Positions 1 through 64,000 of a stretch of DNA of 64,000 nucleotides are shown piece after piece. Below the pieces are notes generated by a model, which was not told the DNA's origin, searched no databases, and worked only from the letters and a program-made list of their open reading frames with translations. The number at the start of each line of letters is the position of its first letter. The stretch's first letter is position 1. Origin of the DNA: Trueperaceae bacterium (GTDB lineage: Bacteria > Deinococcota > Deinococci > Deinococcales > Trueperaceae); assembly GCA_034521815.1 (NCBI GenBank), contig JAXHLW010000001.1:279907-343906 (forward strand), written 5' to 3'. The translations under genes were made by a program, and so were the position numbers.

Positions 1-547
1 GACCGGCCAGCGCCGTCACGACCGTCGCGGCGAGGGCGATCATCGCGACCGCGACGGCGGACCAGGCGTACCCGTCGCCCGTGCTGGTGGCCATGTCGAT
101 CGCGACAGGGGCCAGCGACAGCCCGATGACCATGATCACCGGGCCGGTCACGACCGGCGGAAGCAGCCTCTCGAACGCCTCGATCCCGCGCGCCCGGATG
201 AGGGCCGCGAGCGCGACGTACAGCAGACCGGCCGCGACGAGACCCGAGAGCGTCGCTGAGACGCCCCACCGCTGCACGCCGACTTGGATCGGAGCGATGA
301 ACGCGAAGGACGAGGCCAGGAACACCGGGACCTTGCCGCGGGTCACGAGCTGGAACACCAGCGTGCCCGCTCCGGCCGTGAACAGCGCGACGTTCGGGTC
401 GAGACCGGTCAGGATCGGCACCAGCACCAGCGCGCCGAAGGCGACGAACAGCATCTGCACGCCGATCGGGATCGCTCGGAGATCGAAGCTCCAGGCGGTA
501 CGGGCGAGGATGGCGCGAACGTCGTCGCGCCGGTCGGATCGGGTCAT
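1..547 (-). CDS. uraA: Uracil/xanthine permease (NCS2 family), 5' part; runs off the window edge
   Basis: Manual translation from ATG at 547 (GAAGGAGG RBS upstream): ...GVQMLFVAFGALVLVPILTGLDPNVALFTAGAGTLVFQLVTRGKVPVFLASSFAFIAP...LLPPVVTGPVIMVIGLSLAPVA, a typical UraA/PyrP N-terminus. Not in the supplied ORF track. Confidence 0.9.
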   Translation of the reverse strand, partial: MTRSDRRDDVRAILARTAWSFDLRAIPIGVQMLFVAFGALVLVPILTGLDPNVALFTAGAGTLVFQLVTRGKVPVFLASSFAFIAPIQVGVQRWGVSATLSGLVAAGLLYVALAALIRARGIEAFERLLPPVVTGPVIMVIGLSLAPVAIDMATSTGDGYAWSAVAVAMIALAATVVTALAG

Positions 548-594
548 GACATCCTCCTTCGTGCCGTGGAGGACGTGACGTCGCGAGCCCGCAC

Positions 595-630
595 GAAAAC
601 GCCGTCCTGACGCGAAGGCGTCGGACGGCG
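595..630 (-). terminator. Attenuator-type hairpin in the uracil permease leader
   Basis: Minus strand reads CGCCGTCCGACGC-CTTC-GCGTCAGGACGGCG-TTTTC: a long GC stem followed by a short U-run, between the PyrR site and the RBS. Confidence 0.6.
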
Positions 631-688
631 CATGTTGTCGTACGTGGTGGTGCCGAAGGGCGGCACGGTCGCGCGAAAGTCACGGTCG

Positions 689-721
689 CTCCTTCCCGGC
701 CTCACGGGACCGGATTAAAGG
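689..721 (-). ncRNA. PyrR-binding RNA leader element
   Basis: Minus strand CCTTTAATCCGGTCCCGTGAGGCCGGGAAGGAG matches the PyrR binding-loop pattern (CCUUUAA...GUCCnGnGAGGC...AAGG) and lies upstream of a uracil permease. Confidence 0.85.
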
Positions 722-771
722 CTGCGAGGAGCGTACCGTCGTCGCGGCGCCGATGGCAAGAGGCGGCCACG

Positions 772-789
772 CTTAAGGAAGCGCTAAGG
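772..789 (+). promoter_or_regulatory. Tandem direct repeat, putative OmpR-family (PmrA/QseB-like) operator
   Basis: TTAAGG (773-778) and CTAAGG (784-789) at 11-bp period, an AT-rich patch in GC-rich DNA about 35 bp upstream of the ATG at 825. Confidence 0.55.
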
Positions 790-824
790 CTGCGCAGGCA
801 TCATGGTCATCGGAGGTAGACACC

Positions 825-1473
<649 letters not shown>

Positions 1474-1512
1474 AGACGCCACCCAGGAGCTTCGCCGGTA
1501 GGTGGGGCTTGC

Positions 1513-1542
1513 ATCGTGGAGCGCCGAGGCGCGCTCCACGAT
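1513..1542. terminator. Perfect 12-bp hairpin between the two Asp-rich genes (terminator or mRNA stabiliser)
   Basis: ATCGTGGAGCGC-CGAGGC-GCGCTCCACGAT; no U-tract. Confidence 0.45.
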
Positions 1543-1559
1543 CGTAGGATGAGGACACC

Positions 1560-2306
1560 GTGAACCGAGGACCCGGATTCCCGCGCCTTCGAGGCAGCCC
1601 ACCACGAGCCGTCGTGCTCGTGGTGAGCCTCTTGCTCGTACTCGCGCTCGCGAGTGCTTTGGGGCAAGGCGGTCCCGGCACCGTGGAGGTCGCATCGATC
1701 CCCGACGGTGCGGAGGCTGTCGTGACCGATAGGCTCGGACGAAGGCTCGTCGGCTATGGGCGCGTCGCGGACGGCACGCTACGGCTGTCCGTCGTCGGAC
1801 GCGACGAGGTCGACGCCCTCGTGCTGGTTCTGATCACGCCCGACGGCACCTTCTCTCGACTGGAGGGTCGACTCACGGACAGCGGGATCACGGTGCGAGA
1901 CGGGGCGTCGGAGCGCTCGCTGGACGAGTGGCTCGCGCTGCGGAGCGTGACGCTCGTGCTCGATCGCGACGGCGGCCGGGACGACGATGCGGATGACGAT
2001 CGCGACGACGATCAGGATGACGATCGTGGTGACGGCGGCCGGGACGACGATCGCGACGATGACGACCGGGACGACGACGATCGCGACGACGGACGACGAC
2101 GACGATGGCGCGACGACGATCAGGATGACGATCGTGGCGACGAAGACGATGACGACGCGGAGGATGACGACGACGTAGACGTCGACGAAGACGACGACGA
2201 TGATAGAGACGACGACCCGAATGATGACGAAGACGCCGACGATGACGACGACGACGATGACGACGACGACGATGACGACGATGACGACGACGATGCGGAC
2301 GACTGA
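1560..2306 (+). CDS. Second exported protein with the same beta-rich domain and an Asp-rich tail
   Basis: Hydrophobic signal AVVLVVSLLLVLALASALG; motif RLVGYGRVADGTLRLSVV parallels VVVGYGDLDDGRLDLELL of the upstream gene; the C-terminal ~110 aa are mostly Asp. Confidence 0.8.
   Translation: MNRGPGFPRLRGSPPRAVVLVVSLLLVLALASALGQGGPGTVEVASIPDGAEAVVTDRLGRRLVGYGRVADGTLRLSVVGRDEVDALVLVLITPDGTFSRLEGRLTDSGITVRDGASERSLDEWLALRSVTLVLDRDGGRDDDADDDRDDDQDDDRGDGGRDDDRDDDDRDDDDRDDGRRRRWRDDDQDDDRGDEDDDDAEDDDDVDVDEDDDDDRDDDPNDDEDADDDDDDDDDDDDDDDDDDDADD
1968..2303 (+). repeat. Asp-codon-rich low-complexity repeat
   Basis: Degenerate gacgacgatcgc / gacgacgatcag units ending in a poly GAC/GAT run. Confidence 0.9.
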
Positions 2307-2319
2307 GCGGACCGCGACG

Positions 2320-3015
2320 ATGGATCCCCCCGACCTCTCCCGCACCGCCCGTGCAGCCGCTCGGATTCTCGTCGTGGAGGACGACGCTCGGCTGCGGTCG
2401 CTACTGGAGCAGGAGCTCGCTACCGACGGACACGTCGTGGTCGCGGTGGGCACGGCCGGCGAAGGTCTCTACCGGGCAGAGGAGGAGCCGTACGACCTCC
2501 TCGTCCTCGATCTGAGCCTTCCTGACGGCGACGGGCTCGAGGTGGCGGAGCGCCTGCGTGACCGACGCGACGTGCCGATCCTCATGCTGACCGCGCGGGC
2601 GGACGTCGACAGTCGCGTCCGAGGCCTGTACGCGGGCGCGGCCGACTACATGACCAAGCCGTTCAGCGTCCCGGAGCTGCTCGCGCGGGTCCACGCGCGC
2701 CTCCGCGAACGCCTGAAGCCAGAACGGCCCCGTCACCGCGATCTCGAGCTCGATCCCAGCGCGTCGGTGGCACGGGGGCCGGGCGGCGAGGCGATCCTGC
2801 CCGAGAGCGAGTTCGCGCTGCTGCGCATGCTCGTCGAGCATCCTGGTCGTCTGTTCACCCGCGACGAGATCGAGCGCAGGCTGTACGTCGCAAGCGAGCG
2901 ACCGGGCAGCAACACCGTCGAAGTGTTCGTGCATCACGTGCGACGCAAGCTCGAGCAGCTGGACGCGGAGCCTCGTATCCGAACCGTGCGCGGCAAGGGG
3001 TACATGCTCCGGTGA
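2320..3015 (+). CDS. OmpR/PhoB-family response regulator
   Basis: Receiver motifs ILVVEDD, LDLSLP, MLTA, KPF; winged helix ending IRTVRGKGY. Start placed at ATG 2320 because the upstream ORF extension is the Asp repeat read off-frame. Confidence 0.93.
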   Translation: MDPPDLSRTARAAARILVVEDDARLRSLLEQELATDGHVVVAVGTAGEGLYRAEEEPYDLLVLDLSLPDGDGLEVAERLRDRRDVPILMLTARADVDSRVRGLYAGAADYMTKPFSVPELLARVHARLRERLKPERPRHRDLELDPSASVARGPGGEAILPESEFALLRMLVEHPGRLFTRDEIERRLYVASERPGSNTVEVFVHHVRRKLEQLDAEPRIRTVRGKGYMLR

Positions 3016-3046
3016 GCTCCGGCGATCGGCGTGAGCGAGCCCGACC

Positions 3047-4390
3047 GTGCTGAGGGTCAGGCTGGGGTTGCTGGTCGCCGGCAGCCTGCTCGTCGCGTTG
3101 GCGGCGTTCGCCGTCGTCGTCGACGCCTCGTTCGTGCGTCAACAGCGTGCCCAGCTCGACGCGCTCGTCGTTCGCGAGCTACGCCGGGTGGAGACGCTGG
3201 TCCAGCGGTCGGAGCTAGGAGCCACCTTCCTGGGCGAGGAGGCCGACCTGGTGCTTCAGTTCGTGGACGCCGAGGGCACCGTGCAGCTTCCGGTTGATGC
3301 CGGCCAGGTCCTGCCGCTGCGGACCGGTCCGGACCTGGTCCGACGAGACGGCGGTAGCGAATGGCTGGTCGCCAGCGGCCCCTGGCGACTCCCTAGCGGT
3401 CTGGAGGCGGGAACGATTCGACTCGGGCTGAGCTTCGAGCCCGTGCTCGCGGCCAGGCGGACGCTGTGGCGCGCGATGGCGACGGCCGGGGCGGCGCTGG
3501 CCGTGGCAGCGACGGTGTTCGCCCTCGCGCTTCTCCAGCGCGCCTTGGAGCCGCTGCAGCGCTTGGTTCGGGACGCGGACGCGATCGACCCGTCGCGGCC
3601 GGAGCTGGTGGCAGGGCTGCGCAGCGCCGAGCGCGAGGACGAGGTGGGCCGCCTCGCACGCGCTCTGGAGCGGGCGATGCAGGCGATCCGTGATCGCCAG
3701 CAGGCCGAGCGCGACGCACTGGCCGAGGTCGCGCACGAGCTGGCTGCGCCGCTGTCGGTCGTCGCTGGGCGGCTGCGCGCCGTCGAGGTCCGCGACCCCT
3801 CCGCCGAGATCCGGTCGGCCCGCGAGGCGGCGGACGAGCTGCTTCACACGAGTCGCGACCTGCTGACGTTGGCCCGGGGCGAGCTGGAGCGGCCCATGGA
3901 CCTCGAGGCCGTCGACCTGGCCGACCTCGTCCGCGGCGTCGCCTCGGAGATGCCGCCGGCCCGGGTCGTGGCGTCGGGCGAGACCGAGCTGCTCGGAAGC
4001 CCCGAGCGATTGCGGCAGGCCGTCAGGAATCTGCTCAGGAACGCGTTCCAAGCGGGCGGCGACCCGCGCGAGGTGCGCGCCGAGCTGAAGGCGCAGGGCG
4101 CGGAGATCGTGCTAGAGGTGCTCGACCGGGGTGTAGGCCTGACCGCCGGAGACGAAGAGCGCATCTTCGAGCGACACGTCAGCGGGCGGACCGGAGGCTC
4201 CGGTTTGGGACTGGCGGTCGCGCGCGCCGTGGTCGACGCGCACGACGGTTCGCTCCGGGCCGAGCGTCGCGCGGGCGGCGGCACCCGGTTCGTCGCTCGC
4301 TTTCCCACGCTCGAGGCTCGTCTGGAGACGGAGCCCGTCGTTCCCGAGCCCGAAGCGAGCGGCAGTCCGAGAGGCGCCGAGCCGTGGTAG
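3047..4390 (+). CDS. Membrane sensor histidine kinase (2 TM, HAMP, HisKA, HATPase)
   Basis: Two hydrophobic helices; HAMP (EDEVGRLARAL); H-box AHELAAPL; N-box NLLRNA; G1 DRGVG; G2 GSGLGL. Confidence 0.93.
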   Translation: MLRVRLGLLVAGSLLVALAAFAVVVDASFVRQQRAQLDALVVRELRRVETLVQRSELGATFLGEEADLVLQFVDAEGTVQLPVDAGQVLPLRTGPDLVRRDGGSEWLVASGPWRLPSGLEAGTIRLGLSFEPVLAARRTLWRAMATAGAALAVAATVFALALLQRALEPLQRLVRDADAIDPSRPELVAGLRSAEREDEVGRLARALERAMQAIRDRQQAERDALAEVAHELAAPLSVVAGRLRAVEVRDPSAEIRSAREAADELLHTSRDLLTLARGELERPMDLEAVDLADLVRGVASEMPPARVVASGETELLGSPERLRQAVRNLLRNAFQAGGDPREVRAELKAQGAEIVLEVLDRGVGLTAGDEERIFERHVSGRTGGSGLGLAVARAVVDAHDGSLRAERRAGGGTRFVARFPTLEARLETEPVVPEPEASGSPRGAEPW

Positions 4391-4563
4391 CGTCCGACCA
4401 CGGACGAACCGCACCCGTACCGTGTTCGGCGTACGGCTCTTGGGAGGTGCCATGCGACTGACGTTTCTCGGACACGCCGCGGCGCGCGCCGCCTCGGACA
4501 CCGTTGCGTGGCGCGACGTTCTCGCGCCCGGCGAGACGATGGACCTTTAGAAGGGGTTCGCTC

Positions 4564-5580
4564 GTGGCCGAGCGCGACGACGCGCCCCGTACCCCCATCG
4601 GTTACCGCCCCTCGCACCGCCTCGGTGCAGGGCGTACGGCGATCGTGTACCTCGCCGAGCACGATACGTTCGGCCGGGTCGCGTTGAAGCTTCCTAGGCC
4701 CGAGCTGTCGGAGCGGCCGTTGTTGCGGCGCATGTTCGAGAACGAGGTGATGATCACCCTTCGCCTCGATCATCCCAGCGTCGTGAAGGCCTTGGCGGGG
4801 CACCCCACCGGCGAGAGGGCGTTCTTGGCGCTCGAGATCTGTCCGGGCGGCACCTTGGACCAGCTGCTGCTGGAGCGTGGGCGGCTGCCGCTCGCGAAAG
4901 CCGTGCAGCTCGTCGAGGACGTCGCGGTCGGGCTGGCGTACACGCACGTCGCCAAGGTTCTGCACCGCGACGTCAAGCCCGCGAACGTGTTCCTGTCCGA
5001 TGCCGGCCGAGCGAAGCTGGGCGACTTCGGAACCGGGACGTTCATGGCCGAGGAGAGCGGCGACCGCGTGGGGACGGCGTTCTACATGGCGCCCGAGATC
5101 TTCGAAGGCGCGCCGGCGTCGGTGCGCAGCGACGTCTACAGCCTGGGCGTGCTGGCGTTCGAGGTGCTGACCGGCGAACGGCCGTTCAAGGGGGACACCT
5201 ACGATGCGTTGATGCACGCGCACATGACCGGACTCGTTCGAGATCCCCGGTCGCTGCGCGACGGCCTTTCCAGCGATCTCGCCCAGGTGGTCCGGACGGC
5301 GCTGGTCCGTCTGCCGGAGCGGCGTTTCGCGAGCGTGGCGGCGTTCCTGAAGGCGTTGCGCGAGGCGACGCCGGAGGGCCGCGAGCCGGAGGCCCAGGCG
5401 CCGCCGGATGGGCGAGCCCAGGTGGGCCGCTCGTCCCGCATGCGTCAGGACGACCGGGTCGCGGGCGGTGCTCCGGTCGATCCGTCCAACGACGTGGACG
5501 CGGAGGACGCGGACGAGTCCGCGTCCGTACCGTGGTGGCGGCGCTTTCTGGGCGGCGGCAGCGACGAGCCGTCATCCTGA
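4564..5580 (+). CDS. Hanks-type Ser/Thr protein kinase, soluble
   Basis: LGAGRTAIVY, VALK, HRDVKPAN, DFG, YMAPE, SDVYSLG; GTG start after AGAAGGGG. Confidence 0.92.
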   Translation: MAERDDAPRTPIGYRPSHRLGAGRTAIVYLAEHDTFGRVALKLPRPELSERPLLRRMFENEVMITLRLDHPSVVKALAGHPTGERAFLALEICPGGTLDQLLLERGRLPLAKAVQLVEDVAVGLAYTHVAKVLHRDVKPANVFLSDAGRAKLGDFGTGTFMAEESGDRVGTAFYMAPEIFEGAPASVRSDVYSLGVLAFEVLTGERPFKGDTYDALMHAHMTGLVRDPRSLRDGLSSDLAQVVRTALVRLPERRFASVAAFLKALREATPEGREPEAQAPPDGRAQVGRSSRMRQDDRVAGGAPVDPSNDVDAEDADESASVPWWRRFLGGGSDEPSS

Positions 5581-5610
5581 CCGGCTCACTACACATTCTG
5601 CGCTCCATGC

Positions 5611-5640
5611 TGATATCATCAAAGTCGGAACGAGTCCGAA
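5611..5640 (+). promoter_or_regulatory. Putative suf promoter (extended -10) with a downstream inverted repeat
   Basis: TG-A-TATCAT at 5611-5619, followed by TCGGA-ACGAG-TCCGA. Confidence 0.4.
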
Positions 5641-5706
5641 GACGGGATCGTCTCGGACCCAGATGAAGACTCCACACGAACGACTCCACACGAACGAGGT
5701 GTTGCC

Positions 5707-6477
5707 ATGAGCGAGAACCGACTCGAGATCCGTGATCTTCACGCCCGCGTCGCGGGCGGCGAGGAGATCCTGAAAGGCGTCGATCTGATCGTCCCTGCCG
5801 GCGAGGTGCACGCCTTGATGGGTCAGAACGGCAGCGGCAAGTCCACCCTGGCGAAGGTCATCGCCGGCGACCCCAGCTACGAGGTCACCGGCGGCGACGT
5901 CCTGGTCGACGGCACCAGCGTGCTCGAGATGGAGCCGGACGAGCGGGCGCGCGAGGGTCTGTACCTGGCGTTCCAGTACCCGGTCGAGGTTCCCGGCGTG
6001 TCGATCGCGAACTTCCTCCGTATGGCCCTGAACGCCAAGCGCGACGACGACGACGAGATCGGCGTGATGGAGTTCTACGAGAAGCTTCAGCAAGCCGTCG
6101 CCGCCCTGAACTGGGACGAGGCGATCATCGAACGCAACCTGCACGAAGGGTTCTCGGGCGGCGAGAAGAAGCGCAGCGAGATCCTGCAGCTGCTGGTGCT
6201 CGAGCCACGCTACGCGATTCTCGACGAGACCGACTCGGGCCTCGACGTCGACGCGCTCAAGACCGTCTCGCAAGGCGTGAACGCCGCCCGCGGTCCCGGC
6301 TTCGGCGCGCTCGTGATCACCCACTACCAGCGCTTGCTGAACTACATCGTGCCCGATCGGGTCCACGTGATGTCGAACGGTCGAGTCATCACCAGCGGTG
6401 ACAAGGAGCTCGCGATCGAGCTCGATACCCGCGGCTACGACTGGATCAAGGACGAGGTCGCCGCCGCAAGCGCCTGA
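5707..6477 (+). CDS. sufC: Fe-S cluster assembly ATPase SufC
   Basis: GQNGSGKST Walker A, LAFQYPVEVPGV, GFSGGEKKR, LDETDSGLDVDAL. Confidence 0.97.
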   Translation: MSENRLEIRDLHARVAGGEEILKGVDLIVPAGEVHALMGQNGSGKSTLAKVIAGDPSYEVTGGDVLVDGTSVLEMEPDERAREGLYLAFQYPVEVPGVSIANFLRMALNAKRDDDDEIGVMEFYEKLQQAVAALNWDEAIIERNLHEGFSGGEKKRSEILQLLVLEPRYAILDETDSGLDVDALKTVSQGVNAARGPGFGALVITHYQRLLNYIVPDRVHVMSNGRVITSGDKELAIELDTRGYDWIKDEVAAASA

Positions 6478-6576
6478 CCCGAGGGCGCCGTCGCGGACGC
6501 GACCGCGCTTCGCTGCACGCCTCGACCGGCGGGACCCCCCGCCGACCCGCTGACTCGCACCCTGAGGAGGGACGAC

Positions 6577-8010
6577 GTGGCAGACGCACCGATGGAGCAT
6601 CCCGACGCCGGCAAGCTGACCGGCATGGAGCACGAGAAGCAGTACGACTTCCAGCTTCCCGAATCGTACTTCTACAAGTCCGAAAAGGGCCTGAACAAGC
6701 GCGTGATCGAGAAGATCAGCTACTTCAAGGGCGAGCCCCAGTGGATGCTCGACTTCAGGCTGAGGGCGCTCGAGATCGCCGAGAAGAAGGGCCCGCCCAA
6801 GTGGGGTCCCGACCTGTCCGGCTTGAACTTCGACGACATCTACTTCTACATCCGTCCCAACGAGCGCCAGGGCACGACGAGCTCGTGGGACGAGATTCCC
6901 GCGGAGGTTCGCGAGACCTACCGTCGGCTCGGGATTCCCGAGGCCGAGCAGAAGGTCCTCGCCGGCGTGGGAGCCCAGTACGAGAGCGAGATGGTCTACC
7001 ACAACCTCAAGGAGGAGTGGGAGAAGCTCGGCGTCATCTTCCTGGACACCGACACCGGCCTCAAGGAGCACCCCGAGATCTTCCGCGAGCACTTCGCGAC
7101 CGTCGTCCCGCCCGAGGACAACTACTACGCGGCCGTGAACAGCGCCGTCTGGTCGGGCGGCTCGTTCGTGTACGTTCCTGCCGGCGTCGACGTCGACGTT
7201 CCGCTGCAGGCGTACTTCCTGCTCAACGCCGAGAACATCGGCCAGTTCGAGCGCACCCTGATCATCGTCGAGGAGGGCGCCAAGGCGCACTACATCGAGG
7301 GCTGCACCGCGCCGACCTACAACTCGGACAGCTTCCACTCCGGCGTGATCGAGATTCTCGCCAAGGAGAACTCGAAGGTTCGCTACTCGACGATCCAGAA
7401 CTGGTCGCACAACGTCTACAACCTCGTCACCCAGCGCGCCATGGTCTACGACAACGCCAGCATGGGCTGGCTGGACGGAAACCTCGGCTCGAAGGTGACG
7501 ATGAAGTACCCGAGCTGCTACCTGGTGGGCAACGGCGCGCACGGCGAGGTGCTGTCCATCGCGTTCGCCGGCGACGGTCAGCATCAGGACGCCGGCGCCA
7601 AGGTGATCCATGCGGCGCCGAACACCACCAGCTCGGTCGTGTCGAAGTCGATCTCGAAGGGTCAGGGCACCAGCAGCTACCGCGGCCTGGTCCAGATTCA
7701 CGAGGGCGCCACCAACGCGAAGTCGAACGTCGAGTGCGACGCGCTGCTGATGGACGACACCTCGCGCACGAACACCTACCCGTACATCGAGATCAACGAG
7801 AAGACCGCGCACGTCGGCCACGAGGCGACCGTCTCGAAGCTGAACGAGGAGCAGATCTTCTACCTGATGTCGCGCGGCCTGGCCGAAGAGGAGGCGATGG
7901 CGCTGATCGTGCGTGGATTCCTCGAGCCGGTCGCGAAGGAGCTTCCGCTGGAGTACGCGGTCGAGCTGAATCGCCTGATCGAGCTCGAGATGGAAGGGAG
8001 CGTCGGCTGA
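6577..8010 (+). CDS. sufB: Fe-S cluster assembly protein SufB
   Basis: AGVGAQYESE, GQFERTLII, YIEGCTAP, TMKYPSC, HEATVSK, ELPLEYAVELNRLI...EGSVG. Confidence 0.97.
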   Translation: MADAPMEHPDAGKLTGMEHEKQYDFQLPESYFYKSEKGLNKRVIEKISYFKGEPQWMLDFRLRALEIAEKKGPPKWGPDLSGLNFDDIYFYIRPNERQGTTSSWDEIPAEVRETYRRLGIPEAEQKVLAGVGAQYESEMVYHNLKEEWEKLGVIFLDTDTGLKEHPEIFREHFATVVPPEDNYYAAVNSAVWSGGSFVYVPAGVDVDVPLQAYFLLNAENIGQFERTLIIVEEGAKAHYIEGCTAPTYNSDSFHSGVIEILAKENSKVRYSTIQNWSHNVYNLVTQRAMVYDNASMGWLDGNLGSKVTMKYPSCYLVGNGAHGEVLSIAFAGDGQHQDAGAKVIHAAPNTTSSVVSKSISKGQGTSSYRGLVQIHEGATNAKSNVECDALLMDDTSRTNTYPYIEINEKTAHVGHEATVSKLNEEQIFYLMSRGLAEEEAMALIVRGFLEPVAKELPLEYAVELNRLIELEMEGSVG

Positions 8011-8011
8011 G

Positions 8012-9334
8012 GTGGCGACGCTGACCGACGCCGCTGCGCTGAACGCCGGCGCGCTGGACGCGCTGATCGACCGTCGCGGCGAGCCCGACTGGCTGGCCGA
8101 GGAACGGCGGGCGGCGTTCCGCACGTTCGAGGCCACCCCCTGGCCCACCTCGCGGGACGAGAACTGGCGCTACACCGACCTTAGGCGCTTCTCCGTGGCG
8201 GGCCTCGAGCTCGGCGACGGGCCGGCGGACAGGAACGTGTCCGATCGCATCGGCATGCGAATGACCGACTCCGACGCCGAGGGGATCCTGGTCCACAAGA
8301 ACGGCGAGACGATCCAACGCGTCATCGACCTGGCCGAGAAGGGCGTGTTGTTCACCGACCTGCGCAGCGCCGTGCGCGACCACGAGGAGCTCGTCCGCGA
8401 GCACCTCTACAGCGTCGTCGACGCGAAGGCCGGCAAGTACCACGCCATGAACGCCGCCTTCTGGCAGAACGGCACCTTCGTGTACGTCCCCCGCGGGGTC
8501 GAGGTCGAGCTTCCCCTGGGCGCCTTCACCACCGCCGACCGGGGCGGGCTGTCCGCCGGCCGAACCCTGGTCGTGGTGGAGGAGAACGCCAAGGTCACCT
8601 TCCTGGACGAGTACACCAGCGAGCCGTTCGACGAGCGCCTGTTCCACGGCGCCTCGACCGAGCTGATCCTCGGTCAGGGCGCCAAGGTGCGCTACCTGAG
8701 CCTGCAGAACTGGGGCCGCAACGTCGCGCACATGAACAAGGTCGCCGCCAAGCTGGGCCGCGACGCGAGTCTCGAGTCGCTCAGCGTGAGCGTCGGGGCC
8801 GACGCCGCGCGCGCCGAGGTCGAGTCGACGATGGAAGGCCCGGGCTCGGAGTCCGAGATGCTGGGTCTCTACTTCGCCGACCGGGGCCAGCACTACAACC
8901 AGTACACGGTTCAGCACCACGCCTCGCACCACGCGTTCAGCGACGTGCTGTTCAAGGGGGCGCTGCGCGACGCCAGCACGGCGGTGTACTCCGGCGTGAT
9001 CGTCGTCGACGAAGGCGCGCAGAAGACCGACGCGTACCAGACGAACCGCAACCTGCTGCTCGACGGCGAGTCCGAGGCGGTCAGCATCCCGCAGCTCGAG
9101 ATCGGCGCGAACGACGTGCGCTGCTCGCACGGATCGACGACCGGACCGGTTCCCGAGGACCAGCGCTTCTACCTGATGAGCCGCGGGATGCGCTCCGAGG
9201 TGGCCGAGCACCTGCTGGTCACGGGCTTCTTGTACGAGGTGATGAGCCGCGTGACCCTGCCCAAGGTGGCCGAGTACGTCGGGCGCGTCGTCCAGGCGAA
9301 GCTCGGCGTTCCCGGCGTCAAGGAGAAGCTGTGA
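8012..9334 (+). CDS. sufD: Fe-S cluster assembly protein SufD
   Basis: ENWRYTDL, AQKTDAYQTNRNLLL, PQLEIGANDVRCSHGST, FYLMSRG. Confidence 0.95.
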   Translation: MATLTDAAALNAGALDALIDRRGEPDWLAEERRAAFRTFEATPWPTSRDENWRYTDLRRFSVAGLELGDGPADRNVSDRIGMRMTDSDAEGILVHKNGETIQRVIDLAEKGVLFTDLRSAVRDHEELVREHLYSVVDAKAGKYHAMNAAFWQNGTFVYVPRGVEVELPLGAFTTADRGGLSAGRTLVVVEENAKVTFLDEYTSEPFDERLFHGASTELILGQGAKVRYLSLQNWGRNVAHMNKVAAKLGRDASLESLSVSVGADAARAEVESTMEGPGSESEMLGLYFADRGQHYNQYTVQHHASHHAFSDVLFKGALRDASTAVYSGVIVVDEGAQKTDAYQTNRNLLLDGESEAVSIPQLEIGANDVRCSHGSTTGPVPEDQRFYLMSRGMRSEVAEHLLVTGFLYEVMSRVTLPKVAEYVGRVVQAKLGVPGVKEKL

Positions 9335-9648
9335 CCGAGACCCGCTACGACGTCGGCTCGGTCGAGGAGTTCGGCGAGGACTCGATCACGGCCGTCACGG
9401 TCGAGGACCGGGAGCTCGTCGTGATTCGGCAGGGAGGGCGGGTCTACGCCCTCCCCGACCGCTGCACCCACGCCAAGTACCCGCTCCACGACGGCGAGCT
9501 GCTCGACGGCAAGATCCGTTGCGTGCACCACGGCGCGACGTTCGACCTCGAGACGGGGCGCCCGACCATGCCCGCGCTGAAGAAGATCCAGCTCTTCGGC
9601 GCCGAGATCGAGGACGACCGCGTGTACGTGACGCTTCAGCAGGCCTGA
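9331..9648 (+). CDS. Rieske [2Fe-2S] ferredoxin (suf-associated)
   Basis: CTH...CVHHG Rieske ligands; GTGA overlap with sufD. Confidence 0.93.
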   Translation: MTETRYDVGSVEEFGEDSITAVTVEDRELVVIRQGGRVYALPDRCTHAKYPLHDGELLDGKIRCVHHGATFDLETGRPTMPALKKIQLFGAEIEDDRVYVTLQQA

Positions 9649-9716
9649 GCGCGCGACCGCGCCGACGAGCGCGTCGATCAGCGCGCCTCGTCGTGGTCGC
9701 CGCGATCGGCGCGCCC

Positions 9717-10202
9717 TCAGACCTCCTCGACCCTCATCAACACCGTCACGCGCGCCTGCACGTGCCGTGGCGCGAGACCCTCGCTGGTCTTGAACCCGAG
9801 CCCGACGCGGCCGGGCTCGATGCCCAGCAGCTCGCCGAGGGTCCGCTGGATCTCGACGCGATGCGGTCCCAGCTTCGGTCGGTCCAGCGTCACGACCGCC
9901 GCGACGTTGACCACGGTCGTCTCGCCGATCGCGTCGCGGATGCGCTCCTGAACCGTCTGGAGGATCACCTGGCTGTCCAGCCCGGCGTAGTTCGGGTTGC
10001 TGGGCGGAAAGTACTGACCGATGTCGCCCAGCCCGAAGGAGGACAGCATCGCGTCCGACAGCGCGTGCAGCAGCGCGTCGCCGTCGCTGTGCGCCGCCGC
10101 GCCGCGAGGACTGAGCGGGATCTCGAATCCGCCCAGCACCAGGCGCCGGCCGGTCACCAGCCCGTGCGCGTCCTCTCCGAAGCCGATACGTAGGGAGTCC
10201 AT
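9717..10202 (-). CDS. ispF: 2-C-methyl-D-erythritol 2,4-cyclodiphosphate synthase
   Basis: [38 protein letters not shown]. Confidence 0.95.
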
Positions 10203-10253
10203 GACCGCTCATCGTACCCCCACGGTCGGGCCCCGATCTGGACGGTTCGTCGG

Positions 10254-10314
10254 CGGAACGCTCGCCGACCGGACGCTCGCCGGCCGGACGTTCGCGGGCC
10301 GGACGCTCGCCGAT
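10254..10314. repeat. Four imperfect 15-bp tandem repeats in the ispF/EamA divergent spacer
   Basis: cggacgctcgccg(a/g)c-type units. Confidence 0.8.
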
Positions 10315-10335
10315 GCGCGTGGCATGATGGCCGCC

Positions 10336-11223
10336 ATGCCGTTTCCGCTCGGGGTCGCCGTTCTGGTGCTCGTCACGCTGATCTGGGGGACGACCTTCAT
10401 CGTCGTGAAGGAAACGCTCGAGGTGCTGCCGGTCCCGCTCCTGCTGGCGCTGCGGTTCTCCCTGGCCGCCGCCTGCTTCGCGTGGGTGCCGTTCCACAGA
10501 GCGGCGCTCCGGCCCGCGGCGATCCTGGGGCTGCTGGCGTTCGCCGGCTTCGGCACGCAAACGCTGGGCCTGTCGATCACCACCGCCTCGAAAGCCGCGT
10601 TCATCACCGGCCTGTCGGTCGTCCTCACGCCGATGGTCGCTGCTGCCTGGCTGCGGGTCGGCGTCCCCGCGCGAGCCTGGGCGGCCGCCTTCGTCGCCGT
10701 ATCCGGCTTGGCGCTGATGACGTTGCGAGGCGGCGTCGCTGGGGGCGAAGGGATGGACGGCGTCAACGGCGGCGACCTCTGGGTGCTGGGGACCGCGCTG
10801 GCGTACGCGCTGTACATCGTCTACCTCGGACGCGTCGCGGACGCGGCGCCGGCGCTGTCGCTGGCCGGCATGCAGCACCTGCCGATGGCCGCCCTGGCCT
10901 GGCTGTGGGCGATTCCGCACGTCTCGGTGTTGCCCACCGTGCCGCTCTCCGCCTACGGCGCGATCGTCTACCTGGCCGTGGTCTGCACGGCGCTCATCGC
11001 GGTCGCGCAGGTGTACGCGCAGCGCGTGGTGCCGGCCCACCTCGCCGCGCTGATCTTCGTCCTGGAGCCGGTGTTCGCCTCCGCCTTCGCGTTCGTGCTG
11101 CTGGGCGAGCGCCTGGGCGCCTACGGCTGGATCGGCGGAGCGCTGGTGGTGCTCGCGATGGGGATCGCCGAGCTGCGACCGAAGCGGCGCAGTGCCGCCC
11201 GGCGGGCCGCAGCGCGAGGCTGA
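10336..11223 (+). CDS. DMT/EamA-family transporter
   Basis: LIWGTTFIVVK, TASKAAFITGL, AALIFVLEPVFA...LLGE; about 10 hydrophobic helices. Start could also be 10324 or 10327. Confidence 0.9.
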   Translation: MPFPLGVAVLVLVTLIWGTTFIVVKETLEVLPVPLLLALRFSLAAACFAWVPFHRAALRPAAILGLLAFAGFGTQTLGLSITTASKAAFITGLSVVLTPMVAAAWLRVGVPARAWAAAFVAVSGLALMTLRGGVAGGEGMDGVNGGDLWVLGTALAYALYIVYLGRVADAAPALSLAGMQHLPMAALAWLWAIPHVSVLPTVPLSAYGAIVYLAVVCTALIAVAQVYAQRVVPAHLAALIFVLEPVFASAFAFVLLGERLGAYGWIGGALVVLAMGIAELRPKRRSAARRAAARG

Positions 11224-11251
11224 GGCCCGCCGGGCGCGGCTCGGCCGTGCG

Positions 11252-13195
<1,944 letters not shown>

Positions 13196-13316
13196 GAGCG
13201 CCTCCTCCGTGGCCGGGGCCGTGGACGCGTGCGCGGCAGGACGCCCGAATGCGCGGGTGGGCGACCTTGGCGTGGTCGTAGACGTGACGGCGAGCATACC
13301 GTACGCGCTCGCGGCG

Positions 13317-14831
13317 TCAGTCAGGACGCTCTCGCGACGCCCCGCGCTGCAGACGCTCCCAGACCACCGCCCGCCAGCCGCGCGGGATCTTCCACCAGTC
13401 GGTCGTGAAGATCACGAACACCGCCACCACCTCGAGCCGTCCCAGGTACATGGCGAAGGTCAGCAACACCTTGATGCCGTCGGGGAAGCCGGCGTAGCTG
13501 CCCATCGGTCCGACCTCCCCCAGGCCGGGGCCGATGTTGCCCAGCGTGCCGATCGCCGCCGTGAAGGCGGTGACGAAGTCGGCGCCGGACAGGGCCAGGA
13601 TCGCCGTCAGCGTGGCGAACACGGCGAAGTAGATCGTCAGGAAGGCGCTGACGGCGCGGAGCACCTCGTCCGGCACGGTGCGTGTGCCGAAGCGGACCGG
13701 CAGCACCGCTCGCGGGTGCAGCGTGCGACGGACCTCGCGGGCCGCATGCCGGGCGATGATCAGCAGGCGAACGACCTTGACGCCCCCGGCGGCGCTCCCC
13801 GCCGAGCCGCCGACGAACATCATCAGCACCAGCGCCACCTGCGCCGACGGGTCCCAGGCGGCGAAGTCGGTGGTGGCGTACCCGGTGGTGGTCACGATCG
13901 AGACGACCTGGAACAGGGCGTGGCGCGGCGCGTCGTCGCCGAACGCCGGCCACAGCATCCAGATCGCCACGGCGCCGGCCGCCGACACGATCGCGATGTA
14001 GGTGCGGAACTCGGGATCGCGCACCAGCGCGGACGGACGCCCCGAGAGGGCGCGGTACTGAAGCGCGAAGTTCACGCCGGCGAACAGCATGAACGCCGTC
14101 GCCACCCATTGGGCCGCCGCGGGCAAGGTCTGAAACGAGCGGGGCTCCGGGCTGAAGCCGCCCGCCGCCACGGTCGTGAACGCGTGGATCAGCGCGTCGA
14201 ACGGCGGCATGCCGGCCACCAGGTAGGCCACCAGGCAGGCGGTCGACAGGCCCAGGTAGACGAGCAGCACCGCTCCGGCGGTGTTGCGCAGGCGGGGCGT
14301 CAGCCGGTCCTCGCTGGGTCCCGGCGTCTCGGCGGAGAACAGCTGCCGCCCGGCGATCGCCAGCTGAGGAAAGACCGCGAGGAACAGCACCACGATGCCG
14401 ATCCCGCCGATCCACTGCGACAGCGCGCGCCATAGGAACAACGAGCGGCCGAACGCCTCGAAGCGAGCGCCGTCCAGCATGGTGGCGCCGGTGGCGGTGA
14501 AGCCGCTCATCGACTCGAACGCCGCGTCGGCCCACGGCAGGCCGCCGTCCAGAAGGTACGGGATCAGTCCGGCGATCGGAACCACCAGCCACAGCAGCAT
14601 CACCGACAGCAGCGTCTCGCGTCGCGACGGCTCGCCCTGGGCGCTGCCCAGGCGAACCAACAGCGACCCGCTGGCGCCGGCCAGCGCCGCCGCGGTCAGG
14701 AAGCCACGATTCGACTCGCCCAGCAGGGCGGCCAGCAGCGCGTGACCGGCCGCCAACGCCGCGACCCCCAGCAGACCGATGCCCACCACCCGGGGCGCGA
14801 ACCGGCCGCGGGGTCCTCGTCCCCGCTTCAC
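13317..14831 (-). CDS. trkH: Trk potassium uptake membrane protein (copy 2)
   Basis: [40 protein letters not shown]. Confidence 0.93.
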
Positions 14832-16336
14832 GGCGAGCTCCTAGGGCCGCGGCGACGCCACGCCGCGCGTCGACCTTGCCGGCCGCGAGGCAGCTTCCAC
14901 CAGTCGGCGGTGAAGACGACGAACACGGTCACCACCTCGAGCCGGCCGGCGTACATGGCGAACACCAGCGCGGCTTTCGCGGGATCGGCGAGACCGGCGA
15001 AATCGTCCATCGGCCCGACCGCGCCCAGGCCCGGCCCCACGTTGCCCAGCGTGGCCAACGACGCGGTCACCGCCGTCAGGTGGTCGGCGCCGTACGCGAT
15101 CAGCACGCCGGTGGTCGCCAGCATCAGCGTCAGGTAGAGCGTCAAGAAGGCGGTGACGGCCCTCAGGACCTCGTCCGGGACGACGCGGCGACCGACCCGC
15201 ACCGGCAGCACCGCGCGCGGATGAAGCGCGCGGCGCACCTCGCGCGCCGTGTTCTTGCCCGCGATCAGCAGGCGCACGACCTTGATCCCACCGGCCGCGC
15301 TCCCCGCCGAGCCGCCTACGAACATCAGCGCGACCAGGACCGCCTGCGCGCGTCCGCCCCACGCCTCGAAGTCCAGCGAGGCGTAGCCGGTCGTCGTCAG
15401 GATCGACATCGACTGGAACAGGGCGTGGCGCGGCGCGGCGGCGAAGCCGTGCTCGGGGAGGAGCAGAACGGTCAGCGCTGCGCTCGCGACCAGGCCGATG
15501 GCGATGTAGGCGCGGAACTCGGCGTCGGCGAGCAGCAGCCGGGGCCGGCCCACCAGGGCCCGGTACTGGAGCGCGAAGTTCGCGCCTGCGAACGTCATGA
15601 ACAAGATCGCCACCCACTGCGTGCCCGCGCCGAACGCCTCGAACGAGCGCGCCTCGGGGCTGAAGCCGCCAGCCGCCAAGGTCGTGAACGCGTGCGCCGT
15701 CGCGTCGAACGGGCCCATGCCGGTGGCGAGGTACCCGAGCAGACAGGCGACCGTCAGGCCCACGTAGACCGACAGCACCGCCCAGGCGGTGTTCCGCAAG
15801 CGCGGCGTGAATCGCTCCTCGTCCGGTCCGGGCGCCTCGGCCAGGAACAGCTGGCGTCCCGCGATCGCGAGGTGCGGGAAGACGGCGATGAACAGCACGA
15901 TGATGCCGACGCCGCCGACCCATTGCCCCAGCGCCCGCCACAGGAACAGCGTGCGCCCGAAGCTTCCGAAGTCCACCAGGACCGTCGCCCCGGTGGTGGT
16001 GAACGCGCTCATCGCCTCGAACAGCGCGTCGAGCGGTGGCAGCGAGCCGTCGAGCGCGAACGGGATCGCGCTGAACGCCGGTACCGCGATCCACAACAGG
16101 AGCACGGCCAGCAGCGACTCTCGGCGCGACGGCTCGCACCTGCTGCTGCCGCTGGCGAAGGCGATCGCTCCGACCAGGCCGGCCGCGACCGACGCGACGA
16201 GGAAGCCGGCGAAGCGCTCGCTGGCCAGCAACGCGGCCAACGCGAACAGCGCCGCGACGCTCGCGACACCGAGCAGGCCGATCCCCACCACGCGAGGTGC
16301 GAACCGTCCGCGCCCGCGGCGCTGGGCCACGGTCAC
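14828..16336 (-). CDS. trkH: Trk potassium uptake membrane protein (copy 1)
   Basis: FEAMSAFTTTGAT, GGFS, TTTGY, GSAAGGIK, GNVGPG, GRLE; GTG start right after the trkA stop. Confidence 0.93.
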   Translation of the reverse strand: MTVAQRRGRGRFAPRVVGIGLLGVASVAALFALAALLASERFAGFLVASVAAGLVGAIAFASGSSRCEPSRRESLLAVLLLWIAVPAFSAIPFALDGSLPPLDALFEAMSAFTTTGATVLVDFGSFGRTLFLWRALGQWVGGVGIIVLFIAVFPHLAIAGRQLFLAEAPGPDEERFTPRLRNTAWAVLSVYVGLTVACLLGYLATGMGPFDATAHAFTTLAAGGFSPEARSFEAFGAGTQWVAILFMTFAGANFALQYRALVGRPRLLLADAEFRAYIAIGLVASAALTVLLLPEHGFAAAPRHALFQSMSILTTTGYASLDFEAWGGRAQAVLVALMFVGGSAGSAAGGIKVVRLLIAGKNTAREVRRALHPRAVLPVRVGRRVVPDEVLRAVTAFLTLYLTLMLATTGVLIAYGADHLTAVTASLATLGNVGPGLGAVGPMDDFAGLADPAKAALVFAMYAGRLEVVTVFVVFTADWWKLPRGRQGRRAAWRRRGPRSSP

Positions 16337-16337
16337 C

Positions 16338-17687
16338 TCAGCCGCCCGGGCGTCGCTGCTGTCGCTCGAGCCACGCCTCGACCGCCGCGACGTTGTCGGG
16401 CGTGGTGACGATATAGAGGTGATCACCGTGCTGGAGGGTGGTGTCGCCCGAGGGGATGATCACCTTGTCGTGACGCAGGATCGCGCCGATGAGGCTGCGC
16501 GGCGGCGCTCCGAGATCCCGGATCTTGCCGACCTTGGCCTTGACCGGGTAGGCGACCTCCATCACCTCGGCGCGGTCCTCGATCGTCGCGAGGTGGTCGA
16601 CCTCGTCGAGCTGAAGCCAGTTGATGACCTCGCTCAGCGCGGCCGTCCGGGGCGTCAGGGGCGAGTCGATCCCGACCCGCTCGAACAGCCGCCGGTTGCG
16701 GCTGCGGCCCACGCGCGTCACGACCTTCGGAACGCCCAGCTGCTTCGCGAGCAGGCTGGCCAGCAGGTTCTTGCCGTCGTCGTCGGTGACCGCGACGACC
16801 ACGTCGCTGTCGTCCAGGCGCTCCTGCTCCATCAGCTCCAGATCGGTGCCGTCCCCGTGGAGCACCAGCGTGCCGGGAAGGAGCTGCGCGAGCTTCTCGC
16901 AGCGTGCCTCGTCGCCCTCGATGATCGTGATCCGCGCGTGCGCGTCCTGCAGCCGTTCCGCGACCATGAAGCCGACGTTGCCGCCTCCGATGATCGTGAC
17001 GCGGACGCGCTGCTTCCGGGGCGCGAAACGCTTCTCGACCGCACGGATGCTCTCCGTCGTGCCCAGGAACACGACCTTGTCCCCCGCACAAAGCACGGTT
17101 CGACCGGACGGCACGATGAAGGAGTCGTCGCGGATCGAGCCGACCAGCAGCGCGTTGGCCGGCACGTCGGCGTCCGCCAGGCTCTCGCCGACGAACGGGT
17201 CGTCCGGCTCGAGCCGGTACTCGCGCATGTGGAGGCGGCCATCGGCGAAGCTGGCGCTGTCGACCGCACGAGGAATCCGCACGATGTCGGCGATCTGGTT
17301 CGCGAGGATCCGCTGCGGCCACAGCACGTGATCGATCGACAGGCCGACGTGGGTCATGGCGCCTTCGCGCGAGAACGCGTCGAGGTAGCGCTGCCGCGAC
17401 ACGAACGCCAGCGTGCGCTTGGCGCCCAGGCCTTTGGCGGCCAGGCAGGCCAGGACGTTCACGTCGTCGTTCGCGGTGCAGGCGATCACCGCGTCGGCGT
17501 CGGCGGTGCCCGCCTCGGCCAGATCGTCGGGGTCGGCGCCGTTGCCCCGCACGAACCGCACGTCCAAGGTGTCGAACGACGAGCTGCGCGTCTCGTCCTG
17601 GTCGAGGACGGTCACGTTGTGTTGGCGGTGCAGCGCGGCGGCGATCTGGATCCCGATCTCGGCACCGCCGACGACGACGACGTTCAT
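16338..17687 (-). CDS. trkA: Trk system NAD-binding gating subunit (two RCK_N/RCK_C repeats)
   Basis: VVVGGAEIG and IIGGGNVG Rossmann motifs, GDGTD, two TrkA_C domains. Confidence 0.95.
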   Translation of the reverse strand: MNVVVVGGAEIGIQIAAALHRQHNVTVLDQDETRSSSFDTLDVRFVRGNGADPDDLAEAGTADADAVIACTANDDVNVLACLAAKGLGAKRTLAFVSRQRYLDAFSREGAMTHVGLSIDHVLWPQRILANQIADIVRIPRAVDSASFADGRLHMREYRLEPDDPFVGESLADADVPANALLVGSIRDDSFIVPSGRTVLCAGDKVVFLGTTESIRAVEKRFAPRKQRVRVTIIGGGNVGFMVAERLQDAHARITIIEGDEARCEKLAQLLPGTLVLHGDGTDLELMEQERLDDSDVVVAVTDDDGKNLLASLLAKQLGVPKVVTRVGRSRNRRLFERVGIDSPLTPRTAALSEVINWLQLDEVDHLATIEDRAEVMEVAYPVKAKVGKIRDLGAPPRSLIGAILRHDKVIIPSGDTTLQHGDHLYIVTTPDNVAAVEAWLERQQRRPGG

Positions 17688-17712
17688 ATGCGCGCCATCT
17701 TAGCCGACGCCG

Positions 17713-19263
17713 TCACGGACGCCGCGCCAGAGCGGCCGCGGCCGTCGCCAGCACCGTCGCTCCCGCCAGCAGCCACGGCGTGAGATGCCCGAAGCGCACG
17801 TACGGCGTCAGGACGTCCGAGCGGGCGAACTCCGCAGCCAGGGTGCCGCGGACGCCGCGGTCGAGCTCCGAACGCGTCCGACCGGTCGGATCCACGACCG
17901 CGGTGATGCCGTCGTTGCCGGCCCTGAGCAGCCAGCGCCGCGTCTCGATCGCGCGCAGGCGGCCCATGTCGTAGTGTTGGCGCGCTCCGCTGCCGCGCGC
18001 GAACCAGGCGTCGTTCGTCACGTTGATCAGCACGCCCGCTCCACGGCGGACCATCTCGCGGGGGATCGCGGGGAAGACCGACTCGTAGCACACGTAGGCG
18101 GCGACGGGCCCGGTGGCCGTCTGCAGCGGCGCGGGGCCGGGGCCGGGCACGGTGTTCTGCAGCAGGGGCAGGCCGAACACGCCGAAGACCGCCCGGTAGA
18201 ACGGCGCCGCGGCGTTCAGCAGCGGCCAGCGTTCGCCGAACGGCACCAGCACGTGCTTGTCGTAGCGGTCGGTCAGGCCTGCGTCGGTCATGGCGTAGAC
18301 GGCGTTCGCGCCACCGCCCTCGACGCGGGCCCGCCCACCCACGACGAAGGTCGACGTGGGCGAGGCCGCCTGGATCGCGGCGCGGGCCGGCTCGCCGCGG
18401 AACCCCTCGAGCGGGAAGCCCAGCACCGCGCCCTCGGGCCAGATCACCAGGTCGGGCGGCGCACCGGATCGCGCCACCTCCGACGCCGTCAGGTCGACGT
18501 GCACGTCCAGCTCTTGCGAGGCGCTGGCGGCGCGTCCGAACGGGTCCACGTCGCCCTGGACCAGCAGGGCGGTACGGTCGGGCTCGGGCAGCGCGGCCGT
18601 GATCCGCTCGCCACGCTGCGCCCCGCCCCACCACGCCCCCGCGAGCACCAGCACGGCCAGCGCAGGCGTCATGACGCGCCCGGCGCCCGAGGGTCGTGTC
18701 GTGCCGCCGTAGCCCCGACCGCCGGGCGCCGAGGCGGCGGGCACGAACGGCGCGGCCAGCGCGGCGGCCGTGGCGGCGACCAGCAGGCCCAGCCCGTGCA
18801 CGCCGACCACGTCCGCCCACTGCGCGACGGGCGTGCCCATCCAGCCGTAACCGAGGCTGCCCCACGGGAAGCCGAGAAAACCGAGGCCTCTGAGCCACTC
18901 GACCAAGATCCACAAGGGGGGCAGGATCAGAAGGGTGCCGCCGCCCCCTCGGCCGATCCAGCGCGCCAGCGCGGCGGTGCCGCCCCAGATCAGCCCCAGC
19001 GCCGCCAACAGGAGAGGAAACAGGACCCAGAACACCGGCCCCAACAGCACCGAGAAGCTCGCGGGCAGCCACAGGATGTGAAGCGCGAAGAGCCCGACCG
19101 CGGCCGAGGCGCCGATCACGAGCGCCTCGCGCGGTCCGGCCGACGCCGCGATCAGGCCGAAGATCACGGCCATCGCCAGCGGGAGGATCGGAAGAACGGA
19201 GGGAGGCAGGGCGACCGACGCCACGACGCCGGCGGCGGCGGCCGCCAGGGCTCGCACGGTCAC
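17713..19263 (-). CDS. lnt: Apolipoprotein N-acyltransferase
   Basis: EWLRG..FLGFPW, VQGD, IWPEG, YDKHVLVPFGE, CYESVFP, TNDAWF, RAGNDGIT. Confidence 0.95.
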   Translation of the reverse strand: MTVRALAAAAAGVVASVALPPSVLPILPLAMAVIFGLIAASAGPREALVIGASAAVGLFALHILWLPASFSVLLGPVFWVLFPLLLAALGLIWGGTAALARWIGRGGGGTLLILPPLWILVEWLRGLGFLGFPWGSLGYGWMGTPVAQWADVVGVHGLGLLVAATAAALAAPFVPAASAPGGRGYGGTTRPSGAGRVMTPALAVLVLAGAWWGGAQRGERITAALPEPDRTALLVQGDVDPFGRAASASQELDVHVDLTASEVARSGAPPDLVIWPEGAVLGFPLEGFRGEPARAAIQAASPTSTFVVGGRARVEGGGANAVYAMTDAGLTDRYDKHVLVPFGERWPLLNAAAPFYRAVFGVFGLPLLQNTVPGPGPAPLQTATGPVAAYVCYESVFPAIPREMVRRGAGVLINVTNDAWFARGSGARQHYDMGRLRAIETRRWLLRAGNDGITAVVDPTGRTRSELDRGVRGTLAAEFARSDVLTPYVRFGHLTPWLLAGATVLATAAAALARRP

Positions 19264-19312
19264 GCGCGCACGCTAGCACGCGCCCCCAAGGCCGCTGGTC
19301 GTGCTCCTCGGG

Positions 19313-20482
19313 TCACGACGTCGGCGTGCCCGACGCGTCGTCCTGGTGCGGTCCGCGCAGCAGCGACGCCACGAGCGCCGTCCGCTCGAGCGTCTCCCGG
19401 ATCCGAACGTGCTCGTTCCGGGCGTGCGGGCCGCCGCCGATGGCGCCGAGGCCGTCGAGGGTCGGAACGCCCAGCGCGGAGGTGAAGTTCCCGTCGGAGC
19501 CGCCGCCGACGACCGCCTCGCCGAAGGCGAGTCCCAGCGTTCGCGCGTGCGCTCGTGCCTCGTCGAGCAGCGCCCCGTTTCCCGGGGTCGGCTCCATCGG
19601 CGGTCGGTTCAGGCCGCCCACCATCTCGACGCGGACCCGGTCGTCGTACGGACGATAGGCATGCAGCTCGCTCAAAACCCGGCGACTCTCGTCCATCGTC
19701 GCGAACCGGAGGTCCACGCGCGCCGTCGCCGATTCCGCGATGACGTTGCCGGCGCTTCCGCCCGAGGCGACGGTGACGTTCACGGTGGTGCCGTTCGGCA
19801 CGTCGGCCAGCGCTTCGGCGGCCAGCAGGAAGCGGGCCATCTCCCGCAGCGCGCTTGCGCCCTGCTCGGGGTTCAGGCCCGCGTGGGCGCTGCGTCCGGT
19901 GAAGCGGACGGTCATGTCGCCCACCCCCTTGCGGCCGACCTTGAGCGCGCCGTCGTCGCGACCCGGCTCGACGACCAGGACCCGCGCGTGACGAACGGCC
20001 TCGGCCTCGATCGCTGCGCGCGAGTGAAGGCTGCCGGTCTCTTCGTCCGAGCTGACGAGCAGCGTGACCGGTCCACGGAGCGAGCCGGCGGCGCGGGCGG
20101 CGCGAGCGGCGTGCACGGCGTTCGCGATCCCGGCCTTCATGTCGAGCACCCCCGGACCCCGCGCGACGTCGCCGTCGCGCGACCACGGCATCTCCGCCAA
20201 GGTTCCCAGCGGCCAGACGGTGTCGTAGTGCGCCAGGATCAGCGTCCCGTCGTTCGGATCGTCGCCTTCCAGGCGCCCGATCACGACGTCGCCGACATCG
20301 TCGCGTGGCGAGCGCTCCACGCTCCAGCCGTCCCGCGTCAGCAGTGCGACCAGCGCATCGGCGACGCGGTCGGCCGCCTGGGCATCGTGGCTGGGGGACT
20401 CGAGCTCGACCAGCGAGCGCAAGGTGTCCAAGAAGGCCGCCTCGCCGGCGAGGACGGACGGAAGAAGGTCGGGGCTGGACAT
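19313..20482 (-). CDS. M20-family metallopeptidase (glutamate carboxypeptidase-like)
   Basis: LAHYDTVW, GPGVLDMKAG, DEETGS, SAHAG, GGSDGNF, DGLG..GGGPH...E. Confidence 0.92.
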   Translation of the reverse strand: MSSPDLLPSVLAGEAAFLDTLRSLVELESPSHDAQAADRVADALVALLTRDGWSVERSPRDDVGDVVIGRLEGDDPNDGTLILAHYDTVWPLGTLAEMPWSRDGDVARGPGVLDMKAGIANAVHAARAARAAGSLRGPVTLLVSSDEETGSLHSRAAIEAEAVRHARVLVVEPGRDDGALKVGRKGVGDMTVRFTGRSAHAGLNPEQGASALREMARFLLAAEALADVPNGTTVNVTVASGGSAGNVIAESATARVDLRFATMDESRRVLSELHAYRPYDDRVRVEMVGGLNRPPMEPTPGNGALLDEARAHARTLGLAFGEAVVGGGSDGNFTSALGVPTLDGLGAIGGGPHARNEHVRIRETLERTALVASLLRGPHQDDASGTPTS

Positions 20483-20523
20483 GCCGGGCATGGTATCTGG
20501 ATCGCCGGTCCGGGGGCGTCGCG

Positions 20524-20898
20524 TCAGTCCGTCGCGGCGTCGGTCCGAGGGTCGGGGGTCCGACGGTCGCTCGCTTCCCGGCGCTCGGACGCGCGCCGGC
20601 GCTCGCGCCGCATGCGTTCCGCGAGGTCGCGCACGTGCGGCTCCTGCGTGGTTCGAGCGTAGCTGTAGCCCAAACGGAAGTCCGCGTCGGCCCGCTCGGG
20701 GTCCACGTCGGCCTCGATCCGGGCGCGCGACAGGTACACCTGAGCCAGCAGCACGTCGCGCATGCGCTGCGGCTTCACGGCGTGGAGGTCGAGGAGCGCC
20801 TCGTGGTAGGCCACGGCCGCGCCGCGCAGGTCGCCGCGATCGGCCAACGACGTGCCCCGCTTGAAGTGCCTCGCAGCGCTGAACAGAAGCTCACGCAC
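20524..20898 (-). CDS. Small helical hypothetical protein (TPR-like)
   Basis: Helical pattern HFKRGTSLADRGDLRGAAVAYHEAL; preceded by TAGACT-N6-GTG. Confidence 0.65.
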   Translation of the reverse strand: MRELLFSAARHFKRGTSLADRGDLRGAAVAYHEALLDLHAVKPQRMRDVLLAQVYLSRARIEADVDPERADADFRLGYSYARTTQEPHVRDLAERMRRERRRASERREASDRRTPDPRTDAATD

Positions 20899-20946
20899 GA
20901 CGCGAGTCTACCGCGACGCGGGACCACCGTCGCCCGTGATCGGGGC

Positions 20947-20990
20947 GCGTCGGTTCCTGCGTCGGTTCCTGCGTCGGTTCCGGCGTCAGT
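20947..20990. repeat. 12-bp tandem repeat
   Basis: gcgtcggttcct x3 plus a partial fourth unit. Confidence 0.9.
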
Positions 20991-21981
20991 CCGCGGCGTC
21001 GGTCGTCGGCGCGGCGAAGGGGCGCTCCAGCCCCTCGCGCGCGGCGTCGCGCGCCGGAGCGGGAGCCCACGACAGCGCCAACACGCCGCGATACGACCGC
21101 TTGGCGTCGTCACGCCGACCGTCGAGGTCGTAGAGCTGGCCCAGACGTGCCAGCAGCCAGCCGGGCAGGTAGGGGGGCTCTGAAAAGTCGCCGCGCACGG
21201 CGTCTCGCAGCACGGCCAGCGCTTCGGCGGCGTGACCGTGCTTCAGCAGGACCTCGGCCTCGGCCAGGCGGGCCTCGGCCGCGTCGATCTCGCGCAAGGC
21301 GGCGATCAGGCCCGCTGCGTCGTCCGCCTCGCCGGCGAACGCGGTATCCAGCAACGCCCGCTGCCGAGCGGCGGCGCTGGGAGGCACGTCGGCGGCGTCG
21401 GAGGCCGCCTCGGCCAGTCGGCGCGCCAGGACGGGAAGGTGATCGACCGGGCTCAGCACCAGCGTGCGTCGGTCCGACCACGGCGCCAGCCGCTCGACCA
21501 TGCGGTCGACGCGCTGCTCCAGCCAGTCGCTGCCCGGGCCGTCGCCGAAGAGCTCGATGCGCGCGTCGTGAAGCGCGGCGACGGCGGGCAGAAGCTCGTT
21601 CTGGATCCGCGACAGATCGAGGGCGCGCGCCAGCAGCTCCTCGAGCGGCCCCCGGACCTCGGCGAGGCGCCGGAGCGCCGGGTGATCCTCGGCGGACTGA
21701 GCCAGGTAGCGAACGAAATCGGCTTGCGCGGTGGGATCGGGGGACGGCTCGCCGACCTCGGCGAGCGGGACGCCGGCGTCGCGGGCCCAGCGCACGACCG
21801 CCTGTAGGCCGGGCTCGTCGACGTCCTGCCAGGCGGGGTCGTCCAGCGCCCCGGGCGGCAGGGCGGTCGTCACGACCGCGTCGGGCTCGGCGGCGGCCAC
21901 GATCTCGAGGACGGTGATCGCGTTGTAGCGCGGGAAGCGTCGGTGAAAAGGACCGACGAGCGGCACCAGCGAAAACGGCAT
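20986..21981 (-). CDS. Hypothetical protein with C-terminal TPR
   Basis: Start MPFSLVPLVGPFH after TACCAT-N6-ATG; C-terminal WLLARLGQLYDLDGRRDDAKRSYR is TPR-like. Confidence 0.8.
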   Translation of the reverse strand: MPFSLVPLVGPFHRRFPRYNAITVLEIVAAAEPDAVVTTALPPGALDDPAWQDVDEPGLQAVVRWARDAGVPLAEVGEPSPDPTAQADFVRYLAQSAEDHPALRRLAEVRGPLEELLARALDLSRIQNELLPAVAALHDARIELFGDGPGSDWLEQRVDRMVERLAPWSDRRTLVLSPVDHLPVLARRLAEAASDAADVPPSAAARQRALLDTAFAGEADDAAGLIAALREIDAAEARLAEAEVLLKHGHAAEALAVLRDAVRGDFSEPPYLPGWLLARLGQLYDLDGRRDDAKRSYRGVLALSWAPAPARDAAREGLERPFAAPTTDAAD

Positions 21982-22042
21982 GACGTCATGGTACCGTCCC
22001 TGCGCGGGACTCTCGTGTCCACGAGGCCTGAGAGGAGGCGGC

Positions 22043-23554
22043 ATGTACGCAGATCCCAAGACCCCCGGATGGCAGCGAGATGCGATCTGGACAGCGGGGA
22101 CGATTCTGGTCGTCGCCGCCCTGCTCACGGCCGCCGCCCTGGCGTGGAGTCGCGCTTCGGACGAAGCGTCCGGCACGCGCGTCCTCGAAGCCGGCCTGCG
22201 CCTGACCCTGTTGCCGGACACCGTGTTGCCGGACAGCGTGTCGCCGGACAGCGTGTCGCCCGACGCGGACAGGAGGGCCGCCGGCGCCGACGCGGCGACG
22301 GCGCTCGCGGTCCGAACCGAGTCCGAGATCGTTCCCGGCGAGCCGTTCGAGGCGCTGCCGGGGTCGGGGGTCGTGATCGACCCGACCGAGCTGCCGGGCT
22401 TCGACGTCGAAGCCGTGCTGGACAGGATCGCAGGCGTCTGGTCGCTCGTGCTGCTGGACGAGGGCCGAGACGCGCTGCTGCGCCGCGTCGACGACGCCGG
22501 GCTGCGCTCGCAGCTGACGCGAACGATCGACGGTCCCGGGACCGACCTGGTCGACGCCGAGCTGGCGAACGAGATGATGCCGTCCGGCTTGGACAACGGC
22601 TCGCGCATGGCGAACTGGCCGCTGCAGGCGCAGCGCGAGCCGGGCGAGCCGGTCCAGCCCATCGTCGGCGTGTTCGTGTTCTTCGACGCCGACGAGCTCC
22701 GCCCGCTCAGCGAGCGGCAGATCGGTGCCAGCGTCGTTCGGCGGCTCGCCGAGATCGTCGTCGCAGATGGATCGGACGTCGGCAGAGACGCGATCACGAA
22801 CGCCAACCTCGCGACCCGCTACGAGCAGGGACTGAGCGGGGCGCGCGAAGCGCTCCACGAGCTGATGGCGGCGATGCTGTCGGCGAACGGCGAGGAGATC
22901 GAGACCCGGCTGGACGAGGCGCGCGCCGTCCAGGCGGGCGAGACGCCCGAGGTCCCGGGCCTGTCCGGCTTGGTCGGCAGCGCCGAGCTGGCGGGCCTGC
23001 CGATCGACGTGGCCAACGATCGGATCGTCGAGGCTCTGGCCGTACGCACGCGGCAGGACGGCGTGGGCGTTCTGGACGAGCTGCTCGCCGGCGATCCGCG
23101 TAGCGACCGGCTGGCGGCCGCCGGGCCGGTGTTGGCGCCGTTCACGCGCGTCGGGCACGACCGCGCCCGACGACTCGCCTGGTCGTCGGGCGCGGTGGCG
23201 CTGATCGCGCTGGCGTTGCTGGCGGTGCTGGCTCGCGGTGCGGGACGGCTGGCCCGCCCCGGCATCGCACTGGTGCTCGCGGCCGCTCCCGGAGCCGCCG
23301 CGGCCTGGGCGGTGAGCCGTGCCGTGGACGGAACCGAGCCGCCCGCTCTTCCGTCCGGCGCGCGGGTCGAGGGGGTGTTCGGCGAGCTGGCCGGGCTTCT
23401 CCGGCACGTGATCGCCGCGCTTCCCCCGGGCGTGGTCGACGACGCCCTTCGCGTCCACCTGGTCCTGGGCGCTGCCGGTGCGCTGGCGTTGGTCGTCGCG
23501 CTGCTGGCGTTGGCGGCCGGCGCGGTCCGGCCGCGCCGACGCGGCTACCTTTGA
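22043..23554 (+). CDS. Hypothetical membrane protein (N-terminal TM, large extracytoplasmic region, three C-terminal TMs)
   Basis: AGGAGG RBS; hydrophobic segment pattern; codon style matches genome. Confidence 0.75.
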   Translation: MYADPKTPGWQRDAIWTAGTILVVAALLTAAALAWSRASDEASGTRVLEAGLRLTLLPDTVLPDSVSPDSVSPDADRRAAGADAATALAVRTESEIVPGEPFEALPGSGVVIDPTELPGFDVEAVLDRIAGVWSLVLLDEGRDALLRRVDDAGLRSQLTRTIDGPGTDLVDAELANEMMPSGLDNGSRMANWPLQAQREPGEPVQPIVGVFVFFDADELRPLSERQIGASVVRRLAEIVVADGSDVGRDAITNANLATRYEQGLSGAREALHELMAAMLSANGEEIETRLDEARAVQAGETPEVPGLSGLVGSAELAGLPIDVANDRIVEALAVRTRQDGVGVLDELLAGDPRSDRLAAAGPVLAPFTRVGHDRARRLAWSSGAVALIALALLAVLARGAGRLARPGIALVLAAAPGAAAAWAVSRAVDGTEPPALPSGARVEGVFGELAGLLRHVIAALPPGVVDDALRVHLVLGAAGALALVVALLALAAGAVRPRRRGYL

Positions 23555-23625
23555 CGCCTGCGCACACGCGTCGGGTCGTCGCCGACGACGGCCGCGACCG
23601 CTCGCGAAACGGCTAGGCTCGAGGC

Positions 23626-25809
23626 ATGGATTCCGTCTCGGACCCAGGCTCGGACTTCGTCTCGGACCCCGCGTTGACACCGGTTCGCCATGAGCCGTAC
23701 GACCTGCCGGTGGCGGTGCGACCCGGTCGCGTGCCCGACGGCGCTCCGCTGGACCACCCCTCGCTGTACCTGAACCGCGAGGCGGGCGATCTCGACTTCG
23801 ACGCGCGCGTGCTGGCGCAGGCGATGGATCACCGCGTGCCGCTCCTCGAGCGGGTCCGCTACCTCGCCATCTCGGCATCGAACCTCGACGAGTTCGTCAT
23901 GAAGCGTGTCGGCGGTCTGTTGCGTCAGCAGGCCGCCGGCGTGGTGGCGGTCAGTCCCGACGGGCGCACGCCCAGCGAGCAGATCGCTCTGGTCCGGTCC
24001 GCGATGCGGCCGCTGTACGCGCGCATGGAGGCGCTGTGGCGCGACGAGCTGCGGCCCGCGCTCCGCGCGAACGCCGACATCGACGTCGTCGACGCGGACG
24101 ACCTCGACGAGAACGAGGCCGCCGCCGCCGCGGACCTGTTCATGCGCGACTTCTACGGCATCGTCACGCCTCTGGCCGTCGACTCCGGTCGGCCGTTTCC
24201 CCTGATCAGCAACCTGAGTCTGTCGATCGCGGTGCTGCTCCGGTGGCCCAAGAGCGCCGAGGAGCTGTTCGTTCGGATCAAGGTGCCGACCTCGCACGGG
24301 CGGTTCGTGAGGACCTCGCGCGGAAGGCTGCTGCCGGTCGAGCAGCTGATCGAGGGGCATGTCGATCGCTTCTTCCCGGGCATGGAGGTGGTCGGGGCGT
24401 GGCGCTTCCGCGTGACGCGCAACGCCGACATGAGGCTCGACGAGGAGGAGGCCGACGACCTGATCGCCGCCATCGGCGAGGAGCTGCGCGAGCGTCGCTT
24501 CGCCCCGGTGGTGCGCCTCGAGGTCGAGGCGGACATGCCGGCACGGGTGCGGCGCTACCTCAGTGATCAGCTCCAGGTCGCCGACGAGGACGTGATCGAG
24601 GCGGCGAGGGTGCTCGCGCTGGCCGACCTCTCCGAGCTGGCCGACACCGACGACCCCGAGCATCTGTTCGAGCCGTGGCACGGCATCACGGCGCGTCGCA
24701 TCGCGACGCACTACGCCACCGACGAGCACGCCTCGCTGTTCGACCTGATCCGCGCCTCGGACGTGCTGGTGCACCATCCGTACGACCTGTTCCGGACCAG
24801 CGTGCAGCGCTTCATCGAGGAGGCGGCCGACGATCCGGACGTGCTGGCGATCAAGCAGACGCTCTACCGCACCAGTCGGCAGAGCCCCATCGTCGCGGCG
24901 CTGGTGCGCGCGGCCGAGCGAGGCAAGCAGGTCGCGGCCCTGGTCGAGGTGAAGGCCCGCTTCGACGAGGCGAACAACATCGAGTGGGGCGAGCGTCTCG
25001 AGGCCGCCGGCGTGCACGTCAGCTACGGCTTCGTGGACCTGAAGATCCACACCAAGGTGGCGCTGGTCGTTCGCCGCGAGCGGGACGGGATTCGCACCTA
25101 CGCGCACGTGGGAACGGGCAACTACAACGCCAACACCGCCCGCCTCTACACCGACGTGGGCCTGCTCACCTGCGACCCGGCGATCGGCGCCGACCTCGTG
25201 AACCTGTTCCACCACATCACCGGCTTCGCGCCCGAGCAGCGCTACCACGACCTGCTCGTGGCGCCGTGGGACATGCGTGACCGGTTCCTGGCGCTGATCG
25301 AGCGTGAGATCGGCCATCAGCGTGCCGGTCGCCAAGGCCGCATCGTGGCGAAGATGAACGGCCTCGACGACGTGCCGATCATCCAGGCGCTCTACCGCGC
25401 CGCGCAGGCGGGGGTGCGCATCGAGCTGATGGTGCGCGGCCATTGCCGACTCAGGCCGGGCGTGGAGGGCGTGAGCGAGAACATCCGCGTGATGAGCGTG
25501 ATCGGCAGGTTCCTGGAGCACGACCGGATCTTCCTGTTCGACAACGGGGGCGAGACCGAGGTGTTCCTCGGGAGCGCCGACTGGAAGCGCCGGAACCTGA
25601 GCGACCGGATCGAGGCGATCGTGCCGGTACGCGATCCCGAGCTGAAGGGCCGGCTCGTCGGCGTGCTCGACGCAGCGCTTCACGACAACCGCAGCGCGTG
25701 GGACCTGATGGCCGACGGTCGCTACGTGCAACGGTGGCCCGCCCCGGGCGAGCAGGTCCAGGCGCTCCAAGACGAGCTGATGCAGCGCGCGCTACGCGCC
25801 GAGCTCTGA
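23626..25809 (+). CDS. ppk1: Polyphosphate kinase 1
   Basis: YLNRE, SNLDEF, PFPLISNLS, HHPY, IKQTLYRT, KARFDE, KIHTK, GTGNYN, GRFLEH, GSAD. Confidence 0.97.
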   Translation: MDSVSDPGSDFVSDPALTPVRHEPYDLPVAVRPGRVPDGAPLDHPSLYLNREAGDLDFDARVLAQAMDHRVPLLERVRYLAISASNLDEFVMKRVGGLLRQQAAGVVAVSPDGRTPSEQIALVRSAMRPLYARMEALWRDELRPALRANADIDVVDADDLDENEAAAAADLFMRDFYGIVTPLAVDSGRPFPLISNLSLSIAVLLRWPKSAEELFVRIKVPTSHGRFVRTSRGRLLPVEQLIEGHVDRFFPGMEVVGAWRFRVTRNADMRLDEEEADDLIAAIGEELRERRFAPVVRLEVEADMPARVRRYLSDQLQVADEDVIEAARVLALADLSELADTDDPEHLFEPWHGITARRIATHYATDEHASLFDLIRASDVLVHHPYDLFRTSVQRFIEEAADDPDVLAIKQTLYRTSRQSPIVAALVRAAERGKQVAALVEVKARFDEANNIEWGERLEAAGVHVSYGFVDLKIHTKVALVVRRERDGIRTYAHVGTGNYNANTARLYTDVGLLTCDPAIGADLVNLFHHITGFAPEQRYHDLLVAPWDMRDRFLALIEREIGHQRAGRQGRIVAKMNGLDDVPIIQALYRAAQAGVRIELMVRGHCRLRPGVEGVSENIRVMSVIGRFLEHDRIFLFDNGGETEVFLGSADWKRRNLSDRIEAIVPVRDPELKGRLVGVLDAALHDNRSAWDLMADGRYVQRWPAPGEQVQALQDELMQRALRAEL

Positions 25810-26781
25810 GCCGAGCTCCGAGCCGAGCTCCGAGCCGAGCCGTGCGGAGCCCGCATCCGCCCTACGCCAGACGTCCGGCGCGAGCCCCGCCTCGGCGACC
25901 ATCGCGTCCAGATCGCTCGTGGAAAGCGGATGGCGTCCCGCCACCGCGACGAACGCCGCCTCGAGCAGGTTCGTCGGAAGACTGCGCCCCTCGATCCGCG
26001 GGGTGGTCGTCGCCACGCACCGCACGCCGCGCGCGACGAGGTCGGCCAGGTCGGCCGGCGTCGTCGTGTTCGTGAGGATCGTCTTGCCGGACAGGTCCTG
26101 CGGCGCGAAACGGGCGATCAGGTGCCAGTCGCCGGCCACCACCTCGGCCTCGTCGAACCATCGCGCTCGCCAGCCGGTCACGGCCCGCTCCTGCCTCGCG
26201 CCGGTGGGGTAGATCCACGCCATCGGAGCGCGCGCCACGATCGGGGCGACGAGCCGGACGCGGCGCTCGAACGCGCTCAGGTCGTGCATCGCGATGGGAA
26301 GGCCCAGCAGGAAGGCGAAGTCGCCGATCGTCAGTCGCGCGCCGGCACGGTCCAGCGCTTCGGCCATCCCCCAGCGGTCCGCGGCCGAGGGCAGCAGGAC
26401 GCGGCGGGCGCGCCAGCCGACCTCGGCGTCCAGCGACTCGACGACGCGACGCTCCAACGTGGTCTTGAGCCCCACGCCGCACACGACCGGCGTGGCTCCG
26501 GCGTGCTTGGCCAAGGCGGCGCTCTCCCGGATCCGGTAGCTTCGCCCGGCAATGCGCAGCTCGAGGTCCGCGCCGCCCAGCCCGAACGCGTCCACGTCGC
26601 CGCGCAGACGCTCGTACGCGCGTGCCGCCGCGGCGACGTCGCCGTCCGTGCCGATCCGCTCCATGACGACGCGGCGGCCCAGCAGCGTCATCTCCATCCG
26701 GGCGTCGCGACGCGACGATCCTCTCGACACGCTGACGACGCGCAGCGGCCGGTCCGGATCGCGGGACGCGCGAGCGTTCAC
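25792..26781 (-). CDS. Conserved protein of uncertain function (family often auto-annotated 'quinate 5-dehydrogenase')
   Basis: VVSVSRGSSRRD...ERIGTDGD...DAFGLGG, TILTNTTT, TTTPRIEGRS..TNLLEAA recalled as this family; function not supported from sequence alone. Confidence 0.7.
   Translation of the reverse strand: MNARASRDPDRPLRVVSVSRGSSRRDARMEMTLLGRRVVMERIGTDGDVAAAARAYERLRGDVDAFGLGGADLELRIAGRSYRIRESAALAKHAGATPVVCGVGLKTTLERRVVESLDAEVGWRARRVLLPSAADRWGMAEALDRAGARLTIGDFAFLLGLPIAMHDLSAFERRVRLVAPIVARAPMAWIYPTGARQERAVTGWRARWFDEAEVVAGDWHLIARFAPQDLSGKTILTNTTTPADLADLVARGVRCVATTTPRIEGRSLPTNLLEAAFVAVAGRHPLSTSDLDAMVAEAGLAPDVWRRADAGSARLGSELGSELGSELGA
25798..25840. repeat. 12-bp tandem repeat at the convergent overlap with ppk1
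   Basis: gccgagctc(t/c)ga x3.5; encodes LGSE repeats on the minus strand. Confidence 0.9.
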
Positions 26782-26782
26782 C

Positions 26783-27373
26783 TCACTCCTCCTTCGTCAC
26801 CACGGCCAGCGGATCGACGGCGCGCTGCGAGACCTTGCCGCGCACCTGCGTTCCGAACTGGCGCAACATCCACAGCTCCGGCACGATCTCGGTGACCAGC
26901 TCGCCACGATCGAAGATGCGGACCATCGAGCTCTCCGACACGACGACCGACACCGTGCGGGTCTGCGCGCTGATGGAGGCGGCCGCCATGTGACGGCTTC
27001 CGAGCCCCAGTGGAAGCTCGATCCCCTCGGCGCTGGCCGAGAGGTAGCGACAGGCGGCCACGGCGATGCCTTCGCCCGACACCACGAACGCTCCGTCGAG
27101 CTGCGCGAGCTCCTTGAGCGTCTCGCGCACGTTCGGGTCCACGATCGTCTTCGCCTCGTCGGGGTGGCCTTCGAGCGGGTCGAGGATCAGCGGGCGCGAG
27201 CGGGCCAGCACCGCCGCATGGTCGTCCACCGTGAACAACGCGCCGATCTTGCGTCCCTCGCGTCCCTCGCGCGCCAGCTCCAGGGCGATCAGCGTCACCT
27301 GCACCAACGCTTCGGGCCGGCAGCTGCGCTTGGCGAGGTACGCCTCGTCGAACAGCTCGACGTCGCGGAACAT
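26783..27373 (-). CDS. Stand-alone diadenylate cyclase (DisA_N/DAC domain) protein
   Basis: REGREGRKIGALF, KELAQLDGAFVV (DGA motif), GLGSRHMAA (RHR-like motif), VVVSES; no TM helices and no DisA HhH domain. Confidence 0.88.
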   Translation of the reverse strand: MFRDVELFDEAYLAKRSCRPEALVQVTLIALELAREGREGRKIGALFTVDDHAAVLARSRPLILDPLEGHPDEAKTIVDPNVRETLKELAQLDGAFVVSGEGIAVAACRYLSASAEGIELPLGLGSRHMAAASISAQTRTVSVVVSESSMVRIFDRGELVTEIVPELWMLRQFGTQVRGKVSQRAVDPLAVVTKEE

Positions 27374-27521
27374 TCAGGACGCCGGCTGCGGAACGGGGCG
27401 CGCGGGAGCGGACATGGCTCCAGGGTAGCCTGTCGGCGCGGCACCAGGCCACGCGAAGGGGCCGGCGCGGTCCGAAGCGACGCGACGTGGACGTGCCCAG
27501 GAGCGTTGCTACACTTCTCGG

Positions 27522-28926
<1,405 letters not shown>

Positions 28927-28949
28927 CGTCGTCCGGGTACGATGCCGCC

Positions 28950-29981
28950 ATGCGCGTCATCGACTTGAGAAGCGACACCGTCACCGTCCCCGACGCCGCG
29001 ATGCGGCAGGCCATGGCCGAGGCCGAGGTCGGCGACGACGTCTACGGCGAGGATCCGACCGTGCGGCGCCTGCAGGACGAGCTGGCCGAGATGGCCGGCT
29101 TCGAGGCGGGGCTGTTCTTCCCGACCGGCACGATGAGCAACCAGGCGGCGCTGGCGGCGCACACCGGCCGCGGCGTCGAAGTGATCGTCCCCGAGGGCGC
29201 GCACGTGTACGAGTACGAGCTCGGCGCGATGTCGATGCTGTCCGGTCTCACCCCCCGGCCGATCCCGGCGCCGGCCGGAATTCCGAGTCCAGGCGACCTG
29301 CGCGCCGCGGTGCACCGCAGCGTGCATCAGGCGCCGACCGGCCTGGTCGTGCTGGAGAACACGCACAACAAGGCCGGTGGCACGGTGCTTCCCTCCGACG
29401 TCCAGGCCGAGCTCCTGGCCGCTGCGCGCGACGAAGGGCTGCCCGTGCATCTCGACGGCGCCCGCGCCTTCAACGCCGCGGTCGCGCTCGGGGTCGGGAT
29501 CGACACGGTCACGCGCGGCTTCGACAGCGTCTCGATCTGCCTCAGCAAGGGGCTCGGTGCGCCGGCAGGGACGGTGCTGCTGGGAAGCAGGGAGCTGCTC
29601 GGCGTGGCCCACCGCTACCGCAAGGCGTTCGGCGGCGGCATGCGCCAGGTGGGCGTTCTGGCGGCGGCGGGGCTGGACGCGATCCGTCGGGGACCGGCGT
29701 GGCTGGCGGACGATCACGCTCGGGCGCGGCGACTGGCGGAGGCGCTGGCGTCGACGCCGGGCGTCGCGATCGACCTGAGTCGCGTCCAGACGAACATGGT
29801 GTACGTAGGCGTCGACGATGCGGCAGCGGTCGCCGCCGATTGGGCGCGACACGGCGTACGGGCCAACGCGCTGGGGCCGAGCTCGATCCGACTGGTCACG
29901 CACCACCAGATCGACGACGACGACATCGGCGTCGCGGCGCGGACGATGATCGATCGGCTCGAGCGGCGCCACGCCGCCTGA
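28950..29981 (+). CDS. ltaE: Low-specificity L-threonine aldolase
   Basis: [45 protein letters not shown]; own TACGAT-N6-ATG start. Confidence 0.93.
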
Positions 29982-29996
29982 AGGGCAGGCCCTCGA

Positions 29997-30870
29997 ATGT
30001 CCAGCCGAGCCGTCCTGCTCGCACATCCGGCGGGACACAGCCTGAGTCCGGCGATGCAGAACGCGGCGTTCGAGGCGCTGGGCATCGACGCGCGCTACGA
30101 AGCCTGGGACGTACCGCCCGAGAGCCTCGCGAGCGCCGTCGAGACGCTTCGGCGCGACGTGGACCTGCTCGGATGCGAACGTGACCGTCCCGCACAAGGC
30201 GGCGGTCATGGCGCACCTGGACAGCGTGGCGCCGGTCGCGCAGGCGATCGGCGCCGTCAACGTGATCCGCCGCGACGGGGCTCGACTCCTGGGTGAGAAC
30301 AGCGACGCGGAAGGGTTCCGACGATCCCTCGACGAGTCCGGCGTTCAGCTGGCCGGCCGGCGTGTCGCGCTGCTGGGGGCCGGCGGTGCGGCCCACGCCG
30401 TCGCCTGGGCGGCGGTGAACGCCGGCGCCAGCGGTCTGTGGATCGTGAACCGGACGGTCGAGCGCGCTCAGAGCCTGGCCCGACGGATCGCGCCCGCCGG
30501 ATCCGCGTGCGACGTGCGGGTGCTGGCGCAGGCCGAGGAGGCCGTAGGCGCCGACGTGTGGGTCAACGCGACGTCGCTGGGGATGCGCCGGGCCGGCGTG
30601 GATCCGAGCGAGCGTCCCGTGCCTGCCCGCGTTTGGCGGACGGTGGGCGCCCTGCACGGCGACGCCGTCGCCGTCGACCTGGTGTACCGACCGCGCTCGA
30701 CACCGTTCCTCGTGGACGCCGAGGCGGCCGGCTTGCGAACCGTGGACGGCACCGGCATGTTGCTGCACCAGGGTGCCGTGGCGTTCGAGTCGTGGACCGG
30801 ACGGCACGCGCCGGTGAGCGCGATGCGGCGGGCGCTCGACGAGGCGCTGGCGGCGGAGACGATCCGATGA
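29997..30870 (+). CDS. aroE: Shikimate dehydrogenase, split by a +1 frameshift at ~30173
   Basis: HSLSPAMQNAAF in one frame, NVTVPHK / GAVN / NSD / LGAGGAA / NATSLG / DLVY / DGTGMLLHQG in the next; removing one base from 'ggatgcgaac' restores G-A-N-V. Confidence 0.9.
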
Positions 30871-31805
30871 TCGAGCCGTCTCGTCGCCCGCTGGATCTGC
30901 CGCAGGACCTGCGGACGATCGTGGTCCTTTCCGACGTGCACGGCAATCTGCCGGCGCTGGACGCGGTGATCGCGGATCTGGACGCGGTGTCTCCCGAGAT
31001 CGTGATCGTGAACGGCGACATGGTGAATCGCGGTCCGCAGGGCGCGGAGGTGCTGGACCGGATCGACGAGCTGGACTGGACGATGGTGCTCGGAAACCAC
31101 GACGACCTGTTGCGGATGTGGGTCGACCGCGACGCGTCGTTGCCGCCCAGCTGGTTCACCGACCCGTTCTGGCGGTCGACGGCGTGGTGCGCGGAGCGTC
31201 TGGAGCGGTCGGGCTGGCTTCCGCGGATCGCGGCCCTCCCGCTCACCATCGCGATCGAGCCTCCAGGCGCGTCCCGCCTGCTGGTCTCTCACGGAAGCCC
31301 GCGCCACTACCGAGAGGGGTACGGCGAGCACCTCGCCGACGAGGCGATCAGCGAGATCGTCGAGATGCACCCGTACGACGTGCTCGTCGGGTCGCACACG
31401 CACCGACCGATGGAGCGCCGCTGGGGTCGGCATCTGGTCCTGAACAGCGGAGCGGTGGGCACGCCGTTCAACGGCGATCCGCGAGCGCAGTACCTCGTGC
31501 TGCGACGGGACGGGCGCGACTGGACGCCGGAGTTCCGCCGGGTGGCGTACGACCGTGCCGCGGCGCTGAGCGTGTTCGAGGACAGCGGCTACCTGAGCGA
31601 CGGCGGACTCAGCGCACGACTGTACTGGCTCGAGGTCGCCACCGCGCGCAGCTGGCTGGTCCCGTTCCTGATGTGGAGCGAGAAGAACGGCATCGCGCGA
31701 GGCGAAGCGTCGTGGAGGAGGTTCCTGACCGAGCGCGGAACACGCCTCGAGGCGCCCGACGATGTCGGGGCCGACATCGTCGCGCGCAGCGGGCTGGCGG
31801 GGTAG
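30867..31805 (+). CDS. Calcineurin-like metallophosphoesterase (YfcE-like)
   Basis: SDVHGN, GDMVNRG, GNHD, HGSP, GSHTH, NSGAVG. Confidence 0.9.
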   Translation: MIEPSRRPLDLPQDLRTIVVLSDVHGNLPALDAVIADLDAVSPEIVIVNGDMVNRGPQGAEVLDRIDELDWTMVLGNHDDLLRMWVDRDASLPPSWFTDPFWRSTAWCAERLERSGWLPRIAALPLTIAIEPPGASRLLVSHGSPRHYREGYGEHLADEAISEIVEMHPYDVLVGSHTHRPMERRWGRHLVLNSGAVGTPFNGDPRAQYLVLRRDGRDWTPEFRRVAYDRAAALSVFEDSGYLSDGGLSARLYWLEVATARSWLVPFLMWSEKNGIARGEASWRRFLTERGTRLEAPDDVGADIVARSGLAG

Positions 31806-31841
31806 ACGACCTGCGGGGTCGAGATCCCTACGGGAACCGTC

Positions 31842-33872
31842 TCAGGCGGAACGACGCTCGATGCGCCAGGCGCCCTCGCGCACCGCCGTGAGCCGCAATC
31901 CGTCGGGCGGGTCGTCGGCGATGTCCGCGAGCATCTCCTGCGCGGTCGCGGGCTCCAGGTCGAAGCGCTTCGCGATCAGCTCGGTCTTCGCGATCATCGG
32001 CATCTCGGGGCTCGCCAAGAACCGTAGCAGACGCGTGCGCAGGTCGCCTCCGAGGAACCGTTCGGCCCGGATCGGAACGCCCGACGGAAGGGTAGCCCCA
32101 CGTTCTCGTGGAGACTCGATGGAACCTGCTTCCGGTCGGTCTGCCGCTGGTCGGTCGGCTGCGCATCGGTCGGCTGCCCGTCGGTCGGCTGCCGCATCGG
32201 CATCCTCGTCCCGCGCTTCGTCCACGTCGGCGATGCTCTCTGGCTCGTCGTGCTCGGCGTGCTGGCTCTGGTCCGTGGACGGGCCCTTCGCGTCGGGGAA
32301 GAGCGGCGTTCCGGACGCCAGCCACGACGGCATGCGTGCGCCGCGCTCGGGACGCTCGTCGGCAGGCATCTCGGGGCGCTCGTCATGGGTCCCGCGGTCG
32401 GTCGGGGCGCCGGGGTCGCCTCGCGCCGTGTCGAGGTCCGCCGTTTCGTCGACGGTCTCGTCGACGGTCTCGTCGCCGGCCGCGTCGACCGTGCCGTCGA
32501 CCGAGCCGTCGACCGCGACGTCCGTCGCCTCGTCCGTCGCCTCGTCCGTCGCCTCGCCCGTGGTGTCGGCCGGCACGTCGTACGGCACGTCGTCGGCTGC
32601 CGCCTGCTCGCTACGGTCCGTCGTCTCGCCCGTGATGGGGTGACGGCCGACGTCCGTGTGACGTCGCGCTGCCCCGAGCGGCGCATCGTCGGCCGTCTGC
32701 TCGGCCGCTCGCCCGGGGGCCTCCGTCGGCGTCGGCGCCGACGCCTGCGTCCGCGTCACCGTGGGCGTGCTCTCGGGCGTCACGGACCCGCCCATCGCGT
32801 GCGCCGTATCGAACGTGTCCGGATCGGCGTCGGTCTCGGCGGCGTCCGCATCCCAGGCGTGGATCCAGTCGTCGGGCTCGATGTCGGGGAGCTCGTCGGA
32901 GGGGTCGTCGTCGGCGTCGCGTGGCCGATCCCCACCACCGAACCATCCTCGCGCCGCCCGCAGAAGTCCTGCGAACGGTCCGCCGCCGGATCGCTGTGCC
33001 CTGCCGCGGTCGGACGCCCGGGCGCCGGCTCCGCCGTCCGTGGACCGATCTCGATCGCCGGACGACGAACGCGCGTCCGATGCCGGCCGCACGGTCACGC
33101 GAGGTGCACGCGGCGCGTCGTCGTCGCGGTCGTCCTGGAGCACGCCGTCGATCGGCCTGACGCCGGCGGGCCGGCCGAACGACGGCGACGTCGCGTCGTC
33201 CGGCGGCCGGACCTGCGCCGGTCCCGCCCTCCGCAGGTCGCGCGGGGCGTAGGGCTCGAAGCCCGTGCGCTCGTCTCCGAAACCGTCGTCGTAGGCGTCT
33301 TCTTCGTACGCGTCTTCGTACGCGTCGGCGTGGTCGGCTCGGTGGCGGTCCACTGCCTGGTCCGGCGTCGCCCCCGCGCCGTCGTCAGGCCGTGCGTTCG
33401 TGTCCGTGCCCGGCCGGGCACGCACCCGCGCCTCGGCGCCTTCGCGGTCGATCTCCCGGTCCGCGGCGCGCGCAGGGTCCTCGTCGTGCTGCGGCTCGGT
33501 GCGTCGCGGCTCGTCGTGGTGGCTGGCCCAGGTGCTGGGGGTGACCTTCGGACGCGAGCGCCGCGGGCGCTTGGCGACGGCGATGCGGACGTCGTCGCCG
33601 CGCAGCTCGAGAACCAGCTGATCGTTGACCTGGACCTCGTGACGCTCGAACAGGGGAGCGAGGCCCGAGAGTCGCCGTGGCGGCTCGGACCAGAGCACGA
33701 TCGGCTCGTCCGCCTCTACGTCGTGCACGAGGATCTCGCCCTCGGGAAGCGACCCGGACAGGGCGAACGGTAGCTGCACGCCGCCGCTGCGGAGGCACAT
33801 GCTCGTGATGCCGATCGCGTGACGCTCGCTCGGAACGCCCTGCCCCGTCGCGCGCTTCGCATCTTGATTCAC
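31842..33872 (-). CDS. Hypothetical protein: folded N- and C-terminal domains joined by a long acidic low-complexity linker
   Basis: GGAGAGGAG RBS; N-terminal ~100 aa globular; D/R/A/T/P-rich middle with DEAT/DETV repeats; C-terminal ~65 aa helix-turn-helix-plus-hairpin-like. Confidence 0.7.
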   Translation of the reverse strand: MNQDAKRATGQGVPSERHAIGITSMCLRSGGVQLPFALSGSLPEGEILVHDVEADEPIVLWSEPPRRLSGLAPLFERHEVQVNDQLVLELRGDDVRIAVAKRPRRSRPKVTPSTWASHHDEPRRTEPQHDEDPARAADREIDREGAEARVRARPGTDTNARPDDGAGATPDQAVDRHRADHADAYEDAYEEDAYDDGFGDERTGFEPYAPRDLRRAGPAQVRPPDDATSPSFGRPAGVRPIDGVLQDDRDDDAPRAPRVTVRPASDARSSSGDRDRSTDGGAGARASDRGRAQRSGGGPFAGLLRAARGWFGGGDRPRDADDDPSDELPDIEPDDWIHAWDADAAETDADPDTFDTAHAMGGSVTPESTPTVTRTQASAPTPTEAPGRAAEQTADDAPLGAARRHTDVGRHPITGETTDRSEQAAADDVPYDVPADTTGEATDEATDEATDVAVDGSVDGTVDAAGDETVDETVDETADLDTARGDPGAPTDRGTHDERPEMPADERPERGARMPSWLASGTPLFPDAKGPSTDQSQHAEHDEPESIADVDEARDEDADAAADRRAADRCAADRPAADRPEAGSIESPRERGATLPSGVPIRAERFLGGDLRTRLLRFLASPEMPMIAKTELIAKRFDLEPATAQEMLADIADDPPDGLRLTAVREGAWRIERRSA

Positions 33873-33934
33873 ATGCGCTCCTCTCCCGGTACGGACCTCG
33901 AGTCTAGCAGGCGATCTGCGGACGGGCCGTGCCG

Positions 33935-34366
33935 TCAGCGGTGCGAACGGGCTACGACCACGAGCGCTGCGCTGATCAGGAGGAAGGCCGTGAGCGACAG
34001 GACCGGAATCGTGACGAAGCCGAACCAGTCGATGTAGGCGACGTCGCAGGGGACACCGCTACGGCAAGCGCCGGCCACGCCGAAGCCGGGGATCTTCTGG
34101 TCCAGCACGTGGTAGCCAGCGACGAGCGCGCCCAGGATCGTCAACGGCAGCGTGTACCGCACGATGCCGGCGTCGCGGTTCCACGCCGCCACGCCCAGCA
34201 CCAAGACCAGCGGATACATCAGGATGCGTTGGTACCAGCAGAGCGTGCACGGAACGAACGATCGGACCTCGCTGAACCAGAGGCTACCGAGCGTCGCCAC
34301 CAGGGCCACGACCCAGGCCAGGTACAGCGAGGCCTCGATCGTACCCGAGCTGGCCTCGTCGTTCAC
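33935..34366 (-). CDS. Disulfide bond formation protein (DsbB/BdbC family)
   Basis: SLWFSE..FVPCTLCWYQRILMYP, second pair C..GVPC, GFVTIP. Confidence 0.93.
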   Translation of the reverse strand: MNDEASSGTIEASLYLAWVVALVATLGSLWFSEVRSFVPCTLCWYQRILMYPLVLVLGVAAWNRDAGIVRYTLPLTILGALVAGYHVLDQKIPGFGVAGACRSGVPCDVAYIDWFGFVTIPVLSLTAFLLISAALVVVARSHR

Positions 34367-34394
34367 GCCGCGTCGTTCGTTCGGTGTCGTTCGT

Positions 34395-35033
34395 TCACTC
34401 GGCGTCGGCCAGGGCGGCCTCGATCGCTGCGGCGATATCGTCGTAGCCAGCTCGGACCTGCTCACCGTCCACGAAGACGGTGGGCGTTCCCTGCACGCCC
34501 AGCGCCTGCGCGTCGTCCATGTCGGCGCGAACCGCCTCGAGGCCGCGTCCGTCGGCGATGCAGCTCCGCAGCTCGTCGCCGTCCAGCTCGGAGACGTACT
34601 CCTCGGCCAGCGCGATCGCGCGAGCCTCGGTCAAGCCGCTCTGGCTCCTGAAGGCGACCTCCTCGAAGGTCCAGAACGCGTCGTTGCCCTGCTCGTACAC
34701 GCATTCGCCCACCTGCGCGATGCGCTCCGACTCGGGGCCGATGACGACGAAGTTCTTCGAGTAGTACGCCGCGGAGCCGTCGTCGACGAACTGGCGCTCC
34801 AGTCTGGGGGTGACGGCTTCAGCGAACGTAGCGCAGTGGGGGCAGAGGAAGTCCTCGAAGACGACCACGTCCACGGGCGCGTCGGCCGAGCCGAGGCGCG
34901 GCTGCGCGTCGAGCGACAGCTCGGTCCCTTGCGCGCTGGCGCCGCTCGACCCCAGCCGCGGTACGAGAACGATCGCCGCTACGACGGCGATCGCGGCGAC
35001 GAGCGTGACGATCATGATCAGACGTCGGTTCAT
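34395..35033 (-). CDS. DsbA/BdbD-family thiol-disulfide oxidoreductase with N-terminal anchor
   Basis: FEDFLCPHC, GVQGTPTVFVDG, N-terminal TM. Confidence 0.92.
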   Translation of the reverse strand: MNRRLIMIVTLVAAIAVVAAIVLVPRLGSSGASAQGTELSLDAQPRLGSADAPVDVVVFEDFLCPHCATFAEAVTPRLERQFVDDGSAAYYSKNFVVIGPESERIAQVGECVYEQGNDAFWTFEEVAFRSQSGLTEARAIALAEEYVSELDGDELRSCIADGRGLEAVRADMDDAQALGVQGTPTVFVDGEQVRAGYDDIAAAIEAALADAE

Positions 35034-35115
35034 GCGCACATGCTACCGGAGCCGATGGCCGGGCGTCGGTCGTCCGACGCGCCGACCGGGGCGAACGAAC
35101 GTGCCGTGCGGCGAC

Positions 35116-35670
35116 TCATCGGACGTGATTGTCGATGCCTTCGTACGCCGCCAGGAAGGCGGTCATGCCTTCCTCGTCGATCGTCTCGAAGCGCTGGAGC
35201 CGCCGCCACGCCGTCATGGCGTAGTCGGTCGGCATGTCGGGACGGGGGGCGATCACGACCCGGCGATAGCCGGCCGCGATCTCCTCGAGAGCGTCCACAC
35301 GGTCGAGCGTCTCGTCCTCGTCGGCCACCGGTCGGTACCAGAACACCACGCCACCGTCCTCCATGTTGTGAAGGACGCGCTGGTCCTCGACGACGTCGTC
35401 CGGACCGTACGCGCCCCATGCGGCCAGCTCGGCCGTGTGCGGCCCCGAGGTGGGCGGATCGCTGTTGTACGGCGGAACGTTGGCGCCCAACGGAACGTGA
35501 CGGTTCCCTTGGCTCGCGAACCGCTCGCCCGGAAGGTTGGCCGCACGGACGGAATCGACGACGATCGGGATGGCGATGAGCGCGGCGACGCCGATGGCGC
35601 CGAGAATCCACGGGGCCCGGCTCGCTGTGGAGCGACTGCGGCGTCGTTTGCTGCGTTGCTTCTTGGCCAT
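35116..35670 (-). CDS. DUF3105-like membrane-anchored protein
   Basis: YNSDPPTSGPH, VLHNMEDGGVVFWY, AMTAW motifs after a TM helix. Confidence 0.8.
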   Translation of the reverse strand: MAKKQRSKRRRSRSTASRAPWILGAIGVAALIAIPIVVDSVRAANLPGERFASQGNRHVPLGANVPPYNSDPPTSGPHTAELAAWGAYGPDDVVEDQRVLHNMEDGGVVFWYRPVADEDETLDRVDALEEIAAGYRRVVIAPRPDMPTDYAMTAWRRLQRFETIDEEGMTAFLAAYEGIDNHVR

Positions 35671-35787
35671 GGGCCGCTACGTTAGCAAGACGGCTCCCAC
35701 CGACGCGTCGCATTTCCGACGAAGGCCCGCGGCGCTGCACGCCGGACGAGCGTGTAAGCGGGGGGGCACGGGACCTTCGTCCCGCTT

Positions 35788-35796
35788 TGCTATGTT
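35788..35796 (+). promoter_or_regulatory. Putative extended -10 promoter of sodA
   Basis: TG-C-TATGTT about 95 bp upstream of the ATG. Confidence 0.45.
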
Positions 35797-35890
35797 CGAT
35801 TCGAGAGCCCGTCGTTCGGGCTCACGGACGTAGGTCCGTACGCCAAGCACGCAAGAAGCACCACAGCTCGTCCCCGAGGGGGTACTCCAC

Positions 35891-36490
<600 letters not shown>

Positions 36491-36529
36491 GGCGGCGATC
36501 GCCGCGCCGAGCGCTGGCGCGACGGGGCG

Positions 36530-36560
36530 GGGCACGGGGTCTTCCCCCGTGCCCTTCTTC
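36530..36560 (+). terminator. Intrinsic terminator after sodA
   Basis: GGGCACGGGG-TCTTC-CCCCGTGCCC-TTCTTC. Confidence 0.8.
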
Positions 36561-36617
36561 GTGCGGCCGGCGCAGGCGGCCGGCGCATGCTGTCGCGGCA
36601 GCGTCGGCGACGTTCCC

Positions 36618-37673
36618 TCAGCGGGACGAAGCGCCGGTCTCCGCTTCGACGTCCGCGTCCTGCTCGTCGGGACCCTCCAGGCGCGTCTCGGCGGCCCACC
36701 TCAGGTGCGCCAGGCCGCCGATCAACGGTCCGATCACGAAGTACAGATAGTGGTGCGCGAGCCGCCACAGGATGACCGCCGCCGACAGCGTGGCGGGAGC
36801 CAGCTCGCCACGAAGGGCCAGCGCCAAGGAGGCTTCCTGGTAACCACTCGCTCCAGGCGTCGGGATGGCGAAGGCGAAGGCGTGCACGATCACCTGTGCC
36901 GAGAAGGCCACGCCTGAGGGCACCTCTGCACCGAGTCCGGACAGGATGACGAGCAGCACGCCGAAGTACACCAGGCGCATGAGCGAGGACAGCAGCAGGA
37001 ACCCGACATGCCATGCCCAGCTCTGCCGGGCGACCCGCCGACTGGCGAGCTCGAGGCGCTCCAGGAACGCAGCGGAACGGATCCGCAGCCAGCGCAACGA
37101 ACGTACCGCCAGGAGTCGACGCAGCGCTCCGACGAGGAGCGCGAGGCGGAACACCAGCAGGTAGCTCGCTGCGCCTGCCAAGATCGACAGCGCCGCGACG
37201 AGCCACCCGAGGTGCACGACCGGCAGCTCGATGCCGACCAGCTGAAGGCCGAGGGCCGACACGGGCAGCGCCCAGGCGAAGAAGGTCATGTCGCCGACGA
37301 CGCACATCACGGCGATGGCTGCCGCGTTCTGGGACTTCACGCCGAAGCGGTACAGCATGTAGGCGATGCCGACGGAACTGCCGCCGCCCGCGGGCGTGAC
37401 GACGGCGCTGAAGGTGCCGACGACGTGGGCCTGAACGGCCTGCAGGAACCCCAGCCGCTCGTCGGCGGCGTGCGCCAGCATGACCAGCCGCATCGCGGAG
37501 ACCGCCCACCAAGCTCCGATCGTCGCCAGCGCCAGCGCCAGCGCGACCGGGTCGAGCTGGGCCAGCGCGCGCCACGTGTCCACGCCCAAGCCGCCGGGCA
37601 GCGCCAGGAACAGGCTGCCGACGCCGAGGACGATCGACAGGACCAGGGCCAGCCACAAGCGCGTCCGGTTCAC
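36618..37673 (-). CDS. Lysylphosphatidylglycerol synthase TM-domain / flippase-like membrane protein
   Basis: FSAVVTPAGGG, IPTPGASGYQE, ILWRLAHHY; multi-TM; GTGA overlap with the upstream glycosyltransferase. Confidence 0.85.
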   Translation of the reverse strand: MNRTRLWLALVLSIVLGVGSLFLALPGGLGVDTWRALAQLDPVALALALATIGAWWAVSAMRLVMLAHAADERLGFLQAVQAHVVGTFSAVVTPAGGGSSVGIAYMLYRFGVKSQNAAAIAVMCVVGDMTFFAWALPVSALGLQLVGIELPVVHLGWLVAALSILAGAASYLLVFRLALLVGALRRLLAVRSLRWLRIRSAAFLERLELASRRVARQSWAWHVGFLLLSSLMRLVYFGVLLVILSGLGAEVPSGVAFSAQVIVHAFAFAIPTPGASGYQEASLALALRGELAPATLSAAVILWRLAHHYLYFVIGPLIGGLAHLRWAAETRLEGPDEQDADVEAETGASSR

Positions 37674-38851
37674 GCGGACCAGGGAAGCCCGCGATCGAGG
37701 GTGTCCGACGCGACCTTCCGCGTGCGGGCGTACACCTCCAGGTAGCGACCGAGCCGTTCCGCCATGCCACGGAAATCGAACGCCGCCGCCTTCGCTTCCG
37801 CGGCCGCGAGGGTGCCTGGGTCGTCGCGATACCCAGCGAGGCGGTCTGCGAGCTCGGTCGCCGTCGTCGCGGGCCCGCCGAGCCCGTGGCGGGCGAGCAT
37901 GTCGGACATGCGGTTCTCCGCCATCCCGAAACGCTCCGGCGCGAGGATCGGCCGGCCCACCGCCAAGGCTTCGTACACCGTGGCGGGACCGGTCTTGGTC
38001 ACCACCACGTCGGCGGCGGCCATGTGCTCGCCCAGCTCCGGAACGAAACCGTCGATGCGGAGTCGCGGAAGGTCGCCGTGCGCGCTTTTCAGCGCCGCCG
38101 CGAGGTCGGCGTTGCGGCCGGTCACCACGAGCGGCTGGACCTCGGGGCCCAGCGTCCGGACGGCTCCCAAGACGCGGTCCGCGGTGCTCCCGATCCCCTC
38201 GCTGCCGAAGGTCACCAGCACCGTGAAGGCGTGTTCGTCGAGACCCAGCCGCTGGCGCGCCCGCTGTTTCGTGATGGCGTGGAGAAACGCCTCGCGCACG
38301 GGGTAGCCGACCACGTCGATGCGGTCGGCAGGGACGCCGAGACGGGCCAGTCCCACGGCGTTCAGCCGCGATGCGGTGACGCAGCGCTCGAGGTCGGGAT
38401 CGGCCCACAGCGCGTTGGCGTTCATCGTCGACGTCTCATAGGTGAGCACCGGCGTCTCCAACCCGTAGAGCCGCTGGGCGCGGGTCAGCGCGATGGTCAG
38501 CCAGCCGTGGTTGACGACCACGAGATCGGCGGTTTCCGCCGCGAGCCGTTCGGCGGCGACGCGTGCGAACCCGTCGAGCATCCAGCGGTGCGCCTGGACC
38601 GTGACTCGCGGGATCGCGTCGGCGAGTCGCTGTCCCCAGACGATGCTGGCCGGCCGTGCCAGCATTCGACGCCAGCCCGCCTTGTGCCGGAGGTCGAGGC
38701 CCGAAAACCCGTAGTCGACCATCGGCTCGAAGACCCGTGTCTCCGCGCCGAGGCGGCCCACCGCCTCGGCCATGGCCTGCGCCGTGCTGACGTGAGCGCC
38801 GCCGGCGGCGATCGTCGCGAACAGGATCCTGGGCGCTGCAGAAGAGGTCAT
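37670..38851 (-). CDS. MGDG synthase / UgtP-like GT28 glycosyltransferase
   Basis: AGGAHVSTAQA, VVGYPVR, VTGRN, MAAADVVVTKTGPATVYEALAVGRP. Confidence 0.88.
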   Translation of the reverse strand: MTSSAAPRILFATIAAGGAHVSTAQAMAEAVGRLGAETRVFEPMVDYGFSGLDLRHKAGWRRMLARPASIVWGQRLADAIPRVTVQAHRWMLDGFARVAAERLAAETADLVVVNHGWLTIALTRAQRLYGLETPVLTYETSTMNANALWADPDLERCVTASRLNAVGLARLGVPADRIDVVGYPVREAFLHAITKQRARQRLGLDEHAFTVLVTFGSEGIGSTADRVLGAVRTLGPEVQPLVVTGRNADLAAALKSAHGDLPRLRIDGFVPELGEHMAAADVVVTKTGPATVYEALAVGRPILAPERFGMAENRMSDMLARHGLGGPATTATELADRLAGYRDDPGTLAAAEAKAAAFDFRGMAERLGRYLEVYARTRKVASDTLDRGLPWSA

Positions 38852-39003
38852 GATGCCGGCGCTAGACTACCGCGCTTCGCTGGCGGCCGGCGCCGCGCCA
38901 GGCGCGGCTCGGACGCAGCAGGGCACGGCGCTCGGCCCGATGCCGTTCCATGGGTACCCAGGGGACCGATGCCGAGGGCGCGCGCGCCGCCTAGCCTGGC
39001 GGC

Positions 39004-39504
39004 ATGCACGAGCGGCGCGAGACGGTCCTCACGGCGGTGTTCCTCACGGCGTGCCTGGCGCTCGTCGCGGTGGGCCTGTGGCCGCGGCTTCACGCGCGCC
39101 GGACGGTGCCGGTCCCGGAGGTCCCCGAGCTGGTGGTGGCGGTGCACGGCGCGGTCCGCTCGGCCGGCAGCTACCGCCTGCCGTGGGGCGCACGGGTCGC
39201 CGACCTCGTGGAAGCGGCAGGGGGACTCGGTCCGGACGCGGCGTCCGAGCTGGTGGACCTCGCCGCTCCGCTGACGCACGGATCGACGGTGCACGTTCCA
39301 CGGGCCACCGGCCCCGAGGGCGAGACCCGCGTCTCGATCAACGCCGCCCCTGAACGCGAGCTGGAGACGCTGCCCGGGATCGGACCGGCGCTGGCGGGAC
39401 GCATCGTCGACGCCAGGCCGTTCTCGAGCGTCGACGACCTCGAGCGCGTGCGCGGTATCGGACCGGCCACGCTCGAGCGTCTTCGCAGCCGCGTCACGCC
39501 GTGA
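39004..39504 (+). CDS. comEA: Competence DNA-binding protein (TM, SLBB, HhH)
   Basis: VAVHGAVRSAGSYRL, VSINAA..ELETLPGIGPALA..I, VRGIGPATLE. Confidence 0.93.
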   Translation: MHERRETVLTAVFLTACLALVAVGLWPRLHARRTVPVPEVPELVVAVHGAVRSAGSYRLPWGARVADLVEAAGGLGPDAASELVDLAAPLTHGSTVHVPRATGPEGETRVSINAAPERELETLPGIGPALAGRIVDARPFSSVDDLERVRGIGPATLERLRSRVTP

Positions 39505-41660
39505 CCGGATTCGTTCCGTGGAGCGTGCCGGCGGGTCTCGGCGTCGCCCTCGGGGCGGCCGCGGCCGCGGCGGGGCTTCCCGCAGCGCTGAGCTGGTGCG
39601 CCTGGGCGCTGGCGCCCCTCCTGGTGCGCGGCCGGTTCCGCGTCTGGCTGGCTCTTCCCCTGCTGTTGCCGATCGGGCACCTGAGGCACGACCAGCGCGA
39701 GGCACGACCCGACGCCCTGACCCCGCTGACCGGACGGGCGGTCGAGCTCGCCGGCTGGTCGGACGCCCGCTCGCTGCGTCTGGAGGGAACGTCGGTCGTC
39801 GTCGCTCTGCGGCCCGTGGGCGACGTGCCCCGCGGCAGGGTGCGCGTGCGCGGTCGCTTGGAGGCGGCGACCGGCGCCCGGAACCCGGGCGGGTTCGACC
39901 AGAGGGCGTGGCTTCGCCGGCGTGGCGGCGCCCACCTGGTACGGGTCGACGCCGTCACCTCGGCGCAGCCGGAGGGAGGCCTGCGGGCGCGAATGCGCGC
40001 CGGTGTGACGGCCGGGCTGGCGCCCGAGCCGGCGCTGCTGATGCGGGCGCTGGTGCTGGGGGAGCGCGAGGACGCGAGCGAGCTGCGCGACACGTTCGCT
40101 CGGGCCGGCCTCGCGCATCTGCTGGCGCTGTCGGGTCTGCACCTCGGCGTGCTGGCCGCGTTCGTGGGCACGCTGCTCGCGCCCCTCGGGCCTGCGCGCT
40201 GGTCGCTGGTCGCTGCGGCCGCCGCGGCGTTCACCGTGTGGATCGGGCCCACACCGAGCCTGATCCGGGCCGCCGTGATGACGGCGGCGGGCGGTCTTTC
40301 GGTCGCGTCGGGCGCGGGGCGGCCCGATCCGCCGGCGACGCTGGGGTTGGCCGCCACGGCGACGCTGCTGGCGCGCCCCGACTGGCTGTTCGATCTCGCC
40401 TTCCAGCTGTCGTACCTGTCGCTGATCGGAATCGTGGCGCTGGGCGCACCCGTCGCGCGGCGGCTCGGCCGAGGGCGACCGGCCCGCGACCCCCGCGTCT
40501 GGCTTCCCGCCTCGCTCGCGATCAGCACGGCCGCGACCGTGGCCGGCCTGCCGCTCGTCGTCGACGCGTTCGGCCGGGCGGCGCCGTTCGGGCCGGCGGT
40601 GAATCTGATCGCCGTTCCGCTCGCGACGGTGCTGCTGCCCCTGGGCCTCGTCGCCGGCGTGGCGGGCGCGTTCATGCCCGCCTTGGGCGAGGCCACGGGA
40701 TGGATCACCGAGCCCCTCGCGGAAGCGCTGCTCGCGACCGCTGAGATCGGCGCACGCCTCCCAGGCATCGCCTGGGGTGGCGTGGCGCCGCTGGGCGTCG
40801 CGCTGTGGACGATCGGCCTGGCCCCGTGGGCGTGGACGGCGCGCGGGTGGCTGCGCCCGTGGAGGGCGGCGGCGGTCACGAGCTGCGCCGTGGCGGCGTC
40901 TCTGATCACGGCGTTCCCGGCGCCGACCCCCGAGCTGGTCGTGCTCGATGTCGGCCAAGGCGACGCGGTGCTGCTGCGTCTGCCGCGACGGACCGAGGTG
41001 CTGATCGACGGTGGGGGCACGCCCTTCTCCGACTACGACGTCGCTGCGGCGCAGGTGCTGCCCGCCCTCCGCGCCCTCGACGTCGACGAGCTGGAGCTGG
41101 TCGTGTCCACGCACGCCGACATGGACCATGCCGAAGGACTGCAGACGGTGCTGCGCTCGCTCCCGGTCGCCGCGCTGGCGTACGGCCATCCGGCGCCGGA
41201 ACGTCCGGCGTGGGAGCGCCTGGTGGCGATCGCACATGCCGAGCGCGTGCCGCTCGTGCCGTTGCGGCGGGGTCAGGTGCTGCGCTTCGGCGAGGCGGAG
41301 CTGCACGTGCTCCATCCCGGCGAGCGGCCCAGCGGCGAGCCGAACGAGGACTCGGTCGCGCTGAGGATCGACTGGCGGGGCAGACCGTGGGCGCTGCTGG
41401 CCGGCGACGTCTCGACCCGGGTCGAACGGTCGTTGGCCGTGCCCCAGCTCGACGTCGTGCTCGCCCCGCATCACGGCTCGTCCCACTCGACCGGCGCCGC
41501 GCTCTTGCGAGCGGCCCGGCCGCGCTACGTCGCGGTGTCGGTCGGTACGAACCGGTACGGACATCCTTCTGCGGCGGTCTTGCGCCGAGTGCGCGAGTCC
41601 GGTGCCGAGGTTCTCCGTACCGACGAACTCGGGGCGATCCGACTCGCGCCCTCATGGTAG
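39501..41660 (+). CDS. comEC: DNA uptake channel ComEC/Rec2 with metallo-beta-lactamase domain
   Basis: RNPGGFD, AHLLALSGLH, FQLSY, LDVGQGDA, THADMDH, HHGS, NRYGHP. Confidence 0.95.
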   Translation: MTGFVPWSVPAGLGVALGAAAAAAGLPAALSWCAWALAPLLVRGRFRVWLALPLLLPIGHLRHDQREARPDALTPLTGRAVELAGWSDARSLRLEGTSVVVALRPVGDVPRGRVRVRGRLEAATGARNPGGFDQRAWLRRRGGAHLVRVDAVTSAQPEGGLRARMRAGVTAGLAPEPALLMRALVLGEREDASELRDTFARAGLAHLLALSGLHLGVLAAFVGTLLAPLGPARWSLVAAAAAAFTVWIGPTPSLIRAAVMTAAGGLSVASGAGRPDPPATLGLAATATLLARPDWLFDLAFQLSYLSLIGIVALGAPVARRLGRGRPARDPRVWLPASLAISTAATVAGLPLVVDAFGRAAPFGPAVNLIAVPLATVLLPLGLVAGVAGAFMPALGEATGWITEPLAEALLATAEIGARLPGIAWGGVAPLGVALWTIGLAPWAWTARGWLRPWRAAAVTSCAVAASLITAFPAPTPELVVLDVGQGDAVLLRLPRRTEVLIDGGGTPFSDYDVAAAQVLPALRALDVDELELVVSTHADMDHAEGLQTVLRSLPVAALAYGHPAPERPAWERLVAIAHAERVPLVPLRRGQVLRFGEAELHVLHPGERPSGEPNEDSVALRIDWRGRPWALLAGDVSTRVERSLAVPQLDVVLAPHHGSSHSTGAALLRAARPRYVAVSVGTNRYGHPSAAVLRRVRESGAEVLRTDELGAIRLAPSW

Positions 41661-41668
41661 ATTCCCCC

Positions 41669-42424
41669 ATGCTCAAGACCGTGCGCGTGCTCGCCGAGAA
41701 CGGCCCGGTGCGCGTCGAGCTCGCACGGAGCGAGGATCGGCTCGTCGTCGTGAAGCGGCTCTCCGGCTTCAATCCCGACCTCGAGCGCCGTCTGGCCCGC
41801 GAGGCGGAGGTCGTCGGGAAGCTCGATCACCCGAACATCCTGCCGTTGCTGTTCGCGCGCGACGGCGCGCTGATCTACCCGTACGTTCCCGGTATCGCCC
41901 TGGCCGAGGCGCTGGAGCTCGGTCCGCTGTCGGTGCAGCGCGCGCTCAGGATCGCGCACGATCTGCTCTTGGCGCTCGAGTACGCCCACGACCAAGGCAT
42001 CATCCACAACGACGTCAAGCCCGGCAACGTGATGGTTCGCGGCGAGCGGGTGCTGCTGCTCGATTTCGGGTTCGCCAAGGACCTGGGGCTCGCGGCGATC
42101 ACCTCGACCTCGACCGCGATGGGGACGCCGAACTACATGGCCCCCGAGCAGTTCGCCGGCGAGCGCAGCGATCCGCGGAGCGATCTGTACGCCGTCGGGG
42201 CGGTCGTCTACCACGCGATCACGGGCCAGCCGCCGTACGGACGCGACGTGATCCGCGTGCTGGTGGGCGACCGCAGCGTGTCCCTCGCGCCGCTGCCCCC
42301 ATCGGCGCGTGTGGCGTGGAGCTGGCTGCAGCGCGCGCTGGCGCCCGACCCGTGCGACCGGTTCGTCAGCGCGCGGGCGATGCTGGACGAGCTTCCCTCG
42401 GCGGGTGTCGAGCTTTTCGCATGA
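41669..42424 (+). CDS. Ser/Thr protein kinase, minimal and atypical
   Basis: VVVK, REAE...LDHPNI, HNDVKPGN, DFG, GTPNYMAPE, SDLYAVG; no canonical Gly-rich loop. Confidence 0.9.
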   Translation: MLKTVRVLAENGPVRVELARSEDRLVVVKRLSGFNPDLERRLAREAEVVGKLDHPNILPLLFARDGALIYPYVPGIALAEALELGPLSVQRALRIAHDLLLALEYAHDQGIIHNDVKPGNVMVRGERVLLLDFGFAKDLGLAAITSTSTAMGTPNYMAPEQFAGERSDPRSDLYAVGAVVYHAITGQPPYGRDVIRVLVGDRSVSLAPLPPSARVAWSWLQRALAPDPCDRFVSARAMLDELPSAGVELFA

Positions 42425-43371
42425 TCGTCGCGTTCTCGGGCGATCCGTTTCTCGCTCGACGCTCGGCCCGGCAGGAGCTGCGTGAGCGGGGCGTGGCGCC
42501 CGGCGAGGTGATGGAGCACGGCGAAGGTCTCGTCCCCGAGCAGATCGAGGCCGCCGTCCACCAGGCGGGACTGTTCGGGGCGACGGTGCTGCTGCTGGAC
42601 TTCGACGTCGCGTTCGAGGGCCAGGCCGGCGTGGCGCCGCGCGCGGCGGCCATGAAGGCGCTGGCGACGGTTCCAGGCGACGCGCTGGTCGTCGTGATCG
42701 ATTCGAAGGCGACGGCGGCGCGACAGAAGGCGTGGCGGGAGCTGGGCACGCTGGAGCACCAGCCGACACCGCGCTTCGCCGGGCTGCGCGGCTGGATCGC
42801 GAAAGAGGCGGAGGCGAAAGGACTGCGGATCCGCGGCGCCGTGCCCGCCGTGTTGGCCGATCTGTTCGGCGAGGACCTTCCGGCGCTCGCGGCCGAGATC
42901 GAGAAGCTCGCCGTGCTGGACGAGGTGCTGGACGAGGCTCGGGTCCGCGAGCTGGTGCGAAGGCCGGCCTCCCGCGACGCGTTCGACCTGATCGACGCCA
43001 TCACCGCCGGCGACGAGGCGACCGCCGTGCGAACGGCGCGCCTTCTCTTGGACGCCGGAGAGGCCGCCCCGCGCATCTTGGGCGCGCTGGTCTGGCAGGC
43101 GTCGCTGGTGGCGCGGGCGGTCGCGCTTCGCGAACGCGACGGCGACGTCGCCAAGGCGGTCGCGGCGAAGGCGCTGGGCGCCGCGCCGTTCCCGGCCGGC
43201 AAGGCGATGGACATCGCCCGCCGGCTCGACGAGCACGCGCTGCGCGAGGTGTTCGACGTGCTCCTGGAGGTCGAGTCGGCGATCAAGACGGGCCGCAGGG
43301 AGCCGGGCTGGGCGATCGAGGCGTGCGCGCTCGAGCTCGCGACCCGGTTCGCACGACGCCAGCCCGCCTGA
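42421..43371 (+). CDS. holA: DNA polymerase III delta subunit
   Basis: MIVAFSGDPFLA, GLFG, LAAEIEKL, AFDLIDAI, IKTG; position downstream of comEC. Confidence 0.85.
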   Translation: MIVAFSGDPFLARRSARQELRERGVAPGEVMEHGEGLVPEQIEAAVHQAGLFGATVLLLDFDVAFEGQAGVAPRAAAMKALATVPGDALVVVIDSKATAARQKAWRELGTLEHQPTPRFAGLRGWIAKEAEAKGLRIRGAVPAVLADLFGEDLPALAAEIEKLAVLDEVLDEARVRELVRRPASRDAFDLIDAITAGDEATAVRTARLLLDAGEAAPRILGALVWQASLVARAVALRERDGDVAKAVAAKALGAAPFPAGKAMDIARRLDEHALREVFDVLLEVESAIKTGRREPGWAIEACALELATRFARRQPA

Positions 43372-45015
<1,644 letters not shown>

Positions 45016-45100
45016 ACTCTGGGGCGCTGCACGGAGGGCGGTCGCTTTTTCGGGCGCCCGACGGATCCGTGCATCCGAGCGTGCACCGAAGGAGACTCGA

Positions 45101-46093
45101 ATGTCGCACCTGCTTCGCGGCATGGCGGCCGGCGGAGGCATCCGCGTGGTCGCCGCCGATACGACCGATCTGGTGGCCGACGCGGCCGCCCGCCACGGCA
45201 CCACCGCCACGGCCGGCGCCGCGCTGGGGCGCACCCTGACGGGGGCGCTGCTGTTGTCCCACGTTCTGCTCAAGGACCACCGTGATCGCGTCACCGTACG
45301 GCTGGAGGGCGGCGGTCCGCTGGGCGGCGTGATCGCCGACGCGGGCCTGGACGGCAGCGTGCGCGGCTACGTCAAGAATCCCGACACCGAGCTCGCTCCG
45401 CGGTCCGACGGCAAGCTGGACGTCGGTGGCGCCGTCGGCCGCGACGGAACGATCGAGGTGATCCGCTCGCACGCTCCGTACGGCGATCCGTTCTCGAGCA
45501 CCGTCGAGCTCGTCTCGGGCGAGATCGCCGAGGACGTCGCGGCGTTCCTGGCCCGCAGCGAGCAGATCGCGTCGGCCGTCCTGCTCGGCGTGTTCGTACG
45601 GGCCGGTCGCGTCGAGACGGCCGGCGGCATCTTGCTGCAAGCGCTCCCGGGCGCGGACGACGCCGCGCTCGATCTGCTCGAGGCGAACGTCCGCGCCTAC
45701 GGGCAGCTCACCGACGGCCTGAGGGAGGGCGGCCTCCTTCCGGCGATGCACGAGCTCACCTGGGGCCTGGACATGCACCTCATGACCGAGGAGGCCCTGC
45801 CGCTGAGGTTCGGCTGCAGGTGCAGCGACGAGAAGGCGCTCCAGGCGCTGGCCTACTTCACGCCCGACGAGCGCGAGGCGATGATCGTCGAGGACGGCGG
45901 TGCCGAGGCCGTGTGCCACTGGTGCGGCGAGCGTCGGTTCCTGGAGCCCCAGGCGATCCGTGCGCTGGGGGACGCCGCCGACGAGGTGCGCTGTCCCGAG
46001 TGCGCCACGCTCTGGTACCGCGAGGGGCGCACCGTGATGGTGCGCGACGGCGAGCGATGCGCCTGCGGGCGCGTGGTGACGCTGCCGAGCTGA
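45101..46093 (+). CDS. hslO: Redox-regulated chaperone Hsp33, with C-terminal Cys-rich extension
   Basis: ALGRTLT, GSVRGYV, LVSGEIAED, SEQIASA, CRC...CHWC redox switch. Confidence 0.95.
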   Translation: MSHLLRGMAAGGGIRVVAADTTDLVADAAARHGTTATAGAALGRTLTGALLLSHVLLKDHRDRVTVRLEGGGPLGGVIADAGLDGSVRGYVKNPDTELAPRSDGKLDVGGAVGRDGTIEVIRSHAPYGDPFSSTVELVSGEIAEDVAAFLARSEQIASAVLLGVFVRAGRVETAGGILLQALPGADDAALDLLEANVRAYGQLTDGLREGGLLPAMHELTWGLDMHLMTEEALPLRFGCRCSDEKALQALAYFTPDEREAMIVEDGGAEAVCHWCGERRFLEPQAIRALGDAADEVRCPECATLWYREGRTVMVRDGERCACGRVVTLPS

Positions 46094-46125
46094 TCGCTCG
46101 GTCGCCGTCGCCTGGTCTCGCTCGC

Positions 46126-47016
46126 ATGCCTCTGCCCGCCTTCCTCGCTCTGCTCGGCGTCGCGGTCCTCTGGGGATCGGCCTTTCCGTTGATCAAGGTC
46201 GGCTTGGAGGGACTGTCGGTCCCGCATCTGACCGTCGCGCGACATCTCGTGGCGTCGGTCGCGTTCGTGCCGTTCCTGCTGCTCACGGGGGCGCGGCTGC
46301 GCCCGGAGCCGCGCGACGTGCCCTGGTTCCTTCTGCTCGGCGGAACCGGGATCTTCGTCTACCACACGGCGCTGAACGCCGGTGAGCTGCGCGTCTCGGC
46401 CGGGGCCACCAGCCTGATCATCGCGTCGGCGCCCGCCATCACCGCCCTGCTGGCTCGCTGGATCACCGGGGAGCGGATGCCGGTGATCGGATGGCTGGGC
46501 AGCCTGACGAGCTTCGCGGGCGTGGCCCTGATCGTGCTCGGCGATTCCGCGAGTCTCCGCTTCGATCCGTTCGCCGGTTTCGTGCTGCTCTCGGCGTTCG
46601 CGACGAGCCTCTACTTCGTGCTGCAGCGACGCATGTTCGCTCGCTACAAGGCGGTCGAGGTCACCGCCTTCGTCACCTGGGGCGGGACCGTCCCGATGCT
46701 GGCGTTCCTGCCCGGGCTCCCGGCCGATCTCATGGACGCCCCCCTGCGATCGTTGCTCGCGGCCGGCTACATCGGGCTGTTCCCCTCGGCCGTCGCCTAC
46801 AGCCTGTTCGCGTTCGCGCAATCCAGGGCGCCGACCACGCAGGTGACCGCGATGCTCTACAGCGTGCCGGTGTTCAGCCTGACGCTGTCGTGGTGGTTCT
46901 TGGGCGAGGTGCCCAGCCTGCTCACGATCATCGGTGGCGCGATCGCGATCGGTGGCATCGTCGTGGTTCAGCGGGCGCGCAGGCGAGCGATCCGAGGCCC
47001 GGTGCCGAGGGGCTGA
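46126..47016 (+). CDS. DMT/EamA-family transporter
   Basis: LWGSAFPLIKVGL, SAGATSLII, GER, FLGEVP; about 10 TMs. Confidence 0.9.
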   Translation: MPLPAFLALLGVAVLWGSAFPLIKVGLEGLSVPHLTVARHLVASVAFVPFLLLTGARLRPEPRDVPWFLLLGGTGIFVYHTALNAGELRVSAGATSLIIASAPAITALLARWITGERMPVIGWLGSLTSFAGVALIVLGDSASLRFDPFAGFVLLSAFATSLYFVLQRRMFARYKAVEVTAFVTWGGTVPMLAFLPGLPADLMDAPLRSLLAAGYIGLFPSAVAYSLFAFAQSRAPTTQVTAMLYSVPVFSLTLSWWFLGEVPSLLTIIGGAIAIGGIVVVQRARRRAIRGPVPRG

Positions 47017-47046
47017 CGTCGTGCCCCGGCGCCTCGGCCCGGCGCA

Positions 47047-47655
47047 TCAGCGTGGCGAGGCGCCCCGCCCCAAGCGTCGCTCGGTGCCCGCGGCGAGTCG
47101 CCGCAGGTTCTCGCGGTGGCGGTACAGCGCGAGCAGGGCCAGGGTCGTCGCGAGCGCGAGGTCGGGGAAGGGGAACACGCCCGAGGCGACCAGGAACAGC
47201 GGCGCGGAGACCATGCCCACGATCGATCCCAGCGAGACGTAACGGCCGATGGCGATCGTGAAGATCCCGATCACGGCGGCGACGATCGTGACCACCGGGT
47301 TCACGACGAGAAACACGCCCATGCTCGTGGCGATCCCCTTGCCGCCGCGCATGCCCAGGAAGACGTTGAAGTTGTTGCCCAGCACGATCGCGAGTCCCGT
47401 CGCGGCGACGGTCCACTGGTCCATGCCCAGGAGCAGTGGCAGCGCCGTCGCGAGCGCGCCCTTGACCGGATCCATCAGCACGACGAACAGCGCTGGGCCG
47501 ACGCCCAGCGTGCGGAGCACGTTCGTGGCGCCGATGTTTCCCGACCCCGACTTCTGAATGTCGACGCCACGGGCACGCGCCACGAGCCAGCCGGTCGGGA
47601 TCGTCCCGACGAGGTAGCCGATGACGAGGAAAGGAATCGCGAGCAGTTCGGACAC
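47047..47655 (-). CDS. plsY: Glycerol-3-phosphate acyltransferase
   Basis: YLVGTIPTG, GSGNIGATNVLR, GGKGIATSMG, RHRENLRRL..GTE; GGAGG RBS. Confidence 0.95.
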   Translation of the reverse strand: MSELLAIPFLVIGYLVGTIPTGWLVARARGVDIQKSGSGNIGATNVLRTLGVGPALFVVLMDPVKGALATALPLLLGMDQWTVAATGLAIVLGNNFNVFLGMRGGKGIATSMGVFLVVNPVVTIVAAVIGIFTIAIGRYVSLGSIVGMVSAPLFLVASGVFPFPDLALATTLALLALYRHRENLRRLAAGTERRLGRGASPR

Positions 47656-47809
47656 GGAACCTCCGGACGAAGGACGAGACGCGGGCGGTACGTGGGCGGT
47701 GCGGGAGCGTCGCGTCGGGGTGCGGCTCCGATCATACCGTCCGCTCACGCAGGCCTCCCGGTCACCCGCGGACGGTCGCGGCTCGGGGCGAAGCGGTACC
47801 CTCCAGGGC

Positions 47810-49369
47810 ATGAGTCAGCTGGCCCTGATCGCGCTCGTGGTGGCCGTCACCGGCATCTACGCCGTCCGTTGGACCCGTCGCCTCGCCCCTGGCTGGAGCG
47901 AGCTGCCCGCGAAGACGCTCGCCGCGACCGCGGTCGCGAGCCTGGTCGTGGCGTCCGACGTGGCGGGCGTGAGTGGCGACCCAGCCGTCCCGGCCGTGGC
48001 GACGGCGGCGGCGCTGCTGTTCGTGTTCGCGCCGCTTCTCGTCACGACGCTGGCCAGGGTCGGCGCGTTCGGCCTGGCCGAGGGGCTGACCGCGGCGCTC
48101 TACTGGACGCCGGCGGGCCGCGACGGGCTACGGCGGCTGCGTGCGCAGGTCGCGCTGCGCCGCGGCGACCTGGGCGCCGCCGAGCGCGCGATCCCCAGGG
48201 ACGCGGAGCTGTTGCGGATTCAGTGGCTGGCCGCGTCCGGCCGCTGGCGCGAGGTGCTCGAGCGTCGCGTGGAGGGCGATGGCGACAACGTCTGGCTGGC
48301 GGACGAGGCTCGGATTCGCGCCCTTCTCGAGCTCGATCGTCTGGACGAGGCGGCCGAGCGCGTCGACCGCCTCCGCCAGGCGGCGGCCGAGGTCGAGGCG
48401 GGACCGATCCTGACGCGCGTGGCCCAGATGTCGGAGGTGCGTCTCGCGGCGGCGCGGGGCCGCTTCGACGAGGCCCAGCGGCATCTGCAGCCACCTCCCG
48501 CGGGCGTTCCGCCGCACGAGCTGTTCGGCGTGCTGGCGCAGGCCGCCGAGCGCGGTGGGCACCAGGCGGCGGGCGAGCTCTGGACGCGTGCGTACGCGTC
48601 GGCGCCCCCGCCGCTGCGGGCGCGCTACGCGGAGAAGGTGAAGGAGGCGGGTCGGCCGTTGCCGACGATTCGAATGCGGAAGCCGCTGGGAACGTGGTCG
48701 CTCACGGCGGTGATCGTGGCCGCGTACCTGGCGCAGGTCGGCATCGACCGGATCGCGTCGCCCGTCGCGACGGCGCTCGGTCGGCTCGATCCCAGCCAGG
48801 CGGCGGCGGCGTTCCTGATGGGCGTGCCGGGCGTCAGCGGCGGCGACGCCTGGTGGCGCTTCCTCTCCTACGCGTTCGTGCACGGCAACCTCGTCCACAT
48901 CGCGTTGAACGCCTGGGTGCTGTTCGACATCGGCCGGCTGTACGAAGCGCGGCGGACCTGGGGCGACCTGCTGGCGGCGTTCGCCGTGGGCACGGTGATG
49001 GGCGGGTACCTCACGCAGGTGGCGCAGAGCGGTCAGGTCGTCGTCCTCGTCGGCGCGTCCGGCGGCGTGCTCGGCGTCGCCGGCGCCCTGTTGGCCGACG
49101 TTCTCCGTAGTCGCGGGACGGCCGACCGCGCGCTCACACGGAGTCTGGTGCAGTGGATGGGGCTGATCGCGCTGTTGTCCGTCGCGGTCCCGGGCGTCTC
49201 GCTGTGGGGGCACGTCGGCGGCGTTCTCGGGGGGCTCCTGTGGGGCTTCGCGCGGCAAGGTCTGCCGGGCGACCCGCGCCTCTCGGATGCCGCGGGCATC
49301 GTGTCGGCAGGCGTTCTGACCGTCGCGTTCGCCGCGGCGGTGAGCGTCGCGATGTCCCTGCTGGCCTGA
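47810..49369 (+). CDS. Rhomboid intramembrane serine protease with N-terminal TM and helical-repeat region
   Basis: WWRFLSYAFVHGNLVHIALN, VGASGG, GHVGG. Confidence 0.9.
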   Translation: MSQLALIALVVAVTGIYAVRWTRRLAPGWSELPAKTLAATAVASLVVASDVAGVSGDPAVPAVATAAALLFVFAPLLVTTLARVGAFGLAEGLTAALYWTPAGRDGLRRLRAQVALRRGDLGAAERAIPRDAELLRIQWLAASGRWREVLERRVEGDGDNVWLADEARIRALLELDRLDEAAERVDRLRQAAAEVEAGPILTRVAQMSEVRLAAARGRFDEAQRHLQPPPAGVPPHELFGVLAQAAERGGHQAAGELWTRAYASAPPPLRARYAEKVKEAGRPLPTIRMRKPLGTWSLTAVIVAAYLAQVGIDRIASPVATALGRLDPSQAAAAFLMGVPGVSGGDAWWRFLSYAFVHGNLVHIALNAWVLFDIGRLYEARRTWGDLLAAFAVGTVMGGYLTQVAQSGQVVVLVGASGGVLGVAGALLADVLRSRGTADRALTRSLVQWMGLIALLSVAVPGVSLWGHVGGVLGGLLWGFARQGLPGDPRLSDAAGIVSAGVLTVAFAAAVSVAMSLLA

Positions 49370-49415
49370 CCCGGCAGCGGCCGTCCGGCAGTGCCGAGGT
49401 GTCGGGACGCGAGCG

Positions 49416-50822
49416 CTACGGACGTCCGCAGCGACGGTCGGTCCCGAGCGCGGCGTCGGCGCAGGTCACGCCGAAGCCGATCTCGTACGTCGCATCGGGA
49501 TCGGGACGCAGGGCCGTCGTCAGGAGTCGGGCGTAGACGTCGTGCGCACTCAGCGACGCGTCGTGCGAAAACAGCAGGGCCGCCACCCCGGCCACGTAGG
49601 GCGTCGCCATCGAGGTGCCGACCAGGTAGCCGTACGGCTCCGTCTGGAAGACGTTGCTGGGCAGTGCGCTGAGAATCCCGTCGTCGATGGCGCTGTAGCC
49701 ACCGGGCGCCGCGAGATCCACGAGGCGGTCGTTCCTGTCGTAGTTCGAGAAGGCGCTGCGGTCCATGCTCTGGTCCACGGAGCCGACCGCGATGGCGCAC
49801 GGTCCGTTCGCGGGGGCGGAGATGCCTGCCCCGGACGCGGCGCCGTTCGTGTTGCCCGTCGCGGCGAAGGTCAGGCTGCCAGCCGCCCGTGCTGTCCGGA
49901 TCGCGTCCTCGATCGCTGGGATCGGCTCGGTCGCGGGGGCGTCGGTTCCCAGACTGATCGAGATCACGCGTGCCGGCTCGCTGGGCGGCGGCGCCGCGAC
50001 GCTCGGGTCGTCGAGGCCGATCGCGAAATAGATCGCGTCCACGACGCTGCTGGTGTCGATCGAGCCGTTCGCGTCCGCCACCTTGAGCGGAAGCAGGCGC
50101 ACGCCGGTCGGTGCGACGCCGACGATCTTCCCGCCGCCAGCGCGACCTCCGGCGATGCTGGCGACGTGGGTGCCGTGCGGGTCGGTGGTGGACACGTCGG
50201 CGTCCCCGTCGGTGAAGTCCCAGCCGGGGTCGAACGCGTCCTGGAGATCGGGATGGTCGACATCGAAGCCGGCGTCGATCACCGCGATGGTGACGTCCGC
50301 CGAGCCGGTTTCGATCGTCCACGCCGTGGGAAGGCCGAAGTCGGTGAGGTGCCACTGGTCGCTCAGGTAGTCGTCGTCGGGGACGGCCTGGCGCACCAGT
50401 GGAACGTCGGGGTGGAGGTAGCGGACGTCGGGGTCGGCGAGCAGCGCCAGTGGATCGAAGCCGGGACCGCTGGCGCGGACCAGCTCGCTCCTTGGACCCA
50501 GCGTCGCTAGCCGGGCGACGTCGTGGCGTGCACGGACGCTGGCCATCGCCGCGGACGGAAGCCTTTCGGCGCCGATCGCTGCGCCGGGGGCGCGCATGGC
50601 GTCGATCCGGTCCGACTCGGCGTAGCCGACGACCCAGGGAGCGTCGCCGGCAGCGCGAGCGATCCAGTAGCGCGAGGCCGCCTCGTAGTCCGCGTCCTCC
50701 TCGAACGGCCGACAGCTCGAGAGCTCGTGAGCGATCGAATCGATCGGAGGCGTGGTGCAGCCGCTGAGGAGGAGGGCCGTCGCCGCTGCGACGAGGAGGA
50801 GGCCTGGACGGGAGCCGGTCAT
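49416..50822 (-). CDS. S8 subtilisin-like serine protease, lipoprotein
   Basis: Lipobox LLSGC; catalytic triad IDAG / HGTHVA / GTSMATP. Confidence 0.93.
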   Translation of the reverse strand: MTGSRPGLLLVAAATALLLSGCTTPPIDSIAHELSSCRPFEEDADYEAASRYWIARAAGDAPWVVGYAESDRIDAMRAPGAAIGAERLPSAAMASVRARHDVARLATLGPRSELVRASGPGFDPLALLADPDVRYLHPDVPLVRQAVPDDDYLSDQWHLTDFGLPTAWTIETGSADVTIAVIDAGFDVDHPDLQDAFDPGWDFTDGDADVSTTDPHGTHVASIAGGRAGGGKIVGVAPTGVRLLPLKVADANGSIDTSSVVDAIYFAIGLDDPSVAAPPPSEPARVISISLGTDAPATEPIPAIEDAIRTARAAGSLTFAATGNTNGAASGAGISAPANGPCAIAVGSVDQSMDRSAFSNYDRNDRLVDLAAPGGYSAIDDGILSALPSNVFQTEPYGYLVGTSMATPYVAGVAALLFSHDASLSAHDVYARLLTTALRPDPDATYEIGFGVTCADAALGTDRRCGRP

Positions 50823-50857
50823 GGGCTCAGTGTAGCTTCGCGGGGTACGGTGAAATC

Positions 50858-51886
50858 GTGAGTTCGGACGATTCTGGAGCGACCCGCAAGCGCCGCCACG
50901 TCGAAGCCTGTCTCGAGGCGCCCGTCGAGTACCGGACGCGCACGACCGGGTTCGAGGCGATCGACCTGCCGTACCGAGCGCTGCCCGAGACGAATCTGGG
51001 CGCGATCGATCCGTCGGCCTCGTTCCTGGGCAGGCGCATGTCGGCGCCCCTGTTCGTCGGCGCGATGACGGGCGGGGCCGAGCTGTCGGCAAGCCTGAAC
51101 CGGAACCTCGCGGTCGCGGCGCAGCGCGTCGGGGTCGGGATGATGCTGGGCTCTCAGCGCGTGATGCTCGAGACCCCGTCGGCAGCGTCCACCTTCGCGG
51201 TTCGGCGCCACGCGCCGGACGTCCCGATCCTCGGCAACCTCGGCGCCGCCCAGCTGAACCTGGGCTACGGCGCGGCCGAGATCGTCCGGGCCATCGACGC
51301 GGTCCAGGCCGACGGCCTGGCGCTGCACGTCAACCCGCTTCAAGAGGCGATGCAGCTCGGCGGGGACGGTGACTTCGCGGGCCTGCTCGCCAAGCTCCAG
51401 CGGCTGCCCGCCGAGGTGGGGCGACCGCTGGTGCTCAAAGAGGTGGGTCACGGGCTGGACGCCGGCACCGTCGCGAGCCTGTCCACCGCCGGATTCGCCG
51501 CGTTCGACGTGGCGGGTGCCGGAGGGACCTCGTGGGCGCGGGTCGAGGCGTGGGTGCGGTGGGGCGAGGTCCGTAGCGAGGATCTCGCCGAGTGGGGCGT
51601 TCCGACGTTGACCGCGTTGCGTTCGGCACGCGTCGCGGCGCCCGGTGTCGACCTGATCGCGTCGGGAGGCATCCGCTCCGGGCTCGACGTCGCGAAAGCG
51701 ATCGCGTCGGGCGCGTCGTGGTGCGCCGTGGCGCTGCCGTTGCTGCGGCCCGCGACCGAATCGGCCGAGGCCGTGGAGGCCGTGCTGCGGCGCTTCGTCC
51801 ACGAGCTCAGGATCGCGATGCACGCCGCCGGCGCCGCCGACCTCGCGGCGCTGCGCGGCATCGAGACGGTGCCGCGCCCTGGCTGA
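50858..51886 (+). CDS. fni: Type 2 (FMN) isopentenyl-diphosphate isomerase
   Basis: RKRRHV, AMTGG, GSQR, HVNPLQE, KEVGHG, GAGGTSW, ASGGIRSG. Confidence 0.95.
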   Translation: MSSDDSGATRKRRHVEACLEAPVEYRTRTTGFEAIDLPYRALPETNLGAIDPSASFLGRRMSAPLFVGAMTGGAELSASLNRNLAVAAQRVGVGMMLGSQRVMLETPSAASTFAVRRHAPDVPILGNLGAAQLNLGYGAAEIVRAIDAVQADGLALHVNPLQEAMQLGGDGDFAGLLAKLQRLPAEVGRPLVLKEVGHGLDAGTVASLSTAGFAAFDVAGAGGTSWARVEAWVRWGEVRSEDLAEWGVPTLTALRSARVAAPGVDLIASGGIRSGLDVAKAIASGASWCAVALPLLRPATESAEAVEAVLRRFVHELRIAMHAAGAADLAALRGIETVPRPG

Positions 51887-51983
51887 CCCCCCGACTCCAC
51901 ATCGACCCCTCGCCGAAGGTGCGCCGACCGTGCGCCGACCGCCGTGCGCCGACCGTGCGCTGCCCCTCATTTCTTCTGGCCTT

Positions 51984-52274
51984 TCATGTCTGGTGGCCTT
52001 GCCGTAGGAGCTCGATCACGCGGAGGGCGTCGGGCCACGGGTCGGTGTAGAAGCGACCGTGCTGGTACGACACCACGTCCACGCCCGAGACGTCGAGGTC
52101 CCCGTAGAGACGCTCGAGGACGGGAAGATGGGCCGCGAGCTCGCCTCTGAAGTCGTCACTCTCCATCAGACGCGACGCCACGAGCTTCCGTCTGCCACGG
52201 AAGCGGAACACCAGCAGCAGCATCGACGCCTGCTGGAAGTAGAGGGGGTCGGGAAGGCGGACGTCGGTGGGCAT
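51984..52274 (-). CDS. Small hypothetical protein
   Basis: 96-aa ORF with globular composition and genome-like codons. Confidence 0.6.
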   Translation of the reverse strand: MPTDVRLPDPLYFQQASMLLLVFRFRGRRKLVASRLMESDDFRGELAAHLPVLERLYGDLDVSGVDVVSYQHGRFYTDPWPDALRVIELLRQGHQT

Positions 52275-52452
52275 GATCGGGAGGAGAGCCGGCGTCCCGA
52301 CGATCGGGGGCGTACGCGCGCCCGGGTCGGATCGGCTGCACCGCGCACGAGCCTACCCGATCGTCGAGCGGCCTGTGAGGACGAGGCCGTCGCCCGTAGG
52401 ACGCGGGCCGAGGTCAGGGCGACGATCGCCGCCGAGATGACGGCAGCTGCAC

Positions 52453-52481
52453 TTGCGCGATCGCGCCGGACACCTTAGTAT
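52453..52481 (+). promoter_or_regulatory. Putative sigma-70 promoter of recA
   Basis: TTGCGC-N17-TAGTAT about 80 bp upstream of the AGGAGG RBS and ATG. Confidence 0.55.
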
Positions 52482-52563
52482 TTGAGGCATCGCCTCGACA
52501 CGCCGTTCAGGCGGCGTCGGAACGCACCCGGGGGCGCTTCGCGCGCCCGCTCAGGAGGACGTC

Positions 52564-53676
52564 ATGAACGACAAGACCACGGAATCGGTCGACCTCGCGG
52601 GCAAGCGCCGCTCGCTCGACGCCACCCTCGCCGCCATCGAGCGTCAGTTCGGGAAGGGTGCGGTGATGCGGCTTGGGGACGAGTCGCAGCGGGAGAAGAT
52701 CGCGGTGATTTCGACGGGGTCGATGAGTGTGGATCTGGCCTTGGGGATCGGTGGGGTGCCGCGGGGTCGGGTGGTGGAGATCTACGGTCCGGAGTCGGGT
52801 GGGAAGACGACGCTGGCGTTGCACATCATTGCGGAGGCGCAGGCGGCGGGGGGCGTGGCGGCGTTCGTGGACGCCGAGCATGCGTTGGATCCGAGCTACG
52901 CGGAGAACCTGGGCGTGAACGTGAGCGATCTGTTGGTGTCGCAGCCGGATACGGGGGAGCAGGCGCTGGAGATTACCGAGCTGTTGATCCGGTCGGGTGC
53001 GGTGGATGTGGTGGTGATCGATAGTGTCGCTGCGTTGGTGCCGCGTGCGGAGATCGAGGGCGAGATGGGGGATGCGCATGTGGGGTTGCAGGCGCGGTTG
53101 ATGAGTCAGGCGCTCCGGAAGTTGACGAGCGTGCTGGCGAAGTCGCGGACGACGGCGGTGTTCATCAATCAGATTCGCGAGAAGATCGGGGTGATGTACG
53201 GCAATCCGGAGACCACGCCGGGGGGTCGCGCCCTGAAGTTCTACGCGAGTGTCCGCATGGAGGTGCGTCGCAAGGGGGACGTGAAGGTGGGGGCGGACAA
53301 GGTGGGGAATCGGACGCGGGTGAAGGTGACGAAGAACAAGGTGGCTCCGCCGTTCAAGGAGGCGGAGGTGGAGATCATTTTCGGTCGGGGGATCGACAAG
53401 ATCGGGGATCTCCTGGGCATCGCGACGGATCTGGATGTGGTGCAGAAGAGCGGGTCGTGGTTCTCGTATGGGGAGACGCGTTTGGGGCAGGGCAAGGAGA
53501 AGGCGGGCGAGTTTCTCGCGGAGCGTCCGGAGCTGTTGACGCAGATTCGTAGCGAAGTGACCGAGCGGCTGAAACCGAAACCGAAGGAGGACGCGGAGCG
53601 TCGCCAGCAGGCGTCCGAGGAAACGGTCGATGCTGCGGTCGATGCGGAGGTGGACGCGGACACGATCGCGGCCTGA
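52564..53676 (+). CDS. recA: Recombinase RecA
   Basis: [68 protein letters not shown]. Confidence 0.99.
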
Positions 53677-53799
53677 TCGGCGCCAGGGTACTCGTAGGGC
53701 ATTCGACACGGGCAGTCGACCCGTACGGATCGGTAGGATGCACGCACTTCTCCCCGTTGTCGCGCGGGCCCGCCGGGCCGCGTCGCGAAAGGAGTGCCG

Positions 53800-55647
53800 A
53801 TGGCCGATCCCCTGAGCACGTCCCGAGCCGCCACCCGGACCGAGGGGCGCCGGGTCTCAGACTTCTCGATCGTCGTCGCGACCGCCAATGGAACCGGCTC
53901 GCAGACCGCGAACCTGACGTTGCTGCGCGCCATTTTCCAGATGGGGGTCCCGGTTCACGGCAAGAACGTGTTTCCGTCCAACATCCAAGGGCTGCCCACC
54001 TGGTTCCACATCCGGGCCAGCGCCGAAGGATGGGTCGCCCGCCAAGCTCCCGAGATCGCGGTGGCGTACAACCCTGCGACCCTGCACGAGGACGTCGCTG
54101 CGCTTCCCTCAGGTGGCGTGCTGATCCTCAACGACGATCTCAGGGGCGCCCCGGAACGCGACGACGTCATCACCTACCGTGTGCCGGTCAAAGAGCTGAT
54201 GGAGGACGCCACCGCGAAGGGCAAGCTGAAGGACTACCTCGCCAACATGACGTACCTCGGCGTGGTGACGCAGCTGCTGGGCGTGTCCTTGGACGAGGTC
54301 CACGCGGCGCTCGAGAACCAGTTCGCAGGTCGACGCAAGCTCGTGGACGCGAACTACCCCATCGTCGAGAAGGCGTGGCGCTGGAGCGAGTCGACGCTCC
54401 AAAAGCGCGATCCGTTCACGATCGAGCCGATGAGCGCGACCGACGGGCTGATCCTCGTCACCGGAAACGACGCCGCCGGGCTCGGAAGCGTGTTCGGAGG
54501 CGCCTCCTTCGTCGCCTGGTACCCGATCACGCCGTCGACGAGCCTGGTGGACGCGCTCAAGAGCCACCTCGTCGACCTCCGGACCGACGAGGACGGCACG
54601 CCCAGCTGGACCGTGATCCAGGCCGAGGACGAGCTGGCCGCCATCGGCATGGTGCTCGGCGCGGGCTGGGCGGGCGCGCGCGCCGTCACCGCGACCAGTG
54701 GACCGGGGATCAGCCTGATGGCCGAGTTCACCGGCCTCGGCTACTTCGCCGAGATCCCGGCCGTGGTGTGGGACGTGCAGCGCGTCGGTCCGTCCACCGG
54801 CCTGCCGACACGCACCGGCCAGGGCGACGTGGGGTTCGCCTACACGCTCGGGCACGGCGACGGCAAGCACCCCGTGTTCCTCCCCGGCTCGGTCGAGGAG
54901 TGCTTCGAGTTCGGCTGGCGCGCGTTCGACGTCGCCGAGCAGGCCCAGACGCCGGTGTTCGTGCTGACCGACCTGGATCTGGGCATGAACACCTGGATGG
55001 CCCAGCGCTTCGCGTACCCCGACGAGCCGATGCGGCGCGGCAAGGTGCTTCGCGGCGACCAGATCCCAGACGACTTCGGCCGCTACCGCGACGTCGATGG
55101 CGACGGCATCGCTCCGCGGACGCTCCCGGGCGACCCGAACCCGCGCAGCGCCTGGTTCGCGCGGGGCACCGGGCACGACGACGCCGCCGTCTACTCCGAG
55201 CGTCCCGAGGACTGGCAGGCCAACACCGACCGGCTGGCCCGCAAGTTCGACACGATCCGAGGGCTCATGCCGGCTCCGGTCGTCGACGCGATCGAGGACG
55301 CCAAGATCGGCGTGATCTGCATGGGATCCACCCAGTACGCGATTCACGAAGCGCGCGCCCGCCTGGCCGAAGCCGGCCAGCACGTGTCGCTGCTGCGACT
55401 GCGCGGACTCCCGATCGGCGAGGCCGTCCGCGCGTTCATCTCCGAGCACGAGCGCACCGTCGTGGTCGAGATGAACCGTGACGGGCAGCTGTGCGGCATC
55501 CTCAGGGCCGAGCTTCCCGACCTCGCCGCCCGAATCCACTCCGTCGCCCATCTCGACGGGCTCCCGTACGCCGCCGATCAGATCGAAGCGTGGCTCGCTC
55601 CGCACCTCGTCGCCACCGGCGAGCTCGTCGCCGAGGAGGTCGTATGA
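53800..55647 (+). CDS. 2-oxoacid:acceptor (ferredoxin) oxidoreductase, alpha subunit
   Basis: ATANGTGSQ, YPITPSTS, QAEDELAA, TATSGPG, QRVGPSTGLPT, VEMN..GQL. Confidence 0.95.
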   Translation: MADPLSTSRAATRTEGRRVSDFSIVVATANGTGSQTANLTLLRAIFQMGVPVHGKNVFPSNIQGLPTWFHIRASAEGWVARQAPEIAVAYNPATLHEDVAALPSGGVLILNDDLRGAPERDDVITYRVPVKELMEDATAKGKLKDYLANMTYLGVVTQLLGVSLDEVHAALENQFAGRRKLVDANYPIVEKAWRWSESTLQKRDPFTIEPMSATDGLILVTGNDAAGLGSVFGGASFVAWYPITPSTSLVDALKSHLVDLRTDEDGTPSWTVIQAEDELAAIGMVLGAGWAGARAVTATSGPGISLMAEFTGLGYFAEIPAVVWDVQRVGPSTGLPTRTGQGDVGFAYTLGHGDGKHPVFLPGSVEECFEFGWRAFDVAEQAQTPVFVLTDLDLGMNTWMAQRFAYPDEPMRRGKVLRGDQIPDDFGRYRDVDGDGIAPRTLPGDPNPRSAWFARGTGHDDAAVYSERPEDWQANTDRLARKFDTIRGLMPAPVVDAIEDAKIGVICMGSTQYAIHEARARLAEAGQHVSLLRLRGLPIGEAVRAFISEHERTVVVEMNRDGQLCGILRAELPDLAARIHSVAHLDGLPYAADQIEAWLAPHLVATGELVAEEVV

Positions 55648-56678
55648 CCGTTCCAGCCGCACGCCAGCCGAACGTCGTCGGCCTCACCAAGGCCGACTAC
55701 GGCGGTCGGCCGTCGACCCTCTGCAAAGGGTGCGGCCACAACGCCGTCGCCAACCAGATCGTCCAGGTCGCGTTCGAGCTCGGGCTTCGGCCGAACGAGA
55801 TCGTCAAGCTGTCCGGCATCGGCTGCTCCAGCAAGTCCCCCGCCTACTTCCTCGGCATGTCGCACGGCTTCAACGCGCTTCACGGCCGCATGCCCTCCAT
55901 CGCCACAGGCGCCCTGTCGGCCAACCACAAGCTGCGTGCCCTGGGCGTGTCCGGCGACGGCGACACCGGCTCGATCGGGCTCGGACAGTTCAAGCACCTG
56001 CTCAGGCGCAACGTGCGCATGGTGTACCTCGTCGAGAACAACGGCGTCTACGGCCTCACCAAGGGCCAGTTCTCGCCGACGGCGGAGGACGGCCTGAAGC
56101 TCAAGTACGCCGGGACGAACCCGTTCCCACCCGTCGAGATCTGCGCCGAGGCGCTCGTATCGGGCTGCGGCTTCGTTGCACGCGGCTTCGCGGGCGACGC
56201 CAAGCAGCTTCGCGAGCTGCTCAAGGCCGCCCTGTCGCATCGCGGCACCGCCGTGATCGACATCATCAGTCCGTGCGTCGCGTTCAACAACGAGGACGAC
56301 AGCCAGAAGAGCTACGCCTACGGACGGAGCAACGAGGTGCCGCTCGAGGACATCGGCTGGGTGCCGCCGCAGGACGACATCGTCATCGACGATCACGAGC
56401 CTGGCGAGACGCGCGTGATCGAGCTCCACGACGGGAGCCGCATGGCGCTCACCAAGGTCGAGGCCGGGTACGACCCCTCCGACCGAGGCGTCGCGCTCAC
56501 GCGGCTTCAGCAGGCGGAAGCGCGCGGCGAGATCCTCACGGGGCTGCTGTACTTCGACGACCAGCGCCCCTCGCTGAGCGAAGCGGTCGGCCTCGGCCAG
56601 ACGCCGCTCGCGGAGATGAGCGACGAACGGCTGCGGCCGTCACGGGAGGCGCTGGAGCGGGTCCTGGACAGGTACTGA
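55644..56678 (+). CDS. 2-oxoacid:ferredoxin oxidoreductase, beta (TPP-binding) subunit
   Basis: LCKGCGH, SGIGCSS, HGR, GDGD, NNGVYGLTKGQFSPT, SPC. Confidence 0.95.
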   Translation: MTVPAARQPNVVGLTKADYGGRPSTLCKGCGHNAVANQIVQVAFELGLRPNEIVKLSGIGCSSKSPAYFLGMSHGFNALHGRMPSIATGALSANHKLRALGVSGDGDTGSIGLGQFKHLLRRNVRMVYLVENNGVYGLTKGQFSPTAEDGLKLKYAGTNPFPPVEICAEALVSGCGFVARGFAGDAKQLRELLKAALSHRGTAVIDIISPCVAFNNEDDSQKSYAYGRSNEVPLEDIGWVPPQDDIVIDDHEPGETRVIELHDGSRMALTKVEAGYDPSDRGVALTRLQQAEARGEILTGLLYFDDQRPSLSEAVGLGQTPLAEMSDERLRPSREALERVLDRY

Positions 56679-58820
56679 CGCCGGGGTCGCTCCTCGCAGG
56701 AGCTCACGACCTCGCGGCCTCGGCGGGCCGGCGTCGCCGTCGCTCGGTCGTCGGCGGGCTCGCCTCTCGGTCAGCAGCTCGCGGAAGCGGGGACCGAAAC
56801 CTGGAGCCACGTTCGCGACGACCGTGTCGCCAGGCTCCAGCGTCGTATCACCGTGCGGGAACAGGGTCCGGCCGTCGCGACGGATCGCGACGACGATGCT
56901 CTCCTTCGGCAAGCGCGCCTCGCGCAAGCTCCGTCCCGCGAGCTTCGACCGTCTGGGAACACGGACCTCGACGATCTCCTGCCCGGTCAGGTCGCGAAGG
57001 CGGAGCCGCTCGTGCAGCTCCTCCTGCGAGCGCTCCCGCGTGACCGCCATGTAGTACGCCCGGGCGAGATCGGTCTGGCGCACGAACCCGATCGGCCGGT
57101 CCGACCGGTTGGCGTCGACCACCGGCATGCGCCCGATGCCCAGACGACCCATCCGCTCCAGGACCTCGCTGGCCGCTTCGCCCGGCGTCGCGCAGTACAC
57201 GTGCTCACGGCAGATGTCACGAAGTGGCGTCGTCGGCGGCGATCCGTCGCGACGCGCCCGTTCCAGATCGGTGAGCGTCACGATGCCGATCATTCGCTCC
57301 GGCTCGGAACGGGGGACCACCACGAAGCCGTGATGATGCGACGCCAGCAAGCCGTCCGCCAGGTCGCGGATCGTCTCCTCGGCGAACACCCGCGGAACCT
57401 CGCGCTCCATCACCTCGGCCACGGTCACCGTCTGCAGCAGATCGATCTCCCGCATGCGCAACAGACTCAGGCCGCGCCTCGAGAGCATCAGCTGGTAGAA
57501 CGACTCCGGGTGCAGAAGGTCCGCGCCCAGGTTCGCGATCACCGCCGCCAACAGCAGCGGCAGGATCAGCTCGTAGCTGCCGGACACCTCGAAGATCATC
57601 ACGATCGAGCTCATCGGCGCCCTGGTGACGCCGGTGAACACGGCCGCCATGCCCACCAGCGCGTACGGTCCCGGCCGGATCGCGAGCTGGGGAAGCAGCG
57701 CCTGGCCCGCCTCGCCGACGAGGGCGCCGAACGCCGCGCCGATCATCAGGACAGGCGCGAAGATGCCGCCCGAGCCCCACGACCCGATCGACGCGCCGGT
57801 CGCCAGCAGCTTGCCGATGAGCAGGGCAGCCAGCAGCAACGGGGTGCGGATCTCCTCGTTCAGGATCTCTCCCGTCGTGCCGTAGCCGCGACCCAGCACC
57901 TCGGGTAGCAGCAACGCCATCGCGCCCACCGCGGCGCCACCCAGCGCCGGACGGAGCCAGGCAGGCACCTTCCAGCGGTTCAACAGGTCCTCGCTCCCGA
58001 CCATCACGCGGATGAACGCGACCGCCAGGAACGACGCCAGCACGCCCATCACCATGAACAGGGGCAGCTCCAGATGCGAGCCCATCACGTAGTCCGCAGG
58101 GATCGCGAACGCCGGCACGTCGCCCAGCAGGGTCCGCGACACCGCGGTCGCGGACACCGAGCCGATCACGACGGACGCGAAGTAGCGTCCTTGGAACTGC
58201 CCCAGGACGACCTCGAGCGCGAACAGCACGCCCGCGATCGGAGCGTTGAACGTCGCGGCGATGCCGCCGGCCGCCGCGACCGCCGCCAGGTTCCGGCGGC
58301 GCTCGTCGTTCAGTCGCCACCAGTCGGACAGCAACGACGCGAGCGATCCACCCAGCTGAACGACCGGACCCTCGGTCCCGAGCGAGGCGCCGCTACCGAT
58401 CGACAGCGCCGTCGCGAGCGGCCGCCACAGCAGCAGCCTGCGCGAGACCCGTCCCCCCAGGTTCGAGACCGCCACCATCATGTGCGGAATGCCCGATCCG
58501 CGCGCGTCCGGCGCGAAGCGCAGCACGATCGGGGCGACCAGCAGGCCGCCGAGCGCCGGCGTCACCACCGTCACCACCGCCGCTGGAAGCCAACCGATCC
58601 GGGCGCGCAGCGTCGCGACGTACGTTCCCGTGCCCCCGACCAGCGCATCGAACGCGACGGCCGCCAGCCCTGCCAGGCTCCCCACCACGATCGCGCTGGC
58701 CACCAGCGAGAGCGTCTCGGACGACGCTCCGCGGACGAAGGCGGCGACGAAGGTGGCGAAACGGCGACGCCAGCGGAGCACGAACCGCTTCGCGAGCCGA
58801 GCGGGCCGGCGTGGTTTCAC
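56640..58820 (-). CDS. ClC chloride channel/antiporter with CBS pair and C-terminal TrkA_C (RCK_C) domain
   Basis: GSGIP, GTEGP, FNAPIAG, GGIFAP; two CBS repeats; LAGRSLREARLP..SIVVAIRRDGRTLFPHGDTTLEPGD. Confidence 0.92.
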   Translation of the reverse strand: MKPRRPARLAKRFVLRWRRRFATFVAAFVRGASSETLSLVASAIVVGSLAGLAAVAFDALVGGTGTYVATLRARIGWLPAAVVTVVTPALGGLLVAPIVLRFAPDARGSGIPHMMVAVSNLGGRVSRRLLLWRPLATALSIGSGASLGTEGPVVQLGGSLASLLSDWWRLNDERRRNLAAVAAAGGIAATFNAPIAGVLFALEVVLGQFQGRYFASVVIGSVSATAVSRTLLGDVPAFAIPADYVMGSHLELPLFMVMGVLASFLAVAFIRVMVGSEDLLNRWKVPAWLRPALGGAAVGAMALLLPEVLGRGYGTTGEILNEEIRTPLLLAALLIGKLLATGASIGSWGSGGIFAPVLMIGAAFGALVGEAGQALLPQLAIRPGPYALVGMAAVFTGVTRAPMSSIVMIFEVSGSYELILPLLLAAVIANLGADLLHPESFYQLMLSRRGLSLLRMREIDLLQTVTVAEVMEREVPRVFAEETIRDLADGLLASHHHGFVVVPRSEPERMIGIVTLTDLERARRDGSPPTTPLRDICREHVYCATPGEAASEVLERMGRLGIGRMPVVDANRSDRPIGFVRQTDLARAYYMAVTRERSQEELHERLRLRDLTGQEIVEVRVPRRSKLAGRSLREARLPKESIVVAIRRDGRTLFPHGDTTLEPGDTVVANVAPGFGPRFRELLTERRARRRPSDGDAGPPRPRGRELLRGATPASVPVQDPLQRLP

Positions 58821-58827
58821 GGTGGGC

Positions 58828-59853
58828 TCAGCCCTCCTGAACTCGCCGCAGCAGCGCGATCCAGTTCCGGTGCGTGACCTTCGCGAGCATCGACTCGTCC
58901 CAGCCGTGCTCGCGAAGGGCGGTGATCAGCCGCGGAAGACCCGCCGCGTCGCCGATCTCGCGGGGCAGCGTCGCGCCGTCGAAATCGGAGCCGAGCCCCA
59001 CGCGGTCCTCGCCGAGCCGCTCCACCAGGGCGTCGAGGTGCCGCACCAAGGTGACGAGCGGCGTGTCCGGATCGTCGCGTCCGTCGTCGCGCAGGAAGCC
59101 GCAGGCGTAGTTGAGCCCGACCAGGCCGTCGCGCTCGGCCAGAGCGTCCAGCTGAGCGTCGGTCAGGTTGCGCGGGCTGGCCGAGAGCGCGTGCACGTTC
59201 GAGTGGCTCGCCACGACCGGCCGCTCGCTTCGCTCCAGGAGCTCCCAGAAGCCGGCTTCGTTCAGGTGCGATACGTCCAGCACGATCCGCAGCCGATCGC
59301 ACGCGTCCACCAGGTCGCGACCGGCCGCCGTCAGGCCGGGACCGATGTCGGGCGACGCGGGAAACGCGAACGGGACGCCCGTCGCGAAGGCGTTGGGCCG
59401 GCTCCACACCGGGCCCAGCGAGCGAAGCCCCAGCGTGTGAAGCACCTCGAGCACGTCGAGGCTCACGATCGCCTCCGCCCCCTCGAGGTGCGGCACGGCG
59501 GCCAGGACGCCGTCCTTCATCGCGCCTTCGACGTCGTCGGCGGTGGTGCAGATGCGCAGGTGGCCGGCCGCCTCCAGGCGACGCAGCAGCGCGAACATGC
59601 TCAACGTCGCCCGGAGCGCGCGACCCGAATCGATCGGCCCGAACGGGGGAGCGTCCTCGGTCTTCGGGTTCCGCGCTCCGCTCAGACCGTCCCGGTCCGG
59701 CGAGAACATGGCGAACAGCCCACCGGCCAGACCGCCTTCGCGCGCGCGCACGACGTCGACGTGACCGACGTCGAGGCGCTGTCCGAAGTCGCGATCGGGA
59801 TGCTCGAGAAGGACCAGGAGCGTGTCGTTGTGCCCGTCGAAGACCGGATGCAT
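58828..59853 (-). CDS. Membrane/renal dipeptidase family (M19)
   Basis: FDGHND, HLEGAE, LDVSHL, ASHSN, RNLTD, GLGSDFDG. Confidence 0.93.
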   Translation of the reverse strand: MHPVFDGHNDTLLVLLEHPDRDFGQRLDVGHVDVVRAREGGLAGGLFAMFSPDRDGLSGARNPKTEDAPPFGPIDSGRALRATLSMFALLRRLEAAGHLRICTTADDVEGAMKDGVLAAVPHLEGAEAIVSLDVLEVLHTLGLRSLGPVWSRPNAFATGVPFAFPASPDIGPGLTAAGRDLVDACDRLRIVLDVSHLNEAGFWELLERSERPVVASHSNVHALSASPRNLTDAQLDALAERDGLVGLNYACGFLRDDGRDDPDTPLVTLVRHLDALVERLGEDRVGLGSDFDGATLPREIGDAAGLPRLITALREHGWDESMLAKVTHRNWIALLRRVQEG

Positions 59854-59882
59854 GGCGCCAGGCTACCGCGGGACCGTTCCGG

Positions 59883-60953
59883 TCAGGCCAGCTGAAGCGC
59901 CGATCCGGAGCGCGGGGCGACCACCCCGATACGGGCTGCGCGCGGAAAGTCGGCTCGAATCGCGTCCAGTACGGCGTCGGCGTGGTCGGCCGAGACGGCC
60001 AGCAGCAGGCCTCCCGAGGTCTGCGGATCCACCAGGCTCCACCAGGCCGTCGTCGACAGCGCCTCGCGGCCGGCGACGTGCCCCTCGACGTAGACGGTGT
60101 TCGTCCGGTGCGCCTTGGTCAGGATGCCCCGCTCCAGCGACGCTTCGGCGCCGGCCAGCAGGGGAACCGCGCCTGCTTCGAGGCGAAGCGTGACGTGCGA
60201 GCCGTCCGCGATGTGCAGGCCGTGCCCCAGCACGCCGAAGCCGGTGACGTCCGTCGCGGCGTGAACCGCGGTGCGCAGATCGCCAGGCAGCCGGAGGCGG
60301 TTCACCGCCTTCATCGAGGCCAGCGCCTCGTCCAGCTCGGCGTAGCTCACCTCGTCGTTCTTCAGGCCTCCGGTCAGCGTGCCGGTCCCGACCGCCTTGG
60401 TGAGGATCAGTACGTCGCCCGGCAGGGCCCCGCGGTTGGTCCACAAGCCGTCCGGATGGGCGACGCCGGTCACCGAGAACCCCAGCTTGAGCGTGTCGTC
60501 GTCGATCGAGTGCCCGCCGACCAGCTTGGCGCCCGCTTCGTTCAGCGTGCGGGTCGCGCCCTGCATCAGGCCGGTGAGCACCTCGCCGGGCAGCACGTCG
60601 ATGGGGTACGCCAGGATCGTCAGCGCGGTCAGCGGCTCGGCGCCCATCGCGAACACGTCGCTGACGGCGTTGGCCGCGGCGATCGCCCCGAAGTCGTCCG
60701 CGTCGTCCACGATCGGCGTGAAGAAGTCCAGCGTCTGGACGATCGCCTGCTCGTCGTTCAGCCGCCAGGCGGCGGCGTCGTCCAGGAAGTCCGTGCCCAC
60801 CAGCAGATCGGGATGCTCCTGCCGTGGCAGCCCGCGCAGCAGATCGGTCAACGTTCCAGCGGCGATCTTGGCGGCGCAGCCGCCCTTGGTGACCGTCTTC
60901 GTCAGGCGGGGGAGGGCAGGTTCTCGTTCCGTAGCGTCTCGTTCCGTAGCCAT
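59883..60953 (-). CDS. selD: Selenide, water dikinase (selenophosphate synthetase), Cys form
   Basis: KGGCAAKI, DDAA, QTLDFFTPIVDD, NAVSDVFAMG, GGHSI, TDVTGFG..GH, DPQTSGGLL. Confidence 0.95.
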   Translation of the reverse strand: MATERDATEREPALPRLTKTVTKGGCAAKIAAGTLTDLLRGLPRQEHPDLLVGTDFLDDAAAWRLNDEQAIVQTLDFFTPIVDDADDFGAIAAANAVSDVFAMGAEPLTALTILAYPIDVLPGEVLTGLMQGATRTLNEAGAKLVGGHSIDDDTLKLGFSVTGVAHPDGLWTNRGALPGDVLILTKAVGTGTLTGGLKNDEVSYAELDEALASMKAVNRLRLPGDLRTAVHAATDVTGFGVLGHGLHIADGSHVTLRLEAGAVPLLAGAEASLERGILTKAHRTNTVYVEGHVAGREALSTTAWWSLVDPQTSGGLLLAVSADHADAVLDAIRADFPRAARIGVVAPRSGSALQLA

Positions 60954-61993
60954 GTCAGCAGCTCCTCTCGCCCCCCGCGCGCCAGCACCGTGCGACCGTC
61001 CGTCGGCGTGGCCTTGCGGTAGAGCGGATCGTAGTAGTCGAGAAGGAGGGGCTCGATCACCGGGCGGAACGCTTGGGCGTCGTGCCAGGCGTTCTGAGCC
61101 TTCGCGTCGTGAAGAGCCGCGACCATCCGCTCGGTCGGCTCGGCGCCGAGCCGCCGCCGGAGGCGTCCGATCGCGGCGCTGAGCTCCTCCAGCACGGCCG
61201 CCTCGCCGTCGCGTAGCGCCGGTCTGCGAGCGTACTCGTCGTGAATGCGTGCGACACGGTCGTCCAAGCTCTCCTCGAGCACCAGCAGCGGCGCCGAGCG
61301 GACCGTCTCGTACAACGGCTCGGGCAGGTGGACGCGCCCGACGTTCCGCGACTCGTTCTCGAGCAGCAGGCGCGATTCGTCTCCGAGCAGCAGCGGGATC
61401 AGAAGCCGGTGCTCGAAGGTGGCCTGGGCAGGCTGGGGCCCGGTGGCGCCGAAGGTGCTGCCGCGATGCTCGGCGGCCCCTTCGAGGTCCAGGGCCAGCA
61501 GCGACGGGAGCTCGGCCGCGTCGTTCAGCAGGACGGTCTTGCCGCTTCCGGTCGCTCCCGTGACGACCCACGCCGTGCGCCTTTCGAGCGAGCTTCCGAG
61601 CGACTCGGTGAGGTGAGCGCGCAGCGCCTTGTAGCCGCCATCGATCCTGGGCGTGCCTTGGTGGGCCGCGAGGCGCTGGGCGAGCTCGCTCCGCTGCCCG
61701 CCGCGCCAGCACATGAACACGCTGGGCTCGGCAGCCGCGGCGGCGCGCCAGGCGGCGGCCCGGCGCCGCATGTCGGGCTCGGTCCTGGCGCGACCCTCCT
61801 CGAACGCCGCGTCGGGACCGTCGAGGGCGTACCTGAGACCCACCTCGTGACGTTCCTCATCGTTCAGGATCGGGATCTCGACCGCGCCTGGAATCGCGCC
61901 CCGGGCCACCTCGCCGGGCGAGCGGACGTCGATCGGGCGGCGCGACGGCCGTCCGGCGCGGGCACGGTAGAGGGCGTCGGGCGGAATCAGCAT
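60902..61993 (-). CDS. mnmH: tRNA 2-selenouridine synthase (SelU/YbbB)
   Basis: Rhodanese IDVRSP.E...CWRGGQRS, GGYKA, P-loop GATGSGKT, DLEGAAEHRGSTFG, LLDYYDPLY. Confidence 0.93.
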   Translation of the reverse strand: MLIPPDALYRARAGRPSRRPIDVRSPGEVARGAIPGAVEIPILNDEERHEVGLRYALDGPDAAFEEGRARTEPDMRRRAAAWRAAAAAEPSVFMCWRGGQRSELAQRLAAHQGTPRIDGGYKALRAHLTESLGSSLERRTAWVVTGATGSGKTVLLNDAAELPSLLALDLEGAAEHRGSTFGATGPQPAQATFEHRLLIPLLLGDESRLLLENESRNVGRVHLPEPLYETVRSAPLLVLEESLDDRVARIHDEYARRPALRDGEAAVLEELSAAIGRLRRRLGAEPTERMVAALHDAKAQNAWHDAQAFRPVIEPLLLDYYDPLYRKATPTDGRTVLARGGREELLTWLRNETLRNENLPSPA

Positions 61994-62091
61994 CGCCGGA
62001 CATCGTAGCCGGACAGGTCGAAGGCGAGGGGTCTGCGGGACACGGGAGCGGGGGAGCGGCGCGGCAGGATGCTCGGGGTAGGCTCGCGCTC

Positions 62092-63325
62092 GTGACCGAC
62101 GCCCGCGCCGCCGCGCGCATCACCACCGGCCTGTTCATCGCGCACGCGCTGGGCTCGGCCGGCGTGATCGCCACCGCCACCGTCGCCTCGATCGTGGGGG
62201 CCGAGCTGTCGGGGCGCACGGCGCTGGCCGGTCTTCCCGCCGCCTTCTTCCAGATCGGCGGCGCGCTGACCGCGGTCCTGGTCGGGGTGCTGACCGAGCG
62301 GCTGGGGCGGAGGCGAGGCCTGACCCTCGGAACGGTGCTGGGAATGGCGGGCATGGCCGCCGCCGTCGTCGCTGCCGTGACGGGCGCGTTCCCGATGCTG
62401 CTCGCGGGACTGGCGCTGGCGGGGACCGCCAGCGCCGCGGTTCGCTTCGGTCGGTTCACCGCAGCGGAGGTGCAGCCCAGGGCGCGGCGGGGTCGGGCGG
62501 TATCGATCGTGGTGATGGGCGGGACCGGTCGGATCGGTTCTCGGTCCGGTGCTGGTCGCGCCCAGCGGCGCGTGGACGCGCGCCCTGGGGTGGGGCGAGC
62601 TGGCTGGACCGTTCCTGGCCGCCTTCGTCCTGTTCGTCCTGACCGGGCTGGTGTTCTTCGTGTTCCTCCGGCCGGAGCCGCGCGACCTCGCCGCCCGGCT
62701 GGAGGCCGCAGGCGGCGACCCGCGCGACCTGGCCCCGGCCCGCCCGCTGGGACGCCTCTTGAGGGACCCGGGCGTCGCGACGGCGATGGGAACCCTGATC
62801 CTGGCGCAAGGCGTGATGGTCATGGTGATGGGCATCACCTCGCTGCACATGCGCGAGCATGCGCACCCGCTGGCGCTGATCTCCATCGTCTTCTCCGGGC
62901 ATACGCTGGGCATGTACGCCTTCTCGCTGGTGTCCGGCTGGGCGACGGATCGGTTCGGGCGCATCCCGGTACTCGGCTGGGGAGGCGCCATCCTGGTCGC
63001 AGCGTGCCTGATCGCGCCGCTGTCGCCCGCCTTCGTGCCGCTGTTCGTGGCGCTGTTCCTGCTGGGGTTCGGCTGGAATCTGTGCTACGTCGGCGGTTCC
63101 TCGCTCCTCACCGATCACCTGTCCACGGCCGAGAAGTCCAGGACGCAGGGCATCAACGACCTGGCGATGGGGACGGTGTCGGCGAGCGCCAGCCTGGCGG
63201 GAGGCGTGGTGTTCGCGGTGTACGGGTTCGCGGTGATGAGCGTGGCTGGAGCGGTCGCGTCGGGGCTGTTGCTGCTGGTCGTGGCGCGCTACCGCTGGAT
63301 CCGGAGCGCGACGCCGACGACGTGA
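62092..63325 (+). CDS. MFS transporter, split by a +1 frameshift at ~62527
   Basis: ERLGRRRG and RFTAAE...RGRAVS in the first frame; TDRFGR, LLGFGWN, QGIND in the second; removing one G in 'accggtcgga' restores T-V-G-S-V-L-G-P. Confidence 0.88.
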
Positions 63326-63372
63326 CCTGGCGCGCTGGTCGCGGGCCCCGCTCGGGCGTACGCTTCGGAACG

Positions 63373-64000
63373 ATGAGCGAGCGAGATCCGAGCGACGAGC
63401 TGTCCGGTGCCGGCCCAGCCCGCGGTCCGCGACGCCGGGGGCCCGGTTAGGAGGGCGGTGTCGGCTCTCGTTCCGCGCCGGCGGAACCTGCAGGGCACGG
63501 TGTACCTGGTGCTGGACCACTCGACCAGCATGGGCGATCCCGGCAAGATGGAGCAGCTTCGTCGGGGCGCGCTCCGCTTCTTCCTGGAGGCGGTCCAGCG
63601 CGACTACGCCGTGGGCGCCGTGGCGTTCGCCGGCGGGGCGGAGACGATCACGGGCGCCAGCCTGAACGCGCACCGGTTCTGGAAGCGCCTGCACGGCTTG
63701 CGGCCGTACGGTCGGACGGCGATGGCGTCCGGCCTGAGGCTCGGCCTGGTCCGCTTGGCGGTTCCGGCTCGGCGAAAGGTGCATGATCCTGATCACCGAC
63801 GGCGTGCCCGACGATCGCGAGGCGACGCTCGAAGCGGCTCGGCTGGCCAGGGCGCGGGGCGTGACCCTGATTCCGATCGGAACGGGCGCGGCCGATCATG
63901 CGTTCCTCGCCACGCTGGCGGGACGGTCCGGAGCTGGCGCGTCACGTCGCGACCGAGGACCTCGCGGGCGCGATCGAGAGCGCTGCGAGCGGCCTGGACG
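63373..64000 (+). CDS. von Willebrand factor A domain protein, with apparent frameshifts; truncated by window end
   Basis: Manual translation: VYLVLDHSTSM (MIDAS DxSxS), GRTAMASGL, MILITDG, IPIGTG; frame changes near 63400, 63780 and 63925. Confidence 0.75.

Follow-up and report, generated by a model that had tools for sequence, protein, structure and literature searches.

The tufA and tufB genes of Salmonella and E. coli undergo concerted evolution by RecA-dependent gene conversion. In these species an essential gene is present twice, at separate loci, with a near-identical coding core and different flanks. The recA locus described here has the same arrangement, and a tuf pair of this kind is present in the same genome. 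In Deinococcus deserti, Dulermo et al. reportedly described in 2009 two functionally different RecA proteins and a lexA-imuY-dnaE2 cassette, the extra recA copies being plasmid-borne. The genome described here is from the same phylum and likewise carries recA in more than one copy, together with an SOS-type mutagenesis cassette. GC-biased gene conversion (gBGC) is a non-adaptive drive that acts on heteroduplex mismatches and mimics selection at silent sites, and the pattern reported below is like it in this respect. The accessible part of PMC6159521 describes the nuclease NucS (EndoMS) as cutting G/T, G/G, and T/T mismatches, and that of PMC5290159 describes it as holding down homeologous recombination.

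The window is the whole 64,000-nt stretch of Trueperaceae DNA that was analysed. Its genome, denoted G000 (2.63 Mb in 13 contigs, 71% GC, 83.5% complete), was compared with 40 relatives labelled from G001 onward, where g1 is the genus, f3 and f4 are outgroups, and f2 is Deinococcus-like. The features at and around the window recA are as follows.

50858..51886, + strand: upstream neighbour with an FMN-dependent dehydrogenase fold, read as a type-2 IPP isomerase; ordinary codon style.
52473..52487, no strand assigned: palindrome CCTTAGTATTTGAGG, a candidate LexA (SOS) operator 76 nt 5' of the recA ATG, from a motif search and its conservation.
52553..52558, + strand: AGGAGG ribosome-binding site, 5 nt 5' of the ATG, from reading of the sequence.
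52564..53676, + strand: recA open reading frame of 370 aa, the SOS-box copy and one of two in the genome (Pfam RecA 455.8 bits, RecA_C 75.6 bits).
52564..52635, + strand: copy-specific N-terminal 24 codons in the usual C-ending style, from the alignment of the copies and codon counts.
52636..53587, + strand: gene-conversion tract, gene nt 73–1024, codons 25–341, with G/T-rich and C/A-poor silent sites, from the alignment of both copies and a 15-codon profile.
53588..53676, + strand: acidic C-terminal tail found in this copy only, with the stop codon, beyond the tract, from the alignment of the copies.
53794..55647, + strand: downstream neighbour, a 2-oxoacid:ferredoxin oxidoreductase alpha-type subunit (POR, POR_N) with ordinary codons (skew3 −0.16), which marks the "korA-type" recA locus.

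Genes of G000 were called with a crude GC3 frame-plot caller, which gave 1679 calls covering 73% of the assembly. The window recA was compared with the 1677 other calls using the third-position GC skew (skew3) and a keto-minus-amino score for third positions (KM3). Over the entire gene, G occupies 0.623 of the third positions, C 0.232, T 0.129, and A 0.016, compared with a G3 of 0.41 and a C3 of 0.48 for the genome. The skew3 of recA is 0.457 against a mean of −0.082 and an sd of 0.115 (z 4.7, rank first), and its KM3 is 0.508 (z 5.3). The maximum KM3 among the 1309 of these other genes with at least 200 aa is 0.294. A call-independent scan with 26180 windows, each 900 nt long (GC skew sd 0.052), gave +0.362 for the recA locus, and only the two tuf genes score above it. 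At a window size of 300 nt, the GC skew reaches +0.33 to +0.41 within recA, and the flanks lie at about −0.08 to +0.13.

The C-ending codon families are all depleted in recA, from 0.61 to 0.20 for GGC, 0.51 to 0.06 for GTC, 0.43 to 0.10 for GCC, and 0.35 to 0 for CCC. Where one is available, the G-ending synonym replaces C. T is raised in the two-fold Y families (GAT, 0.16 to 0.67), TTG rises from 0.05 to 0.41 and AGT from 0.02 to 0.22, and A-ending codons are also down. The coding strand of recA prefers keto (G, T) over amino (C, A) bases at silent sites.

A first-pass annotation of the window, made from the letters, had reported an abrupt, synonymous switch of codon style in recA with a return to normal in the next gene, and had proposed a genome-wide outlier check. 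All of this was borne out, and the outlier check, with a z of about 5 among the 1677 calls, proved decisive. Codons 1–29 have a C3 of 0.62 and a G3 of 0.31, and the remainder of the gene has G 0.65, C 0.20, and T 0.14. The hand counts of 32 G and 10 C at 52741–52800 and of 16 G and 22 C at 7021–7080 are exact, and the next gene, of korA type, is normal. The 15-codon profile flips between codons 16–30 and 31–45 and relaxes past codon 345. The coordinates needed correction. The switch is real and is tied to gene nt 73 at 52636, not to about 52650, which lies 14 nt inside the tract, and the style fades past 53587 and not at 53665.

A second recA of 372 aa was found at C13:1275596-1276714. It has like codon statistics and is the runner-up in the skew ranking. 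PF00154 and PF21096 (RecA and RecA_C) are matched full-length by both copies, with 457.9 and 75.4 bits, respectively, for the second. The GPESGGKT motif, which we take to be the Walker A of RecA, and the region presumed to be loop L2 are undamaged in both translations. Alignment of the two copies gave a common core of 952 nt (window 52636–53587) with 5 differences, all of them synonymous. Outside the core there is no alignment, neither in the first 24 or 19 codons and the last 29 or 36 codons nor in any of the flanking DNA. The odd codon style begins and ends with the shared core.

Two full-length recA copies were also found in G005, G013, G019, and G020 among the 40 relatives, with cores of 929–981 nt and 0–4 differences between copies. 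The assemblies of G013 and G020 are single contigs. A near-identical core with non-homologous flanks is present in all five two-copy genomes, and the RecA identity between genomes is 77–88%. The recA-rny type of locus, in which a gene for RNase Y follows recA, was identified at 8 Trueperaceae loci and at 8 of the 8 f3/f4 outgroup loci examined. The recA-korA type was identified at 7 loci in 4 genera (G000, G005, G006, G008, G016, G019, and G020). In the RecA tree, each of the 5 paralog pairs is monophyletic by genome with an SH-aLRT of 98–100. The duplication is older than the species, as the orthologous loci indicate, and the copies nevertheless cluster by genome; the pairs therefore evolve in concert by gene conversion. 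In this way the central part of each recA gene is repeatedly overwritten by that of the other. No GC-bias signature of gBGC was found in these genes, in which T3 is up and C3 is down on the coding strand only.

Fragmented Trueperaceae assemblies contain N- or C-terminal pieces of recA at contig ends, as expected from repeat collapse in assembly. Contigs from 4 public runs of 4 studies follow the core from 52636, and their earlier part is the N-terminus of the second copy (RKALETTLLQ). One public-run contig (X3, 52469–52665) spans the window copy's own junction. Contigs from the RNA library X17 cover the recA core and 3' end, which is no proof of transcription. Stretches of the window lack contigs in X3, X6, and X17, and these gaps carry no interpretation.

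The third positions of the core were pooled for both copies of G000, G005, G019, and G020 and amount to G 1736, C 399, T 393, and A 18. Those of the unique tails of the same genes amount to G 127, C 137, T 25, and A 26. The odds ratio of core versus tails is 5.5 with a p of 1e-40, or 1e-35 with one copy per genome. Among co-directional neighbours the skew3 is −0.15 to −0.38 for rny and −0.16 to −0.32 for korA, against +0.32 to +0.75 for recA. The single-copy recA genes of the f3 and f4 outgroups are within about 0.12 of the rny skew. Where recA has one copy it shows no skew, even in genomes with a skewed tuf (f4 and G030), and the same holds for the NucS-positive G023 and G024. In the NucS-negative G013 and G017, recA is still about 0.25–0.28 more G-skewed than rny. 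The codon style belongs to the conversion tract and not to the gene as such.

The G000 assembly was rescanned with the composition filter removed, using all 14775 ORFs of at least 90 aa. Only the two tuf genes, the two recA genes, a single IS fragment, and a handful of small ORFs exceed a KM3 of 0.33. Whether other repair genes share the style had been put forward as a check; none does, and the sharers are the two tuf copies and the IS fragment. The tuf genes form a 1219-nt repeat pair that was hidden at first by the GC3 filter of the gene caller. Other repeats of G000 are multi-kb, are 96–98% identical, and have no skew. The third positions of tufB are G3 0.59, T3 0.34, C3 0.06, and A3 0.00. 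The tufA gene, which appears frameshifted in this assembly, sits between fusA (KM3 −0.09) and rpsJ (KM3 −0.13), and the GC3 of tuf is about 0.65 against about 0.9 in its neighbours. The limits of the style are not those of the transcription unit. The pooled ribosomal operon has a C3 of 0.534 and a G3 of 0.376 (3720 codons). The style of tuf and recA is thus opposite to the translational optimum, since the ribosomal genes are C-rich, and translational selection was ruled out by this operon as the source of the style.

Among the relatives, tuf is G/T-only with a KM3 of 0.86–0.97 in G001, G003, G004, G005, G019, and G020, as in G000. It is intermediate in G015, G018, and G012, in f4 (0.35–0.68; 0.05 in G035), and in G030 (0.59). 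An ordinary or C-rich tuf is found in G013, G017, G021, and G014, in G026/G034 (C3 0.72), and in f2 and f5. The tuf copies are 99.4–100% identical over exactly the CDS in 10 of the 10 genomes tested, skewed or not. Because identical tuf copies occur in unskewed genomes too, conversion is necessary but not sufficient in these data. The style goes with converting paralogs of some lineages, and tuf shows it more strongly than recA.

Silent sites within the style turn over. Between skewed genomes, 11–38% of the four-fold positions of tuf differ, and nearly all of these differences are G/T (20 of 24, 51 of 52 for G019 versus G020, and 62 of 66). For the recA cores, 21–31% of the four-fold sites differ between genomes, mostly as G/T and C/G, with C at 5–17%, and at least four genera retain the style. 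The silent-site constraint is persistent and acts per site. The turnover spectrum fits a transmission bias and a very asymmetric mutation alike.

The two recA copies differ in their upstream DNA. The CCTTAGTATTTGAGG-type motif was found upstream of second-type recA genes, the type of the window copy, in 13 genomes, with variants in G002, G004–G009, G012, G013, G015, G019, and G020. Variants also precede the sole recA found in G023 and in G024, and the motif is absent before the cinA-linked recA copies. The only other site in G000 is upstream of genes for ImuB-like and DnaE2-like proteins, and G005 also has the motif at its imuB-like/dnaE2-like genes. The best NCBIfam match of the G000 DnaE2-like protein is "error-prone DNA polymerase" with 766 bits, under the cut-off of that model. 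Seven of the 10 same-genus genomes have a third site, 2–4 nt before a LexA-type gene encoding 206–207 aa, a protein in which LexA_DNA_bind and Peptidase_S24 domains were detected (Pfam scan of the G010 protein only). A reversed-pattern control gave 0 matches in genus g1. LexA was not found in the 83.5% complete G000 assembly using TIGR00498 or a same-genus LexA query. From the placement of these sites, the motif is read as the probable SOS box of the lineage and the window copy as the putative damage-inducible paralog.

The second locus has the order cinA-recA-rny-prs, in which a CinA-like ORF ends 49 nt before recA and rny overlaps the recA stop codon. The earlier statement that recA stands alone, without cinA-ligT partners, accordingly applies to the window copy and fails for the second. 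A consistent charge difference between the tail types was sought and not found; the values are −2 to −7 for the korA type and 0 to −9 for the rny type.

The mismatch-repair genes of these lineages were surveyed. In G000 a nucS gene is located at C1:206463-206780 (PF01939, 88 bits), and no MutS1 over the cut-off and no MutL match were found. MutS1 and MutL were also not found in the remainder of genus g1 or in G012, G015, G016, G018–G020, G022–G024, and G026/G034, and they are present in the other genomes examined. Within Trueperaceae, NucS (PF01939) is exactly complementary to MutS1/MutL. NucS was further detected in three f2 genomes, in G028, and in G030, but not in f4. Among Trueperaceae with an assessed tuf, the gene is skewed in 10 of 10 NucS-positive genomes and unskewed in 4 of 4 NucS-negative genomes. 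The contrast between G030 (NucS-positive, skewed tuf) and G026/G034 (NucS-negative, unskewed) agrees with this. There are two exceptions: in f4 (G027, G031, and G039) tuf is skewed although NucS is absent, and the Deinococcus-like f2 genomes (G025, G029, and G033) have NucS together with MutSL and no skew. About 5 of 7 lineage-level contrasts agree with a NucS link, and these come from related genomes and are not independent. For recA, NucS with two copies is accompanied by skew (G000, G005, G019, and G020), NucS with one copy is not (G023, G024, and G030), and neither are two copies without NucS (G013). NucS is the leading candidate for the base discrimination, as an unproven lead rather than a demonstration.

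Other sources of the bias were considered and set aside. An asymmetry in MutS recognition was rejected because no skewed Trueperaceae genome yielded a MutS1 or MutL match. An AddAB/RecB-type nuclease (PF12705) is present in skewed and unskewed genomes alike, and an ImuB-like gene was not found in G019, G020, f4, or G030. Selection for G-quadruplexes or G runs was rejected since runs of three or more G, runs of four or more G, and G4 motifs do not exceed the level of 1000 synonymous shuffles. For runs of four or more G, recA has 18 and its shuffles 15.2 ± 1.6 (a fraction of 0.065 of them attains the observed count), and tuf has 11 against 16.0 ± 1.7, below expectation. The next most skewed genes encode membrane proteins, a PPK2-like protein, PurH, and others (named from their translations only), which does not define a stress or repair class. 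Replication direction cannot give the polarity of recA, since G019 and G020 have their two copies in inverted orientation; in G000 the GC skew suggests that one copy is co-directional and the other head-on.

The duplication, the tract, the confinement of the style to it, the tuf parallel, and the sharing of the operator are observed directly. A conversion-linked, strand-asymmetric drive against C and A is, in our judgment, somewhat more probable than its negation as the explanation of the two-copy recA style. Under this reading, an old duplication would have set a second recA beside the 2-oxoacid:ferredoxin oxidoreductase gene, with its own promoter and a LexA-type operator, to give the window copy, and the ancestral copy would have remained in cinA-recA-rny. 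Recurrent conversion keeps about 950 nt, almost the whole RecA fold, near-identical in each genome, with the N-terminal 10–25 codons and the C-terminal tails remaining specific to each copy. Within the tract alone, silent sites would be pushed to G/T and off C/A on the coding strand. Conversion would then itself produce the style as a side effect, in a strand-asymmetric and "keto-biased" form of gene conversion. NucS/EndoMS, in place of MutS/MutL, may be the discriminator: it cuts G:T, G:G, and T:T and not A:C, C:C, or A:A, such that heteroduplex of one strand combination would be destroyed and that of the other combination tolerated.

Several points weigh against such a drive. Conversion alone gives no style, and the paralogs of G013 (recA and tuf), G026 (tuf), and G033 (tuf) are identical and yet unskewed. 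The strongly skewed recA genes come from one part of the family tree, and the korA-locus duplication and the skew may each have a single origin. A keto-specific nuclease also needs a fixed strand polarity of the heteroduplex for a net bias. That the process is a novel type of biased conversion, by which NucS-reliant lineages filter paralog heteroduplex by strand combination and drive silent sites to G/T only against translational selection (EF-Tu C3 about 1%), is put forward tentatively and with considerable doubt.

Four other explanations were weighed. Keto-rich strands of animal mitochondrial DNA are explained by deamination of the exposed strand, and a conversion-associated mutation of this kind was considered for recA and tuf. 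Recombination or R-loops would leave the coding strand of the repeated segment single-stranded, C->T and A->G deamination would follow, and GC pressure would move four-fold sites to G. The bases depleted are exactly C and A and those enriched are G and T, on one strand and in the repeated segment only, and the T:C and G:C odds in recA rise by a similar factor, which speaks for this explanation. It nonetheless calls for a roughly 30–100 fold rate asymmetry in the 1.2-kb tuf gene with its co-transcribed neighbours unaffected. The differences between species are G/T transversions and hardly C/T or A/G, although brief C/A states could mimic this, and G013, G026, and G033 convert equally well without the style. 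We regard conversion-associated mutation as unlikely, and biased transmission is not separable from it by these data. RecA prefers GT-rich DNA in vitro, and the first-pass annotation had linked recA to this preference. Applied to the paralog pair, the idea is that G/T-rich single-stranded DNA is the preferred pairing substrate and that the cores were selected for it or ran away. The style coincides with the tract and is found in the two converting gene pairs only, in keeping with this idea. The near-total exclusion of C and A (tuf C3 0.01–0.06) is, however, a strong per-site effect, and one site adds little to pairing. The unskewed pairs of G013, G026, and G033 are homogenised as well (99.8–100% identical), and in break-initiated conversion the better initiator would be expected to be overwritten. 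Selection for recombination is, on balance, rather improbable.

Selection on the transcript or template would instead favour a template with few of the bases that oxidise (G) or form dimers (T), or an mRNA low in C that has weak folding or escapes C-seeking factors, to sustain RecA and EF-Tu output after heavy damage. Both forms had been raised from the sequence. The template strand is G/T-poor in composition, as had been stated, and recA and tuf are both duplicated and both important for recovery. As a cause this fails to account for the copy-specific N- and C-terminal portions of the recA transcripts themselves, which are ordinary, including the unrecoded 5' end where structure matters most. 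Folding is weaker in the recA core (−0.364 kcal/mol/nt) and tuf (−0.327 kcal/mol/nt) than in 60 other genes (−0.443 ± 0.045), a genuine though small difference, and these values are within the range of the genome, which does not sustain the proposal of an unstructured mRNA. In addition, the style is absent from all repair genes and shared only by the two tuf genes and the IS fragment, single-copy recA of sister lineages is ordinary, and the Deinococcus-like genomes are without the style. This explanation is considered very unlikely. The first-pass annotation had also offered allele replacement from a donor with G-rich codons, and the sharp edges and a style alien to the genome speak for it. 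The recombination tract was upheld, and the foreign donor was not; the matching sequence is the second recA of G000 itself. The style lasts across genera with 21–31% of the four-fold sites differing, and tuf has a like style. The RecA tree, which had been proposed as the check for transfer, pairs the copies by genome and places them within their family and order, and the closest RecA outside the order is at most 68% identical. Neither phylogenetic discordance nor a donor-like composition extending to further foreign DNA was found. Horizontal replacement is scarcely credible.

The recA gene is usually a single-copy phylogenetic marker, and in much of Trueperaceae it is a pair consisting of an SOS-boxed copy and a cinA-recA-rny copy. 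Its homogenised cores and free tails bear on marker-gene phylogeny and on MAG assembly, in which contigs break at recA and tuf. The pair also bears on the wiring of the damage response in a radiation-resistant phylum. A silent drive to G/T that is opposite to the codons of adjacent ribosomal-protein genes is hard to explain by translational selection, and the converting paralogs offer a clean natural system for non-adaptive drives in bacteria. If the NucS lead is true, the specificity of a mismatch nuclease would be readable in codon usage, and a like pattern would be expected in other NucS-bearing groups (Actinobacteria and Archaea). A duplicated, self-converting recA would then be shaped by the reaction that RecA catalyses.

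Neither a dual recA in Trueperaceae nor keto-skewed converting paralogs were found in the literature, of which the coverage is thin for subscription journals, and no link between NucS and biased conversion or codon composition was found there. A term search of the accessible text of PMC4632066, on long-lasting conversion in methanogens, turned up nothing on GC content, codon usage, or skew. The same kind of search in the accessible text of PMC3564903 and PMC12985086 gave no dual Trueperaceae recA and no keto-skewed converting paralog.

The present system differs from tufA/tufB in that recA itself converts. Conversion is limited to the core, the regulatory tails and promoters remain distinct, and the recA tract bears a strand-asymmetric, G/T-only silent style. 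In D. deserti the extra copies are reportedly plasmid-borne and encode a different protein, whereas here both copies are chromosomal, occupy conserved loci, and have identical cores. The bias of gBGC favours G+C on both strands alike, whereas here T is up, C is down, GC3 is lower, and there is a strand polarity. For NucS/EndoMS, the substrates reported in the accessible text divide into the same keto and amino classes as the silent sites, and G000 and its skewed relatives have NucS and no detectable MutS1/MutL. As described in that text, the enzyme is a corrector of replication errors and a barrier to homeologous recombination; its connection with the silent sites of recA and tuf is a correlation with two exceptions.

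The two EF-Tu genes of the genome that holds the window (assembly G000) are 98.7% identical across 1219 nt, and nearly all of their codons end in G or T, with third-position fractions of 0.06 for C and 0.00 for A. Three in-frame stops appear in the present assembly in the EF-Tu copy downstream of fusA, so that this copy either carries erroneous indels in the assembly or is a broken gene. Beyond the recA and tuf pairs, a transposase-like fragment is the sole gene-sized ORF of G-rich style in G000 (G3 0.61, C3 0.17); no second copy of it is present in the assembly. The opposite extreme, and the most C-skewed of the G000 gene calls, is an epimerase-like gene (C3 0.72, G3 0.17).

C13:312767-313981, EF-Tu gene 1, outside the window
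C13:518418-519632, EF-Tu gene 2, outside the window
C13:220750-221352 (-), transposase-like fragment, named from translation
C13:300859-302247 (-), epimerase-like gene, named from translation

The recA gene is spanned by a long antisense ORF, and tufB likewise (486 aa). These ORFs are read as by-products of the codon style: where every sense codon closes with G or T, no codon of the mirror frame can begin with T, and stop codons are therefore excluded from it. A shorter ORF upstream has a gene-like GC3 and no Pfam match.

Window 52507-53709 (-), antisense ORF of 400 aa spanning recA
Window 51984-52274 (-), ORF of 96 aa between an isomerase-like gene and recA

Several multi-kb duplications, 96–98% identical and of ordinary base composition, were also detected in G000, and two of these are tandem 8-kb units. 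They probably represent strain variants or duplications arising in assembly, not biology.

C13:1667675-1683560, multi-kb duplication
C12:16766-31987, multi-kb duplication
C6, C7 and C10 versus C12/C13, multi-kb duplications

In a survey of 41 genomes, the mismatch endonuclease NucS and the MutS1/MutL proteins never occurred together in the Trueperaceae sampled and were mutually exclusive; neither was found in two genomes of outgroup lineage f3 (G026 and G034).

C1:206463-206780, NucS gene of G000

An AT-rich palindrome of the CCTTA-N5-TAAGG type was identified in the window, elsewhere in G000 and in relatives. A LexA gene was searched for and not found in the 83.5% complete G000 assembly. Across Trueperaceae, the palindrome is found at lexA, the second (window-type) recA and imuB-like/dnaE2-like genes, and marks a small putative regulon of these genes.

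Window 52473-52487, palindrome
C1:107842-107856, second G000 site
Loci L172-L174 and L178-L180, same type in relatives
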